From a virus (lineage: Duplodnaviria > Caudoviricetes), in IMG/VR virus record IMGVR_UViG_3300037067_019204, positions 1 through 64,000 of that record: 64,000 nucleotides of DNA. The stretch is one strand, 5' to 3'. The notes under the pieces were generated by a model, which was not told the origin of the DNA, made no database searches, and saw nothing but the letters and a program-made list of their open reading frames with translations. Numbering within the stretch: the stretch's first letter is position 1; each line of letters begins with the position of its first letter. Positions 1-64,000 of this stretch are shown here, one piece after another. Both the position numbers and the translations under genes were made by a program.

Positions 1-390
1 ACCATCAGGAATAACATTAAATATTTCTGCAAAGTCAACATCTCTTATTGATGTGTTTGCTGTCCAATTAAAATCATAAGGACAAATGCATTCAAACAGT
101 TGAGACACTTTTCCATTTTCACTTCTTAAAGGAAGGACAGCACCATGTCCACTATATTGAAAAAATATTCTATCCCCGGCTTGTAAATCAGAAACAAGCC
201 AATTAAGCCTTTCTTTTATATTATTTGCTGTTGCTCTTTCATCTATAATTAATCTAATATCATCTGCCTGAAAGCCACATTTTTTTGTTAAAAAAAATGC
301 CATATCCTTAATGTCATTGACACAACCATTAAGTCTATTTCTTGGGTCAGGATATTTATTTATTCCAACCAGCAATGCTTTTTGAGACAT
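1..390 (-). CDS. Caspase-family (C14, metacaspase/orthocaspase) peptidase, runs off window
   Basis: Manual translation MSQKALLVGINKYPDPRNRLNGCVNDI...FFQYSGHG...ICPYDF; SGHG catalytic His motif; GAGGAG RBS; not in ORF track. Confidence 0.85.
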   Translation of the reverse strand, partial: MSQKALLVGINKYPDPRNRLNGCVNDIKDMAFFLTKKCGFQADDIRLIIDERATANNIKERLNWLVSDLQAGDRIFFQYSGHGAVLPLRSENGKVSQLFECICPYDFNWTANTSIRDVDFAEIFNVIPDG

Positions 391-1171
391 AGTGCTCTCC
401 TCTTAATTAAATTAATTCTTATCAAGATCATCCAAATATTTTTCTACCACTTTTTCTCTATCAGTAAAGTATAATTCAAGATCAGACAACATTTCTTCCA
501 AAGATACAAAAACAAATTTTTTACATCCAATGTGTACTAGATAACCATTTGTCATTTTTTGTATTTTAATATCATAGTTACTTTGATCACTCCATAAACG
601 TATCCTATCTTTTTTTGACATTTCTTTTTTTTCTAAGGAATTATACTTTGGTATGCAAGCTTCTTCTGGAGCATCACAGCATTCTTGCACCGCAACCGAA
701 GTCCCACCATTTAATCTTGTCATAATTTTAATCTCCTCTTATTTAATATTATTTTAATCTTTTGCATCTTCATCTGAAAGATCTCTAAAAACATTTATCA
801 GCATGTTTTTTTTGCTTTCAAATAAGGTATCAATCAATTTTTTTAGGATATAACCAACAGTAGAAGTTATTAATCCAATTAAAGCATCAATACAGTATTT
901 TTTAGTATTTGTTGTAGTATTAGTAGATTGAGATGAATTATTTAATTCAATTTGTAAATTTATTTTAGCACTTTTATCTAAAGGTTTAGAAACAGTGGCT
1001 ACTCTTTCTTTTTTAGTAGGAGAAATATCCATATGATTATATGTAATAAGTCCACCACCTACTAATATGGTACAACAAATAGTTATTATAGATATAATCT
1101 TCCATTTTTTCTTTAGTTTTTCAATTAAAATTTCTAACTTATCATCTAGTATCATCATAAAATATTTTCCT

Positions 1172-1471
1172 TTAGTTGTCCTTACTTGGACCAACTCCCC
1201 TCATTTCTTCTGCATGCATATCAGAATGACATTGCCTACACAAAATTTTACATTTTTTTACTTCTGCTTGAAATCTTTCAGGAGACCAAGACCATATTTT
1301 ATGATCTTCTTTTTCATGTTTATCTAAATGGTGTAATTCTAAATTTTTAGTAGAACCACATTTTGCGCATTTTTTACCTTCAAAAAAGTGTTGTTTTCTC
1401 ACTCTAAGCCAATTTCTTTGGTACTCTCTTTTTTTATCAATATCCTTAAATGGCATTTTCATTTCCTTCAA
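1172..1471 (-). CDS. Small HNH endonuclease
   Basis: CAKC...LELHH...LCRQCH. Confidence 0.75.
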   Translation of the reverse strand: MKEMKMPFKDIDKKREYQRNWLRVRKQHFFEGKKCAKCGSTKNLELHHLDKHEKEDHKIWSWSPERFQAEVKKCKILCRQCHSDMHAEEMRGVGPSKDN

Positions 1472-1705
1472 TAAAAGATTTGTTTTTTCTCATTAAATGA
1501 TTCATATAATCTTCATTTTTCAACAAATCTGTTGATGTGATAATACAATCATGATGAATACATTTAAAACAATTATCATCACAAACTTTTAAATGTTTTT
1601 TAATGCAATCTGATTTTGAACAAACATTATTAACATATTTATTCATAGGAGTTATAATATCACCACAGTATTTACACTTGTGCACTTTCATAAGGATTTA
1701 TAAAT

Positions 1706-2119
1706 TTAATTTGCAATTTTTAGTTTTAGAGGTTCTTTAAGGTTTTCAAACCAGACATCTTCATAATCAAGAGTTATTTCATCACCCCTTAAGATATTTT
1801 TTGTTGCTCTAAATATAGCTACTTTTTTATTCATATCCCAAGATAAATATGTATTAGGTTTAAAATCATGATTTAAAAATGTTCCCAAACCAAATACGAG
1901 ATGAGCATTTGTGTCTTCTTTTCCTCTATCACTCCAAAAATAATGATCTGTTAAACTCTTGCCCTCTACTTCATCTTTTGATACAACAAGAAAATTGTTT
2001 ATAAACAAAATATCATCTTTGTTATAATTTTTTCTTGAAATAACACATTTTCCCTTTTCTTTTGTATTTATTATCTCAAATTCATTTGTTTTAAAAATAA
2101 GCTCAGACTCTACTTCCAC
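1706..2119 (-). CDS. SET-domain lysine methyltransferase
   Basis: KGKCV...FLNHDFKPN...GDEITLDY SET motifs. Confidence 0.85.
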   Translation of the reverse strand: MEVESELIFKTNEFEIINTKEKGKCVISRKNYNKDDILFINNFLVVSKDEVEGKSLTDHYFWSDRGKEDTNAHLVFGLGTFLNHDFKPNTYLSWDMNKKVAIFRATKNILRGDEITLDYEDVWFENLKEPLKLKIAN

Positions 2120-2300
2120 GACTGCTTTACCTCTTTATTTAAGTCTCTCCTATCAAAATGATATACTAAGGAATTACTTTCATTTACTTTATACCCTTCT
2201 TTTTCAATCATTCTTTTTAATGCTTTTTTATGATCTTTGTTTTTAATATCTCTAAAAACTATCTTTTTCATTTAAAACCTCACTATTAAAAATTAATATG

Positions 2301-2602
2301 CTCTGGCGGCAAGGATCGAACTTGCGACTTTCTGGTTACAATTATCCTACTATTTCTAATAGGGTTGGACTATCTTATCATCCTATAAGGATGCTGGACG
2401 CTTATGAAAGATTATTGGTAGACTCCTCACTTTCTAGTCTCTGCTCCTTTTGAATTACTTTAATGTCATTCATTCAACTTGGGTCAGGATTGCCATATCA
2501 TTTTGACTTAGGGTTCCCTGAATTCATCCAGTTTTTCAATTATTATTACTAATAAAAGCTGCCTCTGACAGCCAGATGCTCTACCTACTGAGCTACACCA
2601 GA
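2301..2602 (-). tRNA. tRNA-Asn(GTT) interrupted by group I intron (exons 2568-2602 and 2301-2338)
   Basis: Joined exons give TCTGGTG...TCTGG-CT-GTT-AA-CCAGA...GTTCGATCC...CGCCAGA-G cloverleaf. Confidence 0.9.
2339..2567 (-). mobile_element. Group I intron (229 nt, no ORF) at anticodon position 35/36
   Basis: P AATTCAGGGAA, Q AATCCTGA, R GCAGAGACTA, S AAGATAGTCC; 5' exon ends in U and pairs with GGCAGC; terminal G. Confidence 0.88.
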
Positions 2603-2684
2603 ATAAACTTTATATATTTTAATTATATTTTCTTTTATTAATTTATCCTTTTTTGTTTATTATTTTTTATTATATTTTCTACTT

Positions 2685-2757
2685 CGGGACTGACGAGCTA
2701 TGATCTCGCTACCTCTTGTGTGACAGACAAGTACTCTTCCAATTGAGCTACAGCCCC
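2685..2757 (-). tRNA. tRNA-Asp(GTC), atypical T-loop ATCATAG
   Basis: CTTGT-CT-GTC-AC-ACAAG anticodon arm, GGGGCTG/CAGTCCC acceptor. Confidence 0.85.
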
Positions 2758-2769
2758 ATTTTCTAACAT

Positions 2770-3075
2770 TTAATCCAAAAATTCATCAAAATTAGTCCAA
2801 TTTTTGGCTATACAAAGCAATATAATATAACCCACTAAATCAATCAAATCATTTTTTCTTAATTCTTTATTATTTTCTGCTCTAGTCAGTTTATCATCAA
2901 TTCTGGCTGTAAGTTGCATTATACCATCTTCTTTACAAAAGATCTTTCTGGGATGTAATGCACTATCCCCATATCTTTTATTTTTTTCAATCAAAAAACT
3001 ACAAAGATTATCAGTTACTTCTTTTATTTTTTGTTGAGTATCAGTCATATTATTAATTTTTTGTGTTTGTTTCAT
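2770..3075 (-). CDS. Nucleotide-modification-associated alpha-helical protein (DUF1599-like)
   Basis: KNKRYGDS...RIDDKLTR...DLVGYIIL. Confidence 0.6.
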   Translation of the reverse strand: MKQTQKINNMTDTQQKIKEVTDNLCSFLIEKNKRYGDSALHPRKIFCKEDGIMQLTARIDDKLTRAENNKELRKNDLIDLVGYIILLCIAKNWTNFDEFLD

Positions 3076-4057
3076 ATGTATTTAATAACTTTCCCCCTTT
3101 TTTTATATTATCAATTGCCCACAATGGTTGTAAATTAGTATAATTAAAACATTTTTTTTGTTCTTCTATTAAAGATAAATCAAAAAAACAACAAGGAATT
3201 ATATGATCAACATGCCATTTACCATAGTTCTCTTTAGTCATTCCATTAGTAAATTTAGATTCTAAATGAATCCATAATTGTTCTATAGAACAACCCACAA
3301 ATTCCATTGTAGATTTACTTTTGCTGTTTCCTTTTAATACTGCATTTATTCTATTTTTAAGATTCACTCTAATCCTATAAGAAGGATCTTGTTGATAATG
3401 TTCTTTTTTTTGTTTATTTATTTTTTCTTTATTATTTAAGTAATAAAATCTTTTTTTGTCTTTATTCCTTGAATAAGAATCTGCATTCCATTTTCTATGT
3501 TTTTCAATATTATTTTTATAGTTTTGTCTTCTTTTTCTTTTTACTTCTTCATGATTTGAATAATATTGTTTTTCCATTGAACATTTTATAATTTCTTTTT
3601 TTATATCTTCTTGATATGCAGAAAGAGGTCTTTTGGAACAAGTTTCATAACATCGTTTTTGTCGTGAATTCCAAGTAATAAAACTTCTTCCACAAATTTC
3701 GCATGTTTTCTCATGCTTATGTACTTTATTTTTTACTCTTCTCCAATTATTTTGAATTAATTGCGAATGCTTTTTTAAGCATTCTTTTTCACCACAAGTT
3801 ACAAAAGTTCTTCGTTTTGCTGTAAAAAATTTACCACAAATAATACATTTTTTTAAATTCGTCCTATTTTTTAATATAGGTTTAAAATGACGCGCAATCA
3901 TACTCATGTATTGTTTGAGATTCATCTTTAATCTTAAAGAGATATCTTTTGCTTCCATATCTATATTATGATGATCTATAATAAATTTTATCTCTTCTTT
4001 GGATAAAATATTTCTATTTTTTGGTTTATAATTTATATTAACATCTTCCATAAGCAT
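3053..4057 (-). CDS. HNH-type homing endonuclease with N-terminal Zn-ribbons
   Basis: WHVDHIIPC...NYTNLQPLWAIDNIKK; CxxC repeats. Confidence 0.75.
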   Translation of the reverse strand: MLMEDVNINYKPKNRNILSKEEIKFIIDHHNIDMEAKDISLRLKMNLKQYMSMIARHFKPILKNRTNLKKCIICGKFFTAKRRTFVTCGEKECLKKHSQLIQNNWRRVKNKVHKHEKTCEICGRSFITWNSRQKRCYETCSKRPLSAYQEDIKKEIIKCSMEKQYYSNHEEVKRKRRQNYKNNIEKHRKWNADSYSRNKDKKRFYYLNNKEKINKQKKEHYQQDPSYRIRVNLKNRINAVLKGNSKSKSTMEFVGCSIEQLWIHLESKFTNGMTKENYGKWHVDHIIPCCFFDLSLIEEQKKCFNYTNLQPLWAIDNIKKGGKLLNTYETNTKN

Positions 4058-4514
4058 CTTTTATTCTAACAATATCTAATTCATCATTTTTATCACCCTC
4101 ATCTTTTTGAAGGGCAATATCTAAAATACGACCATAAGATTTAGTGCCCAAGTATCTTGCTCTGTGAACAATTAGTTTATGAAATCCAAACATATCCCCT
4201 TCTTTTGCTAAAACAGTTTCTATATTTTTATCCAAAAAATTATCTAAATCAGCAAATCTTTGTGCTTCATTAGGATTATTAATAATATCTTTGGGAACAG
4301 GAATGGTACTATACTGAATAAGAAAGTTATCATCAAGTATCAAATAAAATTGTTCTCGCAAAAAATGGAATTGCATTGATAACATTTCTTGGGGCTTAAT
4401 ATACAGTATTTTTGTTGTACAAGGCTGATTATCTGCATATAAACCATAATAACCCCACGGGCGTTCTTCATATTCATTTAAAAAAGGTTTAGGAGCTTCA
4501 TTTAATATTTTCAT
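4038..4514 (-). CDS. Cupin, mannose-6-phosphate isomerase type II-like
   Basis: ERPWGYY...LSMQFH...E...DIVRIKDAYGR. Confidence 0.7.
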   Translation of the reverse strand: MKILNEAPKPFLNEYEERPWGYYGLYADNQPCTTKILYIKPQEMLSMQFHFLREQFYLILDDNFLIQYSTIPVPKDIINNPNEAQRFADLDNFLDKNIETVLAKEGDMFGFHKLIVHRARYLGTKSYGRILDIALQKDEGDKNDELDIVRIKDAYGRC

Positions 4515-4596
4515 GTATATTTCCTTTAAAATTAATATATTTTATCTCATTACAAGATAAAATATATTAATAGTTATCATTTTGTTAAGCTTTTTT

Positions 4597-4740
4597 TTAG
4601 TTGTCGATTTCAGGTTTTTCTACGTTTTTCTTAGTTTTAACAGTCTTTTTAACCTTTTTGGGGGTTGTTTTAACACTAACCTTTTTAGCTACTTTTTTCA
4701 TTATTTTTGTTACTTTAGTCTTTTTTACTTCTTTCTTCAT
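4597..4740 (-). CDS. 47-aa lysine-rich, histone H1-like basic peptide
   Basis: Manual translation MKKEVKKTKVTKIMKKVAKKVSVKTTPKKVKKTVKTKKNVEKPEIDN; AAGGAG RBS. Confidence 0.6.
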   Translation of the reverse strand: MKKEVKKTKVTKIMKKVAKKVSVKTTPKKVKKTVKTKKNVEKPEIDN

Positions 4741-4755
4741 TCTTAACTCCTTAAT

Positions 4756-5115
4756 TTATTTTACTATAATATTTTCTATTTCTTTCTTCAATATTATTTC
4801 TGGTTGAGTCCCAATAGCTCTAAATTTTTCAATACCTTTATCCAATAATATAAGTGTTGGTATTGAACTAATAGAGAACTTACTTGCAAGTTCTGGTTCT
4901 GAATCAATATTAACTTTTCCTATTTTGATCATATCAAATTTATTTAAAACCATTTCTTGTTGTCTACAAGGACCACACCACGGTGCCCAAAAGTCAATCA
5001 ATATTTGATTGTTTTCTGTTTCTTGACCGAAATTTTCTTTAGTTAAATCTATCATTTTCATACCTTTATTGGTTTTATTAATCACCCCAATTCCATTCAA
5101 CCAAAGAATTTCCAT
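4756..5115 (-). CDS. trxA: Thioredoxin (true start probably a downstream Met)
   Basis: DFWAPWCGPC, SIPTL. Confidence 0.9.
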   Translation of the reverse strand: MEILWLNGIGVINKTNKGMKMIDLTKENFGQETENNQILIDFWAPWCGPCRQQEMVLNKFDMIKIGKVNIDSEPELASKFSISSIPTLILLDKGIEKFRAIGTQPEIILKKEIENIIVK

Positions 5116-5572
5116 CTGAACTTATTTGGAACAAACAATATTTAGCTGAAAGCATATTAGGCCAATATTTGTATCTTTGCCCAATAACTAATTCTGAAAC
5201 AGATTTTCCAAGATATCCTGTAGTAATAGTAGTTCCACCTTCCCAACTATAAACAGATTTTGTTACTAGGAAAATAGGTTCAGTTGTAGAAGACATTTCT
5301 ATTTTATATACTTGAAATTCACTACAATTACAAGTATCTTTTAAATAAGTACATTGAAGAAGATCTTTTATATTTTTGCAAGAAAGCTCAAGAATAGTAA
5401 CTTTTGGGTATTCTTTACAATCAGTGCAAATTTGACATGTTGGGCATACAGGACATTCTGATTTAATCCCATAAGGAAGAACAGATTTATCTCCAACACC
5501 ATCATCTATTGGGTCACATCCAAAAATAAAACATGTAAAAGCCAGCAAAACCATAATTAAACTTTTTTTCAT
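5078..5572 (-). CDS. Cys-rich lipoprotein
   Basis: Signal peptide ending FIFGC; C-terminal part resembles neighbour 5658-6572. Confidence 0.55.
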   Translation of the reverse strand: MKKSLIMVLLAFTCFIFGCDPIDDGVGDKSVLPYGIKSECPVCPTCQICTDCKEYPKVTILELSCKNIKDLLQCTYLKDTCNCSEFQVYKIEMSSTTEPIFLVTKSVYSWEGGTTITTGYLGKSVSELVIGQRYKYWPNMLSAKYCLFQISSDGNSLVEWNWGD

Positions 5573-5604
5573 TTCATTTGACCTCCTAAATTATAATATA
5601 AATA

Positions 5605-5640
5605 AATCATAAAGCTCTTGACCAAAAGAGCTTTATGATT
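5605..5640. terminator. Intergenic hairpin, probable terminator
   Basis: AATCATAAAGCTCTT...AAGAGCTTTATGATT inverted repeat. Confidence 0.5.
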
Positions 5641-5657
5641 CAATAATTAAAACTTAA

Positions 5658-6572
5658 TTACTGACCAACTTTTCCACAATCAATTGTTCCATCACTATTA
5701 ATATGCCAATCAACACCATTTGTTGTATAGGTTGTTTCGGAATATATTTGAGTCATTTGATTATTAAAATTATGTGAATCAGTAGTATTCATATCTGAGT
5801 AATATTTATCTCCAACTTTAATAACATATCCAAGAACAGACGGATTACAAACACCGCACATTGCAGAACTACACTTAGCACATTTTACTTCAAGAACAGT
5901 AATTTGACCACAAATTGGACAAGTGCCATCTTTGCCATCTTTACCGTCAGTTCCATTAAGAACAGTAAAAGAAGTCCCATCAGTGCAAGTAACAAGAGTT
6001 CCATTGGTAACAGTACTAGATGAACAATTTACTGATACTCCATCTTGTCCATCTTTACCAGTAAGACCCGTTTCTCCATTATATACATAGTAATCACCTG
6101 TACCACAATTAATCTTAATACCATTATCTACAGTTTCGACTGTGCAAGACTGCCCATCAGAACCTTGGATACCTTGAGGACCTTGTGCCCCATCAACACC
6201 GTTAAGAATATTAACAGAATTATCACCACAAGAAACTGTAGCACCACCATCAAAAGATACTATACCACAACTTACTCCATTTTCTCCATCTTTTCCATCA
6301 ATCCCATTCCATACATAAAAATCACCATTACCACAATTGATTTTAATACCAATAGGGCTTTGTATAATTTCAAGATATGAGGGAACATCTGTAGGATAAA
6401 CATATTCTACTGTACAAGATTGACCAGCAGGACCCTGTGGTCCAACAATACCGGGAAACAATAGATAATTTTTGTCGTTTTCAGTATCATTGATACCATC
6501 ACAACCAATCATTGCAATAGCTCCAGTAAGAAAAATTGCAAGTATAAAAATAAGACTAAAAATTTTCTTCAT
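5658..6572 (-). CDS. Lipoprotein with collagen-like Gly-X-Y repeats
   Basis: Lipobox-like AMIGC; repeated GxDGxDG/GPQG plus SCTV...INCG units. Confidence 0.65.
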   Translation of the reverse strand: MKKIFSLIFILAIFLTGAIAMIGCDGINDTENDKNYLLFPGIVGPQGPAGQSCTVEYVYPTDVPSYLEIIQSPIGIKINCGNGDFYVWNGIDGKDGENGVSCGIVSFDGGATVSCGDNSVNILNGVDGAQGPQGIQGSDGQSCTVETVDNGIKINCGTGDYYVYNGETGLTGKDGQDGVSVNCSSSTVTNGTLVTCTDGTSFTVLNGTDGKDGKDGTCPICGQITVLEVKCAKCSSAMCGVCNPSVLGYVIKVGDKYYSDMNTTDSHNFNNQMTQIYSETTYTTNGVDWHINSDGTIDCGKVGQ

Positions 6573-6594
6573 ATTATATACTCCTTTAATTTAA

Positions 6595-7107
6595 TTAAAA
6601 CTTAAAACCGAACATTATTTTAGCACCAGCCATATTAAAAGTACGGTCTGGAAATGCACCATAAAAAGCATGCGCATAACTAATACCACCACCTAAACTA
6701 AAGGTTGGGGTTAATTCACGAACATAGGAAATACCAAGACCGGGAGCCGTTACTAATTTTTGAGCACTATTTGACCACATAAAATAAACCATTGGCTCAA
6801 GAAAAATAGTATTTTTCTTTTCTTTTTGCGTAATCACTTCTTCTTTTTTAGAAATGTCTTTTTTCACTTCTTTTTTTGCTTCTGACTTAGAAACCTTACT
6901 TGGAAGTTGTTTTGCAACATTTTGCTTCCCAACATAAGGTTTTTTTTGAGCAATTGTTTTTGGTAATGGAATCGTTGAATCTTCTAAACAACGATACATC
7001 TTCCCATCTTTTTCCATATTAAAAGATGATTCTGCATACGTTGAAGATACAATGGAAACTACAAAAGCCAAAGCAATTGCAATACTCATAAAATACCCTT
7101 TCTTCAT
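6595..7107 (-). CDS. Secreted or outer-membrane beta-strand protein
   Basis: Signal peptide; amphipathic strands; C-terminal MFGFKF. Confidence 0.45.
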   Translation of the reverse strand: MKKGYFMSIAIALAFVVSIVSSTYAESSFNMEKDGKMYRCLEDSTIPLPKTIAQKKPYVGKQNVAKQLPSKVSKSEAKKEVKKDISKKEEVITQKEKKNTIFLEPMVYFMWSNSAQKLVTAPGLGISYVRELTPTFSLGGGISYAHAFYGAFPDRTFNMAGAKIMFGFKF

Positions 7108-7323
7108 ATGATTCTCCTTAATTTTTTATTATATATAATCAACAAGATTTTATTCTTGCTTATTTTCTTTTAATTACTTAGTATTAATATATTATTTTGT
7201 CAAGATAATTTTATTAATTTTTTCTTTTTTATTTATATCAGGATAAAGTATTGGTGCATCTGCCATAGATGCCTGTTGCTTATTTAAATACTCTAAGCAT
7301 TTCCTAAGAAAGAAGTACATATA

Positions 7324-10300
7324 TTATTCCTTCTTATTACAAGTAAGTTTAGTAGGTTGTTCTTTTATAGTAATACCTAAATATGCACAAATAGCATCTA
7401 CTTTATCATTTAATTCTTGAATTTGATCTTTTGGTAAAGGAAGCTTAGGCTCAGTTAATACGCTTTTTATTGACATACCCGAACCTATTGCATGCTCAAT
7501 ATAATCTAATCTTTTTACTATACTCCAATGCCAGCAGGAATCAGAAGATCCTATAGTATTTTCTATATCATCTATTCTTTCTTTAGTTTTTGATTTAAAC
7601 CATTTCTTTTTCATATAAATTTACTCCTTTTTAAACTTTTTTCTAATCTCATTGCTGCTTTAACCTGTTCTTGTGCATCATCAGACGTTAGAAGATCAAT
7701 CCAATCTCTTGTTAACTTGCCTTCTTTTGTTATTTTATAAGCTTTCGGATTAGTAATATTTAATTTAATCTTCATTAGATATGTTAAACTCAACTTTTGA
7801 TTTTGATACTCGTTTAAGCTCTCTTTTATTATGTTCGTCTACTTCTCTATTACATTCTTGGAGAATAACTGATAATATATGATATGTAACAGGATCATTT
7901 GGACTAAAATCTTTCATAAAATCTTCAAATTTATTAACGAAATATGAAAATTTATCTGTAATAAAATTTGGAACTTCAATGTCTAACTTTGTTTCATTCA
8001 TGTTAATATATCCTATGATTAAAATCTTTTTCAGTACAAGTTTTTAATATATCTCTTTCATCTTGAGGAAGATGTTTTACAAGATACCCCGGTTTACAAT
8101 CTTCAGATATGGGTTTATTATCTCTAATTGCTGCTTTTAATTTGGCATAAGGAGGACAACCGTTTAAACAAGAATCAAAAAAAGCCGATCGAATTAGTTT
8201 ATTTATTATACCTTGTAAAGATAATCTTTTTCCTATGAATTCATCTGTTCCCATATTCCCTCTTTGTAGATCTTTCATATAATTCATTAAACTCTTCATC
8301 AGTCATATTCTTAACTTTTTCAAGAATTTCTTCTAACGCCAGAAGACCTTTATCTTTTATTTGTATAGTACCAGTTGAAGTAACTTTGAGCTTGTCAATA
8401 TCGATATTCTTTGAAAGCTTACCAGTAATATATTTCTTTAATGATTCAAAACTGAAAGCTTCATCTAAAAAGAATCTACTCATTTTTATCCTCATGATCT
8501 TCTATTCTTTGATCTCTAATACATCGTACTAATTCAAGCATATCAATAAAATGAGTTCTTATATAAGTATGCATGCATCCCAAAGCGAACCCATACTCAA
8601 TATCTCCTCGTTCTGTTTCACATATTCGTTGAATTTCGGCTGCATGATTTTCAAACATACGACAAAAGAAATCTATAGACTCAAGTTGTTCTTCTGTTAT
8701 TTTATATTCCATTTTTATTATCCTTTTTACAACTGTCTTCAAAGAAAGGTTTCCAAGAAAGTTTACATAAATGACAACCAGCAATTGCTCTGCATCCTAG
8801 TGCATCATGACGACTTCCATTATGTTTTTCACATTCTATAACATAGTCACAGGTATCGCAAGCTGTGTCCCAATCAATTTCTTGTTTTCTTATTTTTTCA
8901 GTGTCGACCATTTTATTTCCTTTTTTTGTAATAGTTACTACACTTTGGTTGAATACATCCTAATTTTTTACCATACCAATTAGTTTTAATACTGGAATGA
9001 CATTTATCACAAATGTGAACTCCACCTTCTCGAAGTATTCTCCCCAAAGAAGGTAATGGTGGCAATGGTTTAGTTATGTCAGCTTCTGTCTTTGAAAGCT
9101 CTATTTTAGAAACTCTAATCCCCTCAACTTTTTCTCCTCTAACATACTTAAGTACATCAGTTAATGAGGTAATAATATCATCAACAAGCTTACTGCTTTT
9201 TGAATCTTCTTTTTTCATATAAGTTCCTCCTTTTTTAGATTTCCATTGTTCTCTAAAAAAATCTGCACGCATTTTTTCCGCAATTTCTTTTTCTTCTTCT
9301 ACTTTATCTAGATATTCAAGAATACTTAATATTACTTCTGATACATATACAGGAGACGTACCAGAAGTAATATCAGATAATGTAATTTTTTTATTTAAAT
9401 CTTCTTTTTCACCCGTAAAAAGATTCAGACCATTATTTTTTTCCGTATGCAAGTTTATGTGCTTTTGTTAATATATCTGTGCTTGGTTTCATATTAATAC
9501 TCTATTATTTTCATATATTATATTACTTATATCTCAAATTCTTCAACAACATTACCCCAACGTTTATTTGTAGTTTCTGTGGATTCAAATTGATCATTTA
9601 AAAATTGTTTTGCTTCATGTACATTCAAAAAATATATAGGTATAGGTGTTTCTATACTTTCTTTTTTATAAAAGCAACGATATATAGGTTTTAATATTAA
9701 ACCACTACCATCTGCTACATTATATTCTGGATAATATCTTCCATTTTTTTCTGTTATTCTTACTTTCATATACTACACTCCTTACAATAAGAAATTCCTT
9801 TACCTTGATTAGTTAATTCATTAACTGGAACTAACTTACCACATTTAGAACATATACCAGTATTTTCTTCTAACTTTGGCCTTTCAAGACCTTCTCTCCA
9901 TAAAGGACAATTTAAACCTTCTTCTTCAGAAAAAGATTTCTTTTTACCATAGTCACCATTTGGATGAAAGCAATGGTAGATGCCTATAAAAACACAATTA
10001 TTACAATGTTTAATTTGTTCTTCTGTCATTTTTTAATTCAGTTCCTTCTATTCATCACATTTATATGGTGTACCATCAGAATGAAGTTTAGGAGCAATTC
10101 CACCAGCATTATACCCAGTATTAAAGTAGTATATGTGTCCTTCTATACATTTAGTTTCTATACAATAATTTGATAATCTTGATCCATTATTAACAGATCC
10201 TTTTTGAGAATAATCAGATCCGCATCCAATTAAAAAAGTAAAAAGAATAAAAAATACTATTTTTTTCATATAAACTCCTTTATTTTATACTGTACTTTAT

Positions 10301-11239
10301 TATAATATCCTATATTTCAATATTTGGAAAATAGTCTGTATGTACCCCATTTCTAAAGAAATAAGCTACATGTTTTAAATATTTCCTAAAATGTTGTTGC
10401 TCCAATTTTTCTTGATCCCATTTTTCAGCAGTTCTGGATTCTAATATAGTTTTTAATTCTTCATCTGTAATTTTTACATTTTCTCTAATTTTATATTTTA
10501 TATCTGATAAATATATTATATTTTCGCTTAAACAATTTGAACATATAAACACTTGACCTTGAAGATCCCAGTAGCATTCATTTTCTTTAATAATGGATTT
10601 TCCAATGTTAATTGTTTTACAATCTTTACAAAGTATCATTTTATTGTTTCTTCCATTTTTTACAATCTATAGCAGATTTTATTTTTTCTCTCCATTGTTG
10701 TAAAAGTTTTTCAGTTGGTTTGGGTAATTTTTCATATTCAATAAGAATTTCAGATGAACCATATCTTCGTATATAAATAGGATTATTATATATATCACCA
10801 ATATTCTCAGAAATATCTAATGCACATTGAACAGTTTTTACTGCAGTTTGAATACTTAAACCATCACGTTTATTAGAACCTTTTTTTGGATCAACATAAA
10901 TATTCATAATTATTTATTATTCTCTTTTTTACTATTTTTAAAAATTTTAATAAACTCAAAAATTATCATAGATACAACACAAATGGCTATAAATACCCCA
11001 AATATAGATAATATACCAAACCAAACTCGGCAAGAAAAAGAATTATAAGGATCACATACACTTGGATAATAATATGTTAATATGTATCCTGCTAAATAAA
11101 ATAAGGTTATAGAAATAATCCCACCAAAGAACAAATAGCATAAGAAACGAATAAACATATTTCCTATACCTGCACATGTTTCTAATATATTATATAATTT
11201 TTTACCCATATGTACCTCTTTTATTATTTCAATACCCAT
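7324..11239 (-). other. Tightly packed run of small hypothetical phage ORFs
   Basis: About 15 short co-oriented ORFs, often overlapping; no recognisable family except a DUF1565-like N-terminus in 10641-10907. Confidence 0.6.
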
Positions 11240-11372
11240 CTCAATACATCAATATCATATTGTATCCGAAATAATTTATCAATCTTACTAATACTAACAG
11301 TAGGCTCTAAACTTAATATTTTATATTCATCTTCTAATTCCTGAATACGTTGTTTTATCTCTTTTTTTGTTT

Positions 11373-11795
11373 TCATTCCTTATCCTTGCCCAATTTTAGC
11401 TTGTGCCAAAAATGGGCTGGCAAATGTATATTTTCTATAGCAACTGCTTCTTTAAATAAAGGGGCAATTTCTTTAACGGTATGATAGGCCAAACCACACC
11501 CAATTTCTGTTACTAAAAAAGTTAATTCAGGATGATTTTTTGCAAATTCAATAAATCTATTAATATATGGTTTTATTCGTTCAATGCTTATTTTATTTTG
11601 AATACCGGGGGATTGAATGGTAGGAATTCCGTAGGTTCTTCCCTGAAGCCCTTCTCCTTGGCCATACTTTGCGCCCCATTGCATGGCAGTCTTAGCGGCA
11701 CCTTTTCCGTGTCTACCTTTAACATTAGAGCCAAAGACAAAGATTTCATTGGGTTGTAATGAAGTAATATTATCTGGTGTGATTCTGTTTTTCAT
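11373..11795 (-). CDS. Macro-domain-like phage protein (A1S_2505-like)
   Basis: IFVFGSN..GRHGKGAA...FLVTEIGCGLA. Confidence 0.65.
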   Translation of the reverse strand: MKNRITPDNITSLQPNEIFVFGSNVKGRHGKGAAKTAMQWGAKYGQGEGLQGRTYGIPTIQSPGIQNKISIERIKPYINRFIEFAKNHPELTFLVTEIGCGLAYHTVKEIAPLFKEAVAIENIHLPAHFWHKLKLGKDKE

Positions 11796-11841
11796 TTCAT
11801 TTTACCTTCATTTCATTACATGTGCTTAATTTCATTTTATG

Positions 11842-11914
11842 TCTCCACACCTTGATTTGAACAAGGACCGCCACGCCCCAAACGTGCCATGCTACCGGGT
11901 TACACCATGCAGAG
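11842..11914 (-). tRNA. tRNA-Pro(TGG)
   Basis: CACG-TT-TGG-GG-CGTG arm, CTCTGCA/TGTGGAG acceptor, GTTCAAATC. Confidence 0.75.
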
Positions 11915-11959
11915 AAAAAACAAACAATAAAAAAACAAATAATCTGGATCGGACTTCTA

Positions 11960-12324
11960 CTCTCATTACATACGCCTATATAAGTTGCAACTTGTCGGCT
12001 ACAACAGACTAATCAGGTGTGGGCCACCTCTCATTACATACGCCTGTATAAGTTGCAACCTTATCATTTAAGAATCTTAAAACAGAGGTTCTTACTCTCA
12101 TTACATACGCCTGTATAAGTTGCAACCCTGTGGAAAAACCAGCGGGTGGAAAAGTGACCGCCTCTCATTACATACGCCTGTATAAGTTGCAACTGTAGAT
12201 AACCCACGTTCTCCGTACCAACAAAATCTCTCATTACATACGCCTGTATAAGTTGCAACTACACAGGATTTTTAGCACAAATGGGTATGATTCTCTCATT
12301 ACATACGCCTGTATAAGTTGCAAC
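11960..12324 (-). CRISPR. CRISPR array, 6 x 32-nt repeats GTTGCAACTTATACAGGCGTATGTAATGAGAG, 5 spacers of 33-36 nt
   Basis: Repeats start at 11960, 12028, 12095, 12162, 12228, 12293; the 11960 copy has one substitution (trailer end). Confidence 0.97.
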
Positions 12325-12382
12325 TGCCAGCGAATAAACACTGGAAATTCTAGTAGTTAACAAGAGTTTATCGCCAACCATC

Positions 12383-12485
12383 CTTATGTATCATATTAAG
12401 CGTAGTATCAGTGAGTGGGGTTAGCGAAGACCAATTGGGCTTCATTTTTGCTAACTCCCTCACCATTTTGCTGTGAGAACAGCAA
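12383..12485 (-). ncRNA. Predicted tracrRNA
   Basis: 5' hairpin TTGCTG-TTCTCA-CAGCAA whose loop pairs with repeat 3' end TGAGAG; long GTGAG..CTCAC stem; anti-repeat TAC-TACGCTT...ATAAG. Confidence 0.7.
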
Positions 12486-13775
12486 TATATCATTACTGAT
12501 ATAAGTATTTTCATTAATTTTTTCTTCTTCCTCCTCCAATTTACCTTTTTTTATAAATAGCTTACTATTAGCGATATTAATAGAAGCATTATAATCAGCA
12601 TTAGATTCATATCCACATTTTGTACATTTAAAATGAGCTTGATCTTTTCTATTATCTTTATCAATACTACCACATTTTGAACATTTTTGACTTGTATATG
12701 CAGGATTTATGTATTTTACTATTACTCCTATTTCTTTAGCTTTATACTCAATCATTTGCTGGAGTTGATAATAAGACCAATATGCTGTAAGAAATGCATT
12801 TTTCTTTACTTCACTTGTCAAAGCTTCCAGATGAATAGTTCCTGCATTATTTTTCATACAAAAATCTATTATTTGTTTACTCATTGTATGATTATATGTT
12901 TTTACAAAATTAGATTCTTTTTCCATCAGAGAATCTAAACAATCAAATTTTCTTTTTCTACCATGACCACCTTTTGTAGTAGTTTTTCGTTGTAATCGTC
13001 TACGTCTATTTTTTATTTGTGTTCTGAATTTTTGTATTTCAATAGAATCACCTATTGCTTTTCTATCCAATTCATTCTTTAGTCCACAATATGCCGGTAT
13101 TTTCCAACCCAAATCAATTCCACAAATTATATCCTTATCTAAAGATTTTAGATTAGGAGAAAAATTGTAACATAAATATAAATACCAGAACTTATCTTTT
13201 TTAATTATTCTTGAATCACTTAAACCATAATCATTGTTTAATATTTTATCAACAATATTTTTAACTGATTTATCTTTTTCTATTCCAGTAAATCCAAAAA
13301 TATAACCTTTTTTTCTTAATTCACTAGGATAAAAAACATATTCCCCATCTTGAACTTGAATTTCACTTTCTTTGGATTTAACCAAAATACTTAAATCTTT
13401 AAAATTAGGATAATCTATCTTACCAGTATTGTATTCAAATAATTCATTTTTAAACTTAGTTTCAACTTCCGTTTGAATCCAACTTGCCTGAGTTTCAGTC
13501 AAATATTTAGAAGATTCTCTAGTGGCCGTTAAAAAAGTTGAATATGTATGTTTTTTTCCTTTTTTATTAACTCTTTTTCCAATTGTTAAATCAATAGCAT
13601 GAGGATTTGTAGTATTTAAATAATTAAATAAGATACTTCTTTTAAGTGTATCATGACGTATATTTCTTGCTTCATAAGACATTTTTGTTAATAAATTATA
13701 AAGATTATTTCTTTTTTCTTGATCTTTTTCTATCAAAAATAATTTTATTTTACAAGTTTTAACTAAATTTCCCAT
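12408..13775 (-). CDS. cas12f: Type V-F effector Cas12f (TnpB-derived RuvC nuclease)
   Basis: RuvC-I GIDLG, GGHGRKRK, RuvC-II IHLE, CSKC/CTKC zinc finger, RuvC-III NADYNA; 455 aa; adjacent array. Confidence 0.88.
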   Translation of the reverse strand: MGNLVKTCKIKLFLIEKDQEKRNNLYNLLTKMSYEARNIRHDTLKRSILFNYLNTTNPHAIDLTIGKRVNKKGKKHTYSTFLTATRESSKYLTETQASWIQTEVETKFKNELFEYNTGKIDYPNFKDLSILVKSKESEIQVQDGEYVFYPSELRKKGYIFGFTGIEKDKSVKNIVDKILNNDYGLSDSRIIKKDKFWYLYLCYNFSPNLKSLDKDIICGIDLGWKIPAYCGLKNELDRKAIGDSIEIQKFRTQIKNRRRRLQRKTTTKGGHGRKRKFDCLDSLMEKESNFVKTYNHTMSKQIIDFCMKNNAGTIHLEALTSEVKKNAFLTAYWSYYQLQQMIEYKAKEIGVIVKYINPAYTSQKCSKCGSIDKDNRKDQAHFKCTKCGYESNADYNASINIANSKLFIKKGKLEEEEEKINENTYISNDILLFSQQNGEGVSKNEAQLVFANPTH

Positions 13776-13923
13776 ACTTAATTTTTCCTACTAAACTTAA
13801 CAAATTTAAAATAGAGGGGGCCAAAAAATAACTACAGATTCAGATTAGGCCCCCTCTGAGAAAACTTTAAAAGTTTCTCTTGGATTTTATTAGAATCTGA
13901 GAGCAGGGAACATACCCTGCATT

Positions 13924-13996
13924 AGCTCCGAGACAGGTACGATCTGTCATAGGTAGTTTACAGGACTACTATTCTATCCATTTGAATTATCGGAGC
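13924..13996 (-). tRNA. tRNA-Thr(TGT), atypical (C33, T-loop ATCGTAC)
   Basis: GCTCCGA/TCGGAGC acceptor; GTAGT-CC-TGT-AA-ACTAC. Confidence 0.65.
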
Positions 13997-14704
13997 ATAC
14001 ATAATTTAAACTATTCAACCTCATATTTATTTTTTAAACCCATTGCGCCATTAGGTTTAATATAATAAAAATAATGAAGAACAACCTTTTTTGAGGTCTT
14101 TTTTTCTTTATCTTTCTTATTCTTATCAGTATTAGCCATTGTTTTCCTCCACTATTTTATCGTAAGCTTCTATTGCTGCAACAGCTAACGCCGCCACTTT
14201 AATCATATTAGGTCTAAATTCACAAGAATCTTTTAAATTTCTCATAGCATTAGTTGCTCTTCCTGCATAGGTAGTTATATATGCAACCCAATCATTCATA
14301 CTATTTTCTGCATCAAATTTATCAGTATTACCACCCCATTTTAAAGATCTTTGTCTTTCTCTCTCCACAGAAATTTCAGTAAATATTTCATTTCTATTTG
14401 CCATAAAAACCTCTTATTATAAATAATTAATCTTCTTCCGAAGGATTAACATATATTTCAACTTCATATTCTTTATGTGTTAATTCTTCAATAAAAATAA
14501 TATTTTCTTTATCATAATTATTATCTACTAACCTATGTATTTTTTTATAATGTCTAAAACATACAGGGCATTGGTATGGATAATAATTAAATCCCTCTTT
14601 ATTTAAACCATAATGTCTACAAATTGGACATACATAAGGTAATGACATAATTTCTCCTTATTATATATAATCCCTAACATGAGACTTTAGAAAGTCAGGG
14701 AAAT

Positions 14705-14776
14705 TTGCGAGAGAAGGATTCGAACCTTCGACCTTTTGGGTATGAGCCAACTAAGCTACCTCTGCTCTATCTCGCA
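14705..14776 (-). tRNA. tRNA-Met(CAT), initiator-like D arm
   Basis: TTGG-CT-CAT-AC-CCAA; GGTTCGAATCC. Confidence 0.85.
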
Positions 14777-14794
14777 ATGATTCATTATATATAA

Positions 14795-14985
14795 AGCCTG
14801 TCTCTCCAAGCTGCCAAGTCTAACGGTAGCCGACTTTCGCCCTATGTGTCCTTTCACAGTGGCCTCAATGCACATAGTTGAGGTATCCCACAGTATGGAG
14901 CCTAGTTTCCCTTGTTGCTTTCGCAATTACCGTCATACAATCTCCACCCCAGAAGCTATACTCATATAGGTTGCAATCTTCTAGT
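14795..14985 (-). ncRNA. Unassigned structured RNA between tRNA genes
   Basis: GC-enriched; multiple stems, GNRA loops and a 7-bp pseudoknot. Confidence 0.65.
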
Positions 14986-14991
14986 GATACT

Positions 14992-15070
14992 CAGGAGTGA
15001 CAAGATTCGAACTTGCAATGCAAAAGCACGGTTTTGGAGACCGCTGGGTTAGCCATTACCCCACACTCCT
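14992..15070 (-). tRNA. tRNA-Trp(CCA) with extended variable arm
   Basis: GCGGT-CT-CCA-AA-ACCGT; variable region GC-TTTT-GC-AT. Confidence 0.85.
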
Positions 15071-15167
15071 AAAATCCTTCACATAAACAATAATAATTAA
15101 TTAATAAAAAAAGTCAAGTATATTATATTAATAATTTTAATTTTTTATCAATTATTATTATAGTAAC

Positions 15168-15246
15168 AGCGGCTGACGAGAATCGAACTCGTAATGCTTT
15201 CGCATCAGTTTGGAAGACTGATGGCATACCATTAGCCCACAGCCGC
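15168..15246 (-). tRNA. tRNA-Gly(TCC) with extended variable arm
   Basis: TCAGT-CT-TCC-AA-ACTGA; variable region TGC-GAAA-GCA; GCG start, U73. Confidence 0.88.
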
Positions 15247-15746
15247 AGATTTTAATCACAGAAATTAGCAACCTCTTGCAACTTCTCTTTTAACTTGCTT
15301 AATGATTGCATCTGCCATAGAAAGAACTTCTTTTCTTTCCAAAGCCAGTTCAAAATTAAGATCACATGGCCTTTTATCAAGAATTTCTGGGTCAATGGCA
15401 ATCTTTTCCGCAATTTTACGTCTGAGTGTTTTTTGTTCTTTCATATTGATCTCCTTTAATTTTTTATTCATATTTTTCTTTTTCATTCTCTTTGATTTCC
15501 TCAATAGGAGGACCTTCATACAAAAACATATGTCTACGTTTAGAAGTTAAATTATGTTTTCTTAGCATTCCATCTCTTTTAGACTTAGAGTATTCTGTTG
15601 TATCATTACTTGTCCATTTAAAATGAAATTGCCTCCAACTTTTCATTATATTTAATCTTTTTTTAATCATTTTAATATTATTATGTCTTTTTATAGCTAG
15701 CCCTCTTCCCATAAAAAACCTCATATTATAATAATATATTAAAAAT

Positions 15747-15832
15747 TAGGAACGGAGAGAGTCGAACTCTCACGGAATTGAATCCACTAGATCCTAAGTC
15801 TAGCGTGTCTCGCCAAATTTCACCACGTTCCC
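15747..15832 (-). tRNA. tRNA-Leu(TAG)
   Basis: CTAGA-CT-TAG-GA-TCTAG, long V arm. Confidence 0.9.
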
Positions 15833-15838
15833 ATGATT

Positions 15839-15922
15839 TACCGTGAGAGAGAATTGAACTCTCATGACCAAAAGGCCAATAGCTTTTGAGGCTATCATGT
15901 CTACCAGTTTCATCATCACGGC
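15839..15922 (-). tRNA. tRNA-Leu(CAA)
   Basis: ATAGC-CT-CAA-AA-GCTAT, long V arm. Confidence 0.9.
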
Positions 15923-15939
15923 TTATAAATAGAACTAGA

Positions 15940-15961
15940 ACGATTATGGCTCCGAAATCGT
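15940..15961 (+). repeat. Dispersed 22-bp intergenic motif, copy 1 (others at 39837, 50718, 58665)
   Basis: ACGATTATGGCTCCGAAATCGT. Confidence 0.8.
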
Positions 15962-16321
15962 ATTAATTTTATTTAGGATTGAACCCCAGATAAATTTTTT
16001 TACTTTTCTTCTCTTAAAATATAAAACAAAAGCAATACCTTTAGCCATTAACCATTTCATAATTTTAGTTCCTTTTATTAGGAAAATTTTGATAATAAAA
16101 ACATAACAACACTTATTACCAATATGACCATTACCACAACAAAAATTGTACCAATTATTTTCATATCATCTCCTCATAAAAAGTATTATAATAATACTTA
16201 TAATTAATCCTATAATGAACATATTATATTTTTTATTAGGATCAAATATACTTAAACAAATAATCTTTATTTTGTCAATTAAAATATTAATTTTTTTTAA
16301 TTTCATATTTCACACTGTATG

Positions 16322-16398
16322 CACCCCCTAAGCGATTCGAACGCTTATGTATCCATTTAACTTTTCAACTGGTTCGTAGCCAGAGAGTATAAGGGGGT
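16322..16398 (-). ncRNA. D-arm-less tRNA-Arg(ACG)-like RNA
   Basis: ACCCCCT/AGGGGGT acceptor, CTGG-CT-ACG-AA-CCAG, canonical T arm, no D stem. Confidence 0.6.
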
Positions 16399-17379
16399 AT
16401 GTTTATATTTATATAATATTTCTTCAAATTTTTGTTTTTTTCTATATAAGAACACAGGTGCATTACTATATAACCATCTATATATTTTTAAACAATTTCT
16501 ATTCCCGTGATATGCTACTACAGTAAATTTTTTTATTTTTACTGATTTTATATAATGCAATTTAGTTTTTCTAATATCACAATTAGCTATTAATATTTGT
16601 TGAATTTTTTTTATTATATTTTCTAACCCACAAATACTAAAATGTAATTGTTCATTATCTATCGATATAGAACCATCCCCATCAAAAAATCCTAAAATAA
16701 AACTAGAATAATATTTTTTTGATAATCCTTTTGGCCAATATATTTTTTTACTTTTATTCCTAGTAAATCCTAGTTTTTTTAAACTATTAACTAAATATTT
16801 ACTATTTATACATAAAATAAATTGATTTTTACAATTTTTAAAATTATTGTTTTTAAATTTTCTTAAACCTAAGGGTCTATTATAATTTAAATAAAATTTA
16901 AATGATTCTAATATATGTTTATCCATATCTTGTAGAGCCAATCTTATATAATCATTTTGTACTCCTCTCCTCTTACTATAGCACAAACATCCATCAGCAA
17001 ACAATAATCCTAAAAAGTAAGCCTTATCATGGGAATTTATTTTATCAAAATAATATTTATTTATGAAATATTTTCTATGTATTGTTGATCTCCTTTTTAT
17101 AGACATTTTTTTTAATATTTCTAATATTGTTGAATGCTTTGTATTGTATATTTGAGCAACTTGTATACTAGATAATCCAGAAAGATAATAATTTTTAATG
17201 TTATTATATTCTTCTAACGATATTTTTCTTTTTCTTATATTAATATTATTCTTTACAAGAATATCAGTTATTGTTTTTCTGCATACTTTAAATATTTTAG
17301 AAATAGACACACATGTTAATTTTTTGTTAACATACATGTCTATTATTTTTTGTTCATCTAGATGATATTTACTAGGCAT
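16357..17379 (-). CDS. LAGLIDADG homing endonuclease with HTH repeats
   Basis: AYFLGLLFADG and FILGFFDGDG motifs. Confidence 0.85.
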   Translation of the reverse strand: MPSKYHLDEQKIIDMYVNKKLTCVSISKIFKVCRKTITDILVKNNINIRKRKISLEEYNNIKNYYLSGLSSIQVAQIYNTKHSTILEILKKMSIKRRSTIHRKYFINKYYFDKINSHDKAYFLGLLFADGCLCYSKRRGVQNDYIRLALQDMDKHILESFKFYLNYNRPLGLRKFKNNNFKNCKNQFILCINSKYLVNSLKKLGFTRNKSKKIYWPKGLSKKYYSSFILGFFDGDGSISIDNEQLHFSICGLENIIKKIQQILIANCDIRKTKLHYIKSVKIKKFTVVAYHGNRNCLKIYRWLYSNAPVFLYRKKQKFEEILYKYKHTPLYSLATNQLKS

Positions 17380-17387
17380 AATAACTC

Positions 17388-17933
17388 CTAAATAATTAAT
17401 ACATTAAATGAGCAAAATTTTAACCATCCTTTTTTTTCTGCTCTGTTTCTTGTAATAATAATAGAAGGAATATATTTTGGTTCAAATGGCTTTCTTTTTA
17501 ACTTCCATCCTAATTCATCAAGTAATTTATTTCCTTTAAAATTATTACACCAACGACATGCACAAACACAATTTTCGAAAGTATCAAAATTATGTTTGTT
17601 TGTATGCTTAACTTCTGCCCATCGGCTTCTTGGAATAATATGATCTATAGTAAGATCTTTCATAGAAAATCTTTTCCCACAATATGAACAAATCATATCA
17701 TCTCTATAAATAACATTTAGCTTAGAGAATGCCACCTTTTTCTTTGGTGTCTCTCCATAATATAACAATGCTATTACAGAAGGAATTTTAAATATTACAG
17801 ACGGCGAACGCATAATTCTATCTGTTTCAACCACTGTATAGCATTTATTTTGATAAAGCAAGCAAATAGCTTCTTTATCAGAAACAATTCTAATAGGGAC
17901 AAATCCTGAGTTAAGTACTAATACATCTGTCAT
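17388..17933 (-). CDS. HNH endonuclease (McrA-like)
   Basis: VLVLN...RDDMICSYCG...TIDHIIPRSR...CRWCNNFK. Confidence 0.85.
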   Translation of the reverse strand: MTDVLVLNSGFVPIRIVSDKEAICLLYQNKCYTVVETDRIMRSPSVIFKIPSVIALLYYGETPKKKVAFSKLNVIYRDDMICSYCGKRFSMKDLTIDHIIPRSRWAEVKHTNKHNFDTFENCVCACRWCNNFKGNKLLDELGWKLKRKPFEPKYIPSIIITRNRAEKKGWLKFCSFNVLII

Positions 17934-18655
17934 ATTTTCACCTCCTTTATAAAATTTTATATTAAAGTATTAGTCTTTCATACAACGAACAACCATTTCA
18001 CCATTTTTAAAACCTGTAATATAATTACTAGGCACTACTGGTATAATAGTTACTTTATCTTTAAGACGACTACATCTAATAGTATCATCTTTACTAGTAA
18101 GATTTTTATTATGATCACAAAGTTTGCAATCATTTAAACTTATAATTTTCATTTTTTTACTCCTTTTGTGGGGAATACTTTGGACACTCGTACACAGGAA
18201 GTACCACATTAAAATCCACACAATTTTTAAAATTAGCTTTAGCTATTTCACAATTTTTTTCAATATCATCTGGAATGAAAAATTTACAGTTTTGAAAACA
18301 TAAACAATTTTCCCTGTGCTTTCCTTTTAAATGAGATTGAACATTAACCAAAACACCATGATGCTCATATTTTTCTATCATAGTATACCTCCCCTAAGAT
18401 TTCATTTTAAAATCATCTTTAGATGATCCTATAATAGAACAATTAGCTATTGTAACTGGGGCAGTGGCTGTCCCAAAATCTTTAAGAATTGTTAGACCAA
18501 GTTTTATCGTTTCTTGATCCATTGAATTTTTTCTTCCAGATTCAAATATTTTCATAATTGAAGCTGTCATTTCTTCAACTCTTTTACCAAATTCTTTATC
18601 AAATTTAGTTCCTACATGAATTCCTGTTTCCATCTTTTTACCTCTTCATTTTTAT

Positions 18656-18979
18656 TTAGCAAGTCTTCCCATGCTTATATGGTCTTGTTTTATTATATTC
18701 CATTTTAATTTTTAAAGCATTCTCCAGATCTATTCCATATCTTCCACATGTATCAAAGACACGAATTAGTAGATCAGCAAATTCTACTGGTATACCACAT
18801 GGTTTCTTATCTTCATAATAAATTTCATTTATTGGTATATTCTTTCTAAAATCTTCAAGAACCTCTGAAATCTCAGAATGCATTAATGCTAATTGTTCTG
18901 GAAAATTTCTTTCTGTATCCCACCAACCTTTTTCTACTGCTGTTTCATGTGATTCTTTAACTAGTTCATTTAAATTCAT
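18656..18979 (-). CDS. MazG-like NTP pyrophosphohydrolase
   Basis: LMHSEISEVLE...EFADLLIR...KMEYNKTR. Confidence 0.8.
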   Translation of the reverse strand: MNLNELVKESHETAVEKGWWDTERNFPEQLALMHSEISEVLEDFRKNIPINEIYYEDKKPCGIPVEFADLLIRVFDTCGRYGIDLENALKIKMEYNKTRPYKHGKTC

Positions 18980-20245
18980 TTATTAACTCCTTTAAGTTGT
19001 TTTTCTTTTTTAAGTAATTTATTTTGTATTTCTTCTATCTCCTTAATAGAAGGAATATAATTATATTGTAATAACTTTATTATCTGTTTATGGCTAATCT
19101 CAGATTTGATCTTTTTCATTTTATTTCTTCTTTTATGATCCTAATGGAAAATGTCCATCCCAATTCTTTATGGAAGTTCCTTGTAGCCTTAAACAAAATT
19201 CCATAAGTCCTAAAGCTAAGACACCAGTAATTATTATATGTAATAATACAAGTGAAACTGCACTAAGTGCTATTAGCCATTCTTTATTCGTTCTAACAAC
19301 AAGTAAATTTGGAAAAAGATTGTTTATTAGATAAGGACCACCTAAAAACCAAACCATTATAAGTAAAAATCCCACTACCCAAATAACATTTGATAAGCAT
19401 TCTCTATCTTTCATATTACCTCTCTTTATACATATACAAATATCTATTCTTTTTTGGTATTTTTATCCTTAATTTAACAGGCATATAAGAAAAGCTGTTT
19501 CCATTCTCATTCAGTATTTCCTCTATTTTATACTCTTCTTTATGTAAAAGTTTTGGTTTATATGGGTTATTCATTTTTTAATTCATCTATTACATTATAA
19601 ATAGTTTTTAAAAAACTATGATCTTTTTCAGTAATGTAATTAAATTTTTCATGATTTTCACAATATTTCAAATTTTGTTTTAATTTGGAAAGAACATTAA
19701 GGAAATTGTCCATTATTTTGCACTCAGGATTATTTTTTTCTACTTTAATATACCCTTTAATAATATCTTTATTTGAAGTTAATGTAAGTCTAATTAAAAT
19801 ATCGAAAATTAATAATTGAAAATCTACTGTTGCATTATATCTTGATTTTTCTAATGCCCACTGTTTTAACTCACAAGCAATCGTCCAAGAATCTATTAAA
19901 TATTTATACACACTCACAAAATCATCTATTTTAATTATACTCAATTTTGAGTTTAATTGATAAAATTTTACTTCATAAATGTTTGTACGCATGTTTATTA
20001 GTGCTTCATCAACAACCTCATCAATTTTTTCATTTAATTTTTTTATTTTTTTATTATAATTTATTTTAAGAAATGCTCCATATCCTATAGTACCGAAACA
20101 AAAAGTTATTACTATACCGACACAAATACCCATCCAAGTATGGCAGGTATTTGCTAGTTGCGTCATAAAATCTATTCGTTGAGAAAAAAGTTCTAATGTT
20201 TTTTCAATAAAAAATTGCTCCATAATTATATCCTTATATATTTAA

Positions 20246-20764
20246 TTAAATAGTTCTTTTTACATGTTTCCAAGTTTTTCCAGTTTTAATTAAACTAATG
20301 GTATATTTACTAACATTGTATAATTTTGCTATCTCTATCCCCATTTTTCCTTCTTTTAGGAGAGCAAGAATATCCGCAACATCTTTCTCGACAAGTTTAG
20401 AATTTTTATTTTTAGATCCATATTGAATAGTCCCATTAATTTTTTGATCATCATGATTTTCTTGGCAGGTTCCCCATTGTAGATTATTTAATTTATTATT
20501 TTGTCTATTGTTATCAGGAAAATGTCTGGCCACCATTCCTTTGGGTCTAGGACCCACAAATGTCTCAAGAAGTAATACATGTATTCGTCTAAAAAATTGT
20601 TTTTTATTTCTGCATAAACCAACTTCAAGATATCCATCAGAAATTTTAGGTTTTATTAAATGAAATTCATTTGTTTTTTTACCATTATAAGACCAGCAAG
20701 ACCATACATTACCATCTTCATCTATATCATATCCATCAAAATTTGGGATAGGCTTTCTTAACAT
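20246..20764 (-). CDS. NUMOD4/HNH homing endonuclease
   Basis: IPNFDGY...HVLLLETF...RH...NNKLNNLQWGT..EN. Confidence 0.8.
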   Translation of the reverse strand: MLRKPIPNFDGYDIDEDGNVWSCWSYNGKKTNEFHLIKPKISDGYLEVGLCRNKKQFFRRIHVLLLETFVGPRPKGMVARHFPDNNRQNNKLNNLQWGTCQENHDDQKINGTIQYGSKNKNSKLVEKDVADILALLKEGKMGIEIAKLYNVSKYTISLIKTGKTWKHVKRTI

Positions 20765-21557
20765 AAGATATCTCCTTTTTCATATATTCCCATCCTGAAA
20801 TTACCCATTTACAATACATTTCATGATTTTTACCATACCAGCCACAGGAGTATGGGCATTGACTTTCGATTAAAGCAAATTCTCCTTTATCTGTTTCACC
20901 AAAATCTACAGCACCACAAAAATCTGCTGGAAAATTTACAATTTTTATTACAAATCCTGATACCCATATCTCTAGACGAGGAGCATCTGGCATCTTTTCT
21001 TCATCACCCCAATACCATTCTCCACATAATACTTTACCATTTGATATATAATAACGCCATTCATTTACAAAGTTAACTACATCACTACACCAATATGGAC
21101 CTTTCTTTTTTCCTTTATAAGATCCTGCTTTATGCACAAATCCAGTAAATCTCTTGTACCTATCTGCTGGTTTAATAAAGCACGTTTCATTCAAAGGCCA
21201 TTTGTCTGCTTCCCATACTTTTCTATATAAATATTCTGAAGATGCATAATCTGACGAAAGAAATTCAGGATAATAATCTGGTATGGGATGATATCCTAAA
21301 ATAGATTCAATCCATTCCACAGAACCACAGGGAACATACTCTTTTGGAAGAGTTTCTTTTTTATTTACTCTTATATAAGGAATCTTCTGCAAAGCACAAG
21401 TAATCATAACTGCCTGTGCTTCTTTAGAATTATCTTTCTTTAATAGAGCAAATCCTTTATATTCTTTTAAGTTAATCATTATTTTTCTGTAATTCATCAA
21501 TAAGAAACGCATCTTTACAAACATTACAATAAACAATTGGCTCAAATGCATGAGCAT
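20736..21557 (-). CDS. ATP-grasp domain protein (DUF4343-like)
   Basis: FIKP...KRFTG...EWRYY...AVDFG...LIE. Confidence 0.65.
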   Translation of the reverse strand: MLMHLSQLFIVMFVKMRFLLMNYRKIMINLKEYKGFALLKKDNSKEAQAVMITCALQKIPYIRVNKKETLPKEYVPCGSVEWIESILGYHPIPDYYPEFLSSDYASSEYLYRKVWEADKWPLNETCFIKPADRYKRFTGFVHKAGSYKGKKKGPYWCSDVVNFVNEWRYYISNGKVLCGEWYWGDEEKMPDAPRLEIWVSGFVIKIVNFPADFCGAVDFGETDKGEFALIESQCPYSCGWYGKNHEMYCKWVISGWEYMKKEISYVKKAYPKF

Positions 21558-21633
21558 GGAAATTAGAAGACTTACATGTTGAACATATATAATTTTTATT
21601 TATATAATCAATACTTATCATATTATTTCTCCT

Positions 21634-22104
21634 TTATATAATTTTACCAATTTTTACCAATTCATTAATATCGTAAATAACAGGTTTATTATCTTCCTCT
21701 CTTTGAACTAAATAAGCTATACCAGCATTTACAATAGTTCTTGCACAATTATTACAAGGAAAATTTTTCATTGTATGATTATAATTAACATTTGGGTCCC
21801 ATTTTCTATTATGGGAGGCAATATATAATGTTGCACCTAAACAACGCTCACGCCCACCAGACTGAATAATAGCATTTACTTCTGCATGTACAGCAATACA
21901 TTTATCATAACCTACTCCCATTGGCAAACCTTCTCGTCTACAAGGACTACAATGAGCAATTCCCCTTGCTGGGCCATTGTATCCAGTACCAAGAATTATA
22001 TCATTTTTTACAATTACTACACCAAAATTACCCTTTAAGCATTTTGATTCTTTAGAGATCAATTCAGCCAAGTTTAAATAAAAATTCATCTTTCTTTCAG
22101 TCAT
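21634..22104 (-). CDS. dCMP deaminase family
   Basis: GYNG, HAEVNAI, PCNNC. Confidence 0.88.
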   Translation of the reverse strand: MTERKMNFYLNLAELISKESKCLKGNFGVVIVKNDIILGTGYNGPARGIAHCSPCRREGLPMGVGYDKCIAVHAEVNAIIQSGGRERCLGATLYIASHNRKWDPNVNYNHTMKNFPCNNCARTIVNAGIAYLVQREEDNKPVIYDINELVKIGKII

Positions 22105-22138
22105 TTTGTATGCCTCTTCATTTCATTTTTTTATTATT

Positions 22139-22447
22139 TACCCCAGATAGGAATCGGACCTATGACCCACTACTTAGCTTCCAGCATTATGTTTCCATAA
22201 CCACCATAAAAGGCTTGCTGGCTGGACCATTTCTTCACCATTTCAGGTGGAGGACGTATGGCCTCTACGCATCCCATTATTCTTGGTTTGCTCGGAGTTG
22301 CCGGGAATTTAATCTGACGGTGTTCTCCGATATAGTCCTCTCCAGTTTTAATATTATATAAATAGATATTTATATGAATAATCTATTTTTCTATTAAAAC
22401 GCTCCTAACTTTAAAGGCAGTTGCTCTATCCACTGAGCTACTGGGGC
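22139..22447 (-). tRNA. tRNA-Arg(TCT) interrupted by group I intron (exons 22414-22447 and 22139-22177)
   Basis: Joined exons ACTGC-CT-T|CT-AA-GTAGT; GCCCCAG/CTGGGGT acceptor. Confidence 0.85.
22178..22413 (-). mobile_element. Group I intron (236 nt, no ORF) at anticodon position 34/35
   Basis: P ATATCGGAGAA, Q AACTCCGAG, R GTAGAGGCCAT, S AAGAAATGGTCC; guide TTAG|GAG; terminal G. Confidence 0.85.
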
Positions 22448-22452
22448 ATTTT

Positions 22453-23079
22453 TTAATTAACTTTTTTGGCTTTTCTCCATTTGTATCTATCTGAATTTCC
22501 AGAATTTTTATTTTTGCTACAGAATGTGGGAAGTAACCCATCACAATTTCTACATACTAGTCTACAATTATTTATTTCCCAATTCATTGGATTTCCATCA
22601 ATATGATCCAAAACTATGGGAACGGGAACCCCCTGCCATTTTTCAATCCCACATATAGAACATTTATGCCCAAATTTTTGAATTAAATATTTTTTTGGCC
22701 TAAAAAATATATCTCCAGTACGTGCTGTTTTAAGTGGGAATTTTCCTTCTTTTTCAACAAAGTCAACATATTTATTCCATTTATAAATATTTTCACAATA
22801 ATGACTACAATATTTTTTATAACTCCTAGATAATTTTTTGTTGCACACAGGGCAATTCCCCGGTTCTTTTCCGTGTCTGCGTTTTCCAGTATTATTATAA
22901 GATTGAGAACAAGAATGAGTACAAAAAATATTTCTTCTTTTTGCATAAGATAAAGATTTGCCACAAAATTTACATTTTTTAGGTTTACTTTCATAGTCTT
23001 TAATTCTATCTAAATATAATTTATTAAAAATTATTTTAGCTTTTGAATAACCTAATTTACCCGCATCACTTTTATTCAT
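22453..23079 (-). CDS. Free-standing HNH endonuclease
   Basis: CSICG...LDHIDGN..N...NCRLVCRNC. Confidence 0.85.
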   Translation of the reverse strand: MNKSDAGKLGYSKAKIIFNKLYLDRIKDYESKPKKCKFCGKSLSYAKRRNIFCTHSCSQSYNNTGKRRHGKEPGNCPVCNKKLSRSYKKYCSHYCENIYKWNKYVDFVEKEGKFPLKTARTGDIFFRPKKYLIQKFGHKCSICGIEKWQGVPVPIVLDHIDGNPMNWEINNCRLVCRNCDGLLPTFCSKNKNSGNSDRYKWRKAKKVN

Positions 23080-23355
23080 TTATACATTTGTCCAATTGTT
23101 ATAAACATATTTATTTCTTTCTTGAATTTTAATTCTTTTTTCATCTTTGTTCCACTGTATGAATCCATATATTTCAAAACAAAGATACATTATAAAATTT
23201 GTCATTAATGCCCATTCATGGTTTAAAATACTTACAATAATCCAACCAATACTGCATACTACCCACAGTATAAAACACCATTTAATCTTTTTTGCATTTA
23301 AATAATATCCTACTAAAGATATTAAAATAAAAGACCATTCGAAAAGTTTATCCAT
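23080..23355 (-). CDS. PnuC-like small membrane protein
   Basis: Three hydrophobic helices ending IYGFIQW. Confidence 0.5.
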   Translation of the reverse strand: MDKLFEWSFILISLVGYYLNAKKIKWCFILWVVCSIGWIIVSILNHEWALMTNFIMYLCFEIYGFIQWNKDEKRIKIQERNKYVYNNWTNV

Positions 23356-23357
23356 TT

Positions 23358-24089
23358 TTAATATCCCATAATTTTATAAGACCCCAGATAATTTTTATAT
23401 GGAGAAATTCCTGAATTATCTATGTATAAAGTACTATATTTTGATTCATTTAACATATTTGATAAGTCATACAACGATCTATTAACCATTTGATATACAG
23501 CATGATAAGAAACACCATATTCTCGTGCTAAATCTGCAATGGGTTCTCTATTAATTATAGCCCTTTTGATAACCTGTTCTTTATGCATAGATTTAGACTC
23601 TTTTTTAGCTAAAAAATTACAAAAATGAACAAAAGAATCTCCCATAAATTTATCTAACATTTGAATCTCAAAATCCAATCCTTTTATTGAAGGAGAACCA
23701 CCATTCATAAAAAATTCATGTTTTTGTATACGATTATATTTTGATATAAAATCATTAAATTTAAATATCATAAATTTTTTTATAAAATATTGAAACGATG
23801 CTAAAGTGTTTTCATAATCTTTTATACACTCTAAAAGAAATAAATACCCCTGTTGTTTTAAATCTCCATGTGTTAAAAAATCCCTCATTAAAAATGGATA
23901 TTGTTTATAAATATATCCTATTATTTTATATATAAATGGTTCAAACAAACAAAGTAAAATTTGGATATCTTCATCTTCTTTTCTATCTACTAATTCACTA
24001 ATTTTAGTATAAAGAAACTCGGTTTCTCCCTTTGTTCTATTGGGTTTTCTCCCCAATTTAACTATATAATGATTATTTATACTTTTCAT
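23358..24089 (-). CDS. Sigma-70-like factor
   Basis: DLKQQGYLFLLE region-2-like segment; C-terminal HTH IADLAREYGVSYHAV. Confidence 0.55.
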   Translation of the reverse strand: MKSINNHYIVKLGRKPNRTKGETEFLYTKISELVDRKEDEDIQILLCLFEPFIYKIIGYIYKQYPFLMRDFLTHGDLKQQGYLFLLECIKDYENTLASFQYFIKKFMIFKFNDFISKYNRIQKHEFFMNGGSPSIKGLDFEIQMLDKFMGDSFVHFCNFLAKKESKSMHKEQVIKRAIINREPIADLAREYGVSYHAVYQMVNRSLYDLSNMLNESKYSTLYIDNSGISPYKNYLGSYKIMGY

Positions 24090-24298
24090 TTTTTTTCTTT
24101 AAAAATTGTTCTTTAAACCATCTTTTATATGGCCATCCTGACATTCCATTATTATAGCCACAATTACACTTACTTATATAAACCCCACACTTTTTACAGT
24201 GAACCTCATATCCACTGCAATAGGGAGTATCACAAGGTAAATATACACAATAATTATCATAAAATTCATGCTGACAATTATTAACTTTATCCCAAAAA

Positions 24299-24622
24299 CT
24301 ATTCATTACCAAACTTCTCAGCATATTGTTCTACAAAATTACGGAAAGTTTTTGTCTGTAAATAAACAATAACAATCTTTTTCTGTAAAGCAAAACACAT
24401 ACCTAAATCAAAAACAGTTCCAATAGAACGAGAATCCCACAGAACATGTACTTCATCTGCCCACTCTATAATTCTTCTATTATAATCACAAATTTGATAT
24501 TCTGTGCCAGAAAGACTATCAAATGCAGGAACTTTAACAGTATGACCTTGTTTTTCCAATTCCTGCTTGTGTTCTCTCATTTTTTCTTGATACGCCGTTG
24601 TTCCAATTATTGCTATATTCAT
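24299..24622 (-). CDS. Nucleoside 2-deoxyribosyltransferase-like fold
   Basis: IEWADEV...SIGTVFDLGM. Confidence 0.5.
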   Translation of the reverse strand: MNIAIIGTTAYQEKMREHKQELEKQGHTVKVPAFDSLSGTEYQICDYNRRIIEWADEVHVLWDSRSIGTVFDLGMCFALQKKIVIVYLQTKTFRNFVEQYAEKFGNE

Positions 24623-25297
24623 ATCATATCTCCTTTATTTATATTTAAAATAATATCCTCAATGTAAATATAATTAGCTAAATAAACTTGACTTTTACTT
24701 TTTTCTTTTTTTGATACTTTTTTACATTTGCATTTAACTATTGCTTTATTTTGTATATTAGTAAATCTTTTTAAGTATTCAAGACACAATTCAACAGATG
24801 GGATTACATGCCAACCTGATAAATACATAGACCCCGCACCATCTCTAACCATTTTTTTATCAGCTTTTATCCACTCTTTTATTGGTATAATTTTAGAACC
24901 ATTTAATCCATGAAACAATGTTTTAATTTTATTATTGTCATAATCTACTATTTTATACCAAAATTTCATATTTAAATACTTTCCCCAATTGTTTGAAATA
25001 CAGTCCATTGAAATACTTTTCCTTCCTTAAATATAGCACTTTCACTTACTGAACTTTCCTCATTAGCTGTAGAAAATATATGAAAACCTGTACTTACTTT
25101 TACTATGCATTGTGAATGAGGAGAAGCAGTACACCCATATTTATTATCTATATAGACACTGAGAGTCCATTCTGTTTGATTATTAAATAATAGTGCTGTG
25201 TATTTTTCGTTAGCAAAACCTATCAGAGTAATAAAAATTATAAAAACAGTACAAATAATTTTTTTCACAAAACCCTCCTTTTAATTATATTTTTATC

Positions 25298-25371
25298 TGG
25301 GCCTCCTCAGATTCGAACTGAGTACCACCTGATTATGAGTCAGGTGCTCTAACCAAGTGAGCTAGAGGCCC
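25298..25371 (-). tRNA. tRNA with CAT anticodon, Ile2-type likely (or elongator Met)
   Basis: GGGCCTC acceptor; CCTGA-CT-CAT-AA-TCAGG. Confidence 0.85.
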
Positions 25372-25708
25372 TAATTATTTATTTTTCTCTTCAAAGGGAT
25401 CTCCAGTAGTACTAATAAAAATAGCCCCATCACCATCCCCAACTTTAGAAGTTTCTGGAGAAGTTTCTCCTATTTTAGTTCTTCTTCCTTCTATTTCAAA
25501 TCTAATAAACCACAAATCTATGTAAAACTTATACAAATATTCTTTACCTGTAGGTTCTTCAAATAAACTTGTGCCAATTAAAGTATCATGATTAAAATAT
25601 TTTATACAAATACTTTTATAATTATGAATATTGATTCCTGCATAAAAACGAATATTTTTAATCACACATGATTTCCCAATTGATTTATACATATAATATC
25701 TCCTATTT

Positions 25709-25783
25709 TGGGTTCTCTGAGATTTGGACTCAGGATCTACAGCCTATCAAGCTGTCGCTTTAGGCCAACTAAGCTAAGAACCC
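25709..25783 (-). tRNA. tRNA-Ile(GAT)
   Basis: ACAGC-TT-GAT-AG-GCTGT. Confidence 0.85.
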
Positions 25784-26553
25784 TTAGTTTACTTATTTAT
25801 ATAACATAATCTTTATTATAAATATACTTTTTTATATCTTCATTTTTAAACATTTTTGAAACATCTTTTTCCCAAAAACAAAACATCATTTTATCATATG
25901 ACCACATTCCTTTTTCAATCTCTTCTAATAATAATCCTTTTTTACCTTCTAATTCTAGTCTTTTTCTTTTTTTAATAGCCACTTCAAACACAGCTAATTT
26001 TGCTTCCAGAACCCATTCGTTTCTAGAACCAAAACATAAACAAAAAATAAGACCACAAACTAAAATTATTATTGCTATAAAAAAGTTTATTGACATAAGT
26101 TTTATTTATTTTTTAATTTCACCCCAAATCCAATCAACTTCTTCTACAACTTCTTTTAAATTATTCTTTACTTGATTCTTTTGTCTTTCTAAAGAAGTAT
26201 CTATTCCTTTTATATTATTAAATCTATTTTTAATTATTTTTTTAATAGCATTATTACCATTATCTGCAATAGCATAAATCCACTCTATTGATTTTTCATG
26301 TTGTATGTATGTTTTAAATAATTTCATATAGTAACCATTTTAATGATCTGGCAATAATGTTTCAAACGTAAAATCAATTCCATTTTTTACTTCATAAACT
26401 TTAATTGATTTTAATTCTTTTTCTTCACTTACTGGATATCCTTTTTTTCTTATTTTTTCAATAGCCTCTATTTCATCTTCAGCTATTATAAAATAAGTAA
26501 TTACTTCTGTTGTTTGGTTAATTCTTGCTCTAAATAGTTTCATATTTAACCTC

Positions 26554-27231
26554 CTATATAAAAATTTCCACCCACCATTTAGTATTAGGCACACAATTTA
26601 AGCATTTCCAATCAGTTTTTCCGCATCTTCCTTGTGCATAGCCATGAAAATGTGCAAAAAACCAATTTTTTGGTTTAAACTGTTCCCATACAATATCCAA
26701 TAATCTACTAGTTGGATCATATAATTTATCATAAATCCCCAATTTATCAAAAATATTAAATATAAAAGGACAAGTATGACTAAAAATAACATCTGCTTTA
26801 ATATTTCTTGAAACAATATATTCTAAATCTTTTTCGTTAAGAACTTCTTGGGAAAACCAACTTATTCCAGCAGTTCTCCATTGTTTATCAATACTATCTG
26901 CACCACCTATAAATAAAAAAGTCTTATTATTAATAATTGTAGATGATCCTATTGGACAATAAAAAATATTTGGTTCAATTTCTATTGGATCTGGCCCATT
27001 TCTACCAATAATTTTTTCAAATAAATTCCAATCCTCATGGTTTCCGGGTAATAAATAAATTTTAGTGTTATTTGGTTTAATTTTACATTTTTGGTGCTCA
27101 CCGGCCCAAAAATAAGCGGAATCACCACAAACAATGCAATAACTGGGGGATTTTTTTGTAATAATTTTATTTAGGGCACCAAAGTCCCCATGAATATCAC
27201 CTGTAATTAATAATTTTTGATTCATCATCAA
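26554..27231 (-). CDS. Calcineurin-like metallophosphoesterase
   Basis: GDIHG, GD, PGNHE, SH, HFH. Confidence 0.88.
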   Translation of the reverse strand: MMMNQKLLITGDIHGDFGALNKIITKKSPSYCIVCGDSAYFWAGEHQKCKIKPNNTKIYLLPGNHEDWNLFEKIIGRNGPDPIEIEPNIFYCPIGSSTIINNKTFLFIGGADSIDKQWRTAGISWFSQEVLNEKDLEYIVSRNIKADVIFSHTCPFIFNIFDKLGIYDKLYDPTSRLLDIVWEQFKPKNWFFAHFHGYAQGRCGKTDWKCLNCVPNTKWWVEIFI

Positions 27232-27991
27232 ATAACCCCCATCCTATAAATTTACTGTGTTGATAACCTCTTGGTGATTCCTGTACTATAGAATTTTTAT
27301 ATTTAAATAGTGTGGTTGGGCTAATTTTTTGTTTTTTGCACCAAGAAATTATTCCATATATTTCTATAATAGGTTTATTTGGTCTAATCAAAAACCATTT
27401 TTTACTACTAGGATTATTAACTCCAATCTTATTCTTCTTTATCCATATTTTTCTATCATTTTTTGACATTTTACTTAAAAAATGATTTTTTCCAGAAATT
27501 ATTTTACCATTTTTATACATTCCATTTTTATCTCCTTTAAATCCAAATTTAAATGGATTTAAAGGATCATTTTTCATTCTTTCTCGAAACATAGTTATAT
27601 TTTTTTCTGAATGCTTTAATCCGGGTATTCCTTCTCCACCAGAAGTCATGTTATATCCATAAATATTGTCAAAATTTTTTCCATCGGACCCAAAACTTCT
27701 ATAAAAATAGATAACATCTTTTTCAGCAATATTTAATTTATAATTCAATTTTTCTTTTGTTCTAGCTGAAATTTTACCTAAAACAATATATTTAAAATTA
27801 TGTTTTCCGTACTTTCGAATAGATTTATAAAAATATTTTGTTGGTTCTATTGATAAGCAAGAAGCACACAAAAAATGATTGTGAATGTAATTATCAACAT
27901 TATGTGTTGTTTTACCAATATAAATTTTATTATTTTGTATATTGGTAATTTTATAAATATATCCATAATACATTTTATGTAACTCCTTCAT
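27197..27991 (-). CDS. GIY-YIG homing endonuclease (Seg-like)
   Basis: GYIY...IYIG; GYNMTSGGEG; NUMOD3-like repeats. Confidence 0.85.
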   Translation of the reverse strand: MKELHKMYYGYIYKITNIQNNKIYIGKTTHNVDNYIHNHFLCASCLSIEPTKYFYKSIRKYGKHNFKYIVLGKISARTKEKLNYKLNIAEKDVIYFYRSFGSDGKNFDNIYGYNMTSGGEGIPGLKHSEKNITMFRERMKNDPLNPFKFGFKGDKNGMYKNGKIISGKNHFLSKMSKNDRKIWIKKNKIGVNNPSSKKWFLIRPNKPIIEIYGIISWCKKQKISPTTLFKYKNSIVQESPRGYQHSKFIGWGLFDDESKIINYR

Positions 27992-28062
27992 AACTTATTG
28001 TTTATCATGGTATTTAATGCACCAAAATCTCCATGAATATCACCACAAACTATAGTTTTCAT
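27988..28062 (-). pseudogene. Orphan 24-codon N-terminal fragment of the metallophosphoesterase
   Basis: MKTIVCGDIHGDFGALNTMINNKL* shares GDIHGDFGALN with 26554-27231. Confidence 0.8.
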
Positions 28063-28988
28063 TCTTCCTCGATTATTTCTCCATTTTTATCTAATAAACA
28101 ACAATAAAATTTATCATGCTCATCTTTTGATCTTTTTTTAAGTGTATCAAAAATTAATTTTGGATCTTTTTTGTTAAATGAAACAATAGAAAATCCATTT
28201 TTTGCCAAATCTTCCTCAATAAATTGAGAGAGTCCTCCAAAAACACCAAGATAACCGTGGCTGGAGTAACTATTTTCTTTTTTTGCTACTAATACAATAC
28301 ATTTTTTGTCTAATTCTCTTACTTTATCTTGTATAATATGAAATAAATCTGTTTTTTCATAATATTCCATAAAATTACCTCAAACTTTTCTTCCCACAGA
28401 CTTTAAAATTGAAAGACTTTCCATATTTGTTATAATATGCGTTCAAATATCCTCCTAAAGTCCCTTTTGCATTCTCAAATTCTTCTTTTTTTTGTGCCAA
28501 TTCATCTTTATCCACAGAATCAGGATTGTCAAGATATTTATGGAATATAATATAATATGTTTTTCGTGCTTTATTCAAATCAGGCAAAAAATTACAGATA
28601 GTTTTATTGTCTTTTTTCATTTCTGCATCAACTTCTGCTTTTGTGTGTAATTGGACAAAAGTACAACTGGCAAACATAAAAGCACATAAGATAAAAATCA
28701 TTTTTTTCATATTATTTCTCCCATTCATTAAACTTCAAATTCTTTTACTATTTTTCCATTTCTTTCTTTTTTTATATGTTTAGTTATGTCAAAAATAACT
28801 TTTTCAGCTTCTTTGTAGGAACTAAAAATTGCTTTTCTTTGCATATATGGATAATGTTTTTGTAAAACCCAAAAGTATCTCCAACAAAACAATCCCCTCC
28901 ATTGTGCATGATAAAGCCCATTCTTATATATAATTCTCATTTTGAATTTATCTTTTTTATTCATACCTAACCTTTTATATAAATAAAT

Positions 28989-29071
28989 TAGGTCGAGAGG
29001 GAGTTGAACCCTCAATCCATAATGGCATCAGGGCTTAAACCTGATGTGTATGCCAGTTCCACCATCGACCC
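28989..29071 (-). tRNA. tRNA-Leu(TAA)
   Basis: TCAGG-TT-TAA-GC-CCTGA, long V arm. Confidence 0.88.
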
Positions 29072-29085
29072 ATATTTTAAAACTG

Positions 29086-29159
29086 AGCACGTTATCCGAT
29101 TTGAACGGATGATATTTCTTCATTTGCAGTGAAGTGCCTTACCACTCAGCCAAACGTGC
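29086..29159 (-). tRNA. tRNA-Cys(GCA)
   Basis: CTTCA-CT-GCA-AA-TGAAG, U73. Confidence 0.85.
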
Positions 29160-29793
29160 TTTAATAATAATTTAAAAATCTCCAGAGGCTCCACCACCCC
29201 CAAAATCTCCACCACCACCACTAAAATCATCACTTGAACTGGAACTTGAGCCAAAATCAGAATCAAAACTTGAACTAGAACTTGAATCAGAATCCAATAA
29301 AGAACCAATTACTGAACCTATAATAACCGCATCAAGAATATCAATACTACCATCTTCTTTACGCCTAATAGAAGATTCAACAGCACGTCTTTTTTCTTGA
29401 GAAAGTTTTTTAAGTTTCTTTTCAAAATCAGCAATCTTTCGCCCCTGAATTAATTTTTTCATATTATTTTCTCCAATTAATTTAATTAAAAGCTTACTTT
29501 ATTTATATAATTTGCCCCTAAAAAATTATAGGTGTATAACGACCCAAAATAATATACTACTTAGTCTTTATACAATCTATAGTTTGTAAAACATGTGCAA
29601 GATTTAAAGCTGATTGTGTGTATTTGAGTGCATCGTCTGCTTTAATATCTTTAGATATTTTTTCTGTTAATAATATTATCGATTTTTCAATACTTTCTAT
29701 TTTCATTATGGGTTTTATCTCCTTAATTTTTATTTATATTTTTTGGGTCATTATATTCAATTGCTTATTTTATTGCCTTTTTTATAACTTGTA

Positions 29794-30006
29794 TTAAATT
29801 ATTTTAATATCTCTCCAACAAGAAAGTGCATCTATCATCATACAAAGAGCATCTTCTACATTATCACCTTGAGTAAGCAACCCTTTATTTTTTGGGCTTG
29901 TAACAGTATATCCAACTTCTGGTTTTTTACACTGATGAAATAAAAATTCATAAGTTTCATTATTATCTAATGTAAGTACAATAGAATTTATGCCTACTTT
30001 TTTCAT
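29794..30006 (-). CDS. HicB-like protein
   Basis: GYTVTSP...GLLTQGDNVEDAL. Confidence 0.65.
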   Translation of the reverse strand: MKKVGINSIVLTLDNNETYEFLFHQCKKPEVGYTVTSPKNKGLLTQGDNVEDALCMMIDALSCWRDIKII

Positions 30007-30283
30007 TATTTATTTTTCTCCTTTTCCCGTTCTTCATATTTTCTTACACGTTCCCAAAACTCTTTCTTGATATAATCAATAATTTTATAAAAATCTATAT
30101 TTGGGAATTTATCTTTATTATCTTCTATAATAATTGCAGCAAGAGCTAATATAAGAACAATAAAACTAAAAATTGGAATTATTGATAGCCATTTAAAATG
30201 GACTAACTCAATAATTAAAGATATGATATATAAAATCAAAAACGCAACGTGATATTTAGTATTTTTCATATTAATCTCCTTAT

Positions 30284-30357
30284 CTGACCTGAAACGATTC
30301 GAACGCTTGATTATCTGATCCAAATTCAGATCCCTTAAACCACTTGGGTACAGGTCA
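30284..30357 (-). tRNA. tRNA-Gln(TTG)
   Basis: TCTGA-AT-TTG-GA-TCAGA; U1-A72. Confidence 0.85.
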
Positions 30358-30510
30358 ATAAAAATAAAAGACAGAGACAGTATGCTCTCTGTCTTTTCAA
30401 TATATAAACAATAAAAAGATTATTCAATTTTGTCAATTAAAAAATTGCTAATTTTTTAACAATTTTTCCGTTTTCAAAGATCTAATTAAGATAAAAATAT
30501 CTTAATTTTT

Positions 30511-30598
30511 CGGAGATTGAGAGATTCGAACTCCCATCGGTTTTTACACCTACATCTGCTTTCAAGGCAGGTCGCTTGCGCCGTTAGCGTAAATCTCC
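30511..30598 (-). tRNA. tRNA-Ser(TGA)
   Basis: CTGC-CT-TGA-AA-GCAG, long V arm, G73. Confidence 0.85.
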
Positions 30599-30603
30599 TT
30601 TTG

Positions 30604-30690
30604 CGGTTACGATTGGATTCGAACCAATGGGACTTTTACATCCACTTGTTTAGCAGACAAGTGCCTTAAGCCAAACTCGGCCACATAACC
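30604..30690 (-). tRNA. tRNA-Ser(GCT)
   Basis: CTTGT-CT-GCT-AA-ACAAG, long V arm. Confidence 0.9.
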
Positions 30691-30692
30691 AT

Positions 30693-30765
30693 TAGGGCTA
30701 CTCGGAATTGAACCGGGATTCCGAGAGTGAAATTCTCGTGAACTAAACCATTGTTCGATAGCCCC
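30693..30765 (-). tRNA. tRNA-Glu(TTC)
   Basis: CGAGA-AT-TTC-AC-TCTCG. Confidence 0.85.
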
Positions 30766-30770
30766 AAGAA

Positions 30771-30840
30771 TGAGTCAGGAGAAGATTCGAACTTCTTAGT
30801 ATCGACTCTACGGATACCTTTACCACTATTTCTCTGACTC
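30771..30840 (-). ncRNA. Aberrant tRNA-like RNA (no D stem, 9-nt anticodon loop)
   Basis: GAGTCAG/CTGACTC acceptor, AGAAG-TTCGAAT-CTTCT T arm, GTATC-CGTAGAGTC-GATAC. Confidence 0.55.
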
Positions 30841-30843
30841 CTG

Positions 30844-30916
30844 TGGAAGCGACGAGATTCGAACTCGCTACTTTCTGGTTGCAGGCCAGACGCTCTCCCA
30901 ACTGAGCTACGCCCCC
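30844..30916 (-). tRNA. tRNA-Ala(TGC), C33
   Basis: TCTGG-CC-TGC-AA-CCAGA; G3-U70. Confidence 0.88.
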
Positions 30917-30918
30917 AT

Positions 30919-30991
30919 TGGCTCCACTAGGGTTTGAACCTAGGCAATTCTCCTTGTAAGGAAGACGCTCTACCATTTGAGCTATGGAGCT
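30919..30991 (-). tRNA. tRNA-Val(TAC)
   Basis: TCTTC-CT-TAC-AA-GGAGA. Confidence 0.85.
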
Positions 30992-31070
30992 TTAAAAGAG
31001 CTACTCTTTTCTTTAAATAGGCTGTTGCTCGTCTTTCCTATACATGATTTAAAGCTAATGCATACTTATG

Positions 31071-31144
31071 TGGGGCGAAAGGAACTTGAATCCTTAACTT
31101 ACTGATTAAAATTCAGTTACTCTAGCCAATTGAGTTACCGCCCC
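31071..31144 (-). tRNA. tRNA-Lys(TTT)
   Basis: ACTGA-AT-TTT-AA-TCAGT. Confidence 0.88.
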
Positions 31145-31149
31145 TTATT

Positions 31150-31222
31150 TGAGTTAGGAAGGAGTCGGACCCTCATCTGATGGGTTACAGCCATGCGTGT
31201 TACCGTTAAACACTACTAACTC
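31150..31222 (-). tRNA. tRNA-Tyr(GTA) lacking the long variable arm
   Basis: ATGG-CT-GTA-AC-CCAT; GAGTTAG/CTAACTC. Confidence 0.75.
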
Positions 31223-31230
31223 ATAATAAT

Positions 31231-31266
31231 AAAAAAGGCATGGAACTTTTGCTCCCATGCCTTTTT
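31231..31266 (-). terminator. Intrinsic terminator (attenuator) directly upstream of tRNA array
   Basis: AGGCATGGGAGC-AAAA-GTTCCATGCC-TTTTTT. Confidence 0.8.
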
Positions 31267-31297
31267 ACTTTATATTAACTTTTTGCCCAAAAGTAAA

Positions 31298-31435
31298 TTA
31301 CATGGGAACACCCCTTTGTGATTCTAATGCTACTGTAATGGCATAAGAATAACTTTGAGGCATAAAACGTCCCTCACCTCTTATGGAACAGAGGACTTGT
31401 TTCAAACTAAATATGTTGTTCTTCCTTTTTATCAT
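31298..31435 (-). CDS. Putative leader peptide (45 aa, or 21 aa from internal ATG at 31363)
   Basis: MIKRKNNIFSLKQVLCSIRGEGRFMPQSYSYAITVALESQRGVPM*; GAGGTGAGGGA before the second Met; 3' end complementary to terminator arm. Confidence 0.6.
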   Translation of the reverse strand: MIKRKNNIFSLKQVLCSIRGEGRFMPQSYSYAITVALESQRGVPM

Positions 31436-31441
31436 ATAAAC

Positions 31442-31470
31442 AAACTACTATATAACTATGTTTTTGTCAA
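31442..31470 (-). promoter_or_regulatory. Sigma70-type promoter for leader and tRNA array
   Basis: TTGACA-N17-TAGTTT, 6 nt before the leader ATG. Confidence 0.6.
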
Positions 31471-32866
31471 CCCTTTTATTTTATTTATCGGTACAAATAA
31501 TAAGAAACTTTAGCGTTTTTTATAGGAATATTAAAAATTTTTTTAAAAATTAAATTTCCTCTAACCATTTATCAAGAGATTTTACATCAGAAAGCTTAAA
31601 ACAGCTAACCCATATTAAATTATGAAGTATTATATATTCTACTAATATTGAATATACAAACTGCGCCATTTTATCTCTAAATGCTTTATTATAATCTTTT
31701 TCAAATAGTTTCTTTTTCACAACCGCCCGTATTGGATGGGATTTATAGACTGACATAGAAAACTGTGTTTTATTCAAAAAATAACCTAAAAAATCCTTTT
31801 TTAAATTCAATTTATTGCATAAATCAAAAATTTCATTAATTGAAACAAAATTTTTCTCTATCTTATTTTTAGATGCATTACATATTTCATATATACGTTT
31901 TTTATTTATAACTCTATAAAGATTCATTTTTTGAAATATATTTATTGTTTTATAATATGCTTCTAAAAAGATACCAAAATTTGAAATGTAATTTTTAAGA
32001 TTATCTAAATGAGTCTTTTGTAAAATTTTCATATCTTCTTTATTAAAAGTGGATATGTAACCCTCTTCGACCAAAAACAACCAACTGATTGAACGTTGTT
32101 TTATTACTTTTTTATTATCAATTTTCATATATCATATGCTTTAGTAAGAATAACGAAACCTATTACACACAAAATAACATAACCAAATACTACTAAAGCA
32201 CAAAGCCAATCCCATGCTGGCCAAAAATTTTCAAGTGTGTAGCACCCAAAGAATATTGAGAGCATTTCATGAGCCTCACCCTGTTCTTGTGCTGTTATCT
32301 GTTGTATTGCAGTTTGATACGCAAAAGACGATTCATCCATTTCACGAATAATTTCAAGCCTATCTCTAAGAGATTTTAAAGCTTTAAGATTAAAATCAAA
32401 ACTAGAATTAGGAATTTTAAAAATAATAGCATCATAATCAGAATGCTTCATGTTTTCTAATGCAGAAACAAATTGATCTACATATTCCTGTTTAGCCTTA
32501 ATAGTTGAACTTTTATCTGCTAAATCCCAATAACCCCGTATGTTGTTTTGATATGAATAATAATTAGAGACACAACCTTTGATATGAGCACCACAAAACA
32601 CACATGCAGATATAACAATAATCCAACCAACTCTTATTAACTTAATATCATTCATTTTTTTACCTCTTTTTAAATAAATAATTTTATTTACCATGAACAG
32701 ATTTAAAACTAGTAGGAACTATAATCGATGCCTTATACATTCGTTTTGCTTGTTTTCCACACTTGCATTCTACAATTTCAGGAAAATTTTCCTGTTCATA
32801 TGGTTTTTTATACTCAATTATATTACCACACTCACACTTATAATCTGCTATCATTTATATCTCCTT

Positions 32867-34390
32867 TTATGCAATATCAATCCTTATATCATGCTTTTTA
32901 CAATATTTGTTGATTATGTGCCGATGATCTTTATTCTCAATACTTGTGTTTCTCTTTGCTCGTAATTGAATTACACGATTTTTTCTAATTTCCATATTGT
33001 ATAGTAATTCCCCACATTTTTTATCATATATGCCCAATAGTATGCATTCTTTAGTTCTATATCTATCTGAATAAGAAGCAATACAATTATGCATCATACT
33101 ACCCCAACTAGCTAAATCAGAGGGCTGGTGTGGAACAGTAAACTTTAATTCATCTATATCTTCTTCATATTTATGGAGATCTTCTATCTCATATGGTTTA
33201 TTCCTATCTTTCATCGTTATATAATTCTGTATTTTTGAAAAAGTATCATGCAAATGTTGTGGAGTAAAACATTTTTTTTCTTGTTTTAGTATTTCCATAT
33301 TTTTAAATTCATTATCTTTTTTTATTGTATGATACATCCTAAGTGTATCATAATTATGAGGATAATTCAAAAATGAATTAGATTTTTGTGTATATCCATA
33401 AGATATATCAGGAGACAATGATTCTCGTTTATCATCATCTCTCATTATAAAATCAGCTAATTTATTTTCTGATAATTCTTTTTTAACATCTTTAGCAAAC
33501 ACTTCAAAATGTTCTGGTAATAAAAATAAATTATTAACATGCTCATTATACTCATTACGAGCATTGTAATAATTAAGAATATGTTTTAAAACAGAGGTTT
33601 TTATATCAAGATTATCAAATTGTTTACAAATTATAGGGAGACGATAAAAATCAATTTTTTTGATTGGAGTATCTAATAAATTTCTAACAATAGATTTTTT
33701 GTATGGTAATTCCATAAAGTTAATTAAATCTTTTACAGTAGAAATTTCCATATCTTTAAATATTTCTCTGTGCTTGTCATATTTTAATGAATACAAAAAA
33801 TCAGAACTAAGTTTAAGAATGGGAAAATGATCATAAACCATATAAGCAAAAAATAAATTAACAGGTAATTCTTCCCCAAAAAGATATTCTGATATAGTTT
33901 TATAAATTCTATAGTATTGTTGTTCAAATAATTTAGCATTAGCACCTAATTTATATTTTGTGGCTTTGTATATAAAAGAAATAGGATTATCTACATCAAG
34001 ATAGTCCCAAAATTTAAAAGTTTCACTATCAGAAGATATAAAAGATTCAGGATCAAAAGAAAGAACAGAATTTTTTTCTTTTTTTTCTAGTTCATCTCCT
34101 TTAAATTTAAAGGAACTATTTTTATGAATAATAGAAGCAGATCTTTTATTATTTTCTTCATGTAATTCTAAAATTACTCTTTCAATTTGATCTGAAGCAG
34201 ATATATAAGATGTTGTATTACAATTAGAACAGGAATATAGTTTACTATTAGGAACTAATACTTCTGGAATAAAAAAAGTTTTTTGGCATTCAGTACAATA
34301 TACTGTACTTCCCAAAGAGCTACGTTTATTTCTATTTAAAATAAATAGTGGGATAACTTCTTTATTAACTGGAATAGATTCTATAAGCAT
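32867..34390 (-). CDS. PcfJ-domain protein
   Basis: VPHQPSDLASWGSMMHNCIASY...MEIR...IQLRAKRN. Confidence 0.75.
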   Translation of the reverse strand: MLIESIPVNKEVIPLFILNRNKRSSLGSTVYCTECQKTFFIPEVLVPNSKLYSCSNCNTTSYISASDQIERVILELHEENNKRSASIIHKNSSFKFKGDELEKKEKNSVLSFDPESFISSDSETFKFWDYLDVDNPISFIYKATKYKLGANAKLFEQQYYRIYKTISEYLFGEELPVNLFFAYMVYDHFPILKLSSDFLYSLKYDKHREIFKDMEISTVKDLINFMELPYKKSIVRNLLDTPIKKIDFYRLPIICKQFDNLDIKTSVLKHILNYYNARNEYNEHVNNLFLLPEHFEVFAKDVKKELSENKLADFIMRDDDKRESLSPDISYGYTQKSNSFLNYPHNYDTLRMYHTIKKDNEFKNMEILKQEKKCFTPQHLHDTFSKIQNYITMKDRNKPYEIEDLHKYEEDIDELKFTVPHQPSDLASWGSMMHNCIASYSDRYRTKECILLGIYDKKCGELLYNMEIRKNRVIQLRAKRNTSIENKDHRHIINKYCKKHDIRIDIA

Positions 34391-34396
34391 GTTAAG

Positions 34397-34825
34397 TTAC
34401 ATCATTTCATTTAATAATTCACGAACCTTCATTAAACTAATACCTAATTGATTTCTACCCACACCATTAATTTTTCCCCAATAATTGTCTACTGGGCTTG
34501 CTTCTTCAAGATAAGAATCTCCAGTAGCAATCAATTGTTCGGCAATATCTTTATTTTGCGTAAATTTGCATACTAACGCAAAAAGCATTATTTTATCTTT
34601 AACTTGATCCCAATCTTTTCTTAAAGCAATAATATTACCATTTTGTCTAGATAACTTAGGTGTAGGACTTTTTCTTATAAATTCATGGTCAGATTCTGTT
34701 TTTGCTTTATATGCTTGATAAAAATGTTCTGAGGTTGGATATAATTTACCATTACATATAATTTCAGATTTATAAAAATTAGACATAAATCCAAATTGCT
34801 CATTTGTTTTATAAAATTTTATCAT
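34397..34825 (-). CDS. NADAR (YbiA-like) family protein
   Basis: SNFY...SEHFYQAYK...KFTQN...LEEASP.DNYWG...GRNQLG. Confidence 0.9.
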   Translation of the reverse strand: MIKFYKTNEQFGFMSNFYKSEIICNGKLYPTSEHFYQAYKAKTESDHEFIRKSPTPKLSRQNGNIIALRKDWDQVKDKIMLFALVCKFTQNKDIAEQLIATGDSYLEEASPVDNYWGKINGVGRNQLGISLMKVRELLNEMM

Positions 34826-34860
34826 GATATTTAACCCCCTATATTTTATAAATAAAAAAA

Positions 34861-34932
34861 GAGGTAAAAAGTTTAAATCGTTGTTTTTTAGCTAATTTAG
34901 TTATAGTTGATAAACAATTTAATCCGTACCTC
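34861..34932 (-). ncRNA. Y-RNA-like gene 6 (compact), downstream of Ro60
   Basis: GAGGTA-CGGA-TTAAATTGT-TTATC...ACGATTTAA-ACTTTT-TACCTC. Confidence 0.7.
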
Positions 34933-34943
34933 TTTTTTTGTTT

Positions 34944-36560
34944 TTATAGTTTTCCCATACTAAATTGACTAATTATTTGTGGTGCGGCACTATCAAATCC
35001 TACTATATCCAATGAATTTGGATCTTGAGGATCTGCTATAGAAAATTCAGACCCAACCATTCCAACAACAATCATTTTAGCATCTTTAATCCTCTGGTTT
35101 CTATACTCATGCAAGGCTTGCATAGGATGCATCTTCCCAAACCAAGTTTCATTATCTGTATATGTAACAAATACATCAAAATCAAGTTTCCTATCTTTTG
35201 CCCATATCATTGGAACAGAGCAATCAGTTCCAGCAAAAGGAAGATTTCTCATTTTTTGAAGAGTTTGTCCCAATGTCATATCTGGAGTTATGTCCAAATT
35301 AACAAAATTTGTAGAAAAACCCATTACTTCATAATTTTGTTCTTTTCTTGCTGTAACCATAGCCATACAAGCACTAGCTTCACGACAAGTTAATATCCCC
35401 TGTGCTCCAGAAATATAACTATTTGTCATTGAACCAGATACATCTAGCCCAAGAAGATAACGTTTTCCTGTAGATTCAACATTTTTAAAACTTAAATAAA
35501 ACATTTCTTCAAGAGCATCCACAATTTTTTGAACAGGAACCCAAGAAAGTTTTCCTTTAATTCCATGACCCATTGAATATGTCTTCATGGCAATCAAGAT
35601 ATTCAAAGGATGCATTCTACTTTTTTCTACATGAGAAAGATCAGTTAATTTTTTTGTAACTAAATTAATCTCATCAAACTTACCTTTTGAAAGAATTTCT
35701 AAAGAGCTTAGTTTTCCGAGATTACGAACCAAAGCTCCTAAAGGCAAATCATCCAAAGCAGAATTCCATACTTTTGCACGATTCTTTAACTCTGTTGGCC
35801 ATGCTTCATGAGGAATCTTATATTCTTTTATAAGCTTGCAAGCATCTTTTTCAGAAGCGTTTTTAAGTTCTTCTACAGCTTTCAAAAGATTAAATCCTTC
35901 AGAAATCTCACCTTTAACTGCATATTTAAACAATGAATTATGCTTATCAGACACAGGTTTTACGTGCGCAGAACGAAGCACATCACGATGTGTCCATTGG
36001 TTATTTGAACCTTCTACAGTACGACCTTGATACTTGATCATTTGATATTCAAGTTTTTCTGGGGACATGCTATACCAATTAGCTATAGCACTACGCACTG
36101 AACGACCCCAACTTCTCATTGAATCCAAGTAATGCACAAACATAAACAAGTGTGTTCCTATACGGCATACTTTAGGAAGTGCTTGAACAATTTCTTTTTT
36201 AACATCAAAATCTTTGCATTGAGTAAACAATACTGCTAACAAATAGATTGCTTGATCATTTTTAGGTGCACGGCCCTCATCAGAAATTTTAACTATTGTT
36301 TCAAGAACACGCTTTGGGTTTTCATTAATACAAGCAATACAGTTTTCTATATTAGCTTTAGTCAAATCATGTTCTGAAACATAATATGTTCCACCCTCTG
36401 AAGAAAGGATAAGAAATCTTTCCAATCTTTTCCATTTGTCAATAATGAAGGTATAACCACCTGCATTATTCATAGCCATTTCTTTTTCACGACCCGGAAT
36501 GGGCTTATATTGAGGTGTTCTCTTGTTATTAATTTGATGTTTTGTGTAATTGATAGCCAT
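34944..36560 (-). CDS. rsr: Ro60/Rsr RNA-binding protein (TROVE + vWA)
   Basis: NNAGGY...LERFLILSSEGGTYY; WTHRDVLRSAH; ALVRNLG; MIDAS DVSGS; TDNET; GFDS. Confidence 0.95.
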   Translation of the reverse strand: MAINYTKHQINNKRTPQYKPIPGREKEMAMNNAGGYTFIIDKWKRLERFLILSSEGGTYYVSEHDLTKANIENCIACINENPKRVLETIVKISDEGRAPKNDQAIYLLAVLFTQCKDFDVKKEIVQALPKVCRIGTHLFMFVHYLDSMRSWGRSVRSAIANWYSMSPEKLEYQMIKYQGRTVEGSNNQWTHRDVLRSAHVKPVSDKHNSLFKYAVKGEISEGFNLLKAVEELKNASEKDACKLIKEYKIPHEAWPTELKNRAKVWNSALDDLPLGALVRNLGKLSSLEILSKGKFDEINLVTKKLTDLSHVEKSRMHPLNILIAMKTYSMGHGIKGKLSWVPVQKIVDALEEMFYLSFKNVESTGKRYLLGLDVSGSMTNSYISGAQGILTCREASACMAMVTARKEQNYEVMGFSTNFVNLDITPDMTLGQTLQKMRNLPFAGTDCSVPMIWAKDRKLDFDVFVTYTDNETWFGKMHPMQALHEYRNQRIKDAKMIVVGMVGSEFSIADPQDPNSLDIVGFDSAAPQIISQFSMGKL

Positions 36561-36580
36561 AGCTAATCTCCTTTTATAAA

Positions 36581-36649
36581 TTTAGGTCAAGTAGTTGTAA
36601 TGGAATTGCATCACCCAAATGTAGATAACCCATCACGTCCGTACCTAAA
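36581..36649 (-). ncRNA. Y-RNA-like gene 5 (compact)
   Basis: TTTAGGTACGGA-CGTGATGG-GTTATC...CCATTAC-AACTA-CTTGACCTAAA. Confidence 0.8.
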
Positions 36650-36655
36650 AACCTA

Positions 36656-36782
36656 TGGCCAAAGAGTTGGACTCGAACCAACGACCCACAGTTTCCAATG
36701 ATAACCCTATTCTCCGTGCATTTCTGCCAAGTTGTTGAAAAGGGAAATACAACTGCTGCTCTACCAACTGAGCTATCTTTGA
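36656..36782 (-). ncRNA. Y-RNA-like gene 4: tRNA body with Ro-binding helix in place of anticodon loop
   Basis: Canonical acceptor, D and T arms; insert ...CTTGGCA-GAAA-TGCACGGA-GAATAGGG-TTATC...; acceptor followed by CCA. Confidence 0.8.
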
Positions 36783-36790
36783 CATGCATA

Positions 36791-36870
36791 TTTGGTAAAT
36801 TTTTTTTGATCAGAAAGTTCTTTTCAGAACAACCAATTTCATGTTGATAACTGATCAAATCCGTACCAAA
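36791..36870 (-). ncRNA. Y-RNA-like gene 3 (compact)
   Basis: TTTGGTACGGA-TTTGATCAG-TTATC...CTGATCAAA...TTTACCAAA. Confidence 0.75.
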
Positions 36871-36873
36871 ATT

Positions 36874-36997
36874 TTCCGTGGGTTGGACTTGAACCAACGA
36901 CCCCTTCCTTACAATGGATAATCCTCTTTCATTCGTACATTACTGTCAAGTGGTGAAAAAGGAACTTTAAGTGCTCTACCAATTGAGCTACCACGGA
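36874..36997 (-). ncRNA. Y-RNA-like gene 2: tRNA body with Ro-binding helix in place of anticodon loop
   Basis: TCCGTGG/CCACGGA acceptor, canonical D and T arms; insert ...CTTGACA-GTAA-TGTACGAA-TGAAAGAGGA-TTATC... Confidence 0.8.
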
Positions 36998-37007
36998 ATA
37001 TATACTA

Positions 37008-37072
37008 CAGGTAAAATTTATACTATTCGGGGGGTATCTCTTGACTTGATAACCGAATAGAATCCGTACCTG
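37008..37072 (-). ncRNA. Y-RNA-like gene 1 (compact)
   Basis: CAGGTACGGA-TTCTATTCGG-TTATC...CCGAATAG...TTTACCTG; TTGACA box about 35 nt upstream. Confidence 0.75.
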
Positions 37073-37131
37073 ATATTTTCATATAATATAAATATTAAAT
37101 ACTTGTCAACAAAAAAATTATCAATAAAACA

Positions 37132-37165
37132 AAAAAAGCGGTGGATTTTAAGGCCCACCGCTTTT
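37132..37165 (-). terminator. Intrinsic terminator
   Basis: AGCGGTGG...CCACCGC-TTTTTTT. Confidence 0.75.
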
Positions 37166-37290
37166 AATATAAAAATTACGTATATATAAATTCTAACTTC
37201 AACCTGTACGGGAAGCTAGAAATATTCAGGAATTGTATTTAAACTTTCCTGAGTTGTAATGGGTGATGACTTTTTTAAAATCTTAATAAG

Positions 37291-37319
37291 ATTATACTAA
37301 TTATTTTTCAAAACGTCAA
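37291..37319 (-). promoter_or_regulatory. Sigma70-type promoter
   Basis: TTGACG-N17-TATAAT. Confidence 0.7.
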
Positions 37320-37547
37320 CAAAAAATTAAATTTTTTTATCAAAATCAAAAAAATTTTTTGCTAATTTAAAAATTATACTATATGTATTACCTGTTCTAT
37401 TGGTACAATAACTAACAATATTGCCATACTGACCAATTTCATCAGCAATACGATCAACCTCTGGACCAGAACCTAAAAATTTATGGGCTGGTAATAACAC
37501 AACTGCTGTTTTTGAATTTGCGTAAAATGCTTTCATGCATACTATCC

Positions 37548-38471
37548 TTACATCGGCACATTGCCGCGAATTCCAAAGCCCAACATAGAGCTTAATGGTG
37601 TAACACCTGTTTGGCTTACTTGGTTCATAGCAAACCCAACCCATCCCATAGCTGCAAATGGGTAAGATCCAACTCCTATTCCAGCATGATTTGCGTAATT
37701 CCATTTAAGGGCCATTTTATCAGTATTATACTTTGATATAAGACTTTGCATCCATGATGCAATATGACCAACCCTATCATAGGATAAAACCAATCCAGCG
37801 TCAGAGGTTGAAAAGTTAATATCAATCTCTAATATTCCCCACGCATCTAAGCATCTTATTACAGCACCCCTAACAATCAAATCCACAAGATCATAAGGAA
37901 TGCCACAAAAAGTTCTATAGTAAGGATTCATTTGCTTATCTGTAGTAGTATCAGCAAATTGCCACCAATAAGTTGTTGCAGGTGGTTGCCAATTTATCTC
38001 TAAAAGAGAACCCTCAACCATTTGTCGAAGTTCTTCTACTGAAAATTTCTTATCCCAACCACCCGCAAAAGACACAACCCCATTTTCACCTATATAATCT
38101 GAACTAGAAATAGTTACACCCGGATTTGGAAATCTTTTTCTTATTAAATCCACTCGTGTAAGAAGCATTTGAATAATCTCATGCTCAACCCATGTCATTA
38201 TTTTAAATAATCTTGGATCAAATATGGTATAATCAGCTAATGCGGGTTCAGTTCCCGGATAAATTTTTGTATTATCTATAGTTATATTAAAAACATCTTC
38301 ATCCCCAGTAGAGGTTGTTACAGTTCTCCATGAATAATAATCATTCATGCCATAAACACCAGTACTAGTATCATACATAACATAAACAAGTGCATCTTTA
38401 TCAAGTATTTCTTCTGTAGAAAAAGTTACACCTGTTGTTGATTGAGAAACTAAACTTACTAATCGTAACAT
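37548..38471 (-). CDS. Putative neck/head-completion protein
   Basis: Position downstream of capsid genes; INFSTSDAGLVLSYDR segment; positional inference. Confidence 0.45.
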   Translation of the reverse strand: MLRLVSLVSQSTTGVTFSTEEILDKDALVYVMYDTSTGVYGMNDYYSWRTVTTSTGDEDVFNITIDNTKIYPGTEPALADYTIFDPRLFKIMTWVEHEIIQMLLTRVDLIRKRFPNPGVTISSSDYIGENGVVSFAGGWDKKFSVEELRQMVEGSLLEINWQPPATTYWWQFADTTTDKQMNPYYRTFCGIPYDLVDLIVRGAVIRCLDAWGILEIDINFSTSDAGLVLSYDRVGHIASWMQSLISKYNTDKMALKWNYANHAGIGVGSYPFAAMGWVGFAMNQVSQTGVTPLSSMLGFGIRGNVPM

Positions 38472-39836
38472 TATATATAACCTATATATAGTCTATACAA
38501 TAGATAACTAAACCTGCTGTAGTAGTACCAGATTCTGATTTTTGTATCAGTAAATAATCAATTGTTTCAGATTGATACTCAATATCCTGATTAAACAAAG
38601 TTTTACTTGAAAAAGAATCACCATTAGCAACACCAATTCCAATAAACACAGTTCCTGTCGAAGTTATTCTATATTCATGGATTTCATTTTTATTCAAAAA
38701 GTTAATTTCTATTGCTTTTCCAGTAGAATTTTTGAAAAAAACTTGTTGGGGAGTGGATCTTCCACCCAAAGAACTAATTACACCACAATCAATCATAATT
38801 TGATTATTAGTATCAAGTTCTGTTGTTGTAATAGTTATTTTTTTATTTTTCAAGTACTATTCTCCTAAATCATAAAGTTATCTAATGGATTTTTTTTCCA
38901 AAAGAGCTGTCCTTATATTGTTATAATTAACAACCACAGGATTACTAATTATATAATCTAATTCTTCATTATTTAAATCTGCATTTACTGCCCAATCAAC
39001 AAATTCTTCAGATGTCCATCCCAAATGAGCATTTATTGGATCAGTGGAAAGCCTTAATTTTTCCAATTTACTCAAAATCATTGGACGAATTCGTGGAGTT
39101 TGAGGTTGCGCAACCCTTTGTTGAGTAACAGCATTCATAGTTTGAGTTGTTTGCTGTTGCTGTTGTGCTGCCATAGATGCCGCAGCCATATTCTCTCTTT
39201 CCCTTTCAATAATTTTCTTACTTTGAAGTCTTTTCTTTTTTTCTTCATAGTATTCTTCTGGAGTAAGTCGTTTCAAAAGAGGACGTTCTGAATATTCATC
39301 ACAAGCTGCTCTTAAATCTCTCAAACTTTTAAGCTCTTCAAGAGTTCGATCTTTAAGTAAATCTACACAATCTCCTACACGTATTACAATATCAGGATCA
39401 TTTTCTTTCAATCCTTTTACAGTAACATGACCATTAGAAATATTTTTTATATAAAATGTCTCATTGCCAAGATCATCATTAAAAATACCAGTTCTTTTAG
39501 GACTAGTATTAATTGCTTGAGATTCACCAAGTGCTATTTCCAATTCTTCAATTTTAGAAGAAATTCCTTGTTTGGACACAGAAATAGGAGTCATCTCTTC
39601 TCCTTGCGCATTTACTATAACAGTTTTTGGTATTGATTGTATAGGTTGTGCGGGTTGTATTGGTGGCATGATATGTTCTGTTGTATCAAAACCTGCTTTT
39701 TCATTTTGATTTTGCAATTTAGCAAAAAGTTGTTGTTGTTGTGGATTTAAATTCATATTATATCTCCTTTTATATGATTAGACACTAAAATATTAGTCTT
39801 TTTTGTTAAAATTTTAAGTATTTTTTGTTTTAAAGA

Positions 39837-39858
39837 ACGATTATGGCTCCGAAATCGT
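39837..39858 (+). repeat. Dispersed 22-bp motif, copy 2
   Basis: Identical to 15940 copy (26 bp identical including flanks). Confidence 0.8.
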
Positions 39859-39973
39859 AATAATTCTATTTTTGTTATAAAATTATGTCACAAAACTCAT
39901 TCTTTGTAATGAAAAACTGGCTCATTTTATAATGAGCCAGTTTTTTCTTGTTTTATTCTTTCTTTTTAAAAAT

Positions 39974-41056
39974 TTAAGCCCTATACATTGTTAAATGTAT
40001 AATTTTTCCATTAAATTCTACAGCCTCTCCCATTAATCGTTTAGTCTTATTTCTATCTTCATTTTCAGGAAGAATTTGCCTAATTTCAATAACTTTGTAT
40101 TCTTTATTATCAAATAAAGTTTTTTCTTCAAAAGTTGTATTTAATTTCTTTCCAAGGAGGGCTTTTACTTTCTCTGCTTTAAACTCAAAAAGATTAGTAT
40201 CATCTTTTTTCAGATAATTACTACCTTCTTTTTCAACAACATCATTTTTTACAGCTTTCCAAGAATCTGGAAGATCATATACATCTAAACCCTTTATCTC
40301 ATTTTCATAAAGAAAAATAGCACCAATTTGGTTTTCAATAGGTGGTATTTTTTTAAGCATTTTTTGAATCATATCTGACATTTCATCAAGTGTTCCAACA
40401 AGATCATCACAATACAATGATCTTACATTAACATCTCCAAGAGTATCATTTCCTGAAATATCTAAATGAGTATGAGATGCTGAATATATTTCAGCAGGAA
40501 GTACCATACTAGTAGTTGTTATTTCAGGATCATAGAATCTACGAGCTGGATTTCTAAGTATATTTTTGTCAGTGCTTTTTAAGTTTGATGTGGTTGCATA
40601 TTGAGTATTAAAGTTACTAACAGTACTCCAAGTGCGAGACTGACTGGAAAGATCTACATCATAAGGTGCATATCCTCCAAATTTCATCTCAGCTCCCTTT
40701 GAAATACCTTTTGTTTGGTGGATACAACGAACAGAAACTTTTTGACCTCTCCCTGCTCCTATAATGTATCCATGAATTGCAGCTCTTTCTTGGGTTTTAC
40801 CTTTAAAGATTTCACCACGACTAATAAACAGTGGTTTATCTTCATTATTTTTTACATACACAGAATCAACAGCCCCTGTGTCTTCTACTTTTACATCTTG
40901 AGCTTCTGCAAAAGTAATGTAATCTCTTTTCAAGTCACTGTCTCTTTTAACAGGAACAATAACTGAAAGACTTCCTTCATCCAATCTCCAAGCCTCATCG
41001 AGCTGGAATCCATTGGTCTCCTCTACGATAGACTTGATAAAATTTTGTGCTGACAT
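39974..41056 (-). CDS. ARPP-1 (DUF6569)-like protein
   Basis: VKNNEDKPLFISRGEIFKGKTQER...VSVRCI; C-terminal GEAVEFNGKIIHL. Confidence 0.6.
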   Translation of the reverse strand: MSAQNFIKSIVEETNGFQLDEAWRLDEGSLSVIVPVKRDSDLKRDYITFAEAQDVKVEDTGAVDSVYVKNNEDKPLFISRGEIFKGKTQERAAIHGYIIGAGRGQKVSVRCIHQTKGISKGAEMKFGGYAPYDVDLSSQSRTWSTVSNFNTQYATTSNLKSTDKNILRNPARRFYDPEITTTSMVLPAEIYSASHTHLDISGNDTLGDVNVRSLYCDDLVGTLDEMSDMIQKMLKKIPPIENQIGAIFLYENEIKGLDVYDLPDSWKAVKNDVVEKEGSNYLKKDDTNLFEFKAEKVKALLGKKLNTTFEEKTLFDNKEYKVIEIRQILPENEDRNKTKRLMGEAVEFNGKIIHLTMYRA

Positions 41057-41221
41057 TTTAAATGTCTCCTTTTTAATATATTTTAAACTATAAATAGTTT
41101 AATTACTTATTTTCCTCCATAATGATTTGTTTGAATTTGTCACAAAAAGCACACGGATTAGATATAAATCCATAGGTTGAATTATTATAATAACTTCCGA
41201 TAGAACATTGGCAGGACTTCA

Positions 41222-41260
41222 TATATTTTACCTATATTACTGTAATATAGGTAAAATATA
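41222..41260. promoter_or_regulatory. Perfect palindrome with 19-bp arms overlapping a promoter (operator-like)
   Basis: TATATTTTACCTATATTAC-T-GTAATATAGGTAAAATATA; minus-strand TTGACT-N17-TATATT. Confidence 0.55.
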
Positions 41261-41442
41261 GTAAAAAGTCAAGTATTTTTTAGATTGTTTTTATCTAGTC
41301 TCCCCCCTCATTCGGATCAATACTTCTCCTAATTGGATAGGTTTTAGGGGGTGTTACTGGTTGTTTTGGTTGTTCATTGGGTGTTGGGTTTTTTATAGTC
41401 CCCATTATATTTTATCCTTTTATTTTACTTTTATAACTTATA

Positions 41443-42063
41443 TTATATAAACTCTGAAAAATATAAAAGACTATGAGAATATTTTTTTTCAAATCCTTCA
41501 TAAAATAGAATGTCTTTATTTATTTTTCTTTTCTTCTGAATAAGAGATTTAATAACTTCTTCGTGAAAAATTTCTTTAAATTTTTCATCATTTGGTTCCA
41601 TATATTTTTCAAAAGATTTAATTCCTAAAGTACAAAATCCTCCCGGAAGTAAAGCTTTTGAATCTATAAATCCATTTGGATAATCATTATTTACTATAAT
41701 ATCTAATGCATCTATATCTTTTAAAAGTAAGTAAAACATAGATTTAAAACCACATCCATATTTACCCCCTAGTTGCATAAAATATGGAATTCTTATAACC
41801 TCTGTTCCAAATTTACTTAACCAATATTCATCTTTTTTATGATCACGAATTATTGTTTTAGGGTCATTAAAATGTCTATAACCATCAAATTCTATTAAAT
41901 ATTTATTTTTATATGTATCAACAACTATATCACCAATCAAACCATTTTCTAATTTTTTATTTGATTTTAATTCAAATTTTCTTTCTTTATTTAATTGAAC
42001 AAACAAATCAAATAATTTTTGTTCTGTTAAATAATCTTTGTATTCTAATATAATATTATTCAT
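41443..42063 (-). CDS. PD-(D/E)xK / Vsr-like endonuclease
   Basis: GD...LIEFDGYRHF...RDHKKD...VIRIPY. Confidence 0.65.
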   Translation of the reverse strand: MNNIILEYKDYLTEQKLFDLFVQLNKERKFELKSNKKLENGLIGDIVVDTYKNKYLIEFDGYRHFNDPKTIIRDHKKDEYWLSKFGTEVIRIPYFMQLGGKYGCGFKSMFYLLLKDIDALDIIVNNDYPNGFIDSKALLPGGFCTLGIKSFEKYMEPNDEKFKEIFHEEVIKSLIQKKRKINKDILFYEGFEKKYSHSLLYFSEFI

Positions 42064-42150
42064 AATAACTAATCCTTTATAATTTATTTTAAAAATACAT
42101 TATAATAAATGTAATTATAATTGTCAATTATTTTTTTAATATTTTTAGAC

Positions 42151-42178
42151 AAAAAAATAGCCCCTTTCGGGGCTATTT
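42151..42178 (-). terminator. Terminator after major capsid gene
   Basis: AATAGCCCC-GAAA-GGGGCTATTTTTTT. Confidence 0.85.
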
Positions 42179-42199
42179 AAAAATTCAAAATTTAAAATC

Positions 42200-43363
42200 T
42201 TATGCAGAGATCCAAGAAGGAACTGTTGCACTTGATTTAACCGCGCAAGCAACTGCTCTTGGGTTAACAACGACTTGACTGATTTGTTCAAGGAATAACC
42301 ATCCATATGCTGGTTGATTAAACACAAACATATCAGCAGGAAGTACAGTAAGCTCAACCCTTATAGGCATTGCACCCAAGTATCTCCCTTCGGTAACTGC
42401 GAAGATCATTCCCTCAGGCACAGACACGTTCTCAAGCCCTTGTTCATCAACCCCAGCGGTCACGAAAATGTTAACTCCCCAAATGCTTCCAAAGATACCT
42501 GTAAGAAGAAGGTCTCTGGAAGTAATAGGATCGTAATCGATTGCGTTTATATTCTTTTTCAAGTCACCAAGCTCGGCACGATTCATGATAAATTTATCGA
42601 CCAACAGCCTGTGTCTCTCAACTTCGTACTGTAATGTTTCAAGAACGCTCTTAGAAACAGTTGAAGTTACATTAATCAAAGAGTTTTCCAAAGTAGCTGA
42701 TTGATAGAGTTCACGGAGTCCGTTGCGGTCTTCTTTCAACATAATCTGGAAAGTGGTCTTGTCGTGAGTACGGTCTACTATGTCATACTGTCTTTGAGCG
42801 ATCTCAGAGATAGTAATGATCGGGCGAGAAGTTACTAAGTACTCAGGTGGGAAAATCCTGTTTCCTTTAACAACTGTTTCGACTGTTTGACCGTCTTCTT
42901 GAATAACAAGAGCCGTTACGTTTACGTCTTTTTCATATGAGTTAATCTGTCCTTGCGCTAATTGGTGAGTTCTGAATACCTGACGGATGAAACCTTCATA
43001 GTCTAGACGATCTAGAATAAGGGGTATCATTTCAGCACCGAAACGGAGTCTTTCCATTTCGTCGCCAGCAAATACTGATTCAACTATTCTTTGTTTCTCT
43101 TCTGGTGTGTAGAAAGATGCTTGTTTTCCGGGTCTTTGATATAAAGCACGGCGTTCAGCAAATTTCATTTGTTGGGTAATCGCGTCTTTTTTGTCCCATG
43201 CATTAAGTTCATTATTTGCACCGAACATGTGGCCACTCGCTTCGATCTCTCTTCCGTTGGATTTAATTCCACCAAAAGGTTTAGGATCTAACAGCCTTTC
43301 ATCATACTTCGCAGCAACTGCTGCTGTTCTAACTTCTTTCTTTTCTATTCCATCTGCCCACAT
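42200..43363 (-). CDS. Major capsid protein (HK97 fold)
   Basis: 387 aa, codon bias of a highly expressed gene, strong terminator; RLDYEGFIRQ...GSIWGVNI...GWLFLEQISQVVVNPRAV. Confidence 0.8.
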   Translation of the reverse strand: MWADGIEKKEVRTAAVAAKYDERLLDPKPFGGIKSNGREIEASGHMFGANNELNAWDKKDAITQQMKFAERRALYQRPGKQASFYTPEEKQRIVESVFAGDEMERLRFGAEMIPLILDRLDYEGFIRQVFRTHQLAQGQINSYEKDVNVTALVIQEDGQTVETVVKGNRIFPPEYLVTSRPIITISEIAQRQYDIVDRTHDKTTFQIMLKEDRNGLRELYQSATLENSLINVTSTVSKSVLETLQYEVERHRLLVDKFIMNRAELGDLKKNINAIDYDPITSRDLLLTGIFGSIWGVNIFVTAGVDEQGLENVSVPEGMIFAVTEGRYLGAMPIRVELTVLPADMFVFNQPAYGWLFLEQISQVVVNPRAVACAVKSSATVPSWISA

Positions 43364-43374
43364 AACTTATCTCC

Positions 43375-44094
43375 TTATGCTAATCTCATTTGGAATTGAA
43401 GTTCTGGATTACTTGCTGTAGGAACCTTTGTAACGAAGCCAATTGCTTGTCCACTACCACCAATTGTCGGAAGCCCATTTGAGCTTACTGTAACAGCGGT
43501 ATTTAGTGCCCATGCCACATTAATTTCATAACAAAGAGTTGCGATTTCACCATTACCTTCAATAACTGAAGCACACCCAGACCCCAACGTCTGGTCTATA
43601 CCCGAAAGATTCGGATCTAGATATCTGTAATTCACACCAACAGTCTCGGTTGTACCAATAGTTGTACCACCGTTAAGAGTCAACGTACCATTAGTTGTAC
43701 TAATAGTATAGTCTGTACTACTTGAATAAGCAGTACCAGTACTTGTGTTATAAACTCTGTATTCAGATGTTTGTAAATTTGAGTGCGCCAAATTAACAGT
43801 TGACGCAGCACCTGTAAAAGTCACCAATTCCCCAGCGACGGGGCGATAAAAACTTGTGGTTTTATGGCAGTTAAATAGACCCAAGATCTTCCCAGAAATA
43901 TATCTGCTGGATGTTGAATCTGCTACAACCAAATTTCCACTAGAATCTAGGCAAGCAACATAACCAGCGATAAAACTTGCAGACGCATCCACAGGTCTCC
44001 ATCCAGTTACGATATTGCCACTTAGCTTACGAACAGAATTAACAATCCCATTTCTACCAATGGGAGGCATTGAACCAATACTAGGTATTGTCAT
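43375..44094 (-). CDS. Capsid decoration/cement protein
   Basis: Thr/Ser/Gly-rich beta protein immediately upstream of capsid gene; AIGFVTKVP end. Confidence 0.55.
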   Translation of the reverse strand: MTIPSIGSMPPIGRNGIVNSVRKLSGNIVTGWRPVDASASFIAGYVACLDSSGNLVVADSTSSRYISGKILGLFNCHKTTSFYRPVAGELVTFTGAASTVNLAHSNLQTSEYRVYNTSTGTAYSSSTDYTISTTNGTLTLNGGTTIGTTETVGVNYRYLDPNLSGIDQTLGSGCASVIEGNGEIATLCYEINVAWALNTAVTVSSNGLPTIGGSGQAIGFVTKVPTASNPELQFQMRLA

Positions 44095-44117
44095 AATTGC
44101 TAATCCTCCTTAAAATT

Positions 44118-46385
44118 TTAGTATCCACGTTTCCTATTATAGGTATCATCACGGGATACATCTTCCCAATAATTCCTATAGTCCTCTCTACGATCTTTAC
44201 TTGCTTGAGTACCTCTAAGAGGAGTTTCTTTAACACTCGCAGTCTTCTCCCTTGTAACTTCTTGAGAAGCAGTTACAGTCTCGGAAGACTCCTGAGAACC
44301 TTCTTTCACTTTAAATTCTTTTGTATATTTTGCAACTTTTATGAAATCATTAACATCTTTTCCCATAAAAGTATCAAAAGCTTCTTTCATCACTTCTTTT
44401 TGAGATTGCTCATACCCATCAACAAATGAGTTATGTGCTATATCTTCAGCAGCTTCTTTATTAATACCACTATTAACCATATTTGCAACAAAAGCTTCTT
44501 TCAAAGGATTAGGAATAAGTCCTTTCAATTGCTGTTGTGAAGCAAGTTCAACTGCAAGACGAGCTTTAGAAATTTCGTTTTGCACAGTTGATTGTCTTAT
44601 TCTTTCAGCAACTTCAACACTTACTTTGCCTTTTTCAGAACATTTACCTTTTTCTGGTGTTCTTGCAGTTTCACTGATAGATTTAGGAGCAATACTTTGT
44701 GCTCTTTCTCCTTCAGGATGTTTTCCACCAGAGATTTCACTATTAATAGTGGAAGCTTGTTGTTTAGCTGTTGTAGCATTAATATTGTCAACTTTTTGTT
44801 TATTCAGGTCTTTAAATGGGTAGAGTTGTGCTTCTTTTGTCATTGCGAGCCTCTCTTTTATAACAGAGACAATAGATTGTGCAGAAATAGATGCAGATTT
44901 ATCGGCTTCTTCTTCTTCCTTTTTTTCGTCACCAACACCTTCTTCACTAGCTTCACTACCTTCTTCACTACCATCGTCAGCTTTTTTAGTTTTGTCGTCG
45001 TCTTTTTTCTCTTCTTTTTTATCTTCTTTCTTATCGTCTTTCTTGTCTTCTTTCTTTTTCTCTGGTCCTACTTTACCCATTGCTACATCCATAGCTTTTT
45101 GGCTATCTTTTGCAGCTTCTTTTGTAAGTTCTTCTGATCCCGCAGCCACTTCTTTCTTTTCTGGTGCAGGTCCACCAAAAGGTTTTGGTTCTTCTTTCTT
45201 TGGGCCACCAAAAGGCTTAACATCACCTTTTGCAACAGGAAGAGCTTTATCCATAGTTGCTTTCCCTTTCCCCATTTCGCCTTCTAGATCATCAAAATCT
45301 TTTTTAGGAATGGTTTCATCTTTCTTTAATGCTGAACCTTTTCCTAAGAAATCAGCAAGGGCTTGAATAGCATCTTTAAGTTTACCTATAATTGCGTCTA
45401 ATCCACCAGCTCCCGGAGCCATTGGGCCAGCACCCATTCCTCCACCCGGCATTCCCATTCCACCCGGCATTCCAAGCTCACCTTGTTTAATAAGAGCTTC
45501 AATACCAGCTTGCTTAATAAAACCTTCTTGAACTTCTTCAAGAAGAGCTTCTACTTTTCTTCTTGCGATTGAAATACCCTCGATTACATTAGAAACATCT
45601 GTTGCTTCTTTGAGTACAAGGGTTCCATCTTTTAATTCGACTTGTTTCTTCATGAGTACACTCCTGTTAAAATTTGCATCTTTATAAGATGCGGAAGTAT
45701 TGCTTTGTGCTGCTTTAGGAGGGTTTACACCCATTGTATCATTATCAGGCTTTTTTTCCATTAAAGGGGGATTTCCTTCTTTACCTGCTGGTTTTTTAGT
45801 AATAGGAGGAAGTCCCTGTAATAGTTGAGTCTGCTTTTCTTCTTTTTGTAAATTTCTCTGATTTGTTTGGATTATATCCATAACATAATCTGAAAAACTA
45901 TCAAACCCCTTCTCGTGTTGTAAATCTTGTATCCTGTATGGCTTAAATCCTTCATTAAGAAGGGAATCTGCTATTAAATCAATAAGTTCTTCTTCTTTAT
46001 CTCTAGGTAAGAGCCTTTTTTTAGCTCTATCTATCAATTCTTTTGTTTCATCATTAGTATGACGAAGTTTTTCTATTGTATCAGAAACAAGTAAATTTGC
46101 TTTGTCATTTAATTGCTTCTCTGGATCTTGTGACGGCAAAGCAGGTTTTTTTGCACCTGCTCCCATTTGTAAACCAGCCATTGTTCCAGCATCTGTTGCG
46201 GCCCCACCACCTGTAGGTGCTCCCGGTGCTCCGGCTGGTTTTACCCCACCTGCTCCTCCAATTGGAGTTGGTGGACCTAATTTATTAGGATCTGGTGGTG
46301 TTTTACTGCCTTCCCCACTTGATGGTGCAGAATGCAGACTTGGTATTTGATTAAGACTACCAGCACTATCTATTGTTTGGGGCAT
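44118..46385 (-). CDS. Scaffold-like low-complexity head protein
   Basis: Pro/Gly and Lys/Glu/Asp tracts, coiled segments, located upstream of capsid genes. Confidence 0.55.
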   Translation of the reverse strand: MPQTIDSAGSLNQIPSLHSAPSSGEGSKTPPDPNKLGPPTPIGGAGGVKPAGAPGAPTGGGAATDAGTMAGLQMGAGAKKPALPSQDPEKQLNDKANLLVSDTIEKLRHTNDETKELIDRAKKRLLPRDKEEELIDLIADSLLNEGFKPYRIQDLQHEKGFDSFSDYVMDIIQTNQRNLQKEEKQTQLLQGLPPITKKPAGKEGNPPLMEKKPDNDTMGVNPPKAAQSNTSASYKDANFNRSVLMKKQVELKDGTLVLKEATDVSNVIEGISIARRKVEALLEEVQEGFIKQAGIEALIKQGELGMPGGMGMPGGGMGAGPMAPGAGGLDAIIGKLKDAIQALADFLGKGSALKKDETIPKKDFDDLEGEMGKGKATMDKALPVAKGDVKPFGGPKKEEPKPFGGPAPEKKEVAAGSEELTKEAAKDSQKAMDVAMGKVGPEKKKEDKKDDKKEDKKEEKKDDDKTKKADDGSEEGSEASEEGVGDEKKEEEEADKSASISAQSIVSVIKERLAMTKEAQLYPFKDLNKQKVDNINATTAKQQASTINSEISGGKHPEGERAQSIAPKSISETARTPEKGKCSEKGKVSVEVAERIRQSTVQNEISKARLAVELASQQQLKGLIPNPLKEAFVANMVNSGINKEAAEDIAHNSFVDGYEQSQKEVMKEAFDTFMGKDVNDFIKVAKYTKEFKVKEGSQESSETVTASQEVTREKTASVKETPLRGTQASKDRREDYRNYWEDVSRDDTYNRKRGY

Positions 46386-46469
46386 AGTAACACCACATCT
46401 ATATTTGATATAAAATATAATATTTGTTTATAAAAATTTAAGGAATCTGTACAAAAAAACATATTTGGT

Positions 46470-48863
46470 TTATATATGTACCAATTGTTCAAGGCTACCA
46501 ACTAAAGGTAAATCTTTTTTACCCTCTGGTGTCATTTCACCAGCAGGTTTAGGTGCTTCTTTTGGTTCTGGAGAAGCCATAGATGATGGGGCTGTTCCCA
46601 AATCTTTCATAGGTTCAGTTGGTTTAGGTGTCTCCATAAGTTCTGGAGAAGGATTTATTGGAGTCATTGGTGGTTTTGTAATAGATGAATCTTCTATTGG
46701 AGTAGTTAAATTATTATTTTCACCAATTTCTCCTTGTGAATATAATTGTCTTAATAATTTTGTTAAATCATCTGGGTTTCCACTAAAAGAAACATCTGCT
46801 GTTTTTATACCAAAAGCATTATTAATATCTTCATGGATACTAGCCCACACATGAAAAAAATCAGATATAGTGATGTCAGCTTTTTCAGCCCAATCCACAA
46901 AAACATCTTCTATATCAGCGATTCCTTCTGTGCGACTAGCATATTTCCAGAAATCTTTAGTATGATTTTTAACTTTTTCTGTTAATGTCATCAAAATGCT
47001 CCTGTATAAAATCTTATATTAAATGAAAGTGTTAAATTGCTCTTGTAAAAAATTCTTTAAATCTGTAGCTATAAAATAATTTGCAGATCTTTTTGTTTCA
47101 TCATCATAAGCTGGAGAAATATTTATATTTTCTTGTACTATTTCTGCTAATCTTGTTGCTATATTTATTGTTAGATTTGAGGGACCAGCAACTCCTCCCA
47201 CCCCATAATTCTCTGCTATAAAATTATTAAATTCTTGTTCAGAAATAGAATCTATATTAGAATTTAATCTTGCAGTTTGAAAATCTGTACCACCAGAAAA
47301 GATCATATCTACAATATTATACAAAGTTCTTATAGTATTAGAAAATACGCTTGCAAAATCAACTTGATCTATATTAATTTGAGATTCTTTATTTAAATTA
47401 AAAGCTTTTTTAACATCATTAGTAACTTCTTCCCAAGCATGAACTAATTCATTTATTGTAAGATCACTTTTTTCAACCCAACTTGCAAAAACTTCTTCTA
47501 GTGTATAATCTCCTCTTGTTTGAGAAGCATATTTCCAAAAATCAGATGATACACTACCCTCTTTCTTAACTCCCATTGTTTCTTCTAGCCAATGTTTTGC
47601 CGCAGATTCTGACTCATTTAGATCACCTTTTTTAACTAAAAGATCATGCAATTGTTCTGCAACTTCTTTTTTCTTTATTTCTAAATCTGTCGCAATATTG
47701 TCTATAGTTTTAGTATCACCAACTGTTTGTATCTGTTTTGTAAATTCTGATAATTTGTTTTTTAAGTATTCACTATGCAAAAAATCTTTTGTTATTAATT
47801 CTGCTGTTTTATTATTAGTAATTTGTTCTTTAGCAGAAACAGAGGAAGAATTATCAGGTTGTTCTTCTTTTTTTGATTTTTCTGGATCACCCCCAAGTAA
47901 TCCACCTTCTTCTGCTTCTCCCGGTTTTCCTATATTTTTAGTTCCCACATTGTATATAGCATCAGCCACTTCTTGACTAACTTGTTCACCAGTATTTTGG
48001 CTAATTAAAGCAGGGTCTTTTGATAAAAGAATTTTTTTAGTATCATTTGTAATATCTGCAATATCTTGTGCATTGAAAATATTATTGATTTGATTAAATT
48101 CTTCTATTTTTCTTGCTAATGCACCATACCACTTTCTTAAAGGATTAAATAGATTACTTTCTTCAGCAAACTTTGCTTTGTTTGTATCTTTTGCTCCTAC
48201 AAAGGATGGCTCTTGTTCTGCCCCACCCATTCCCTCTATATTCTCTTTAACAAAATCCACAAATTTTTTAATAATCTCATTTGATATAAAACGTTTAACA
48301 CTTTCTTTATCCATTTGTTGATTATCTGAAGAGGTTTCTTGTGTTTGTGTTGGGTTTGCAGGAGCTGCAAAATCTTCACCTTGGCGTATTTTTAACGGCA
48401 ATTTTGGGTCAATTAATCTTTGTAAGACTTCTTGTAACCTATTGGCTTTCTTTAGAAGGATATCATCTATACCTGCCATAACGGGTTCACCTCTTTCAGT
48501 TTTATGCTTAAATGTAATATGTAATTGTATCTCATTTTGAAATGCACGGTCAGTATTATATTTTTCTTTAAATTTTCTAACTAATTCCACCACTTTTTGT
48601 TTGGTAGAAAGTTCTATTGAATCTCTTTTTATACCTTGTTCATAAATATCAACTATATAACCACTACCAACAACAGCTCCCGGCTTTTTTTTCCTTACAA
48701 ATATATCGGTTCCAACACCAAGAGTTACTTTTTCTTCTTGTTCTTTTTTCTTTTTTTCTGCTACCTCTGCTGGTTCAGCTTCTTCAACATTACCCGGATC
48801 AAGTTGTTGGAAAACATTCGGGTTTTGAGGTTGATTTTGTTGATATAAATATTCATTTGCCAT
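46470..48863 (-). other. Two acidic head-region proteins sharing a ~55-aa domain
   Basis: DFWKYAS..(E/D)VF..W.EK.D.TI....H.W in both ORFs. Confidence 0.6.
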
Positions 48864-48878
48864 AACATAATAAACTAT

Positions 48879-49757
48879 TTAAGCAATACACTCCAATCTA
48901 TAAATTAATTGGTCTAATTGATTGGCTAAACGTTTTTTGTCCTGTATTGAAGAAGAATCTGTTATCATACGATGCACAGTATTCATAATATTAATAATTT
49001 CTTGTCCTTGATAAGTTTCATTCGCAACTTTTAATAATCTTCCCGGTAAAATTTCACTTACAGTATCAATAACATATGCAGTTGTACATGCTGGGCTAGA
49101 AACAACAGAAAGCTCATAAAAATCAACACCTTTTAAAATTTCTGCTATTTTTACACCATTATGTCTACCACCTCTATTATACTTCAAGTGGTTGCATATA
49201 TCGGCTTCTTTAACTATTTTTTTACCACAACAAGTAGATATACTATGTTTAATAGAACATCCCATACTAACAGGAACACGATCAGCATATTTTTGCATCG
49301 TTCTGGCAATATTTGGGGCTTTCTTAATATCCAATCCAAAAAGACAAGTAACATGACCGTCTTCATAAGGCTCAGGAATCAAAACAGAATCAAAAATCAA
49401 TCCTATAGCATTTTCAAAAGATTTACTTTGGTGATCTTTATACAACGCCGCAGTTCTAAAAGTTAGATATCTAGGAATATTCTTATCAGGATGAATCTCT
49501 TCCAATTCTGATCTATCAAAATAATCTGCATTTTTATTTACTTTTGCTTCCCAAAAACCTTTACCATATTTCCCATAATAATCACCAAAATCTAAAGCTC
49601 TTGTTGTTCCATAAATATAATCTTCAACGACAGGAGAAAGCCAATGGGCCTTTCTTTTTATGTCGATAACCTCAGCTATCTTCTCCCTGTCTTTACTACT
49701 GAATTCTTTAAATTCTTTGCAAGTATTTTCTTGACCAGATATGTAATGAACAGCCAT
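48879..49757 (-). CDS. Prohead maturation protease (putative)
   Basis: YKDH...AIGLIFD...VSMGC...FYELSVVSSPA; location between portal and scaffold. Confidence 0.65.
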   Translation of the reverse strand: MAVHYISGQENTCKEFKEFSSKDREKIAEVIDIKRKAHWLSPVVEDYIYGTTRALDFGDYYGKYGKGFWEAKVNKNADYFDRSELEEIHPDKNIPRYLTFRTAALYKDHQSKSFENAIGLIFDSVLIPEPYEDGHVTCLFGLDIKKAPNIARTMQKYADRVPVSMGCSIKHSISTCCGKKIVKEADICNHLKYNRGGRHNGVKIAEILKGVDFYELSVVSSPACTTAYVIDTVSEILPGRLLKVANETYQGQEIINIMNTVHRMITDSSSIQDKKRLANQLDQLIYRLECIA

Positions 49758-50717
49758 GTTTATTTTCCTATCGTTTATAAAAACAAATCTTAGTAAGTTG
49801 TAGGTGCTGGACTAAAACTTCCTGCTTGCCACAAAGCTTCTGTTTCACCTTGTTTTTGTGCAATAGCAGCGTTGACTCTTCCTATGTAACTATTGTCCTC
49901 ACCTTTCCCACCACCAGTAACATTTATTTGAGGATTCTGAAGATCTGCTAATAAAGAATTAAGTTCTTCAATATTTAATTGATTAGGATCTTCTTGAAAT
50001 CTTCCAATTAAATTTTGAGATGGTGCCATTGTTACAGCAGGAAGCTGCGCTTCTTTTTTAATTTCAAAAGAAACAACACCATCTTCTTTTGTAAGAGAAA
50101 TAGATGCTGTCTTGACATTATTAATTTTGTTTTCTTCTGCTATCTTTTTAAGAATACTTTCAATTTGATCAAACTCAGATGATCCTTTTTCAATTACTAT
50201 TGTACTGCTATTAATTTTCATCATTTAATCCTCACTTTTAATTATATTAACCCAAAATTACGATCAATACTTGATATTTCAGCATTAGGAACATTTTCTA
50301 AATATTCTTTTAATTGTTGATATGCTGTATCTCTATCTAATTCATCGTTACCAGTATCATCAACAAAAACTTTAATTAAAACAACAGCATCATAACGTTT
50401 TTCTGCTGCTGATCTCTTAATAAGATCATCAATATTATTTGAATTTTTGAATTTTAACATAGTTTCACTTCCCAGCTCATTTTCTCTAGGATAATCAACA
50501 ATTGTTTCTTCTTCTTCTGATATTGGTTGCTGCCCTCTAATATTTTCATTTATTAAATACCAAATATCAACAGCATCATAAACTTCAATATCAAAACCCT
50601 CTTTTTCTGCCCTACTCATGCTTTCGTAGAAACTGTTTTGTTGCTCTGGGGTTAGAGTATCCCAATATTGTTCTTTTGTCATATTTTCCCCTCTTTTTTT
50701 AAAAGAATAAAATTATT

Positions 50718-50739
50718 ACGATTTTGGACCCATAAACGT
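50718..50739 (-). repeat. Dispersed 22-bp motif, copy 3 (3 mismatches)
   Basis: Reverse complement ACGTTTATGGGTCCAAAATCGT. Confidence 0.65.
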
Positions 50740-51259
50740 ATTAATTTTACAATAAAAAACACAATATACAAAAAAATATATGATTTTTCTTAAAAATCTT
50801 AAGCAAAGTCATATAACTTTTCGAACTTCTAATAATTCCTTAATATAATTAATAAAAATATCTTTTGATTCATCATCAATATCATTTTGATTCAAAAATG
50901 GAGCATGTTCATTTAAAAGAATAGCAAAAGCAGCATTAACAATCTTATCTTGCTTTTCTTTTGGTAAAATTTTTTCAAGAGAATCTGCTATTTCTTCTTC
51001 TTCGGAATCTAATCCATCTGGATATGCTTCATAATATAATTTTTCAGCATCATTGTTTGAAATATGAAATTTATCAATAATTATCTCTTTAATTTGATCT
51101 TTGTCTAACCCTTCTTGCTGACGAATCCAAACAATAATTTCAATTCGTTTTTGGTTGGGGAAGCGTTGATAAGAAAGACCAATTGCTGGACTATTTATTA
51201 TTGACGGGTTAGATTGCATTATATATGCAAGCTTTCGTTTTATAAGCTGTCGATACAAT

Positions 51260-51859
51260 TTATTTTTCTTCTTCTTTTGATTCTTCTTCTGGTTCTTTTT
51301 CATCTTCAGATGGTTTTTCGTCCTCAGATGATTTCTCATCTTTGCCTACTTCTTTCTTTCCTTCTTCCAATTCAGTTACTTGTTCTTTATCAATTTCAAG
51401 AAGAAGAGCTTGAAGTTCACCAACATGTGTTTTCTCTTCCTTGGATATATCTAATAGTATCTCTTTTATTCTATCACTACTTGTGACTTCTGACATTTGT
51501 TCATATAAATTAATTGCATCAAGTTCAGCAATAATAGCAAGTCTTAATATTTCTGAATCTTCTAAATTACTATCATTATCTTTTGTATCAACTGGATTTT
51601 TTGCTCTTTCTTTGGGAGTAGGTAGATCTTCTGCAATTTTAATAAGATCGTCAATAGATCCTATCTTTCTAAATTCAACAGATACTCCAGAATGTGCATG
51701 CATATCTTGAAGATGTTTTCGGGCCTTTGATTCGGAAGAATGAGAAGATAATATTTTACCCGTTTCATGACTTACAATTACATAAGGAGCTGATTCTCCT
51801 TTGCTATTCTTATGTCCCGGCATATGTTTTACAAAAGATTCTTTTATTCTAGTTTCCAT
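51260..51859 (-). CDS. Ferritin-like/rubrerythrin-fold domain protein
   Basis: LRLAIIAELDAINLYEQ...DISKEEKTHVGEL di-iron motifs. Confidence 0.8.
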   Translation of the reverse strand: METRIKESFVKHMPGHKNSKGESAPYVIVSHETGKILSSHSSESKARKHLQDMHAHSGVSVEFRKIGSIDDLIKIAEDLPTPKERAKNPVDTKDNDSNLEDSEILRLAIIAELDAINLYEQMSEVTSSDRIKEILLDISKEEKTHVGELQALLLEIDKEQVTELEEGKKEVGKDEKSSEDEKPSEDEKEPEEESKEEEK

Positions 51860-53116
51860 AATTAACCTCTTTTAAAGAACTGCAGAATATTTATAATTAA
51901 TATAATCAGCTAAATCTTTCGGTGTTTTGCTAGGATGGAACTCTTTTAGTTGTCTGGTTATTAAAGTATGAAGATAATTAATTATTTCAAGTAATTTAGG
52001 CAAATCATCATTACTACTATTTTGTAGATACAATCTATCATATTCCTTTTCTGCGGATTGACTTTGTTCTATAAGATAATTAAGTTCTTGATCTTCTTCT
52101 AACTCATAAAAATCTATATCTGATTTTTTTATAAGTTCATCCACATCTGAAACTTTACTAAAATCCATAAAATTACTCTTTTTCAAATTTGATTGTCATA
52201 AAATCTTTATTCACTTCAATTTCTATAGATTTAGTATTATCAATAGAATTATCTGTTGCAATTTTTCTTAAAACTTGTTCCACATCAAAGTAATTATCAT
52301 TACTTAATTTCATAACGTTTTTTCCTAAAATAATATTTTGAAAATAATTGTACCCATAACAAACATCCCCAGCATAAGCATAAACAGCAACATCTACTGT
52401 TCCATCAGAATATCTACCGTTACAATACTCCCACTTGCTTCCTAATAATTCAAAAGGAACTTCATCTCCTCTTGATCCAACATATTCAACATACATGTCA
52501 TCCTTTTCAGATGCTTTTTTTCTTGATTCAGACAGTGGGCCTGATTTTTCAGGGCCATGCGCCTTTGTTGGCTTATCTAAATATTGTTTTGGAATTTTAT
52601 CTAAAATGGTTCTCATTATATATTCTTTACTTTTTCCTTGTTCTTTTCCAGATTGTTCTATTGCTTTTATTTTATCTATAACACTTTGGGGTGCACCTTT
52701 AGATTTTAATCTTTTTACCCATTGGGTTACAGAAAGACCTGCTTGTTTTTCCATCACATTACCCCTGTTTTCATTATGAAATATTTTTTTATTGTCAATA
52801 GGTTGAAATTGTGTTTTTTCGTTTGGTTCTTGTTCCTCTTCTGTATAAAAAGGATCATATGGTTCAGAACCTGATTCATAACTTTCTCTTAATAAATCAA
52901 TATAGCGGAAGTATCGTCCGGGGGTATGGTATTTAGAACCAAAAGCATTTCCCATCATTTTAAACTCATCTAATCCTAATACAAAAGGATTTGTACCTTC
53001 ATTAATTAAATGATCATAAAAATTAATTTCTTCTTTCCAGTTTGGTCTGTTCCCAAACACACTTTCAAGAAGCTCTTCTGTTATAGTAAAATATTGAGAA
53101 TCTGCTTTTCTATGCA

Positions 53117-56100
53117 TTATAGTTCCTCAAATGAATCACGAATGCTTTTATCAAGAAAATGAGGATAATCTACCCACATTCTTACATTTCCTCTAAAAAT
53201 CTGCATTTGATCGGTTTCATTTGAGTTAATACATTTACCTTCTGAATCCCACATCTTACCTGTTCTTAATTTATAATCTAGATCTTGGTTTTTACTAGTT
53301 ATTTCACTAATTTTATAACCCCTTGGATTATCTATATCAGAAGATATAGGTTCAATATAGCTAAATATTTTATAAGTTTGTAATTCTTCAGCCGTTAAAT
53401 CACAATTAACTTGTTTAAAAGCTTTTTTAATAGATTTTTCTATATCACTATCTACAAGATTTATGTAACGAAGAAGACTTTCAGTTATAGAGTTATCTTC
53501 CATTCCAATCCAATTAGAAATATAAAGTTTTTTATTTTCCTCAAAAACAGGAACTTTACCACGTTTTTGTATCTTTTCATAATCTAAGGAATTTTTAACC
53601 AACATACTTTGTGATTCTTTTGGAGAAACATCAGCATATTTCTTTTTTAATCGTTCCATTTCGCTTGTTTCCCATTCTGGGAGATCTATAATATCTTTTA
53701 TAAAAACTATGTCTGAATATTTCTTTTTTAGTACTTTACCAAGTTTTGTTAAAAAACGAAAAACATGATCTGAATATTCTACAGGACAATTAGATACATT
53801 AATACCATTAACTGAATAATTAGAATAACGTTGAATATGAGGATCAACATTATTACCAAATTCCTCATCATCAAATCCTTCTATACAAGGATAGAAAATT
53901 GCTATCTCATCTTTAGGAGAAATAAGTGGATTTAAATTTCTACCTTTACTCAATAAATCGATTACACTATATTGAATACCATCATTTGAAATAACATTAC
54001 TCACTTTAACAGTATAAATACCCTGTTCTTGAAAACCTTTTAATTGACCGTAATCAAAACAAGTACTTCCTAAATTTCGTATATGTTTAAATATGGATTT
54101 TTTATCTAAATCTTGAATGGTTACAAAAGACTTCATCCAATCATCAAATTCTTTTGTAAGAATTAAATCTGAATAATCTGTTATATTATCATTAGATGCA
54201 AAGTATTCTCTATAAACAGGATAGAAATTAGTTGTATTGTAAGAAAATAATTTTCCTTGTTTATATAAATCATTAAGAAGTTTATTTAAATTATCTGATT
54301 CTTCATTTATGCCAGCTACAAAATTACCATTATATTTTTTATCAATAGCACTTAATTTATTATTAAGATTGATAAGGGTTAATCTAACCTCAGAAGGTAT
54401 AAAAGATGATTCAATATTTTTAAACCATGTATTATCATCTACAGGATTAATCATTTTTGAAACTGAATTATAATATTCATTTTCATTAGGATATAAATCT
54501 TCTGGTTTTATTTTTTGTGCCTGATGTGCAGGATCAAGTTCTTCAGCACCTGCTTTAACAAATTCTTGTGCTTCTGGATTATCTATAGTTGTTTCTTCTT
54601 TTTTAACTTCTTGTGGTATTTCTGCATTTTTACCAAACTTAAATTTGTCTTTTATCTTTGCAGTAATACCAGCGGCTCCACTGGAGGGGGCAGGACCCGG
54701 AGAAGATAAAACTGGATGAATATATTCACCTATTTTTTGTTCTAACTCTTTTCCTTTTCTTTTATTCTCTAACTCTTCTTCCAAACTCATTCCACAAAAC
54801 TGAAGTAAAGAAATAGCAGAAATTGGTCCTTTTCCTTGTGCATAAACATTATTCATAAAAGCAATAAAAGCTTGATCATCCCTCATCATAAATTTTTTAT
54901 GCCAAACTATCTTTGGCATAATTAATCGTTCTTCTTGTTCTTTTCCAGTTCTTTTTACTCTAAACTGACCAACTAATTCTCTCTTATCTCTTTTATACCA
55001 TTCATTGCGCTCTGCCATAACTCTAAAGAATTTATCTCTTAAAAAGATAGATTCATAAAGATCACGTTTAAACTTATATCGAGCTAATTGCATTTGAAGA
55101 GCAACATTAGCTGAATTGTATGTACCAATATTATTAACTAGGTAGCTATGTGTATCTTCAATAGTTAAATTATATACTTTTTCTGTATTTTCTATTTTAG
55201 TAATAGACTTTACCATTATATATACATAATTGTCATCTACCCACGCTTTTTGCCCTAGAAATTTTTTTGTATCATCAAATACTAGTTTTGAATCCTTTCC
55301 CCAAATTATTTTTGCCAAATCAAAAGCAAATTTTCCATGTATATTAAAACGATATAATGTTTTTCTACCTCTTTTTGAACAATCTTGTATTGTCCAATTA
55401 ACAGGAAAACCTAATTGAGCCAAAATAAGTTCTAATTGATATGCTAAAACTTCAGATGTTGTTGTATAATGAACAGCAAACTGTGAGTGCGGATTTTTAT
55501 TATTTATTCTTTGACAACCATCACCCCTAAACATTCCTTTAATAAGTTCTTGTTTAAGATCAAGAGGCCAAGACATAACTTCTTCTGATAATTGTTTTTT
55601 ATTAGAATATTCTCCTGCATTCTTTTTAAACCATAAAACAATATCTTTAAATTCATTTCTATTAGCTGAACGTAAACGTAATGAATTTGTTTTTTCTTCA
55701 ATTTGTATTATAGGAAGTCCAATTTTATCACATAAATATACTGCTTCTTTTACCAATGTATCTCTTTCTTTAATACCAAAAGTTAAATTTATTCCTGTAA
55801 TTTCTTTTGTAGTATGATGTTTCGAAAAATTACCTTCTGCAACAAAATACCCCAAAAGCAATGCTTGCTCTTTAGTAACTTCTGTTTTAATTTCATTAAA
55901 TTTCCTTGGAATCATTAAATAATCCCAAGGTTTAATTCTGTCTGCAGGTAATCTTAATAAAGGATCATAACCAATAGGAGCACCTTTAGGTTCTTTTGTT
56001 CTTATTGTTGATCTACCACATTCTAGTTTTTGTAATTTTATATCTTTACAATGTTTTGTTGGATGAGCAAAAGATCTTCCTGACTCAATAGGTTTACCAC

Positions 56101-57475
56101 AACCACAAGCACATTCTCTGGGCCATGTCCAAACAGGCCATTGATGGTTTGGAGTACAAATAAACTCTTTTCCACCCCATAATTTTATTTTTAATAAGCT
56201 GTGTGGTTTTCCACTACTCCAATTATCTATAACTTTTTGTGACTTACCATTTTTATCTATAACAATATCATTTTTTTCTAAATCTTCTATTTTTTTATAA
56301 CCAACGGGGGTTGTTACTTTTGTTCCTTTAGAGAAACATGCATAACCCTGCTCCCCTGTCAAAAAACCTTTCCCCACCCCAAGTGCAACCATTTTTCTCT
56401 CATCAATAATTGAAAACTCTTTATCAAGTTTCATTACTTTATCTGCAACAGTAACTGTTTCAACATTTAACCCATAGTGATAAATCAAACTGAAGTTTGG
56501 ATCAAATGTTGCTTGTTGAAGCATTTGAGCCAATGCACGTTGATGTGTTTCATTAGGAATCCAACCTTTTTGTGGATCACCAAGTTTAAAAATTCTTAAT
56601 GGATATACGAAATTATCGGCAATTGTTATTTGACTTTCCCTCAGTTTATCCTCATACATTAAAGTCCTAAACAATCTCTGAATAATACTTGTTCCACGTA
56701 CATCAGTAGGATTACTTCTACGGGCAATATGTACAACTTCATCAGGATTAAGACTAATATTCTTACCAGTTAAAACACGTCTAAATATATGATCAGGTAA
56801 TCTGCTTTTTAATTGTTGGTCTTCTGGTTTTGTAGAATGAACAAGTTTTTTTAATTCATCATCTGGAACCAATTCAATTGAACATTCTTGGTCTGCAAAA
56901 GGTGTAAATCGTACTTCTACAAAATCAGGATTATGAATAACAATGTGATTCCACATTCCTAAATTACTATCCCAGTTAAGGTTAACAATAACTTCACCTA
57001 TTTTTAAAAACTCCAAATCTATTTGGGATAGTCTTGTAAATAAATGTGTTCTATCAATACAATCATGTATTTGTCTACGAATATAAGGATCATCAACAAA
57101 AAATTCTGCTTTTGAGTGAGCTAATTCAACATGCGCATCAAGGACAGCACCAATAAGCTCATCATGATCATAAAACCAACGACACCATCTATTTTTTTGT
57201 TTTGTTGTTCGTGGGAGGTATATTGCTGTGGTAGTTATTTCAGGATCATAAAATCTTCGGGATGGATTTCTAAGTATACTATTACTAGCACCTGTTTGTG
57301 ATATTTGTTGCATTAAAGCATTTCCGGTTAATCCTAATGAATTAATCCCGGATACACCTGTAAAAGTAGCACCTTTTCTATCTAAAAACTCAGGATTTGC
57401 CTCAAATGAAACAGATCGAGGAAGCACATCATAAAAATTACTTCCCGGTGAAGCAGGGCTGAAAATATCATCCAT
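53117..57475 (-). CDS. Portal protein with intein and long C-terminal extension
   Basis: EVVHIARR...RGTSIIQR...PLRIFKLG portal-like segments; position in head cluster. Confidence 0.7.
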   Translation of the reverse strand: MDDIFSPASPGSNFYDVLPRSVSFEANPEFLDRKGATFTGVSGINSLGLTGNALMQQISQTGASNSILRNPSRRFYDPEITTTAIYLPRTTKQKNRWCRWFYDHDELIGAVLDAHVELAHSKAEFFVDDPYIRRQIHDCIDRTHLFTRLSQIDLEFLKIGEVIVNLNWDSNLGMWNHIVIHNPDFVEVRFTPFADQECSIELVPDDELKKLVHSTKPEDQQLKSRLPDHIFRRVLTGKNISLNPDEVVHIARRSNPTDVRGTSIIQRLFRTLMYEDKLRESQITIADNFVYPLRIFKLGDPQKGWIPNETHQRALAQMLQQATFDPNFSLIYHYGLNVETVTVADKVMKLDKEFSIIDERKMVALGVGKGFLTGEQGYACFSKGTKVTTPVGYKKIEDLEKNDIVIDKNGKSQKVIDNWSSGKPHSLLKIKLWGGKEFICTPNHQWPVWTWPRECACGCGKPIESGRSFAHPTKHCKDIKLQKLECGRSTIRTKEPKGAPIGYDPLLRLPADRIKPWDYLMIPRKFNEIKTEVTKEQALLLGYFVAEGNFSKHHTTKEITGINLTFGIKERDTLVKEAVYLCDKIGLPIIQIEEKTNSLRLRSANRNEFKDIVLWFKKNAGEYSNKKQLSEEVMSWPLDLKQELIKGMFRGDGCQRINNKNPHSQFAVHYTTTSEVLAYQLELILAQLGFPVNWTIQDCSKRGRKTLYRFNIHGKFAFDLAKIIWGKDSKLVFDDTKKFLGQKAWVDDNYVYIMVKSITKIENTEKVYNLTIEDTHSYLVNNIGTYNSANVALQMQLARYKFKRDLYESIFLRDKFFRVMAERNEWYKRDKRELVGQFRVKRTGKEQEERLIMPKIVWHKKFMMRDDQAFIAFMNNVYAQGKGPISAISLLQFCGMSLEEELENKRKGKELEQKIGEYIHPVLSSPGPAPSSGAAGITAKIKDKFKFGKNAEIPQEVKKEETTIDNPEAQEFVKAGAEELDPAHQAQKIKPEDLYPNENEYYNSVSKMINPVDDNTWFKNIESSFIPSEVRLTLINLNNKLSAIDKKYNGNFVAGINEESDNLNKLLNDLYKQGKLFSYNTTNFYPVYREYFASNDNITDYSDLILTKEFDDWMKSFVTIQDLDKKSIFKHIRNLGSTCFDYGQLKGFQEQGIYTVKVSNVISNDGIQYSVIDLLSKGRNLNPLISPKDEIAIFYPCIEGFDDEEFGNNVDPHIQRYSNYSVNGINVSNCPVEYSDHVFRFLTKLGKVLKKKYSDIVFIKDIIDLPEWETSEMERLKKKYADVSPKESQSMLVKNSLDYEKIQKRGKVPVFEENKKLYISNWIGMEDNSITESLLRYINLVDSDIEKSIKKAFKQVNCDLTAEELQTYKIFSYIEPISSDIDNPRGYKISEITSKNQDLDYKLRTGKMWDSEGKCINSNETDQMQIFRGNVRMWVDYPHFLDKSIRDSFEEL
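55115..56338 (-). mobile_element. Intein (408 aa) with LAGLIDADG endonuclease
   Basis: Starts A|CFSKGT, TPNH block B, LLGYFVAEG and KGMFRGDG, VYNLTIEDTHSY...TYN|S. Confidence 0.9.
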
Positions 57476-58664
57476 TTAATTAATAAACCTCTATTATACT
57501 TTATGTAACACTGTACCAAATTTGTCCAGCATTTTTTTTGTACCAGATAATGTTATTTCTATATCTGACCTTTGACCAGTAAAAGATAAGGAATCTTCCC
57601 CAACATCTCTTGAAAACAAAAGATATGTATAATATGACATATAAATAAGTGCATTTAAATTATCTAATACATCAAAGTTTATACCTGCAAAATTCTGTAA
57701 AGAAAGTACTTGTCCAAATTCATTTTTATTTGTTCCTACATACCCAGAAAATAAGTTTTGCCTATTTGAGCCACCTGTAGTTCCTAATGAACTTTTTAAT
57801 AAACTTATAAAATTACGACCTTGTGATAAATCATTAATAGCCACTTGAATTCTTGCTGCCCCACGTTCAGTTTTAACATAAAGTCCTTTAAATAAAGAAC
57901 TACCACTACCTTTTCCTTTTAAACTTTTAGATAAAGTTTTCATAGATGTTCCTTGCTCTCTTTGCTTACTACCAACATCTGTCATCCAACCACCTGACTC
58001 ACCTTTACCTAAAGGAGGTATTGAAGATTCATTATAATCAGGATTCCACCCCGATAATACTCTCGAATATATTTCTATCTTATTATCATATTCTGTTTTA
58101 AGAATAGACACTCTTTGTGAAGAAAGTCTCTGTTCTTGTCCATAATATTTAGTAACCTTATCAATAAAATCATTTCTTTGTTCTGGGGAAGCATTTTCCA
58201 TTGTGGCTGCTTCTTCTTTAATTCTTTGAGCCATAGTATAAACTCTATCATAAGCATAATCCACAACAGAAGAATCATCTATAGGAGCAGAGGTTTCGGT
58301 TATGTCCTCTAATACAGCAGCCTCTTCTTCTGTAAGAGGAGCACTCCCCTCTTCTAATTCAGGTTCCGTACTTAATTCTTCAGTAGGAGATTCTGTGATA
58401 GTTTCCTGTGGAGTAATCTGGTTCTGTTCTTCTTCAAGAATGGCAAATTTCTTTAAAAGTACAGAAATATTAGCACAAGTACCCTCTCTTGATCTTAAGA
58501 TAACAATTGGCTTAAGAGGATTTTCAGAAACACTAACATCTAACCCTATTTCTTCCCCTATTTCTGCAATTTTATATAAATCAGAAGCATCTTCTACTGT
58601 AATTATAGAATTATTTGTATCTACAGCAATATGTTCAAACATAATAAAAACCTCTTTTAAAATA

Positions 58665-58686
58665 ACGATTTCGGAGCCATAAACGT
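58665..58686 (-). repeat. Dispersed 22-bp motif, copy 4 (1 mismatch)
   Basis: Reverse complement ACGTTTATGGCTCCGAAATCGT. Confidence 0.8.
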
Positions 58687-59887
58687 TTTCTATTACTGGA
58701 TAACGTTTTTGCTTTGTTGAATTTTTTCAAATCTTTCAAATTCTTCTGGAGTAAGAACATCTCTGGCAGTAAGACGAGATTGATTAGGCTGTGGTTTAAT
58801 TACAGGTTCAACATCACCAAGTTCTTCAAAACCTTCTGCTCCACCTTTTTCTTCACCAAAGTCATCATCTTCCATAATTGCAAATTTAACAATATCTTTT
58901 CCTTCTGCTGATTTAAAAGTTAGAAATGTATAACCAAGTTCATCTTCAATGATATAATTATCACCTATATATGAATCTATACCTGCTTTTGCTATTTTAT
59001 AAATATCATCCAACTTATCAACAACAATCAAACCACCGTCTTTACTTAATGCTTCAATACGCATAATAATACCTCTTTATTTAATTATCTATTAAGATTT
59101 TAACATCTTATCTAAAATTTCAGCCTCTTTTATAAGCTGTATATTTTCAACATCTTGAGATAAATGCGCAAAAATATCATCTATTGGCTCAGATGTATCA
59201 ATTTTACTAATAGTTTTTGAATCAAAATCAAAAATATCATTTCCTATTTTTACTTTAACTAGATCATCTTTATCTACAGATATAATTTCTCCTAAAACGG
59301 AGGAACTCATAATATGAACCGTGTCAGAAACATCTTGTGTTGTGTCTAAAACAAATACAATATCACCTTTTTTCAAACTCCGTGAGGAAATATCTACTAT
59401 TTCTTTTTGTATATTACTATTTTTCATAAGAAATACCTCTAAAAAAGAATACTATCCTTTAGTTTGTTCTGGTTTATTAAATACTGCCTTATCAGGATGT
59501 TTAGCATAAAAATCATCAGAAACATCTTGAGATATACGAAGTAAAACATCCACACTATAATCTCCTTCCCCATTTTTCTTAATCATGCATTTTTCAGCAA
59601 TTTTAATTTGATCACTAGGGTATTTTTCCTTAAATATAAAAGATGCAACAGTTTCAAAGGGATGATCAGTTAATAAACCAAACTTACCAATTCCCTTAGA
59701 GGATGTTCTTATATATCTTATAAGATTATTTTCAATAAGATCATTTTGATTTAATGTAACTAGACCTTTTTTGGAATTTATTTTAACAACACTAGACATA
59801 AATAGCTCCTTAAGAGTAAATTATAAAATAAATGATATATACTTTTAAAGGTTTTTTAAGTAAATTTGATATAAAATTTAATAAGTT

Positions 59888-60427
59888 TTATTCTTGTTCA
59901 CTTAAGTTAAGTGGGATATTGCTATATAATTTATTGGTGTGTAGATTTTCTATTTTATTTTTTATAACGTCCTTTTCATAAGGATCTACAGATTTTTTAT
60001 AATCATTTAAAAGATTATATAATCTTTTTCGTCTTATTAGTTTAATAAGAGTTGACACAAGAGTTGAATCAGGTAAAGGTTGAATAATAACAACATAAGT
60101 GTTATGTTTATAGGCTTTTCTCTTAACTCGTAGCAATCGAGTTTCTTTTAATGAGTTTATTCTATTTCTTTGGGTTCTAATTGTGGTTCCTAAAGCATCA
60201 GCAATAAAATCTAAAGAAACAGATACCTCATTAGTTCTATTTTTCCCCATTAATGCCATATTTTGAAGGAAATAGTATGTTTCTTTATCTTGTGGGGTCA
60301 AATTTTTATAGCCAAGAAGCATAAAAGAGCTTTTATTTGTTAATTCTACCAATAAAATCTCATCCAAAAGTCTATTAAATTTTTTAGACTGGCTTTTTGT
60401 TGTTAGCACAAACCAAGGTATTTTCAT
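59888..60427 (-). CDS. Winged-HTH protein, replication-initiator-like
   Basis: SLDFIADALGTTIRTQRNRINSLKETRLL HTH; adjacent to repeat region. Confidence 0.5.
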   Translation of the reverse strand: MKIPWFVLTTKSQSKKFNRLLDEILLVELTNKSSFMLLGYKNLTPQDKETYYFLQNMALMGKNRTNEVSVSLDFIADALGTTIRTQRNRINSLKETRLLRVKRKAYKHNTYVVIIQPLPDSTLVSTLIKLIRRKRLYNLLNDYKKSVDPYEKDVIKNKIENLHTNKLYSNIPLNLSEQE

Positions 60428-60488
60428 AAATCATATATACATTTATAGGTTATGAGTGTCAATAAAAAAATTATGAATAATATAAAAA

Positions 60489-60602
60489 GGAAATGGATTT
60501 CCGAATATAGAGAAGTGCCACTTTGCCATATGCGGAAATCCATTTCCCTCAAAAGTGCCATTTTAGAAGTGCCACTTTGCCATATGCGGAAATCCATTTC
60601 CC
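60489..60602. repeat. Two 38-bp direct repeats plus inverted partial copy; candidate origin
   Basis: AGAAGTGCCACTTTGCCATATGCGGAAATCCATTTCCC at 60511 and 60565; inverted GGAAATGGATTTCCG at 60489. Confidence 0.8.
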
Positions 60603-60901
60603 CCTATATATATCTGTAATATAAAGAATATATATATATGTATTATCTGGGGCACTTTTCAAGTATACAAATTAAGATAGTATCTTAATTTATTTAACTA
60701 TTCTAATAAGTCTATATAATACCTCTTTTGAGTAATTTATTTTGTATATTATAATAAATATATAGATAATAATTATTTTATATAATAAAATAATTAATTT
60801 ACTGATTTTTATTTTTTTATTAATTATAAAAAATTGTTCTTGACTAAGATACCTTTTTCTTAGTATTCTTTGTTATTATATATTATAATAGGAGAAAAAG
60901 T

Positions 60902-61840
60902 ATGGATAGACAAGATATCTCTCTTTCCCAATTGGTTATTGATAAAAATCAACCTCGTAAAATTTTTGATGATAATGCAATGCAATCATTAGAAGATTCT
61001 ATTAAATTCAATGGCGTTGATATACCACTCATTGTTCGTCAAAATTTTGGTGAAAAAACTTATACTATTGTGGATGGTGAAAGGCGTTTTCGTGCAGCTA
61101 CTAATCTTAAACTAAAAGATCTTCCATGTCTTATAGAAGATACTGATAAAGCTGATGAGATTGTTATATTTGAGAAACAACTTCGTATAGATTTTCAAAA
61201 AGAAAAATTATCACCAGATGAGCTGGATGAGGCAATTTTTAAATACTGGGAAATGTTAAATAATCTTCCTGAAGAGGAAGTCTCTCGCTTAATGCCTAAA
61301 TCTGGTGATTGGAAAATTCCATATATGTCTCGTAATACTGGAATGTCTTATACTAGAATAGATATGGCTTTGAAAAGAAAAGATTTTAAAGAGCGTAATA
61401 AAGATTTTCATGAAAGATTGAAAAATACAATTGAAAAATCAAATGATCCTTCAAAAGAAAAAAGATATAATCGTATTATAGAGGAAACAGCTAGAATACC
61501 TAAATTAAAAGATGATGATGAAACACGAAAAAAGATTGTGGATAAATATGTTAAAGAAAACATAGATTCTGATAATACCTCTTTAAGAAAAAAACTTGAT
61601 CGTATTTCTAAACTAGAAAAACCAACCAATAAAGATATTAATAAAATATTGGGGGTTGATCTTCTTGGTGATAAAAAAGACAGTGATGGTGTTAAAGAAT
61701 TTAAACGAATTATGTCTAATGTTCGAGATAATCTTTGTGAAATTAAGGATTTTAAAGAATATTTTGGATTAAATGAAGTACCAAAAGAATTAATTAATGA
61801 ATTCAAATCTCTTCTTAAAGAGATTTCTAGTGAGCTATGA
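60902..61840 (+). CDS. parB: ParB/Srx-domain protein
   Basis: NQPRKIFD...LEDSIK..G...PLIVR...IVDGERRFRA. Confidence 0.85.
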   Translation: MDRQDISLSQLVIDKNQPRKIFDDNAMQSLEDSIKFNGVDIPLIVRQNFGEKTYTIVDGERRFRAATNLKLKDLPCLIEDTDKADEIVIFEKQLRIDFQKEKLSPDELDEAIFKYWEMLNNLPEEEVSRLMPKSGDWKIPYMSRNTGMSYTRIDMALKRKDFKERNKDFHERLKNTIEKSNDPSKEKRYNRIIEETARIPKLKDDDETRKKIVDKYVKENIDSDNTSLRKKLDRISKLEKPTNKDINKILGVDLLGDKKDSDGVKEFKRIMSNVRDNLCEIKDFKEYFGLNEVPKELINEFKSLLKEISSEL

Positions 61841-62360
61841 TATCCTTTCAGAAAAAATCAACACCATATAAAGAAAAATGTTTAGATAAATTTTCATCTA
61901 TTTTAGATGCTGATTTTGTATTAGAATTAGCTGATTTTTATAAGAATAAACTTTATTTTGGTGGTTCTAAACATGGTAATCTATCTTTATCAGATAGACG
62001 TATTAGGCATATGGATACTGTTATTAAAGAATTTGATAGTAATAGAATAAAAGTGGCTATGATGGTAGTATCTGATAATATTAAATATGGGAAAACAGAT
62101 AGTACAACAGTACACCCTAATTATTTTGAAAAAGTTCTTAGAAATCCATCTGTTGATGTTTTAGATAAATTAAATGGGGATAAACAAACAGACTTTATAA
62201 ACTCTATACCTATTCCTAAAGAACGTATTTATAATAATTATGAATTTGAATTTTTAAATTGGGTTTATAATTGCCCTAAATGCAAAGAAGTAGTTGATGG
62301 TTGGACTAAAAAATGTCCTAAATGTAGTATTGTTTTTAATTGGAAGGATATTAAAATAAA

Positions 62361-63527
62361 ATGATTGAAGTTTCAAATAAAAAAATTCTTGGCTTTGCAG
62401 ATGTACACTTAGGAATAAAAACACATAGTACTCAGCAATCTTCTGGCCTTTTTGATGCAGAAATTGAGGCTCGTATAGCATTAAATGAGATACTAAAACG
62501 TTTTTCGGAAGATGATATAGAAATAGCTATCTGTGCAGGTGATATGTTTCATACGTCTCATCCTACAACTCAAAACAATGAATTTATTACAAGTTGGATT
62601 GAACAGATGGATTTGGTTGGGAAACCTTTTTTAATTATTCCGGGGAATCATTGTGTTAGCACACATTCCCATTCTTTAGAATTTATCTCAGAAATGAAGA
62701 AGTTAGAAAATATTTTTATATATGATGCTTTATCTTATAGAAATATGCCAAAATTTAAATTTTATGATTGGAATATTGTTGTGGTTCCATATATTCAAAA
62801 TTATAATAATAGAGATAAAGATAAATTAACATTTAGTGCTATTAAAGAATCTATAAACAATATACATGATAAAACAATCTTTGTTTCACATATACAAGAA
62901 TCTTCTTGTACTGTTGGTAGTGAATCTACTATGATATCAAAATATGTGGAAACTATAGATTTTAATTCAATTTCTCAAAAAAATATAATAGCCTTAACAG
63001 GGCATATTCATAAGCACCAAATTTATGAAAAAAGAAATGGTACGGTTGTTGTATATCCCGGTTCTTTGTTTTATTTAGACAAAACAGATGCAAATCAAAA
63101 AAAAGGATATGTATTAATAAATAAAGATGGTAAAATTAATTTTGAAGAAATAAAAGGTATAAGAAGGTTTGTATATTATCAAATTCCACCCTTAGTGCAA
63201 CCAATTGAATATCTTAAAAAGATTAGATTTTTAAGAAATCAAGTTGTTTTTCTTTCTGTATCTTTAGATGAAAAAATAGACTCTAATATTATTAGAGAGT
63301 TTTTAAAAATTAAAGGATGCTTACTTGGGAGTATAGAAAACGTTTTTAGTAAAGAACGAAAGTTTAATATTGCAGAAATTTCTTTAGAAAAGAAAAATAA
63401 ATTTTCTGTATTTAAAGATACAGTTCAAATGCTATTAAAAGAAAATAAAATAGATTATGTAGAGGATGTTTTATCAGAAGGAATTTTATTATTAGAAGAG
63501 GTACTTAAAGATGTTGACACAAAGTGA
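62361..63527 (+). CDS. SbcD/Mre11-like nuclease
   Basis: ADVHLG, AGDMFH, PGNH, GHIHK, YPGS. Confidence 0.88.
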   Translation: MIEVSNKKILGFADVHLGIKTHSTQQSSGLFDAEIEARIALNEILKRFSEDDIEIAICAGDMFHTSHPTTQNNEFITSWIEQMDLVGKPFLIIPGNHCVSTHSHSLEFISEMKKLENIFIYDALSYRNMPKFKFYDWNIVVVPYIQNYNNRDKDKLTFSAIKESINNIHDKTIFVSHIQESSCTVGSESTMISKYVETIDFNSISQKNIIALTGHIHKHQIYEKRNGTVVVYPGSLFYLDKTDANQKKGYVLINKDGKINFEEIKGIRRFVYYQIPPLVQPIEYLKKIRFLRNQVVFLSVSLDEKIDSNIIREFLKIKGCLLGSIENVFSKERKFNIAEISLEKKNKFSVFKDTVQMLLKENKIDYVEDVLSEGILLLEEVLKDVDTK

Positions 63528-64000
63528 AGTTAATATAAAATTAATAAAAGCAATAAAAGATAATAATGCACCAGATTTAAGGGGCCTACTTGCAGGTAAT
63601 TATTTAAATATTGGTGATCCACCAGCTGATCCTAACTCAAGAGATTTTGATGGTAAAACAGCATTAATGGTATCTGCTTGTGTAAATACCAGTAGTCCAG
63701 CTCAAATTACAATTACAACATATCTTATTAATAATGGTGCTAACCCAAATTTAATAAATGAATCTGATAGAGGTGCTACAGCTTTAATATATGCTGCAGA
63801 AAATGATAAGTTGTCTATATTAGATGCATTAATTACAGGAGGTGCTAGTTATAAACCAATAACTACAGATAATGGATTTACAGCATTACTATGGGCAGTA
63901 TATAGAAATAATAAAAATGCATCATTGTTTCTTGCTGGTTTAAATGGGTTGAAAAATATTAAAGGTAATGCAAAATGGTTAGATTCTGCAGAAAAAATAC
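63511..64000 (+). CDS. Ankyrin-repeat protein, runs off window
   Basis: Manual translation: DGKTALMVSA, GANPN, RGATALIYAA, NGFTALLWAV. Confidence 0.85.
   Translation, partial: MLTQSEVNIKLIKAIKDNNAPDLRGLLAGNYLNIGDPPADPNSRDFDGKTALMVSACVNTSSPAQITITTYLINNGANPNLINESDRGATALIYAAENDKLSILDALITGGASYKPITTDNGFTALLWAVYRNNKNASLFLAGLNGLKNIKGNAKWLDSAEKI

What the first reader, a model, noticed from the sequence alone, without database searches (positions are those of the whole stretch)
12194..12227. A CRISPR spacer that is a Y-RNA gene of the phage's own family
Seen: the spacer in crRNA sense is ATTTTGTT-GGTACGGA-GAACG-TGGGTTATCTACA; Y-RNA 5 (36620-36645) reads GGTACGGA-CGTGA-TGGGTTATCTACA. That is 21/26 ungapped identity, and all five mismatches fall in the stem that varies among the six local copies. 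The spacer's 5' 8 nt match only 4/8, so self-cleavage is unlikely. Inference: the spacer was acquired from the Ro60/Y-RNA locus of a related competing phage (or the host), implying that locus is widespread and is a target in phage-phage conflict. Regulatory partial self-binding is an alternative.
Basis: partly seen in the sequence, partly recalled or inferred. Interest (0 to 1): 0.85.

Follow-up and report, generated by a model that had tools for sequence, protein, structure and literature searches.

The report
Phage CRISPR spacer copied from Y-RNA gene
A large phage carries a miniature CRISPR-Cas12f locus, and one of its five spacers is clearly the front half of a Ro60-associated Y-RNA gene of the kind the phage itself encodes; it probably targets a rival phage, but no matching target was found in any database.

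Summary
Window 12194-12227 is the second spacer, counted from the leader, of a six-repeat array. The array lies directly downstream of a 455-aa Cas12f-family effector in a fragment of a large phage (161 kb, about 65% complete).

Read on the minus strand, the spacer has four parts: an 8-nt T-rich linker, GGTACGGA, the 9-nt 5' strand of a covarying helix (GAACGTGGG), and TTATCTACA. This is the 5' half of the Y RNAs that flank the phage's own Ro60 gene.

Every position shared with the phage's own copy (25/34) is conserved across this Y-RNA class. The mismatches lie in the linker and in the helix strand that differs in every gene.

The GGTACGGA form is seen mainly in the Ro60 loci closest to this phage, so the source was a foreign member of that clade.

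No perfect or near-perfect protospacer was found in IMG/VR, JGI metagenomes, GTDB genomes, GenBank phages or PLSDB. The best match is 26/34.

Self-cleavage is unlikely in either array orientation.

The likeliest reading is a guide against a competing Ro60/Y-RNA-bearing phage, which is a known kind of interviral CRISPR use. The target itself is unproven.

Earlier first-reader notes of this scan on the same genome describe the same Cas12f and Y-RNA loci.

The parts
12194..12227 (-). Spacer 2 of the array (34 nt). It consists of an 8-nt linker, GGTACGGA, the 5' strand of the variable upper helix (GAACGTGGG) and TTATCTACA, which together form the 5' half of a Ro60-type Y RNA.
11960..12324 (-). CRISPR array of six 32-nt repeats (GTTGCAAC...ATGAGAG in effector sense) and five spacers of 33-36 nt. 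The repeat farthest from the effector (11960-11991) carries one substitution.
   Evidence: Related repeats follow the effector gene in L011, L013 and L014.
12408..13775 (-). Cas12f-family (TnpB-derived) effector of 455 aa. The RuvC acidic residues and the CxxC...CxxC zinc ribbon are present.
   Evidence: Pfam Cas12f1-like_TNB, E = 5.7e-25. PDB AsCas12f 8J3R, E = 5.8e-56, with GIDLG, HLE and NADYNA aligned. It is the only such gene in the 161 kb.
12325..12480 (-). Conserved leader, a tracrRNA/omega-RNA-like region that overlaps the last codons of the effector gene. It contains a GTGAG...GTTAGC / GCTAAC...CTCAC hairpin and a candidate anti-repeat.
   Evidence: Alignment of four loci shows paired changes in the hairpin. 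Function is inferred, not shown.
36585..36645 (-). It is the closest copy in the genome to the spacer (25/34).
   Evidence: Rfam sbRNA/Y-type model RF01656 scores 24.7 bits, below threshold. The upper helix pairs at 8/9 positions.
34944..36560 (-). Ro60 (Rsr) ortholog of 538 aa, with TROVE and Ro60-vWA domains.
   Evidence: Pfam vWA_Ro60 E = 1.8e-65 and TROVE E = 3.5e-35.
37010..37070 (-). Own Y RNA A, the first unit after the promoter-like TTGACA-N17-TATATT.
   Evidence: 9/10 pairs.
36794..36867 (-). Own Y RNA B.
   Evidence: RF01656 scores 25.8 bits, below threshold.
34863..34930 (-). Own Y RNA D, downstream of ro60. It ends in a run of T.
   Evidence: 9/9 pairs.
36658..36782 (-). tRNA-like element with a ~58-nt insert in the anticodon region. 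The insert contains a Y-like motif (GCACGGA...GGTTATC).
   Evidence: Rfam tRNA model, 44.2 bits. Sequence.
36874..36997 (-). Second tRNA-like element, with a ~62-nt insert that contains GTACGAA...GATTATC.
   Evidence: Rfam tRNA model, 48.3 bits. Sequence.

Best explanation
The window belongs to a large phage that carries a minimal type V-F-like CRISPR locus. The locus has a 455-aa Cas12f-family nuclease, a conserved tracr/omega-like leader and a six-repeat array. It has no adaptation genes.

Spacer 2 was taken from the 5' edge of a Y-RNA gene in a foreign Ro60/Y-RNA locus of the same GGTACGGA clade as the phage's own. The most likely donor is a competing phage.

The crRNA, read as repeat then spacer in effector sense, would guide Cas12f to cut that rival's DNA at the junction between linker and Y RNA.

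The phage's own Y-RNA genes are spared. They differ at 4 of the first 8 PAM-proximal positions, and they differ across the 5' strand of the upper helix. That helix changes from gene to gene through compensatory substitutions.

Shown: the array; the effector family and its intact catalytic motifs; the Y-RNA identity of the spacer; the class-wide conservation of the matching positions; the variability of the mismatching ones; and the co-occurrence of a close relative.

Inferred: the donor, the cleavage, the PAM and the ecological role.
For: 1. The locus is a CRISPR-Cas12f locus.
- The array is defined.
- The effector matches Pfam Cas12f1-like_TNB and AsCas12f structures at E about 1e-55, with the GIDLG, HLE and NADYNA motifs and the zinc ribbon aligned.
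- Relatives at 56-83% identity keep a GTTGCAAC... repeat after a conserved leader.
- No Cas1 is present in the 161 kb. This is usual for huge-phage CRISPR loci (PMC7162821).

2. The spacer is a Y-RNA 5' half.
- It carries GGTACGGA-N5-TGGGTTATC in register.
- The same layout is seen in Y RNAs next to Ro60 genes in L004, L007, L009, L035, L036, L038, L046 and L133.
- The phage's own units resemble the Rfam sbRNA/Y consensus.

3. The mismatches sit in the 9-nt helix strand. This strand is different in every module, yet most modules keep 8-9 of 9 pairs.

4. Clade assignment. Among 80 IMG/VR Ro60 loci the 5' motif is GGGCCGAA, GGGCCGGA or GGGTCGAA in most. Full GGTACGGA modules occur only in the two nearest relatives.

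5. A host origin has no support so far. The Y-RNA pattern found nothing Ro60-linked in one genome for each of 185,579 species.

6. Rivals are present. A strain whose ro60 start region carries the same substitutions as L009 (Ro60 88% identical) co-occurs with this phage. Depths are about 20 versus 33 in a groundwater run and 5 versus 6.5 in a landfill run.

7. There is precedent for virus-borne arrays that target related viruses (PMC6858448; PMC7162821).
Against: - No protospacer was found. The 20-26-nt core is absent from IMG/VR, JGI metagenomes and GTDB genomes. The best match of any kind is 26/34.
- None of the other four spacers matched anything either, including two related 179-205-kb phages. 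There is thus no independent sign that this array targets relatives.
- The co-occurring L009-type strain is not the donor. Its copy matches only 24/34, and its 3' helix strand cannot pair with GAACGTGGG.
- Expression, processing, PAM and nuclease activity are untested.
- Array orientation rests on indirect evidence only: gene order, the degenerate distal repeat, G-U pairs in the repeat hairpin, and the tracr-like leader.
- About 35% of the phage genome is unseen, so a second target inside the same genome cannot be excluded.
Confidence: 0.5

Rival explanations
1. Relic spacer. The spacer was acquired long ago, or inherited by recombination of the array, from a Y-RNA gene that no longer exists in that form. 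It now has no functional target.
For: No target was found in any collection for this or any other spacer of the array. The locus has no adaptation genes. The upper-helix sequence turns over fast between relatives, so targets would decay quickly.
Against: The spacer is second from the leader, so it is not an old distal one. Five of the six repeats are identical. The array of the 83%-identical effector relative holds a different spacer, which implies continuing turnover. The databases hold very few close relatives of this phage, so absence of a hit is weak evidence.
Confidence: 0.17
2. The target is the host's or another mobile element's Ro60/Y-RNA locus. The phage would destroy or silence a cellular Y-RNA gene while supplying its own divergent Ro60 RNP. 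This would parallel huge phages that target a host gene and encode their own version.
For: Huge-phage spacers that target host genes, paired with phage-encoded substitutes, have been described (PMC7162821). Ro60/Y RNA occurs in many bacteria (PMC4201824). The contigs with the best matches (L038, L035) are short, and their origin is unknown.
Against: The Y-RNA pattern with GGTACGGA, GGTTATC and CTTGACC gave only four hits in GTDB species genomes. None had a Ro60 gene in the fetched flanks, and in none was a complementary 3' helix strand apparent. The exact 22-mer core is absent there. Where the origin is known, the GGTACGGA form is seen in viral records.
Confidence: 0.12
3. Regulatory partial self-binding. 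The crRNA directs Cas12f to bind the phage's own Y-RNA or ro60 leader without cutting it, and so tunes its expression.
For: There is 25/34 identity to the copy directly upstream of ro60. If the array were read from the + strand, the 13 PAM-proximal positions would match perfectly.
Against: In the favoured orientation 4 of the first 8 positions mismatch. In the other orientation five consecutive mismatches follow position 13. The catalytic motifs are intact, so this is not a 'dead' effector. All matching positions are explained by class conservation.
Confidence: 0.04
4. The real target is an unrelated phage. The first 20 nt of the guide match a protein-coding region of two 49-64-kb IMG/VR phages at 19 consecutive positions.
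For: There is an exact 19-nt match covering spacer positions 2-20, which is the part a Cas12f guide would use.
Against: About one 18-mer hit is expected by chance in a collection of this size (my estimate). The remaining 14 nt match at 2/14. The 5' flank is A-rich, whereas characterised Cas12f PAMs are T- or C-rich (abstract of PMC7229846). No other spacer matches those phages. This reading cannot explain the in-register Y-RNA motifs.
Confidence: 0.03
5. RNA mimic. The processed crRNA acts as a half-Y-RNA decoy that binds Ro60 or pairs with the 3' halves of Y RNAs.
For: The spacer has the same sense as the Y RNAs and contains the 5' strand of the Ro60-binding helix.
Against: Predicted folds of spacer plus flanking repeats show no Y-like helix and nothing different from the other spacers. 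The 3' strand needed for Ro60 binding is absent.
Confidence: 0.02

Closest known systems
CRISPR loci of huge phages, including type V-F (Cas14/Cas12f) variants (Al-Shayeb et al. 2020, PMC7162821)
   Same: It is phage-borne. It has a compact array; six repeats is the reported median. It has no Cas1, Cas2 or Cas4. The effector has conserved catalytic residues. Spacers in such loci are proposed to hit competing phages or host genes.
   Different: Here a spacer derives from a non-coding Y-RNA gene, of a kind the phage itself carries. No target was found, whereas that study mapped some spacers to targets.
Virus-borne mini-CRISPR arrays in interviral conflicts (Medvedeva et al. 2019, PMC6858448)
   Same: It is a small array in a viral genome. 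It holds a spacer resembling a locus of closely related viruses, while the carrier's own copy differs. The proposed role is exclusion of relatives.
   Different: Those arrays are in archaeal viruses, have no effector of their own and rely on the host's type I machinery (my recollection of the paper; I read only title and abstract). This phage brings its own Cas12f-family nuclease.
AsCas12f / Un1Cas12f (type V-F effectors; PDB 8J3R, 8J12, 7WJU, 7C7L)
   Same: The RuvC and zinc-ribbon core aligns at E = 1e-36 to 1e-55. The size is similar (455 aa). A tracr-like conserved RNA region lies between the gene and the array.
   Different: Only the C-terminal ~235 residues align to AsCas12f, and the N-terminal half is divergent. 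PAM, tracrRNA and dimerisation are untested. The next-nearest relatives (44-45% identity) include at least one with no array after the gene.
Bacterial and phage Ro60-Y RNA modules (YrlA, Chen et al. 2014, PMC4201824; Thermus phage phiLo Yrl1/Yrl2, PMC12135203)
   Same: The Y RNAs are encoded next to a Ro60 gene. A terminal helix carries a conserved CG(G/A)A strand. tRNA-like units are part of the locus.
   Different: The locus has four simple Y RNAs and two tRNA-like units, and its 5' motif (GGTACGGA) is seen mainly in this clade. The new point is that one such gene is represented in a CRISPR array.

Membership tests
Type V-F CRISPR-Cas12f | A small (about 400-700 aa) effector with a split RuvC domain carrying the D/E/D residues, plus a zinc-ribbon (TNB) insertion | tested here: met
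   Pfam PF07282, E = 5.7e-25. phmmer against AsCas12f 8J3R, E = 5.8e-56, with GIDLG, HLE, NADYNA and CxxC...CxxC aligned. Equating these motifs with the catalytic residues relies on my memory of the AsCas12f literature.
Type V-F CRISPR-Cas12f | A CRISPR array adjacent to the effector gene, which distinguishes it from transposon TnpB | tested here: met
   Six repeats lie 84 nt downstream of the stop codon. Homologous repeats follow the gene in L011 (two repeats), L013 and L014. No TnpA hit among the four neighbouring ORFs scanned.
Type V-F CRISPR-Cas12f | A tracrRNA with an anti-repeat | tested here: inconclusive
   The conserved leader has a hairpin with paired changes between the window and L011. 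Duplex predictions picked different segments in different loci. No RNA data are available.
Type V-F CRISPR-Cas12f | PAM-dependent cleavage of double-stranded DNA, with the guide 3' of the repeat | not testable with these tools
   With no protospacer found, no PAM can be derived. Orientation is inferred from gene order, the degenerate distal repeat and more stable repeat hairpins in effector sense in 3 of 4 loci.
Ro60-associated Y RNA (applied to the spacer's source and to the phage's own units) | Encoded next to a Ro60/TROVE gene | tested here: met
   The phage's own units flank ro60. The same module sits beside Ro60 in L004, L007, L009, L035, L036, L038, L046 and L133. For the spacer's source itself this cannot be tested.
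Ro60-associated Y RNA (applied to the spacer's source and to the phage's own units) | A conserved terminal helix (5' ...CGGA, 3' ...CTTGACC) and an upper helix kept by compensatory change | tested here: met
   8-9 of 9 pairs, with different sequences, in most of 21 modules. The modules match the Rfam sbRNA/Y-type consensus RF01656 at 24.7-25.8 bits, below the gathering score of 38. The spacer holds only the 5' strand, so its pairing partner is unknown.
Ro60-associated Y RNA (applied to the spacer's source and to the phage's own units) | Binding to Ro60 | not testable with these tools
   This needs co-purification or a gel-shift assay.
Virus-borne array used against related viruses | A spacer with a perfect or near-perfect protospacer in a related virus, while the carrier's own copy is mismatched | tested here: not met
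   The own copy is mismatched (25/34). But no protospacer better than 26/34 was found in any collection. The reading is therefore 'works like', not a demonstrated member.

The most novel reading that the evidence does not exclude
Ro60/Y-RNA loci are a recurrent battleground between large phages. Phage-borne Cas12f arrays would aim at the Y-RNA genes of rivals. The fast, structure-preserving turnover of the Y-RNA upper helix and linker would then be driven partly by escape from such targeting. This would be the first case of a conserved non-coding RNP gene evolving under CRISPR pressure exerted by other viruses.
Probability: 0.1. Interest if true: 0.7.

Novelty: new member of a known kind. Interest (0 to 1): 0.4.

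Why it matters
If the spacer does target a rival's Y-RNA gene, it would link two poorly understood features of large phages: their own miniature CRISPR systems and their Ro60/Y-RNA modules. It would also suggest that the Y-RNA locus is valuable enough to be worth attacking.

The locus also offers a compact 455-aa Cas12f relative with a natural array and a conserved tracr-like leader. That could be characterised biochemically.

As it stands, the finding is a well-supported sequence curiosity with an unproven target. It is not a new mechanism.

Tried and rejected
Protospacer searches that found nothing useful:
- BLAST of the spacer against GenBank phages gave only weak partial hits in Erwinia phages (E = 0.4).
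- Exact core patterns of 20, 22 and 26 nt gave no hit in IMG/VR, JGI metagenomes or GTDB genomes.
- Degenerate patterns in IMG/VR gave nothing or 19 hits that form one unrelated coding family.
- The whole array against GenBank phages gave no hit. Against PLSDB it gave two weak chance-level hits.
- The array against the full records of two related phages of 179 and 205 kb gave only partial spacer-2 matches: one at the Y RNA and one 15-nt match elsewhere in the 205-kb record.

Other searches:
- The repeat was not found in IMG/VR.
- The Ro60 single-protein scan of IMG/VR found no close relative.
- The contig of the closest Ro60 (P0002, 88%) could not be fetched. Its cluster mate L009 could.
- P0011 contigs were listed without DNA.

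Read laying:
- Logan contigs show a second, L009-type strain in the same runs.
- No contig of that strain was laid over 36602-36663. This is a hole that proves nothing.
- Its 3' helix strand (CATTAC) cannot pair with the spacer's GAACGTGGG, so I rejected it as the donor.

Decoy idea: folds of spacer plus repeats look like those of the other spacers.

tracr anti-repeat: RNAduplex picked inconsistent partners between loci, so I make no firm assignment.

Promoter scan: the number of sites is no higher than in shuffles. One 10/12 site lies at 12615-12588(-), inside the effector ORF.

Distant effector homologues (44-45% identity): one has no array after the gene, and the other contig ends too early to tell.

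Full report
**Context.** The window is the first 64 kb of a 161,311-bp IMG/VR virus record that CheckV rates about 65% complete. It is AT-rich. It carries about 20 tRNA genes, all on the minus strand.

**The CRISPR locus.**
- Six 32-nt direct repeats lie at 11960-12324.
- They separate five spacers of 33, 34, 35, 35 and 36 nt.
- Only the repeat farthest from the neighbouring gene (11960-11991) carries a substitution.
- The stop codon of a 455-aa ORF (12408-13775, minus strand) lies 84 nt from the other end of the array.
- That ORF matches Pfam Cas12f1-like_TNB (E = 5.7e-25).
- By sequence it also matches solved Cas12f structures: AsCas12f 8J3R (E = 5.8e-56) and Un1Cas12f 7C7L (E = 3.4e-36). 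The GIDLG, HLE and NADYNA motifs and both CxxC pairs are aligned.
- It is the only such gene in the record, and no Cas1 is present.
- Homologues at 83%, 60% and 56% identity (L011, L013, L014) are each followed, after a conserved ~100-nt leader, by a repeat that begins GTTGCAAC and ends ...ATGAG. L011 has two repeats and a different spacer.
- More distant homologues (44-45%) include one with no array after the gene.
- This is therefore a small CRISPR-associated branch of the TnpB/Cas12f radiation, carried by phages. Similar type V-F variants were reported for huge phages (PMC7162821).

**Orientation of the array.** Five lines of evidence favour transcription in effector (minus) sense, with each spacer 3' of its repeat:
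- All genes in the region are on the minus strand.
- The degenerate repeat is the distal one.
- The leader overlaps the last codons of the effector gene. It contains a hairpin (GTGAG..GTTAGC / GCTAAC..CTCAC) with paired differences between the window and L011. This is the arrangement of TnpB omega-RNAs and Cas12f tracrRNAs, as far as I know from the literature.
- Repeat hairpins are more stable in this sense in 3 of 4 loci, because of G-U pairs.
- My own manual pairing of a candidate anti-repeat with the repeat (not a tool result) also needs G-U pairs, which form only in this sense.

None of this is direct evidence. I put the orientation at about 85%.

**The observation.**
- In effector sense, spacer 2 (12194-12227) reads ATTTTGTT GGTACGGA GAACG TGGGTTATCTACA.
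- The element at 36620-36645(-) reads GGTACGGA CGTGA TGGGTTATCTACA.
- That gives 21/26 identity, or 25/34 with the upstream 8 nt.
- One of 1000 shuffled spacers reached 25/34 anywhere in the genome. The other spacers reach 21-23 of their 33-36 nt.
- The match is in register with motifs that occur almost only at the Ro60 locus. GGTACGGA occurs five times in the window against 0.26 expected. GGTACGGA-N8-GTTATC occurs three times in 161 kb: in two Y RNAs and in the spacer.

**Are these Y RNAs?**
- ORF 34944-36560(-) is a Ro60 ortholog (vWA_Ro60 E = 1.8e-65, TROVE E = 3.5e-35).
- After a promoter-like site, the upstream region holds, on the minus strand, Y unit A (37070-37010), a tRNA-like unit, Y unit B (36867-36794), a second tRNA-like unit and Y unit C (36645-36585). 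The ro60 ribosome-binding site follows.
- Unit D (34930-34863) follows the gene.
- Units B and C align to the Rfam model of nematode stem-bulge RNAs, RF01656, at 25.8 and 24.7 bits. These RNAs are the nematode Y-RNA homologues (PMC4726728, abstract). The scores are below the gathering score of 38, but the alignment is full-length and the consensus reads GGUCCGGA...UGGGUUAUC...AACUUGACC.
- The same module stands beside Ro60 genes in a 239-kb phage (L004, Ro60 68%), a 205-kb phage (L046, 57%), L009 (88%), L005 and L007 (64%), L133 (61%), L036 (54%), L035 (49%) and L038 (44%).
- In 21 modules, the 9-10 nt between GGTACGGA and TTATC differ from gene to gene. In most of them this strand still pairs at 8-9 positions with a segment just before the 3' ...CTTGACC.
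- Phage Ro60 with Y RNAs is established biology (PMC4201824; PMC12135203).

**What the spacer is.**
- It is the 5' half of such a gene: linker, conserved 5' strand, the variable helix strand GAACGTGGG, and the conserved start of the loop.
- Every position it shares with the phage's own unit C is class-conserved. The 13-mer TGGGTTATCTACA recurs unchanged in L046.
- Copies from distant loci match as well or better than the own copy: L038 26/34, with 7/8 in the linker; L007 25/34; L035 20/22 in the core.
- So the resemblance to the phage's own copy says 'same RNA class', not 'own copy'.
- The class can be narrowed. Among 80 IMG/VR Ro60 loci the 5' motif is GGGCCGAA (19 modules), GGGCCGGA (11) or GGGTCGAA (11). 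Full GGTACGGA modules occur only in the two nearest relatives. Outside IMG/VR they occur in the loci listed above.
- A pattern for this class (GGTACGGA, GGTTATC, CTTGACC) gave four hits in GTDB species genomes. None had a Ro60 gene in the fetched flanks, and in none did I see a complementary 3' strand.
- The donor was therefore most probably another Ro60-bearing element of the phage's own broad clade.

**The search for the target failed.**
- The exact core is absent from IMG/VR (20 and 26 nt), JGI metagenomes (22 nt) and GTDB genomes (22 nt).
- Degenerate patterns retrieved only further Y RNAs with other helices or an unrelated gene family.
- GenBank phages and PLSDB gave nothing useful.
- An 18-mer from the guide end hit a coding region of two near-identical IMG/VR phages at 19 consecutive nt. 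About one such hit is expected by chance (my estimate). The rest of the spacer does not match, the flank is A-rich, and no other spacer hits those genomes.
- The other four spacers have no match anywhere I could look.

**Ecology.**
- The locus is held almost completely by a groundwater run, which may be the source sample, and by a landfill run from another study.
- In both runs Logan contigs show a second strain at roughly 60-80% of the depth of the reference.
- Its substitutions around the ro60 start are those of L009, the relative with 88% identical Ro60 (compared).
- Close relatives thus share habitats with this phage, which is the premise of interviral exclusion.
- That particular strain is not the donor. 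Its unit C matches only 24/34, and its 3' helix strand cannot pair with the spacer's strand.

**Self-targeting.**
- In effector-sense orientation the phage's own copy mismatches at guide positions 1, 2, 6 and 8 and at 17-21.
- In the opposite orientation, 13 matching positions are followed by five consecutive mismatches.
- From what is known of Cas12-family seed requirements (general knowledge, not tested here), neither should permit cleavage.

**Verdict.**
- The best reading (about 0.5) is a guide against a rival phage's Y-RNA locus, with the phage's own genes protected by divergence in the linker and the variable helix.
- The rivals are: a relic spacer (0.17), a host or other-element target (0.12), regulatory self-binding (0.04), the chance-level unrelated phage target (0.03) and an RNA decoy (0.02).
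- This is a new member of a known kind: a compact phage-borne type V-F-like CRISPR locus with a spacer resembling a relative's locus (PMC7162821; PMC6858448).
- What is unusual is that the captured sequence is a Y-RNA gene. Interest is moderate until a protospacer is found.

Noticed in passing
G000:C1 about 103170-103600 (outside the window, minus strand): A second, unrelated mini-array lies here. It has four ~28-nt repeats (TAGAAGCCCTTACGCACAGGAAGACGGG) and three ~33-nt spacers. A structured region follows with an apparent anti-repeat (CCTGTGCGT...CTTCT) and a terminator. No effector is recognisable nearby.
   Followed up: partly
window 36480-37120 (runs X1 and X2): Two strains co-occur in a groundwater sample and in a landfill sample: the reference, and a variant about 10% divergent across the Y-RNA locus. 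The variant's substitutions at the ro60 start equal those of contig L009 (Ro60 88% identical).
   Followed up: partly
window 36658-36782 and 36874-36997 (-): Two tRNA-like genes in normal tRNA order score 44-48 bits on the tRNA model. Each carries a 58-62-nt insert in the anticodon region that contains a Y-like CG(G/A)A...TTATC motif. Relatives L004, L005, L007 and L009 have the same kind of unit. This differs from YrlA as I recall it from the literature, where the termini lie in the Ro-binding stem.
   Followed up: no
window 11960-12324 (-): Every repeat starts with the palindrome GTTGCAAC. In predicted pre-crRNA folds, the starts of neighbouring repeats pair with each other (8-10 bp) for three of the five units and bracket a repeat-spacer unit. 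This could be a processing site.
   Followed up: no
L045-L124 (IMG/VR Ro60 loci): The 5' strand of the Y-RNA terminal helix is clade-specific. GGGCCGAA, GGGCCGGA and GGGTCGAA dominate among 80 viral Ro60 loci. Full GGTACGGA modules occur only in the two loci nearest this phage.
   Followed up: partly
window 34397-34825 and 32867-34390 (-); L009 2820-3251: A NADAR-domain gene follows ro60 and Y unit D both here and in the 88% relative. A PcfJ-like gene follows it here. The Ro60-Y RNA-NADAR linkage may be functional.
   Followed up: no
L005 4070-5291: In a Ro60 locus 64% identical to this one, an IS200/IS605 pair (Y1 TnpA plus TnpB) sits about 1.8 kb downstream of ro60. Transposon-type TnpB and CRISPR-type Cas12f relatives thus both occur in this group of phages.
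   Followed up: no
contigs of P0011 (no DNA returned): A Ro60 locus 62% identical to this one has an Acb2/Tad1-hairpin-family gene (an anti-CBASS/Thoeris sponge family) about 1.3 kb upstream of ro60.
   Followed up: no
window 12588-12615 (-): The best sigma-70-like site near the array (TGGATA-16-TATAAT, 10/12) lies inside the effector ORF, about 110 nt upstream of the conserved leader hairpin. It is a candidate tracrRNA/pre-crRNA promoter, but site counts do not exceed those in shuffles.
   Followed up: no

Follow-up and report, generated by a model that had tools for sequence, protein, structure and literature searches.

The DNA analysed here (hereafter the window) corresponds to positions 1 to 64,000 of an IMG/VR record of 161 kb, which is estimated to be approximately 65% complete. 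It belongs to a low-GC phage (GC content of the window approximately 29%), to which no match was found on searching INPHARED by DNA and by protein. ARAGORN identified 20 tRNA genes between 2.7 and 31.2 kb, all of them encoded by the minus strand. Ahead of the array that begins with tRNA-Tyr, the initial annotation had described, in order on the minus strand, a promoter, a short ORF, an intrinsic terminator and then the tRNA genes, and each of these elements was found at the coordinates it had been given. The features of this unit are as follows.

31471 to 31549, minus strand: A/T-rich intergenic region upstream of the -35 box, a candidate UP element or operator, well conserved in the related phage L002
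31442 to 31470, minus strand: promoter P1, read from sequence, with TTGACA (31470-31465), a 17-nt spacer and TAGTTT (31447-31442)
31298 to 31435, minus strand: leader ORF of 45 codons, with the ATG at 31435, codons to 31301 and TAA at 31300-31298
31395 to 31412, minus strand: hairpin P0 in the first half of the ORF, from the RNAalifold consensus; two of its pairs are changed on both sides
31372 to 31394, minus strand: hairpin P1, containing the purine-rich Shine-Dalgarno-like AGAGGTGAGG, its closing pair changed from C-G to U-A in L002
31361 to 31363, minus strand: internal in-frame ATG, an alternative start that would give 21 codons, paired at the base of hairpin P2
31310 to 31361, minus strand: hairpin P2 in the second half of the ORF, the most conserved part of the leader
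31300 to 31310, minus strand: segment 1, TGTTCCCATGT, the predicted 5' strand of the antiterminator, consisting of the last ORF codons and the first base of the stop codon
31264 to 31297, minus strand: hairpin P3, TTTACTTT/AAAGTAAA, between segments 1 and 2
31250 to 31260, minus strand: segment 2, GCATGGGAGCA, the predicted 3' strand of the antiterminator and at the same time the 5' arm of the terminator
31231 to 31266, minus strand: intrinsic terminator T1, with a stem at 31266-31232 (14 pairs, 7-nt loop) and a U-run (U6) at 31236-31231
30511 to 31223, minus strand: tRNA array, Tyr(GUA), Lys(UUU), Val(UAC), Ala(UGC), Glu(UUC), Ser(GCU) and Ser(UGA), from ARAGORN and Rfam

Terminator-type sites were found to be abundant in this region (nine, against 1.5 expected). 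Promoter P1 was not listed by the promoter scan, because its -10 box matches at just three of six positions. The ATG of the leader ORF is the 7th nucleotide after this -10 box, which is also the predicted transcription start, and it has no Shine-Dalgarno sequence; the ORF is therefore predicted to be leaderless. At the other end of the unit, the U-run of T1 and tRNA-Tyr are separated by a gap of 7 nt, which leaves no room for a promoter, so that the array must be reached by read-through of T1. A candidate internal promoter within the leader (TTTACT, 17-nt spacer, TATAAA) was rejected, as it is destroyed in L002 by a 9-nt deletion and is thus not conserved.

Relatives were sought through the 192-aa protein encoded upstream, for which six were identified among 5.8 billion proteins. 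Only the relative with a neighbour protein of 64% identity yielded DNA with a tRNA array, this being L002; L006 proved to be the same JGI contig as L002 and L003 an identical ENA contig, while the sequence of a third phage (L008) extends over the distal part of the array only. Protein searches also returned P0002, P0004, P0005, P0011 and P0012, and the more distant relatives P0006, P0007 and P0008, which carry other genes and no tRNA array at this site. A search of IMG/VR with the neighbour protein, with leader, promoter and terminator patterns and with a family alignment recovered just a 64-kb fragment without tRNAs, and a scan of JGI metagenomes with the peptide alignment returned only the contig already known. 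One match from a pattern search of genome contigs lay inside a coding region of Akkermansia and was judged to be due to chance, and a search with TnpB, intended to yield a clue to the host, returned nothing.

Comparison with L002 showed that the unit is shared in its entire layout. The promoter of L002 (TTGACA, 17-nt spacer, TATAGT) lies at the aligned position with the ATG again 7 nt after the -10 box, its ORF has 45 codons in the same frame without an indel and ends in UAA directly after an unchanged segment 1, and P3 and T1 are retained, with tRNA-Tyr starting 6-7 nt past the U-run. DNA identity was approximately 75-80% in the flanking genes, 85-95% in the 3' half of the leader and approximately 66% in its 5' half; the A/T-rich windows upstream of the promoter (31551-31472) were identical at 32-34 of 40 nt, compared to the approximately 75-80% of the flanking genes. 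From the internal ATG to the stop codon, 63 of 66 nt were identical (95%, third codon positions included), the probability of three or fewer changes at 24% divergence being 2e-5. An exchange of the tRNA-Tyr gene, on the other hand, has taken place (its length being 75 nt in the window and 90 nt in L002) and the order of Lys and Val is swapped, so that the leader is kept while its cargo changes.

The initial annotation had proposed that the last codons of the ORF form 11 bp with the 5' arm of the terminator. This pairing is present, TGTTCCCATGT (31310-31300) being able to pair with GCATGGGAGCA (31260-31250) by nine Watson-Crick and two G-U pairs, and it is included in the minimum-free-energy structure computed for the leader (z -3.5). 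The duplex of segments 1 and 2 has an energy of -18.8 kcal/mol, compared to -10.4 +/- 2.0 kcal/mol when the 120 nt upstream were shuffled by dinucleotide (P 0.002). In a separate test (mononucleotide shuffle, trimmed arm), the upstream complement of T1 was the strongest among the 19 terminator-like hairpins of the 161-kb genome, with a z of -3.5 against a median of -0.4. The corresponding complementarity of L002 amounts to 8 + 2 bp and is no longer significant in the shuffle test (P 0.12). No paralogue of the leader was found in the genome.

These figures bear on one explanation of the locus, namely an ordinary small gene followed by an ordinary terminator, in which the complementarity is coincidental or the end of the ORF was duplicated from the 3' arm of the terminator. 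The P value obtained for L002 alone would agree with coincidence, as would the length of the ORF, which with 45 codons ranks only 6th longest among the ORFs that follow 30 promoter-like sites of the genome. Such an account is nevertheless considered very unlikely, given the strength and first rank of the pairing in the window, the maintenance through a compensatory change of hairpin P3, although its loop has lost 9 nt, and a tRNA array that would still depend on passing T1.

Folding was used to examine how the two pairings compete. In the window the antiterminator is predicted at -22.3 kcal/mol and the terminator at -18.5 kcal/mol, and in L002 the values are -18.4 and -20.2 kcal/mol, respectively. 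In both phages, folds of the growing naked transcript contained the antiterminator as long as the terminator was not yet complete; once it was, the window stayed in the antiterminator while L002 flipped to the terminator, and the full-length minimum-free-energy fold of L002 is the terminator state plus P3. The antiterminator forms one continuous, unbulged helix, and hairpin P3, which is compatible with both states, places segments 1 and 2 side by side. When segment 1, the stop codon and a further 10 nt were blocked in silico, the terminator formed. As the antiterminator is predicted to win kinetically on naked RNA, only an agent that covers segment 1 as segment 2 emerges would permit T1 to form. 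A segment that would act as an anti-antiterminator was not found, since even the best upstream partner of segment 1 did not surpass shuffled sequences (P 0.29 and 0.20). The unit would be constitutively open without tight coupling of transcription and translation. According to these folding models the leader is of a three-segment design, for which the predicted default on naked RNA is read-through. The mutually exclusive antiterminator proposed in the initial annotation was thus upheld together with the anatomy and logic of an attenuator, the 5' arm of the terminator being shared with the end of a conserved ORF.

The pairing itself was examined for covariation between the two phages, and none was seen: one G-U pair has become a C/U mismatch in L002, and the rest of the helix is unchanged. 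Conservation, to which the initial annotation had looked as a check on its proposal, can accordingly be divided into the length, frame and stop codon of the ORF and segment 1, which are all maintained in L002, and the helix, which has lost one pair there. This G-to-C change and a second change add two G-C pairs to the terminator of L002.

Covariation was instead identified in the hairpins of the leader. RNAalifold applied to the two leaders returned five hairpins (P0, P1, P2, P3 and T1), and the consensus fold was far better than that of column shuffles, with z -3.7 within the ORF and z -7.6 over the whole leader. Changes on both sides that keep the pair were found by RNAalifold at two positions of P0 and one of hairpin P1, and one compensatory change (U-A to A-U) was found by hand in P3, the loop of which is reduced from 18 nt to 9 nt in L002 with the stem retained. 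The compensatory changes in these hairpins alter amino acids, a pattern that an RNA-only element would explain just as well as an attenuator.

Since the leader consists of conserved hairpins one after another, a switch that operates through RNA only may be envisaged. The five-hairpin leader would act as a conditional terminator, in which the choice between the pairings of segments 1:2 and 2:3 would depend on the binding of a protein, of another RNA (possibly a tRNA) or of a small ligand, with the reading frame being incidental or secondary. The fold statistics, the compensatory changes and the near identity of the 66 nt downstream of the internal ATG all speak for such a switch, and were it correct, the leader would represent a new structured cis-regulatory RNA. 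Against it, no match was found in Rfam for the T-box or any riboswitch at E up to 1, and neither a candidate ligand pocket nor a T-box-like bulge was seen. Between 28000 and 33000, no Rfam cis-regulator, amino-acid operon leaders included, was matched above threshold. The sole Rfam match to the leader was a sub-threshold one to STnc40 that lies over the terminator (26.5 bits versus a gathering score of 45 bits, E 0.19).

The substitutions that separate the two ORFs are informative in this regard. Ten were synonymous and 13 non-synonymous, giving a pN/pS of 0.34, compared to 0.78 and 1.66 in the other two frames and 0.47 in the neighbouring gene. The synonymous excess in the ORF frame had a P of 0.012, and a P of 0.025 for the first 24 codons alone; as a single relative supplies leader DNA, these statistics rest on approximately 23 substitutions. 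The frame, its length and its stop codon are conserved and the synonymous bias is confined to the ORF frame, which speaks against the RNA-only switch, and we regard such a switch as unlikely. In the last 21 codons, third positions had changed in only 2 of 21 cases, against 32% in the neighbouring gene (P 0.017). On this comparison of two sequences, these positions are more conserved than coding alone would explain.

The start of the transcript is compatible with initiation at its first AUG. Its 5' 23 nt are A-rich and locally unpaired according to RNAalifold; five long-range pairs, which the program placed between columns 3-7 and the U-run, were taken as spurious. The internal AUG (31363) is buried at the base of P2, and the well-spaced GAGG that precedes it in the window is GAGA in L002. 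As the change in L002 is compensated within hairpin P1, this stretch is selected as a stem and not as a ribosome-binding site. No homologue of the leader peptide was identified among 1.84 billion representative proteins. Translation of the ORF, through leaderless initiation at the first AUG, is considered plausible from these sequence features.

The codon content of the ORF was then compared with the tRNA genes that follow it. The counts given in the initial annotation (32 distinct codons for 17 amino acids) were correct, and the nine codons that it named as being read by downstream tRNAs (TAT, GTA, GCA, GAA, AGT, TCA, CAA, TTA and ATT) were all present. The suggestion that codons had been chosen for these tRNAs fared differently according to the test, each of which used eight downstream tRNAs. 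By count, no enrichment was seen, with 9 of the last 21 codons being cognate to the array compared to 33% genome-wide (P 0.24), and 15 of 45 in the ORF as a whole. By coverage, a signal was obtained, as the last 21 codons include cognates for seven of the eight tRNAs, compared to a mean of 4.1 in random gene stretches (P 0.023); all 45 codons cover eight of eight (P 0.066). The number of distinct codons exceeds the 95th percentile of gene stretches (30), but this high diversity is largely made up of rare C-ending codons that sit in RNA stems, a coincidence that speaks for an RNA-only switch. The ORF contains no tandem codon run, only Ser-Tyr-Ser-Tyr. A match between the order of the codons and the order of the array was also considered and rejected (longest common subsequence, P 0.12 and 0.44). 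Taken as a whole, the codon content hints weakly at an ORF that samples the downstream tRNAs, and the description of the unit as a 'pan-codon sensor of tRNA damage' is speculation that these results do not support.

We favour the explanation that the 5' leader of this phage tRNA operon serves as a ribosome-mediated transcription attenuator, a reading to which we assign a probability of roughly 45%. The host-type promoter P1 would start the RNA at the AUG of the 45-codon ORF. In RNA free of ribosomes, segment 1 would pair with the 5' arm of T1 (segment 2), with P3 bringing both together, and the antiterminator is predicted from folding to form before the 3' arm of the terminator emerges, leading to read-through into tRNA-Tyr and the genes that follow as far as tRNA-Ser. 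A ribosome that keeps pace with the polymerase to the last codons or the UAA would instead cover segment 1 together with the 5' arm of P3; this would free segment 2, T1 would form and transcription would stop 7 nt before tRNA-Tyr. With a slow or absent ribosome, the antiterminator would persist and the tRNA array would be transcribed. Such a unit would report the speed of translation over 45 mixed codons, and slow decoding would raise the synthesis of phage tRNAs, constituting a feedback on their supply.

A more specific form of the attenuator is a leaderless 'pioneer-ribosome timer', in which the first ribosome loads on the 5'-terminal AUG and races the polymerase along the 45 codons, timely arrival at the stop codon being required for the terminator to form, with a homeostatic feedback raising tRNA supply as the decoding capacity of the host falls. 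This form is doubtful. If it were to hold, the unit may be expected to respond to codon mismatch, host shut-off, starvation or tRNA-cleaving defences.

The same layout of a promoter, a structured RNA of 205 nt and a strong terminator could also be that of a stand-alone small RNA of approximately 205 nt, or of a dual-function RNA that encodes a 45-aa peptide, with the tRNAs being supplied by constitutive leakage through T1 and the helix of segments 1 and 2 serving as part of the RNA fold or as a processing site. The pN/pS of the ORF suggests some selection on the peptide itself, the minimum-free-energy fold of L002 corresponds to the state in which T1 and P3 are both formed, and further small RNAs are encoded by this phage, in the form of tRNA-like Y RNAs next to Ro60. 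The leader itself was considered as a tRNA-like RNA or Y RNA and rejected, Rfam lending no support. The array, however, has no promoter of its own, so passage through T1 is needed for seven tRNAs; the rest of the phage genome contains no target complementary to segment 1, and the peptide, as described above, is without homologues. In addition, a fixed fold leaves the second, equally stable and mutually exclusive pairing unexplained. A small RNA of this kind is decidedly unlikely.

The proposed attenuator can be compared with several systems that combine a leader with a conditional terminator. With trpL, hisL, leuL, thrL and ilv, the leader-peptide attenuators of amino-acid operons in enterobacteria, it shares a promoter, a short ORF, alternative hairpins and an intrinsic terminator, as well as a ribosome at the stop codon that would mask the 5' strand of the antiterminator. 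Approximately 62-67 nt lie between the stop codon and the end of the U-run, which is of the same order as in trpL. Leaders of the trpL type possess four segments, including a 1:2 hairpin by which an untranslated leader is terminated, whereas three segments are present here and the ribosome-free default would be read-through; they also contain runs of codons for the amino acid that is sensed, of which there are none here. The T-box (RF00230) is similar in having a leader of approximately 200 nt and a terminator/antiterminator switch, in responding to tRNA status and in being associated with translation-related genes of low-GC bacteria. It differs in that it binds uncharged tRNA via a specifier loop and a UGGN bulge and requires no ORF, while the conserved ORF of the phage ends at the switch. 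Identity with a T-box was rejected, there being no match to RF00230 at E up to 1 (28000-33000) and an antiterminator that is unbulged.

A close parallel in logic may be drawn with bmrBCD of B. subtilis, for which experiments have established that efficient translation of bmrB prevents an antiterminator that slow translation allows, and that rare codons of the leader modulate the set point (PMC4191407). In both cases the structures of terminator and antiterminator overlap with an ORF in the leader, and it is the general speed of translation that is, or would be, sensed and not a single amino acid. The bmrBCD terminator, however, lies inside the ORF and an anti-anti-terminator is predicted, whereas the phage terminator lies 33-67 nt past the stop codon and is accompanied by no anti-antiterminator. 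Furthermore, bmrBCD concerns a bacterial drug exporter and the unit described here phage tRNAs, with an apparently leaderless start and no sequence similarity between the two.

Control of this kind is thus known for bacterial operons, and a full-text search of the literature found no description of attenuation before phage tRNA genes. The reason why phages carry tRNA genes is debated, with codon compensation and escape from tRNA-targeting defences having been put forward (PMC10264068). Were the attenuator reading correct, the phage would measure decoding capacity and adjust its supply of tRNA, and this debate would become a testable regulatory question. Leader-peptide attenuation, familiar from genes for amino acids and resistance, would then apply to tRNA genes and to viruses as well, and the unit would constitute a compact, portable sensor of translation speed.

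A second unit of promoter and terminator was identified at 30436-30366, where TTGACA, a 17-nt spacer and TATTGT are followed at once by a terminator-like hairpin at 30397-30366, situated 8 nt before tRNA-Gln. Neither an ORF nor an alternative pairing was found for this hairpin, which indicates that not every terminator of the array would be governed by translation and that some are passed in another way, a caution that holds for each of the readings considered.

The promoter-terminator-tRNA layout common to both units of the array could point to processive antitermination of the lambda PR'-tR' type, in which T1 would halt the polymerase by default until, at a set time in infection, a phage protein modifies the polymerase at the promoter region and thereby enables it to pass T1 and T2. 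The likeness to lambda consists in a constitutive promoter and a strong terminator about 200 nt further on that must be overcome for the downstream block to be expressed. The 6S leader of lambda is 194 nt in length, which the phage leader of approximately 205 nt resembles. Lambda Q is a DNA-binding protein that modifies the polymerase, and its system involves no alternative RNA pairing and no ORF, unlike the unit before tRNA-Tyr. Of the Q-family antiterminators, neither PF06530 nor PF03589 was found in the 161-kb record, itself some 65% complete, and a Q-like mechanism leaves both the antiterminator within the ORF and the coding-type substitutions unexplained, making it highly improbable and the least probable of the readings considered. 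The promoter regions of both units are unusually conserved, which speaks for such a mechanism, that of tRNA-Gln being identical to L002 at 76 of 80 nt and showing a single A-to-G change in L008.

Comparison of the window with L002, a related phage contig that keeps the whole leader unit (promoter P1, 45-codon ORF and terminator T1), indicated that the leader is, at the sequence level, conserved more strongly than its tRNA cargo. The features compared were as follows:

Window 31149-31223, minus strand, and L002:1394-1483: first tRNA gene after the leader
Window 31471-31549, minus strand: stretch of approximately 80 nt 5' of the -35 box of the leader promoter P1
Window 30366-30440 (minus strand), L002:2150-2275 and L008:445-568: second unit of a promoter followed by a terminator
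Window 30484-30507, minus strand: AU-rich 10-bp hairpin directly 3' of tRNA-Ser(UGA)

The first tRNA of the window is a tRNA-Tyr(GUA) of 75 nt without a long variable arm, while that of L002 is a tRNA-Tyr of 90 nt with low sequence similarity to it. The tRNA-Tyr behind the leader has been exchanged, and the order of the Lys and Val tRNAs is reversed between the two phages. Upstream of P1, identity with L002 was approximately 83% (66/80), higher than the 75-80% of the flanking genes. No terminator was found between the upstream gene and P1, and read-in transcripts would thus enter the leader too.

The second unit precedes tRNA-Gln and possesses the promoter TTGACA-17-TATTGT, with a 12-pair hairpin and U-run beginning no more than about 10 nt past TATTGT and the tRNA situated 8 nt beyond their end. 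Neither an ORF nor an alternative pairing was found within this unit (30366-30440). Its promoter region varies little across three phages with differing tRNAs: it was identical at 76 of 80 nt between the window and L002, with one A-to-G change in L008, a third phage contig with only the distal part of the tRNA array.

The hairpin at 30484-30507 possibly serves in RNA processing or as a weak terminator where the seven-tRNA block ends. L002 has a different, 8-bp hairpin in its place (L002:2133-2160), and in L008 it is absent.

Further genes were identified elsewhere in the window:

12408-13775, minus strand: TnpB/Cas12f-like protein, between tRNA-Pro and tRNA-Thr
34944-36560 and 36658-36997, minus strand: Ro60/TROVE-vWA protein and adjoining tRNA-model matches
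32867-34390 and 39974-41056, minus strand: PcfJ-like and ARPP-1 domain proteins

The TnpB/Cas12f-like protein contains Cas12f1-like TNB (E 6e-25) and OrfB_IS605 domains, and no close relative was found among 185,579 species genomes, so it offers no clue to the host. Two tRNA-model matches of approximately 124 nt each, probably tRNA-like Y RNAs, adjoin the Ro60/TROVE-vWA protein, whose Pfam matches have E values of 1e-65 and 3e-35. The PcfJ-like protein (E 1e-14) and the protein with an ARPP-1 domain (E 6e-26) lie within the co-oriented gene block of Ro60.

What the first reader, a model, noticed from the sequence alone, without database searches (positions are those of the whole stretch)
34861..37072. 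Phage Ro60 operon with six Y-RNA-like genes
Seen: five elements upstream and one downstream of the TROVE gene share (G/T)G(T/C)ACG(G/A)A, a variable 8-10-nt strand, then TTATC. Each variable strand has its own complement, which is covariation among paralogues. Known: Y RNAs have a GGUCCGA/CUUGAC bulged Ro-binding helix followed by a stem and UUAUC, and are encoded beside Ro60 genes. Six diversified copies, alternating compact and tRNA-fused, with a GGUACGGA variant is unusual. Inference: one Ro60 ring is retargeted by interchangeable RNA adaptors.
Basis: partly seen in the sequence, partly recalled or inferred. Interest (0 to 1): 0.85.

Follow-up and report, generated by a model that had tools for sequence, protein, structure and literature searches.

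The report
Phage Ro60 with six Y RNAs
A large uncultured phage encodes the RNA-surveillance protein Ro60 flanked by six partner "Y RNA" genes, and two of them are complete tRNA-shaped molecules carrying the Ro60-docking helix as an extra arm, a widespread layout I did not find described in the papers I could search.

Summary
On the minus strand, a 538-aa Ro60 gene (TROVE + vWA) is preceded by five small RNA genes and followed by one. All six share a bulged GGUACGGA/(C)UUGACC-type helix, a private second helix and UUAUC.

Four are compact Y RNAs built like metazoan Y and nematode sbRNAs. Two are 124-125-nt RNAs with true tRNA ends (7-bp acceptor, D and T arms). In these the Y helix is closed by a GNRA loop, which is the opposite topology to published YrlA.

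Covariance models built from these copies recover both forms beside Ro60, almost always on its strand, in dozens of viral, metagenomic and bacterial MAG loci, with strong covariation. In relatives the Y arm sits between the D arm and an anticodon-like hairpin at the spacing of a class I tRNA. CCA is often encoded at the 3' end.

Arrays of 5-8 copies occur elsewhere, so six copies and the GGUACGGA spelling are clade traits, not oddities.

Most likely reading: one transcript, cut by tRNA-processing enzymes, supplies Ro60 with several adaptor RNAs. Binding, expression and function are untested.

This scan has already noted a tRNA-ended Y RNA on other DNA (e1-5486589).

The parts
37134..37165 (-). 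Intrinsic terminator of the upstream unit; marks the 5' boundary of the Ro60/Y RNA unit
   Evidence: 12-bp stem with 6 G-C pairs followed by a T run
37081..37109 (-). Putative promoter: TTGACA (37109-37104), 17 nt, TTATAT (37086-37081). It would start transcription about at the first G of Y1
   Evidence: Read from the sequence. The same TTGACA-N17-TTATAT is present in L082. The consensus scan did not list it because the -10 hexamer is off-consensus. Inferred.
37010..37070 (-). Y1, compact Y RNA (61 nt)
   Evidence: R1 58.4 bits; fold z = -2.1; orthologue L082:565-623
36874..36997 (-). tY2, tRNA-ended Y RNA (124 nt). It has a 7-bp acceptor stem, D arm, a Y arm (private helix, then CUUGACA-GUAA-UGUACGAA), UUAUC, a short hairpin with loop AUUGUAA, a 5-nt variable loop, T arm and discriminator A
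   Evidence: Rfam tRNA 48.3 bits; R2 133.6 bits; the fold gives acceptor, D, Y arm, small hairpin and T arm; not called by ARAGORN when intact; called as tRNA, most often UGU, after in-silico removal of the Y arm
36794..36867 (-). Y3, compact Y RNA (74 nt)
   Evidence: R1 65.2 bits; Rfam RF01656 25.8 bits, E 0.023; orthologue L082:764-838
36658..36782 (-). tY4, tRNA-ended Y RNA (125 nt). Here the Y arm (CUUGGCA-GAAA-UGCACGGA) sits on a 5-bp anticodon stem (GCAGU/ACUGU) in place of a clean anticodon loop
   Evidence: Rfam tRNA 44.2 bits; R2 122.2 bits; U-A to C-G compensation in the docking helix relative to tY2; orthologue L082:850-978
36585..36645 (-). Y5, compact Y RNA (61 nt). It ends 11 nt before the Ro60 ribosome-binding site
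   Evidence: R1 71.1 bits; Rfam RF01656 24.7 bits; orthologues L082:990-1050 and L002:2419-2474
34944..36560 (-). Ro60 gene, 538 aa (TROVE ring plus vWA domain with DxSxS metal site); AAGGAG at 36573-36568
   Evidence: Pfam; PDB 9nen, 2nvo, 1yvp; D373, S375 and S377 invariant in 33 homologues
34854..34930 (-). Y6, compact Y RNA (34930-34863). Its terminal helix extends by 3 bp and runs into U7 (34860-34854); probable terminator of the unit
   Evidence: R1 37.1 bits; downstream copies are also present in L082:2707-2778 and L002:4137-4197, and two in L083; U run read

Best explanation
This is a Ro60 ribonucleoprotein operon of a large (over 161 kb) low-GC phage.

One promoter probably drives a precursor carrying Y1, tY2, Y3, tY4, Y5, the Ro60 mRNA and Y6. 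The two tRNA-shaped members supply the cutting signals. Host RNase P would cut at their 5' ends, and RNase Z or exonucleases at their 3' ends. That would free the interleaved compact Y RNAs.

All six carry the same Ro60-docking module: a bulged helix of the metazoan Y RNA type, followed by a helix of private sequence and UUAUC. So all six should compete for, or share, the one Ro60 ring. The private helices keep neighbouring copies from mispairing.

The distal parts differ. They are small loops or hairpins in the compact forms and a whole tRNA body with a free acceptor end in tY2 and tY4. These would connect Ro60 to different partners: nucleases such as PNPase for the compact forms, and tRNA-recognising enzymes for the tRNA forms.

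Shown here: the gene identities, the anatomy, conservation and covariation, and the association with Ro60. Inferred: co-transcription, processing, Ro60 binding and the adaptor role.
For: Ro60 identity.

Shared module, closely parallel to the Rfam sbRNA consensus (GGUCCGG..GGGUUAUC..CACCAACUUGACCG).

Compact model R1: 50 hits in 661 kb, 49 on the Ro60 strand, most of them within about 1 kb of the gene. In 42 aligned copies 94.9% of cells pair against 70% after shuffling, and 8 of 8 private-helix pairs covary.

tRNA-ended model R2: 29 aligned copies, 93.9% paired, 29 of 32 pairs with double changes, acceptor stem 100% paired. The docking helix is capped by 3-16 nt in 26 of 29. A further 42 copies all have 7 of 7 acceptor pairs.

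The same gene order occurs in L082 (88% identical Ro60) and L002 (68%).

tRNA-like processing is plausible. Spacers between members are only 6-12 nt. CCA is encoded within 1 nt of the predicted 3' end in 20 of 67 relatives (P about 1e-14). M. smegmatis YrlA is cut by RNase P and receives CCA, and its two Y RNAs come from one precursor (PMC4201824).

Tether model and a phage precedent with two Yrl RNAs and host PNPase: PMC12135203.
Against: There are no expression, processing or binding data for this phage, and its host is unknown.

The promoter is off-consensus and was not listed by the scan. The tY4 fold is no better than shuffled sequence (z = 0.17), so its support is comparative only.

The covariation counts were made on alignments fitted to my own models. 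An independent MAFFT/RNAalifold run recovered only the acceptor, D and T stems and 3 bp of the private helix.

No partner of the distal modules can be named. The 161-kb record has RtcB but no CCA-adding enzyme.
Confidence: 0.75

Rival explanations
1. tY2 and tY4 (and their relatives) are working tRNAs that are charged and decode, and merely carry a Ro60-docking extra arm. Ro60 would then escort or protect phage tRNAs.
For: In 37 of 67 relatives a hairpin with a 7-nt loop C/U-U-NNN-A-A follows UUA (2.1 expected from shuffles). After correcting a one-base offset in my script, it lies 10 nt before the T stem in 29 of 35, as in a class I tRNA. ARAGORN calls a tRNA in 63 of 67 once the arm is removed in silico. 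CCA is often encoded.
Against: Discriminator bases do not match the identity rules I recalled for the apparent anticodons (hand check on the list). The anticodon stem has only 3-4 Watson-Crick pairs, and positions 27/28 are usually mismatched. tY4 and its orthologues lack a clean anticodon loop. The tY bodies resemble each other, not the phage's own tRNA-Thr or tRNA-Pro. The phage already has UGU and UGG tRNAs. A 45-nt arm with a 60-kDa protein on it is unlikely to fit a ribosome (inference).
Confidence: 0.1
2. Some copies act mainly in cis. Y5 would be a Ro60-binding leader that lets Ro60 repress its own translation, and Y6 would be a terminator, rather than being free adaptor RNAs.
For: Y5 ends 11 nt before the AAGGAG of Ro60. 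A compact copy ends 25-65 nt before the Ro60 start in many loci (coordinates). The Y6 helix runs into U7.
Against: Compact copies also occur far from the start codon and downstream of the gene. The same module is carried by RNAs with tRNA ends that must be cut out. This reading does not exclude the main one.
Confidence: 0.1
3. The tRNA-fused copies are tRNA genes disrupted by a mobile or intron-like Y element. They would be either dead genes, or precursors from which the arm is excised to give a tRNA plus a compact Y RNA.
For: The arm lies at a defined tRNA position, and the remainder looks like a tRNA. Compact and tRNA-ended forms are circular permutations of one another.
Against: More than 70 copies keep every helix by compensatory change and always sit beside Ro60 on its strand. 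D and T arm sequences are nearly invariant, as in YrlA. No bulge-helix-bulge or group I intron features were seen. Rfam reports none in the region.
Confidence: 0.04

Closest known systems
YrlA, the tRNA-like Y RNA of bacteria and mycobacteriophages (Rfam RF02553; Chen et al. 2014, PMC4201824; Wang et al. 2018, bioRxiv 10.1101/312249)
   Same: It is encoded beside Ro60. It combines a Ro60-docking stem with a tRNA-like body whose D and T arms are highly conserved. Several Y RNAs come from one precursor.
   Different: YrlA has its ends in the docking stem and a loop-closed acceptor stem with no free CCA end, so it is a permuted tRNA. tY2 and tY4 have tRNA ends and a loop-closed docking helix. The YrlA model gives no hit in the window at E up to 10. 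In L206 its sub-threshold hits straddle two adjacent tRNA-ended copies. L050 shows the true YrlA order inside the same kind of array.
Metazoan Y RNAs and nematode stem-bulge RNAs (Rfam RF01656)
   Same: The compact copies share the bulged GGUCCGA/CUUGAC-type helix, a second helix, and GGGUUAUC. They also share the CA-rich bulge before CUUGACC (consensus). Bacterial copies in L170 even pass the family's gathering score.
   Different: The window copies score 24.7-25.8 bits against a threshold of 38. They are phage-encoded, polycistronic and bacterial-type in transcription. The bulged base is A in GGUACGGA.
Thermus phage phiLo Ro60 with Yrl1 and Yrl2 (PMC12135203)
   Same: A phage Ro60 with partner RNAs just upstream. 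Binding to Ro60 and to host PNPase was shown there.
   Different: Two simple RNAs there; six here, two of them tRNA-shaped.
[quoted passage not shown]
   Same: The product also has an open acceptor stem with a CCA end attached to a Ro60-docking stem.
   Different: There the open end arises by nicking a closed RNA into two pieces. Here it is built into a single chain.

Membership tests
Ro60 / TROVE protein | TROVE HEAT-repeat ring plus C-terminal vWA domain with a DxSxS metal site | tested here: met
   Pfam TROVE 3.5e-35 and vWA_Ro60 1.8e-65. Full-length matches to 9nen, 2nvo and 1yvp. D373, S375 and S377 invariant.
Y RNA (Ro60-associated RNA) | Encoded next to Ro60 on the same strand | tested here: met
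   All six lie within 510 nt of the ORF on its strand. 49 of 50 R1 hits elsewhere are on the Ro60 strand.
Y RNA (Ro60-associated RNA) | Conserved bulged helix of the GGUCCGA/UUGACC type | tested here: met
   GGUACGGA with (C)UUGACC or UUUACC, one bulged base. The third pair covaries U-A, G-C and G-U.
Y RNA (Ro60-associated RNA) | Physical binding to Ro60 | not testable with these tools
   Needs a pull-down or gel shift.
Y RNA (Ro60-associated RNA) | Match to a curated Rfam Y RNA family at its gathering score | tested here: not met
   RF01656 scores 25.8 and 24.7 bits against a threshold of 38. No Y_RNA or YrlA hit at E up to 10.
YrlA (RF02553) | tRNA-like domain with conserved D and T arms | tested here: met
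   tY2 and tY4 are scored as tRNA over model positions 1-71. U8, A14, G18G19 and the GUUCRA T loop are present.
YrlA (RF02553) | RNA ends in the Ro60-binding stem; acceptor stem closed by a loop, no free CCA end | tested here: not met
   The reverse holds. The acceptor stem is open and the docking helix is closed by GUAA or GAAA.
tRNA (RF00005) | Cloverleaf with 7-bp acceptor stem, D arm and T arm | tested here: met
   48.3 and 44.2 bits against a threshold of 29.
tRNA (RF00005) | 5-bp anticodon stem with a 7-nt loop; length about 72-95 nt; called by a tRNA finder | tested here: not met
   124-125 nt and not called by ARAGORN. tY2 has a 3-bp stem with loop AUUGUAA. tY4 has no clean loop.

The most novel reading that the evidence does not exclude
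tRNA-ended Y RNAs are a widespread, undescribed class: complete, CCA-ended, anticodon-bearing tRNA bodies with a Ro60-docking arm inserted between the D arm and the anticodon arm. They would tie Ro60 directly to tRNA biology, for example as baits or sensors for anticodon nucleases, or as handles that bring tRNA repair or decay enzymes to Ro60. They would also be the form from which permuted YrlA arose by tandem duplication.
Probability: 0.2. Interest if true: 0.9.

Novelty: new variant of a known kind. Interest (0 to 1): 0.7.

Why it matters
The role of the tRNA-like half of bacterial Y RNAs is unknown. The published structure stresses that it lacks a free CCA end (10.1101/312249).

Here, and in dozens of phage and bacterial Ro60 loci, there is a version with real tRNA ends. 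It often has an encoded CCA and an anticodon-like arm at exact tRNA spacing. That makes concrete tests possible: is it processed, CCA-tailed, charged, or cut by anticodon nucleases, and what does Ro60 do when bound to it?

It also suggests a simple route (tandem copies read out of register) from this form to YrlA. Finally, it shows that phages can carry whole arrays of Y RNAs punctuated by tRNA-like processing signals.

Tried and rejected
I used pattern scans with an alignment instead. A single-protein viral scan found nothing.

Cultured actinophage Ro60 loci (Dandelion, Sixama, Beuffert, BearBQ) gave no strong hit with either model. The tRNA-ended form is therefore not what is already annotated there.

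Cognate charging: the discriminators do not fit the identity rules I recalled for the apparent anticodons (hand check output, not a formal test).

Origin from the phage's own tRNA-Thr or tRNA-Pro: rejected, the bodies differ.

RNAalifold on a plain MAFFT alignment recovered only part of the structure, because MAFFT misaligns the Y arm.

False tRNA-ended hits that span two YrlA copies do occur (L050:1660-1803, 46.5 bits). I excluded them by requiring paired acceptor ends and a capped helix.

The loose regex census has a background of about one hit per locus on the wrong strand. It is only a rough copy count.

The Sim et al. 2020 review and Burroughs & Aravind 2016 are not held. I therefore could not rule out an earlier mention of this topology. 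Four full-text searches aimed at the Y RNA topology found none.

I noted that apparent anticodons include several known nuclease targets and that serine-type loops dominate the compact forms. The numbers are too small to test.

Full report
**Setting.** The window is the first 64 kb of a 161,311-bp IMG/VR virus record, estimated 65% complete. It is AT-rich. It carries 20 ordinary tRNA genes on the minus strand and a major head protein gene.

The ORF at 36560-34944 (minus strand, 538 aa) is Ro60:
- Pfam vWA_Ro60 1.8e-65 and TROVE 3.5e-35.
- Full-length matches to a Ro60 chain (9nen) and to frog Ro60 and Deinococcus Rsr structures, 1e-106 to 5e-113.
- The DxSxS metal site is invariant in 33 homologues.

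GenBank phage Ro60 proteins are at most 42% identical. Metagenomic homologues reach 88% and 68%.

**Observation.** Read on the minus strand, the order is:
1. terminator of the upstream unit (37165-37134)
2. TTGACA-N17-TTATAT
3. Y1 (37070-37010)
4. tY2 (36997-36874)
5. Y3 (36867-36794)
6. tY4 (36782-36658)
7. Y5 (36645-36585)
8. AAGGAG, then Ro60
9. Y6 (34930-34863), followed by U7

GGTACGGA occurs 5 times against 0.26 expected.

Five of the six fold better than shuffled sequence (z = -2.1 to -2.7). tY4 does not (z = 0.17).

Rfam scores tY2 and tY4 as tRNA with 58-62-nt inserts. It gives Y3 and Y5 sub-threshold hits to the nematode Y-RNA homologue family. That family's consensus shows the same GGUCCGG, GGGUUAUC and CACCAACUUGACCG blocks. 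ARAGORN does not call tY2 or tY4.

**Anatomy.**
- Compact copies: 5' GGUACGGA, a private 8-10-nt strand, UUAUC, a 19-44-nt distal part, the private complement, an A/C-rich bulge, then (C)UUGACC or UUUACC at the 3' end.
- tY2 and tY4: the order is permuted. It runs acceptor 5' strand, D arm, linker, private strand, bulge, CUUGACA or CUUGGCA, a GUAA or GAAA loop, UGUACGAA or UGCACGGA, private complement, UUAUC, then variable loop, T arm and acceptor 3' strand.

The tRNA ends are therefore open and the docking helix is capped. Published YrlA is the reverse: ends in the docking stem, acceptor stem closed, no free CCA end (PMC4201824; 10.1101/312249).

**Comparative test.** I built a model of the compact form (R1) and one of the tRNA-ended form (R2). 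Each was built from six copies from the window, L002, L003 and L082.

*R1 (compact form):*
- It gave 50 hits in 661 kb of Ro60 loci. 49 were on the Ro60 strand, and most lay within about 1 kb of the gene. It gave 29 more in the other metagenomic loci.
- In 42 aligned copies 94.9% of cells pair against 70% after shuffling. All eight private-helix pairs show double changes. The third docking pair switches between U-A, G-C and G-U.

*R2 (tRNA-ended form):*
- It found long (about 120-157-nt) hits next to Ro60 in about 24 of the first 100 sources, 13 of 61 further loci, and many bacterial MAG loci. By their record titles the MAGs are Chloroflexota, Armatimonadota, Myxococcota and Halobacteroidaceae, with weaker hits in Verrucomicrobiota.
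- In 29 aligned copies 93.9% of cells pair, 29 of 32 pairs show double changes, and the acceptor stem pairs in every sequence.
- The docking helix is capped by 3-16 nt in 26 of 29.
- 42 further copies all have 7 of 7 acceptor pairs.

*Caveats and controls:*
- These alignments were fitted to my models. A plain MAFFT/RNAalifold run recovers the acceptor, D and T stems and part of the private helix only.
- Cultured actinophage Ro60 loci give no strong hits.
- In this phage's 161 kb the six copies are the only Y RNAs found by either model.

**Relation to YrlA.** L050 carries the classical YrlA order (docking 5' strand, UUAUC, T arm, capped acceptor, D arm, docking 3' strand) in the same kind of array. 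Rfam's YrlA model hits it weakly. In L206 the YrlA hits straddle two neighbouring tRNA-ended copies.

The two forms are circular permutations of each other. Tandem tRNA-ended copies read out of register give YrlA, which suggests an evolutionary route (inference).

**An anticodon-like arm.** This is drawn from 67 tRNA-ended copies in all loci.
- In 37 of 67, UUA(Y)C starts a hairpin with at least 3 bp and a 7-nt loop C/U-U-NNN-A-A. Shuffles give a mean of 2.1 and a maximum of 6.
- The loop-closing pair covaries: A-U 20, G-C 9, C-G 3, U-A 3.
- The script reported 11 nt between the loop and the T stem in 29 of 35. My T-stem start was set one base too far 3', so the true distance is 10 nt, as in a class I tRNA.
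- After in-silico removal of the Y arm, ARAGORN calls a tRNA in 63 of 67, against 5 of 67 when intact.

The Y arm is therefore an extra arm between the D arm and the anticodon arm. tY2 fits this pattern (loop AUUGUAA). In tY4 and its orthologues the arm sits on a 5-bp anticodon stem and the loop is lost.

Thirteen of 41 compact copies also carry such a hairpin (0.9 expected).

CCA is encoded within one base of the predicted 3' end in 20 of 67 (P about 1e-14). It is not clearly encoded in tY2 or tY4.

Apparent anticodons are diverse. The discriminators do not match the identity rules I recalled for them (hand check). The tY bodies resemble each other rather than the phage's own tRNA-Thr or tRNA-Pro. 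Decoding is therefore unlikely.

**Copy number.**
- L082 has the same six genes and L002 has five.
- L050 has about six.
- L170, a bacterial MAG, has about seven in alternating order.
- A loose motif count gives 3.2 per locus on the Ro60 strand against 1.0 on the other strand, with arrays up to about eight.

Six is above what is in print (two in phiLo, PMC12135203; at least two each in Salmonella, M. smegmatis and D. radiodurans, PMC4201824). It is ordinary for this uncultured diversity.

**Mechanism.** See the best explanation. It rests on four points:
- the published tether and gate role of Y RNAs;
- the 6-12-nt spacers between members;
- the enrichment of encoded CCA.

The phage also encodes RtcB about 100 kb away, but no CCA-adding enzyme in the part held.

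**Literature.** Four full-text searches aimed at the Y RNA topology and reading of the key papers found no description of a tRNA-ended Y RNA. Two relevant papers are not held. This scan noted the same topology before, in another virus (e1-5486589).

Noticed in passing
window 11950-12400 (minus strand); spacer about 12226-12190: CRISPR-like array with a 32-nt repeat. One spacer reads like the 5' half of a compact Y RNA (GGTACGGA + GAACGTGGG + TTATCTACA), close to Y5 and to L003:2129 but identical to neither.
   Followed up: partly
window 34825-34397 (minus strand): A NADAR-domain gene (1.7e-30) lies directly downstream of Y6, followed by a PcfJ-like gene (34390-32867). NADAR proteins are, from my own knowledge, linked to reversal of nucleic-acid ADP-ribosylation, so this may be a counter-defence neighbour.
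   Followed up: no
G000:C1:137020-138075 (outside the window): The phage encodes an RtcB RNA ligase (9.5e-63) about 100 kb from Ro60. No CCA-adding enzyme was found in the 161 kb held.
   Followed up: partly
L050:1500-2160: A related viral locus has about six Y RNAs in a row. Two of them have the classical YrlA (permuted tRNA) topology where the window has tRNA-ended ones.
   Followed up: partly
L170:1070-2460 (Chthonomonadaceae MAG): A bacterial Ro60 locus with about seven alternating compact and tRNA-ended Y RNAs. Two compact copies exceed the gathering score of the nematode sbRNA family RF01656 (42.8 and 40.7 against 38).
   Followed up: partly
L003:5270-5618: A tmRNA gene (100.8 bits) lies about 1.1 kb downstream of Ro60 in a 205-kb relative. 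In L002 and L084, Ro60 sits inside tRNA gene clusters.
   Followed up: no
compact Y RNAs of related loci (alignment A6): Of 13 compact copies with an anticodon-like hairpin, 8 have serine-type triplets (UGA, CGA, GCU; loops such as CUUGAAA and CUGCUAA). Unexplained; possibly a structural motif.
   Followed up: no
window 36585-36560 and many related loci: The last compact Y RNA ends 25-65 nt before the Ro60 start codon in many loci. This would allow Ro60 to regulate its own translation.
   Followed up: no

What the first reader, a model, noticed from the sequence alone, without database searches (positions are those of the whole stretch)
36656..36997. tRNA-Y RNA chimeras: Ro-binding helix grafted in place of the anticodon loop
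Seen: two genes in normal tRNA order (acceptor-D-anticodon stem-T-acceptor) whose anticodon loop is replaced by a ~55-60-nt insert. In the insert the 3' Ro strand comes first and a GNRA tetraloop joins it to the 5' strand (CTTGACA-GTAA-TGTACGAA; CTTGGCA-GAAA-TGCACGGA), followed by TTATC. Known: described YrlA RNAs have their ends in the Ro helix and a loop-closed acceptor stem, so these are the circular permutation with a free acceptor end. Inference: they could be matured by RNase P and CCA enzymes, which would also cut out the neighbouring compact Y RNAs. They might be aminoacylated, tether Ro60 to tRNA-binding enzymes, or decoy tRNA-targeting toxins.
Basis: partly seen in the sequence, partly recalled or inferred. 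Interest (0 to 1): 0.9.

Follow-up and report, generated by a model that had tools for sequence, protein, structure and literature searches.

The report
tRNA-shaped Y RNAs beside phage Ro60
Just upstream of its own Ro60 gene, this uncultured phage encodes two RNAs built like complete tRNAs that carry Ro60's docking helix as an extra loop-closed arm in the anticodon stem; this is the bacterial Y RNA "YrlA" wired in the opposite circular order, a layout that is widespread but that I could not find described.

Summary
On the minus strand, 36997-36874 and 36782-36658 are tRNA-shaped genes (Rfam tRNA 48 and 44 bits). Each has a 7-bp acceptor stem, D and T arms, and a 51-52-nt arm in the anticodon stem. 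The arm holds the bulged Ro60-binding helix of Y RNAs with its 3' strand first, closed by GUAA or GAAA, then UUAUC.

They alternate with three small ordinary Y RNAs, directly upstream of a Ro60 gene (36560-34944).

One correction: the anticodon loop is not simply replaced. A 7-nt loop remains in both copies. In copy 1 the arm is a side branch of a 5-bp anticodon stem.

With strict criteria, 72 distinct relatives lie in 45 Ro60 loci from viral contigs and bacterial genome assemblies, with strong covariation. A profile of them, cut at the arm tip and rejoined at the acceptor ends, matches classical phage YrlAs in one piece. So the circular permutation is real.

Rfam's YrlA model does not detect them, and I found no paper describing this layout. 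Earlier agents of this scan reported the same layout on other DNA.

Most likely they are non-decoding, tRNA-processed partner RNAs of Ro60. Processing, Ro60 binding and possible splicing are untested, because no RNA data could be obtained.

The parts
37104..37109 (-). TTGACA, a possible -35 box of the Y-RNA/Ro60 operon, followed by an AT-rich stretch with no good -10 box
   Evidence: Read directly from the sequence. The consensus scan did not call a promoter here. An intrinsic terminator of the upstream unit ends at 37134. This part is tentative.
37008..37072 (-). Compact Y RNA a: ends paired as GGUACGGA.../...UUUUACC, with an internal GUUAUC
   Evidence: Fold of -16.4 kcal/mol, z = -3.0. Motifs read.
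36874..36997 (-). tRNA-shaped Y RNA, copy 1 (type B: arm splits the anticodon stem; loop AUUGUAA kept)
   Evidence: Rfam tRNA 48.3 bits. Family model R1 108.4 bits. 7/7 acceptor pairs. The minimum-energy fold gives a cloverleaf plus arm.
36918..36968 (-). Copy 1 Y arm (51 nt): upper stem, Ro helix and UUAU
   Evidence: The upper stem covaries in the family: 10 of 10 pairs.
36932..36950 (-). Copy 1 Ro60-binding helix, CUUG-ACA-GUAA-UGU-A-CGAA (3' strand first, GNRA loop, bulged A)
   Evidence: Family statistics.
36909..36915 (-). Copy 1 anticodon-like 7-nt loop AUUGUAA (triplet UGU)
36790..36873 (-). Compact Y RNA b. It starts directly after the discriminator of copy 1 and ends 7 nt before copy 2
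   Evidence: Rfam sbRNA model (a Y RNA homologue) 25.8 bits, E = 0.0085, below its cut-off of 38. Fold z = -2.5.
36658..36782 (-). tRNA-shaped Y RNA, copy 2 (type A: full 5-bp anticodon stem GCAGU/ACUGU encloses arm + UUAUC + AUUGGAA)
   Evidence: Rfam tRNA 44.2 bits. R1 95.6 bits. 7/7 acceptor pairs.
36700..36751 (-). Copy 2 Y arm (52 nt)
36713..36731 (-). Copy 2 Ro60-binding helix, CUUG-GCA-GAAA-UGC-A-CGGA
36580..36651 (-). Compact Y RNA c (GGUACGGA.../...CUUGACC, GUUAUC)
   Evidence: Rfam sbRNA model 24.7 bits, E = 0.016. Fold z = -2.6.
34944..36560 (-). Ro60 gene (538 aa; TROVE + Ro60 vWA domains); AAAGGAG ribosome-binding site at 36574-36568
   Evidence: Pfam vWA_Ro60 E = 1.8e-65 and TROVE E = 3.5e-35. 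PDB matches: human RO60 E = 4.6e-113, D. radiodurans Rsr 8e-109, Xenopus Ro60 1e-106.

Best explanation
The two genes encode non-decoding, tRNA-shaped Y RNAs, a one-piece, tRNA-ordered form of YrlA.

Proposed mechanism:
1. The whole array (Y a, copy 1, Y b, copy 2, Y c) is transcribed with the Ro60 mRNA (inferred).
2. The tRNA bodies are recognised by RNase P at the 5' end and by 3' trimming and the CCA-adding enzyme at the 3' end. This also frees the interleaved compact Y RNAs (inferred by analogy with M. smegmatis YrlA).
3. The arm stays in the mature RNA. It docks phage Ro60 through the conserved bulged helix, which here is closed by a tetraloop instead of by the RNA's ends (inferred from sequence conservation and strict linkage to Ro60).
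4. The L-shaped tRNA body, with a free acceptor end and in type B an exposed anticodon-like loop, is the effector module. It brings Ro60 together with a tRNA-recognising factor. That factor is unknown; the phage's own RtcB ligase and the known Ro60/YrlA/RtcB link to damaged tRNAs point to tRNA damage or repair during infection (speculative).
For: Anatomy and significance:
- The anatomy is read directly from the sequence, with Rfam tRNA hits.
- These are the only two such genes in the 161-kb record, and both abut Ro60.

Family:
- 72 distinct members in 45 Ro60 loci have 7/7 acceptor pairs and a bulged Ro helix closed by a 3-14-nt loop. The loop is 3-4 nt in 52 members, with GNRA, UNCG and CUYG types.
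- Members occur in viral contigs and in bacterial assemblies from Chloroflexota, Armatimonadota, Myxococcota (including the isolate Polyangium sp. 6x1), Gemmatimonadota, Verrucomicrobiota and Planctomycetota.

Covariation on 36 members:
- 87.3% of cells are paired against 67.3% after shuffling (0 of 500 shuffles reach this).
- Acceptor 100%, D 99.3%, T 99.4% and Ro helix 88.4% paired; the arm's upper stem covaries at 10 of 10 pairs.

Linkage to Ro60, tested without using Ro60:
- A DNA pattern for the loop-closed helix found 16 viral loci.
- The 7 that are chimeras by the model all have Ro60 in the locus or contig.

Permutation:
- The permuted profile hits classical YrlAs of Sixama, FuzzBuster, Magritte, Dandelion and BearBQ in one piece (45-67 bits). 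The unpermuted profile hits only halves.

Against decoding:
- The phage already has ordinary tRNA-Thr(UGU) and tRNA-Pro(UGG), at most 62% like the chimera bodies.
- Discriminators are A, C, G or U regardless of the triplet.
- Type A members have 3-9 nt, not 7, after the arm.

Precedent and context:
- M. smegmatis YrlA is cut by RNase P and gains CCA in vivo, and it is processed from one precursor upstream of Rsr.
- RtcB is present in the same phage.
Against: - There is no RNA-level evidence.
- No promoter was called by the scan.
- Ro60 binding to a helix whose end is a loop rather than free termini has not been shown for any Ro60.
- Type B members, copy 1 included, would become perfect 73-nt cloverleafs with a 7-nt loop if the arm were removed. 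The phage encodes RtcB, the ligase class used in tRNA splicing. Excision therefore cannot be excluded.
- No CCA-adding enzyme was found in the 161 kb held, which is about 65% of the genome. CCA is genome-encoded in only 3 of 33 members.
Confidence: 0.65

Rival explanations
1. Intron-like insert: the arm is cut out of the precursor and the halves are joined (for example by the phage RtcB). This would give a working tRNA (Thr-UGU-like from copy 1) and a free hairpin Y RNA for Ro60.
For: - Removing the arm restores a 5-bp anticodon stem in 43 of 70 members, against 4.3 expected by chance.
- 31 of 34 type B members then show a Y/A-U-NNN-R-N loop.
- RtcB is encoded in the same phage.
Against: - No bulge-helix-bulge motif is present at the junctions. 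They form a three-way junction with 4-5 unpaired nt on each side (read).
- No splicing endonuclease is known in bacteria (Wang et al. note this).
- No group I intron signal was found.
- Type A members, copy 2 included, would mostly not regain a 7-nt loop.
- The phage already has normal tRNAs with both triplets.
- Discriminators do not fit the triplets.
- Classical YrlAs carry the same modules and are known to stay whole.
Confidence: 0.1
2. Decoding tRNAs that keep the arm: functional, charged tRNAs that carry Ro60 as cargo or are regulated by it.
For: - A complete tRNA body with the tertiary-contact nucleotides U8, A14, G18, G19, A21 and the T loop GUUCRA.
- A free 7-bp acceptor stem.
- Canonical-looking loops in type B.
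Against: - The arm leaves the 5' strand at positions 28-31 of the anticodon stem. From general knowledge of ribosome structure, the small subunit grips the stem there, so passage through the A, P and E sites is unlikely. This is an inference.
- Acceptor stems and discriminators change freely between close relatives while the D and T arms stay fixed. That is unlike orthologous tRNAs held by synthetase identity rules.
- The apparent anticodons include 21 different triplets with no pattern.
Confidence: 0.05
3. Misread array: these are classical permuted YrlAs in tandem, with the real ends in the Ro helix. The 'tRNA order' would be an artefact of reading across units.
For: My model does give such cross-unit hits (23-53 bits) in tandem YrlA arrays of cultured actinophages, for example Beuffert.
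Against: - In the window each Ro helix is closed by a 4-nt GNRA loop.
- Each acceptor 5' strand pairs 7/7 with the 3' strand of the same unit.
- It cannot pair with the neighbouring unit (CCACGGA against UCAAAGA).
- An 84-nt complete Y RNA lies between the units.
Confidence: 0.03

Closest known systems
YrlA (Y RNA-like A; Rfam RF02553; Chen et al. 2014, PMC4201824; structure in Wang et al. 2018, bioRxiv 10.1101/312249)
   Same: - Encoded next to Ro60/Rsr.
- The same modules in the same cyclic order: Ro 5' strand (GNCGAA-like), YUAY/GUUAYC, small hairpin, T arm, acceptor stem, D arm, Ro 3' strand.
- tRNA-like D and T arms with tertiary-contact nucleotides.
- The permuted profile matches phage YrlAs at 45-67 bits in one piece.
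   Different: - Opposite circular permutation. Here the RNA begins and ends in a 7-bp acceptor stem and the Ro helix is closed by a 3-4-nt loop. YrlA begins and ends in the Ro helix and its acceptor stem is a closed loop with no free CCA end.
- Rfam's model scores the locus 12-16 bits against a cut-off of 69.
- In the window's clade the bulged base is A and both strands of the helix match the animal consensus.
[quoted passage not shown] 2014)
   Same: The end state has a free, CCA-tailed acceptor stem on a Ro60-bound tRNA-like Y RNA. It is processed from a precursor upstream of the Ro60 gene.
   Different: That RNA becomes two base-paired pieces (82 + 65 nt) with an open Ro helix. Here one continuous chain would give the same shape.
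D. radiodurans Yrn1 (Chen et al. 2014)
   Same: A Y RNA with a T arm and an anticodon-like arm in tRNA order.
   Different: In Yrn1 the Ro helix takes the place of the acceptor stem and the D arm is incomplete. Here the acceptor stem is free and the Ro helix sits in the anticodon arm.
Animal Y RNAs and nematode stem-bulge RNAs (Rfam RF00019, RF01656)
   Same: - The bulged helix GGU-N-CGA / CUUGACC followed by GUUAUC.
- The three compact Y RNAs of the window resemble sbRNAs (about 25 bits, E about 0.01).
- The Ro60 protein is close to the human and frog proteins.
   Different: - In the chimeras the helix ends in a loop, not in the RNA termini.
- No Rfam Y RNA family reaches its cut-off.
Circularly permuted tRNA genes of red algae and archaea (cited in Wang et al. 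2018)
   Same: The same kind of relationship: two gene orders for one RNA fold.
   Different: Those are real tRNAs restored by splicing enzymes. Here both orders appear to be stable end products bound to Ro60.
tmRNA and viral tRNA-like structures
   Same: tRNA mimics with a free acceptor end that tRNA-end enzymes can process.
   Different: No Ro60 link. Those are charged and act in translation or replication. Nothing here shows charging.

Membership tests
tRNA (RF00005) | Cloverleaf body: 7-bp acceptor stem, D arm, T arm, conserved tertiary-contact nucleotides | tested here: met
   48.3 and 44.2 bits against a cut-off of 29. 7/7 acceptor pairs. U8, A14, G18, A21 and the T-loop bases are invariant in the family.
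tRNA (RF00005) | Uninterrupted 5-bp anticodon stem with a 7-nt loop | tested here: not met
   A 51-52-nt arm lies inside (copy 1) or right after (copy 2) the 5' strand. ARAGORN calls the genes only in intron mode.
tRNA (RF00005) | Synthetase identity elements that fit the anticodon; charging and decoding | tested here: inconclusive
   Discriminators A, C, G and U do not track the triplets. Regular tRNA-Thr and tRNA-Pro are present. Charging cannot be tested with these tools.
YrlA (RF02553) | Encoded beside Ro60 and carrying the Ro-binding 5'-strand motif (GNCGAAN0-1G) | tested here: met
   The genes lie 98-437 nt upstream of Ro60. Relatives have GGGCCGA. The window has GU-A-CGAAUG and GC-A-CGGAG, that is, one extra bulged A.
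YrlA (RF02553) | tRNA-like D arm, T arm and acceptor stem, plus the YUAY motif | tested here: met
YrlA (RF02553) | Topology: 5' and 3' ends pair in the Ro helix; acceptor stem closed by a loop | tested here: not met
   Reversed here: the Ro helix is loop-closed and the acceptor stem is open. Definition taken.
YrlA (RF02553) | Rfam covariance model at or above 69 bits | tested here: not met
   The best hit over the locus is 12 bits. Caveat: the model also missed the YrlAs of Dandelion and BearBQ, and none of the 14 control genomes passed its cut-off. I therefore had no positive control.
YrlA (RF02553) | Homology of modules once the permutation is undone | tested here: met
   The permuted HMM matches six cultured-phage YrlAs in one piece, at 42-67 bits and E = 1e-12 to 4e-20.
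Y RNA in general | Binding by Ro60 | not testable with these tools
   Only linkage and motif conservation are available.
Intron-containing tRNA (archaeal bulge-helix-bulge type or group I) | Bulge-helix-bulge at the junctions, or a group I core | tested here: not met
   A three-way junction is read. No Intron_gpI hit in the locus at E <= 10.

The most novel reading that the evidence does not exclude
These RNAs are CCA-ended tRNA look-alikes whose exposed, fast-changing anticodon-like loops serve as baits or sensors for host enzymes that cut tRNA anticodon loops during anti-phage defence. Ro60 holds the bait. Together with the phage's RtcB ligase, it soaks up the nuclease or channels cut tRNAs to repair. 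That would make Ro60 with tRNA-shaped Y RNAs a phage counter-defence module. The same layout would also mark the ancestral form from which permuted YrlA arose by tandem duplication.
Probability: 0.15. Interest if true: 0.85.

Novelty: new variant of a known kind. Interest (0 to 1): 0.62.

Why it matters
Thirty years after their discovery, what Y RNAs do is still largely open, and the partner of the tRNA-like domain of bacterial YrlA is unknown.

- A second, widespread wiring of the same modules shows what selection keeps: the three-dimensional object (tRNA body plus Ro60 handle), not the chain order.
- This wiring has a free acceptor end and often a canonical 7-nt loop. Questions of CCA addition, charging, EF-Tu binding and nuclease recognition therefore become directly testable on a single short RNA.
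- It bears on the origin of YrlA. Wang et al. proposed a dimeric tRNA. Tandem copies of the form seen here would give YrlA by simple permutation.
- It matters for annotation. Standard bacterial tRNA finders skip these genes and Rfam's YrlA model misses them, so they are invisible in current phage and genome records.
- The co-occurrence with tRNA arrays and RtcB in phages ties Ro60 to the tRNA-centred arms race between phages and hosts.

Tried and rejected
- **Exact-pattern scan.** A scan of viral contigs with the window's helix plus tetraloop gave 16 hits. All were chance, mostly a tail-fibre coding motif.
- **Rfam YrlA model.** It finds nothing here, but it also misses phage YrlAs, so it is a weak test.
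- **Closest Ro60 relative.** At 88% identity it is not on record as a contig. The 68% relative (L018/L098) was used instead.
- **Hairpin parsers.** Two automatic parsers were too permissive and were replaced by an anchored one.
- **Low-scoring long hits.** Hits of my model in tandem arrays proved to be cross-unit artefacts in Beuffert. I therefore count only hits with 7/7 acceptor pairs and a loop-closed helix.
- **Cultured phages.** Eight were checked. Seven (Dandelion, BearBQ, Beuffert, Stanimal, Magritte, Sixama, FuzzBuster) carry the classical permuted form or nothing clear, and Phosso gave no hit. No cultured phage with the tRNA-ordered form was found. The isolate Polyangium sp. 6x1 does carry it.
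- **Origin from the phage's own tRNAs.** A recent duplication of its tRNA-Thr or tRNA-Pro is rejected: identity is at most 62%.
- **Literature.** Four full-text searches and five papers were read. No description of this topology was found. The two Wolin-lab reviews are not held, so absence from the literature is not proven.

Full report
**1. What is there**

The window is the first 64 kb of a 161-kb IMG/VR virus record. It has 20 ordinary tRNA genes on the minus strand. A 538-aa Ro60 gene lies at 36560-34944 (-). It has TROVE and Ro60-vWA domains and is close to human, frog and Deinococcus Ro60 (E = 1e-106 to 5e-113).

Upstream on the same strand, after a terminator ending at 37134, lies a gene-free 500 nt holding five RNA genes:
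- compact Y RNA a (37072-37008)
- chimera 1 (36997-36874)
- compact Y RNA b (36873-36790)
- chimera 2 (36782-36658)
- compact Y RNA c (36651-36580)

The Ro60 ribosome-binding site follows. The compact RNAs have their ends paired as GGUACGGA / (C)UU(G)ACC with an internal GUUAUC. They resemble nematode stem-bulge RNAs, which are Y RNA homologues (about 25 bits, E about 0.01, below Rfam's cut-off).

**2. The two chimeras**

Both pass Rfam's tRNA model (48.3 and 44.2 bits, cut-off 29), with 62 and 58 nt skipped in the anticodon arm. ARAGORN finds them only when introns are allowed. Each has a perfect 7-bp acceptor stem, a standard D arm and T arm, and a 5-nt variable loop.

The extra arm is 51-52 nt and reads, in order:
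- upper-stem strand
- CUUG
- a 3-bp helix closed by GUAA or GAAA
- a bulged A
- CGAA or CGGA
- the other upper-stem strand
- UUAUC

This is the Ro60-binding helix of animal Y RNAs (GGU-C-CGA / CUUGACC, then GUUAUC), with the 3' strand first and a loop where the RNA termini would be.

**3. One correction**

The anticodon loop is not simply replaced.
- In copy 1 the arm interrupts the 5' strand of a 5-bp stem (CUU | arm | CC - AUUGUAA - GGAAG).
- In copy 2 the stem GCAGU/ACUGU is intact, and the arm plus UUAUC precede AUUGGAA.

Relatives fall into the same two types.
- Type B has a split stem (2-3 + 3 bp) and a 7-nt loop reading C/A-U-NNN-A/G-N.
- Type A has the full 5' strand, then the arm, then 3-9 nt that usually end in GGA.

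Several loci carry one of each: L018, L042, L058, L075, L093 and the window.

**4. It is a family, and more than chance**

A covariance model built from 22 copies scores the window's copies 108 and 96 bits. It finds no others in the 161-kb record.

I searched 80 viral Ro60 loci and 80 Ro60 loci from GTDB species-representative assemblies, nearly all of them metagenome bins. With strict criteria (7/7 acceptor pairs and a bulged Ro helix closed by 3-14 nt), 72 distinct members lie in 45 loci.
- The closing loop is 3-4 nt in 52 of them.
- The bulge is C in 64. It is A in the four copies of the window and its 68% relative L018.
- The first apical pair occurs as C-G, U-G, U-A, A-U and G-C.

On a 36-sequence alignment the full structure is 87.3% paired against 67.3% after shuffling (0 of 500 shuffles reach this), and sliding the partners drops it to 38-51%. 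Per element: acceptor 100% (7 of 7 pairs covary), D 99.3%, T 99.4%, arm upper stem 10 of 10 pairs covarying, Ro helix 88.4%.

The 5-bp anticodon stem is restored across the arm in 43 of 70 members, against 4.3 expected.

**5. Linkage to Ro60, tested blind**

A DNA pattern for the loop-closed helix (CTTGCCC-N3-12-GGGCCGA-N8-14-GTTAYC) found 16 viral loci. Seven are chimeras by the model, and all seven have Ro60 in the locus or contig. The other nine have neither and fit the chance expectation.

**6. Relation to YrlA**

Published YrlA has the Ro helix formed by its ends and a loop-closed acceptor stem, with "no free CCA end". It is described as resembling a circularly permuted tRNA.

The YrlAs of cultured actinophages (Dandelion, BearBQ, FuzzBuster, Sixama, Magritte, Beuffert) show the same modules in the same cyclic order. 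This includes GGUUAYC and a small hairpin with a C/A-U-NNN-A-A loop, which Chen et al. call "V".

A profile HMM of my 36 members, cut at the arm tip and rejoined at the acceptor ends, hits those YrlAs in one piece:
- Sixama 66.8 bits
- FuzzBuster 56.8 bits
- Magritte 52.3 bits
- Dandelion 50.2 bits
- BearBQ 44.9 bits
- Beuffert 42.5 bits

The unpermuted profile hits them only as two halves, for example 28 + 21 bits in Dandelion. So the window's RNAs are the circular permutation of YrlA.

Rfam's YrlA model does not see them (at most 16 bits, cut-off 69). That model also missed the phage YrlAs, so it is a narrow test.

The alternative reading, classical YrlAs in tandem, fails here. The acceptor strands pair only within a unit, tetraloops close the helices, and whole Y RNAs separate the units.

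**7. How it most likely works**

What is shown: the fold, its conservation and its linkage to Ro60.

What is inferred by analogy: maturation by RNase P and CCA addition.
- M. smegmatis YrlA has a 7-bp acceptor stem, is cut by RNase P, gains CCA in vivo and comes from one precursor upstream of Rsr.
- In the window, cutting at the tRNA ends would release Y b exactly between the discriminator of copy 1 and 7 nt before copy 2.

What is inferred from conservation: Ro60 docks on the arm.

The tRNA body would then be the effector module, as proposed for YrlA. Its partner is unknown.

Decoding looks unlikely for several reasons.
- The phage already has regular tRNA-Thr(UGU) and tRNA-Pro(UGG), at most 62% like the chimera bodies.
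- Acceptor stems and discriminators drift freely while the D and T arms are fixed.
- The triplets are diverse: 21 kinds among 31 type B loops.
- The arm leaves the stem where the ribosome grips it. This last point is general knowledge and was not tested.

Excision of the arm cannot be excluded for type B. Removal gives a perfect cloverleaf, and the phage has RtcB (G000:C1:137020-138075, 208 bits). Against excision, there is no bulge-helix-bulge motif and no known bacterial splicing endonuclease.

The RtcB gene, the tRNA array, and the known Ro60/YrlA/RtcB operon that responds to damaged tRNAs (abstract of PMC7790460) suggest a role around tRNA damage during infection. That is speculation.

**8. 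Novelty**

I found no description of this topology in four full-text searches or in the key papers. Two reviews are not held.

Earlier agents of this scan reported the same layout in other genomes and likewise found no paper. My tests agree with theirs.

I rate it a new variant of a known kind: the same parts and the same protein partner as YrlA, in a different chain order with a free acceptor end.

**9. Limits**

- There are no RNA data.
- No binding or processing was tested.
- The promoter is not established.
- The counts depend on my parser and on loci chosen through Ro60.

Noticed in passing
window 37130-37319 (-): A strong promoter-like site (TTGACG-17-TATAAT, 11 of 12 matches) and an intrinsic terminator (37165-37134) bracket about 150 nt with no convincing ORF, just upstream of the Y-RNA array. 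This may be a separate small RNA. The weak Rfam hits there are driven by the terminator.
   Followed up: no
window 15168-15246 (-) and 14991-15071 (-): tRNA-Gly(UCC) carries an extra 8-nt GCGAAAGC mini-hairpin in the variable region. tRNA-Trp is 81 nt long.
   Followed up: no
G000:C1:137020-138075 (-) (L192:1480-2628): The same phage record encodes an RtcB RNA ligase (Pfam 215.8 bits). No CCA-adding enzyme (PF01743) and no Rnl2-type ligase (PF09414) was found in the 161 kb held.
   Followed up: partly
window 32867-34825 (-) and 39974-41056 (-): The Ro60 gene is followed by NADAR and PcfJ-like genes, and an ARPP-1 gene lies upstream. All three are families often seen in phage-host conflict regions.
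   Followed up: no
L019:5270-5618; L032:6086-6303: A related phage (Ro60 57% identical) encodes a tmRNA (100.8 bits) 1.1 kb downstream of Ro60. Another Ro60 locus has a group I intron.
   Followed up: no
L104:2170-2330, L106:2225-2365, L191:2184-2300, L190:5378-5490, L189:1800-2050, L187:60-200: Cultured actinophages (Dandelion, BearBQ, FuzzBuster, Sixama, Magritte, Beuffert) carry classical permuted YrlAs, some in tandem. None is annotated in the GenBank records. Their 'V' hairpin has an anticodon-like 7-nt loop (for example CUGUUAA, AUUGCAA, CUGCUAA).
   Followed up: partly
L169:4310-4434 (Polyangium sp. 6x1, NZ_JARZHH010000048.1): A cultured myxobacterium carries a tRNA-ordered Y RNA 230 nt downstream of Ro60. 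The Ro60 gene sits inside an array of more than 15 ordinary tRNA genes, which may be a prophage or a tRNA-array island.
   Followed up: partly
Type A members: window 36693-36699; L042:399-529; L075:1882-2018; L115:4485-4608 and others: After GUUAYC, type A members share a GGA / GGRAC motif just before the 3' strand of the anticodon stem. Its role is unknown.
   Followed up: no
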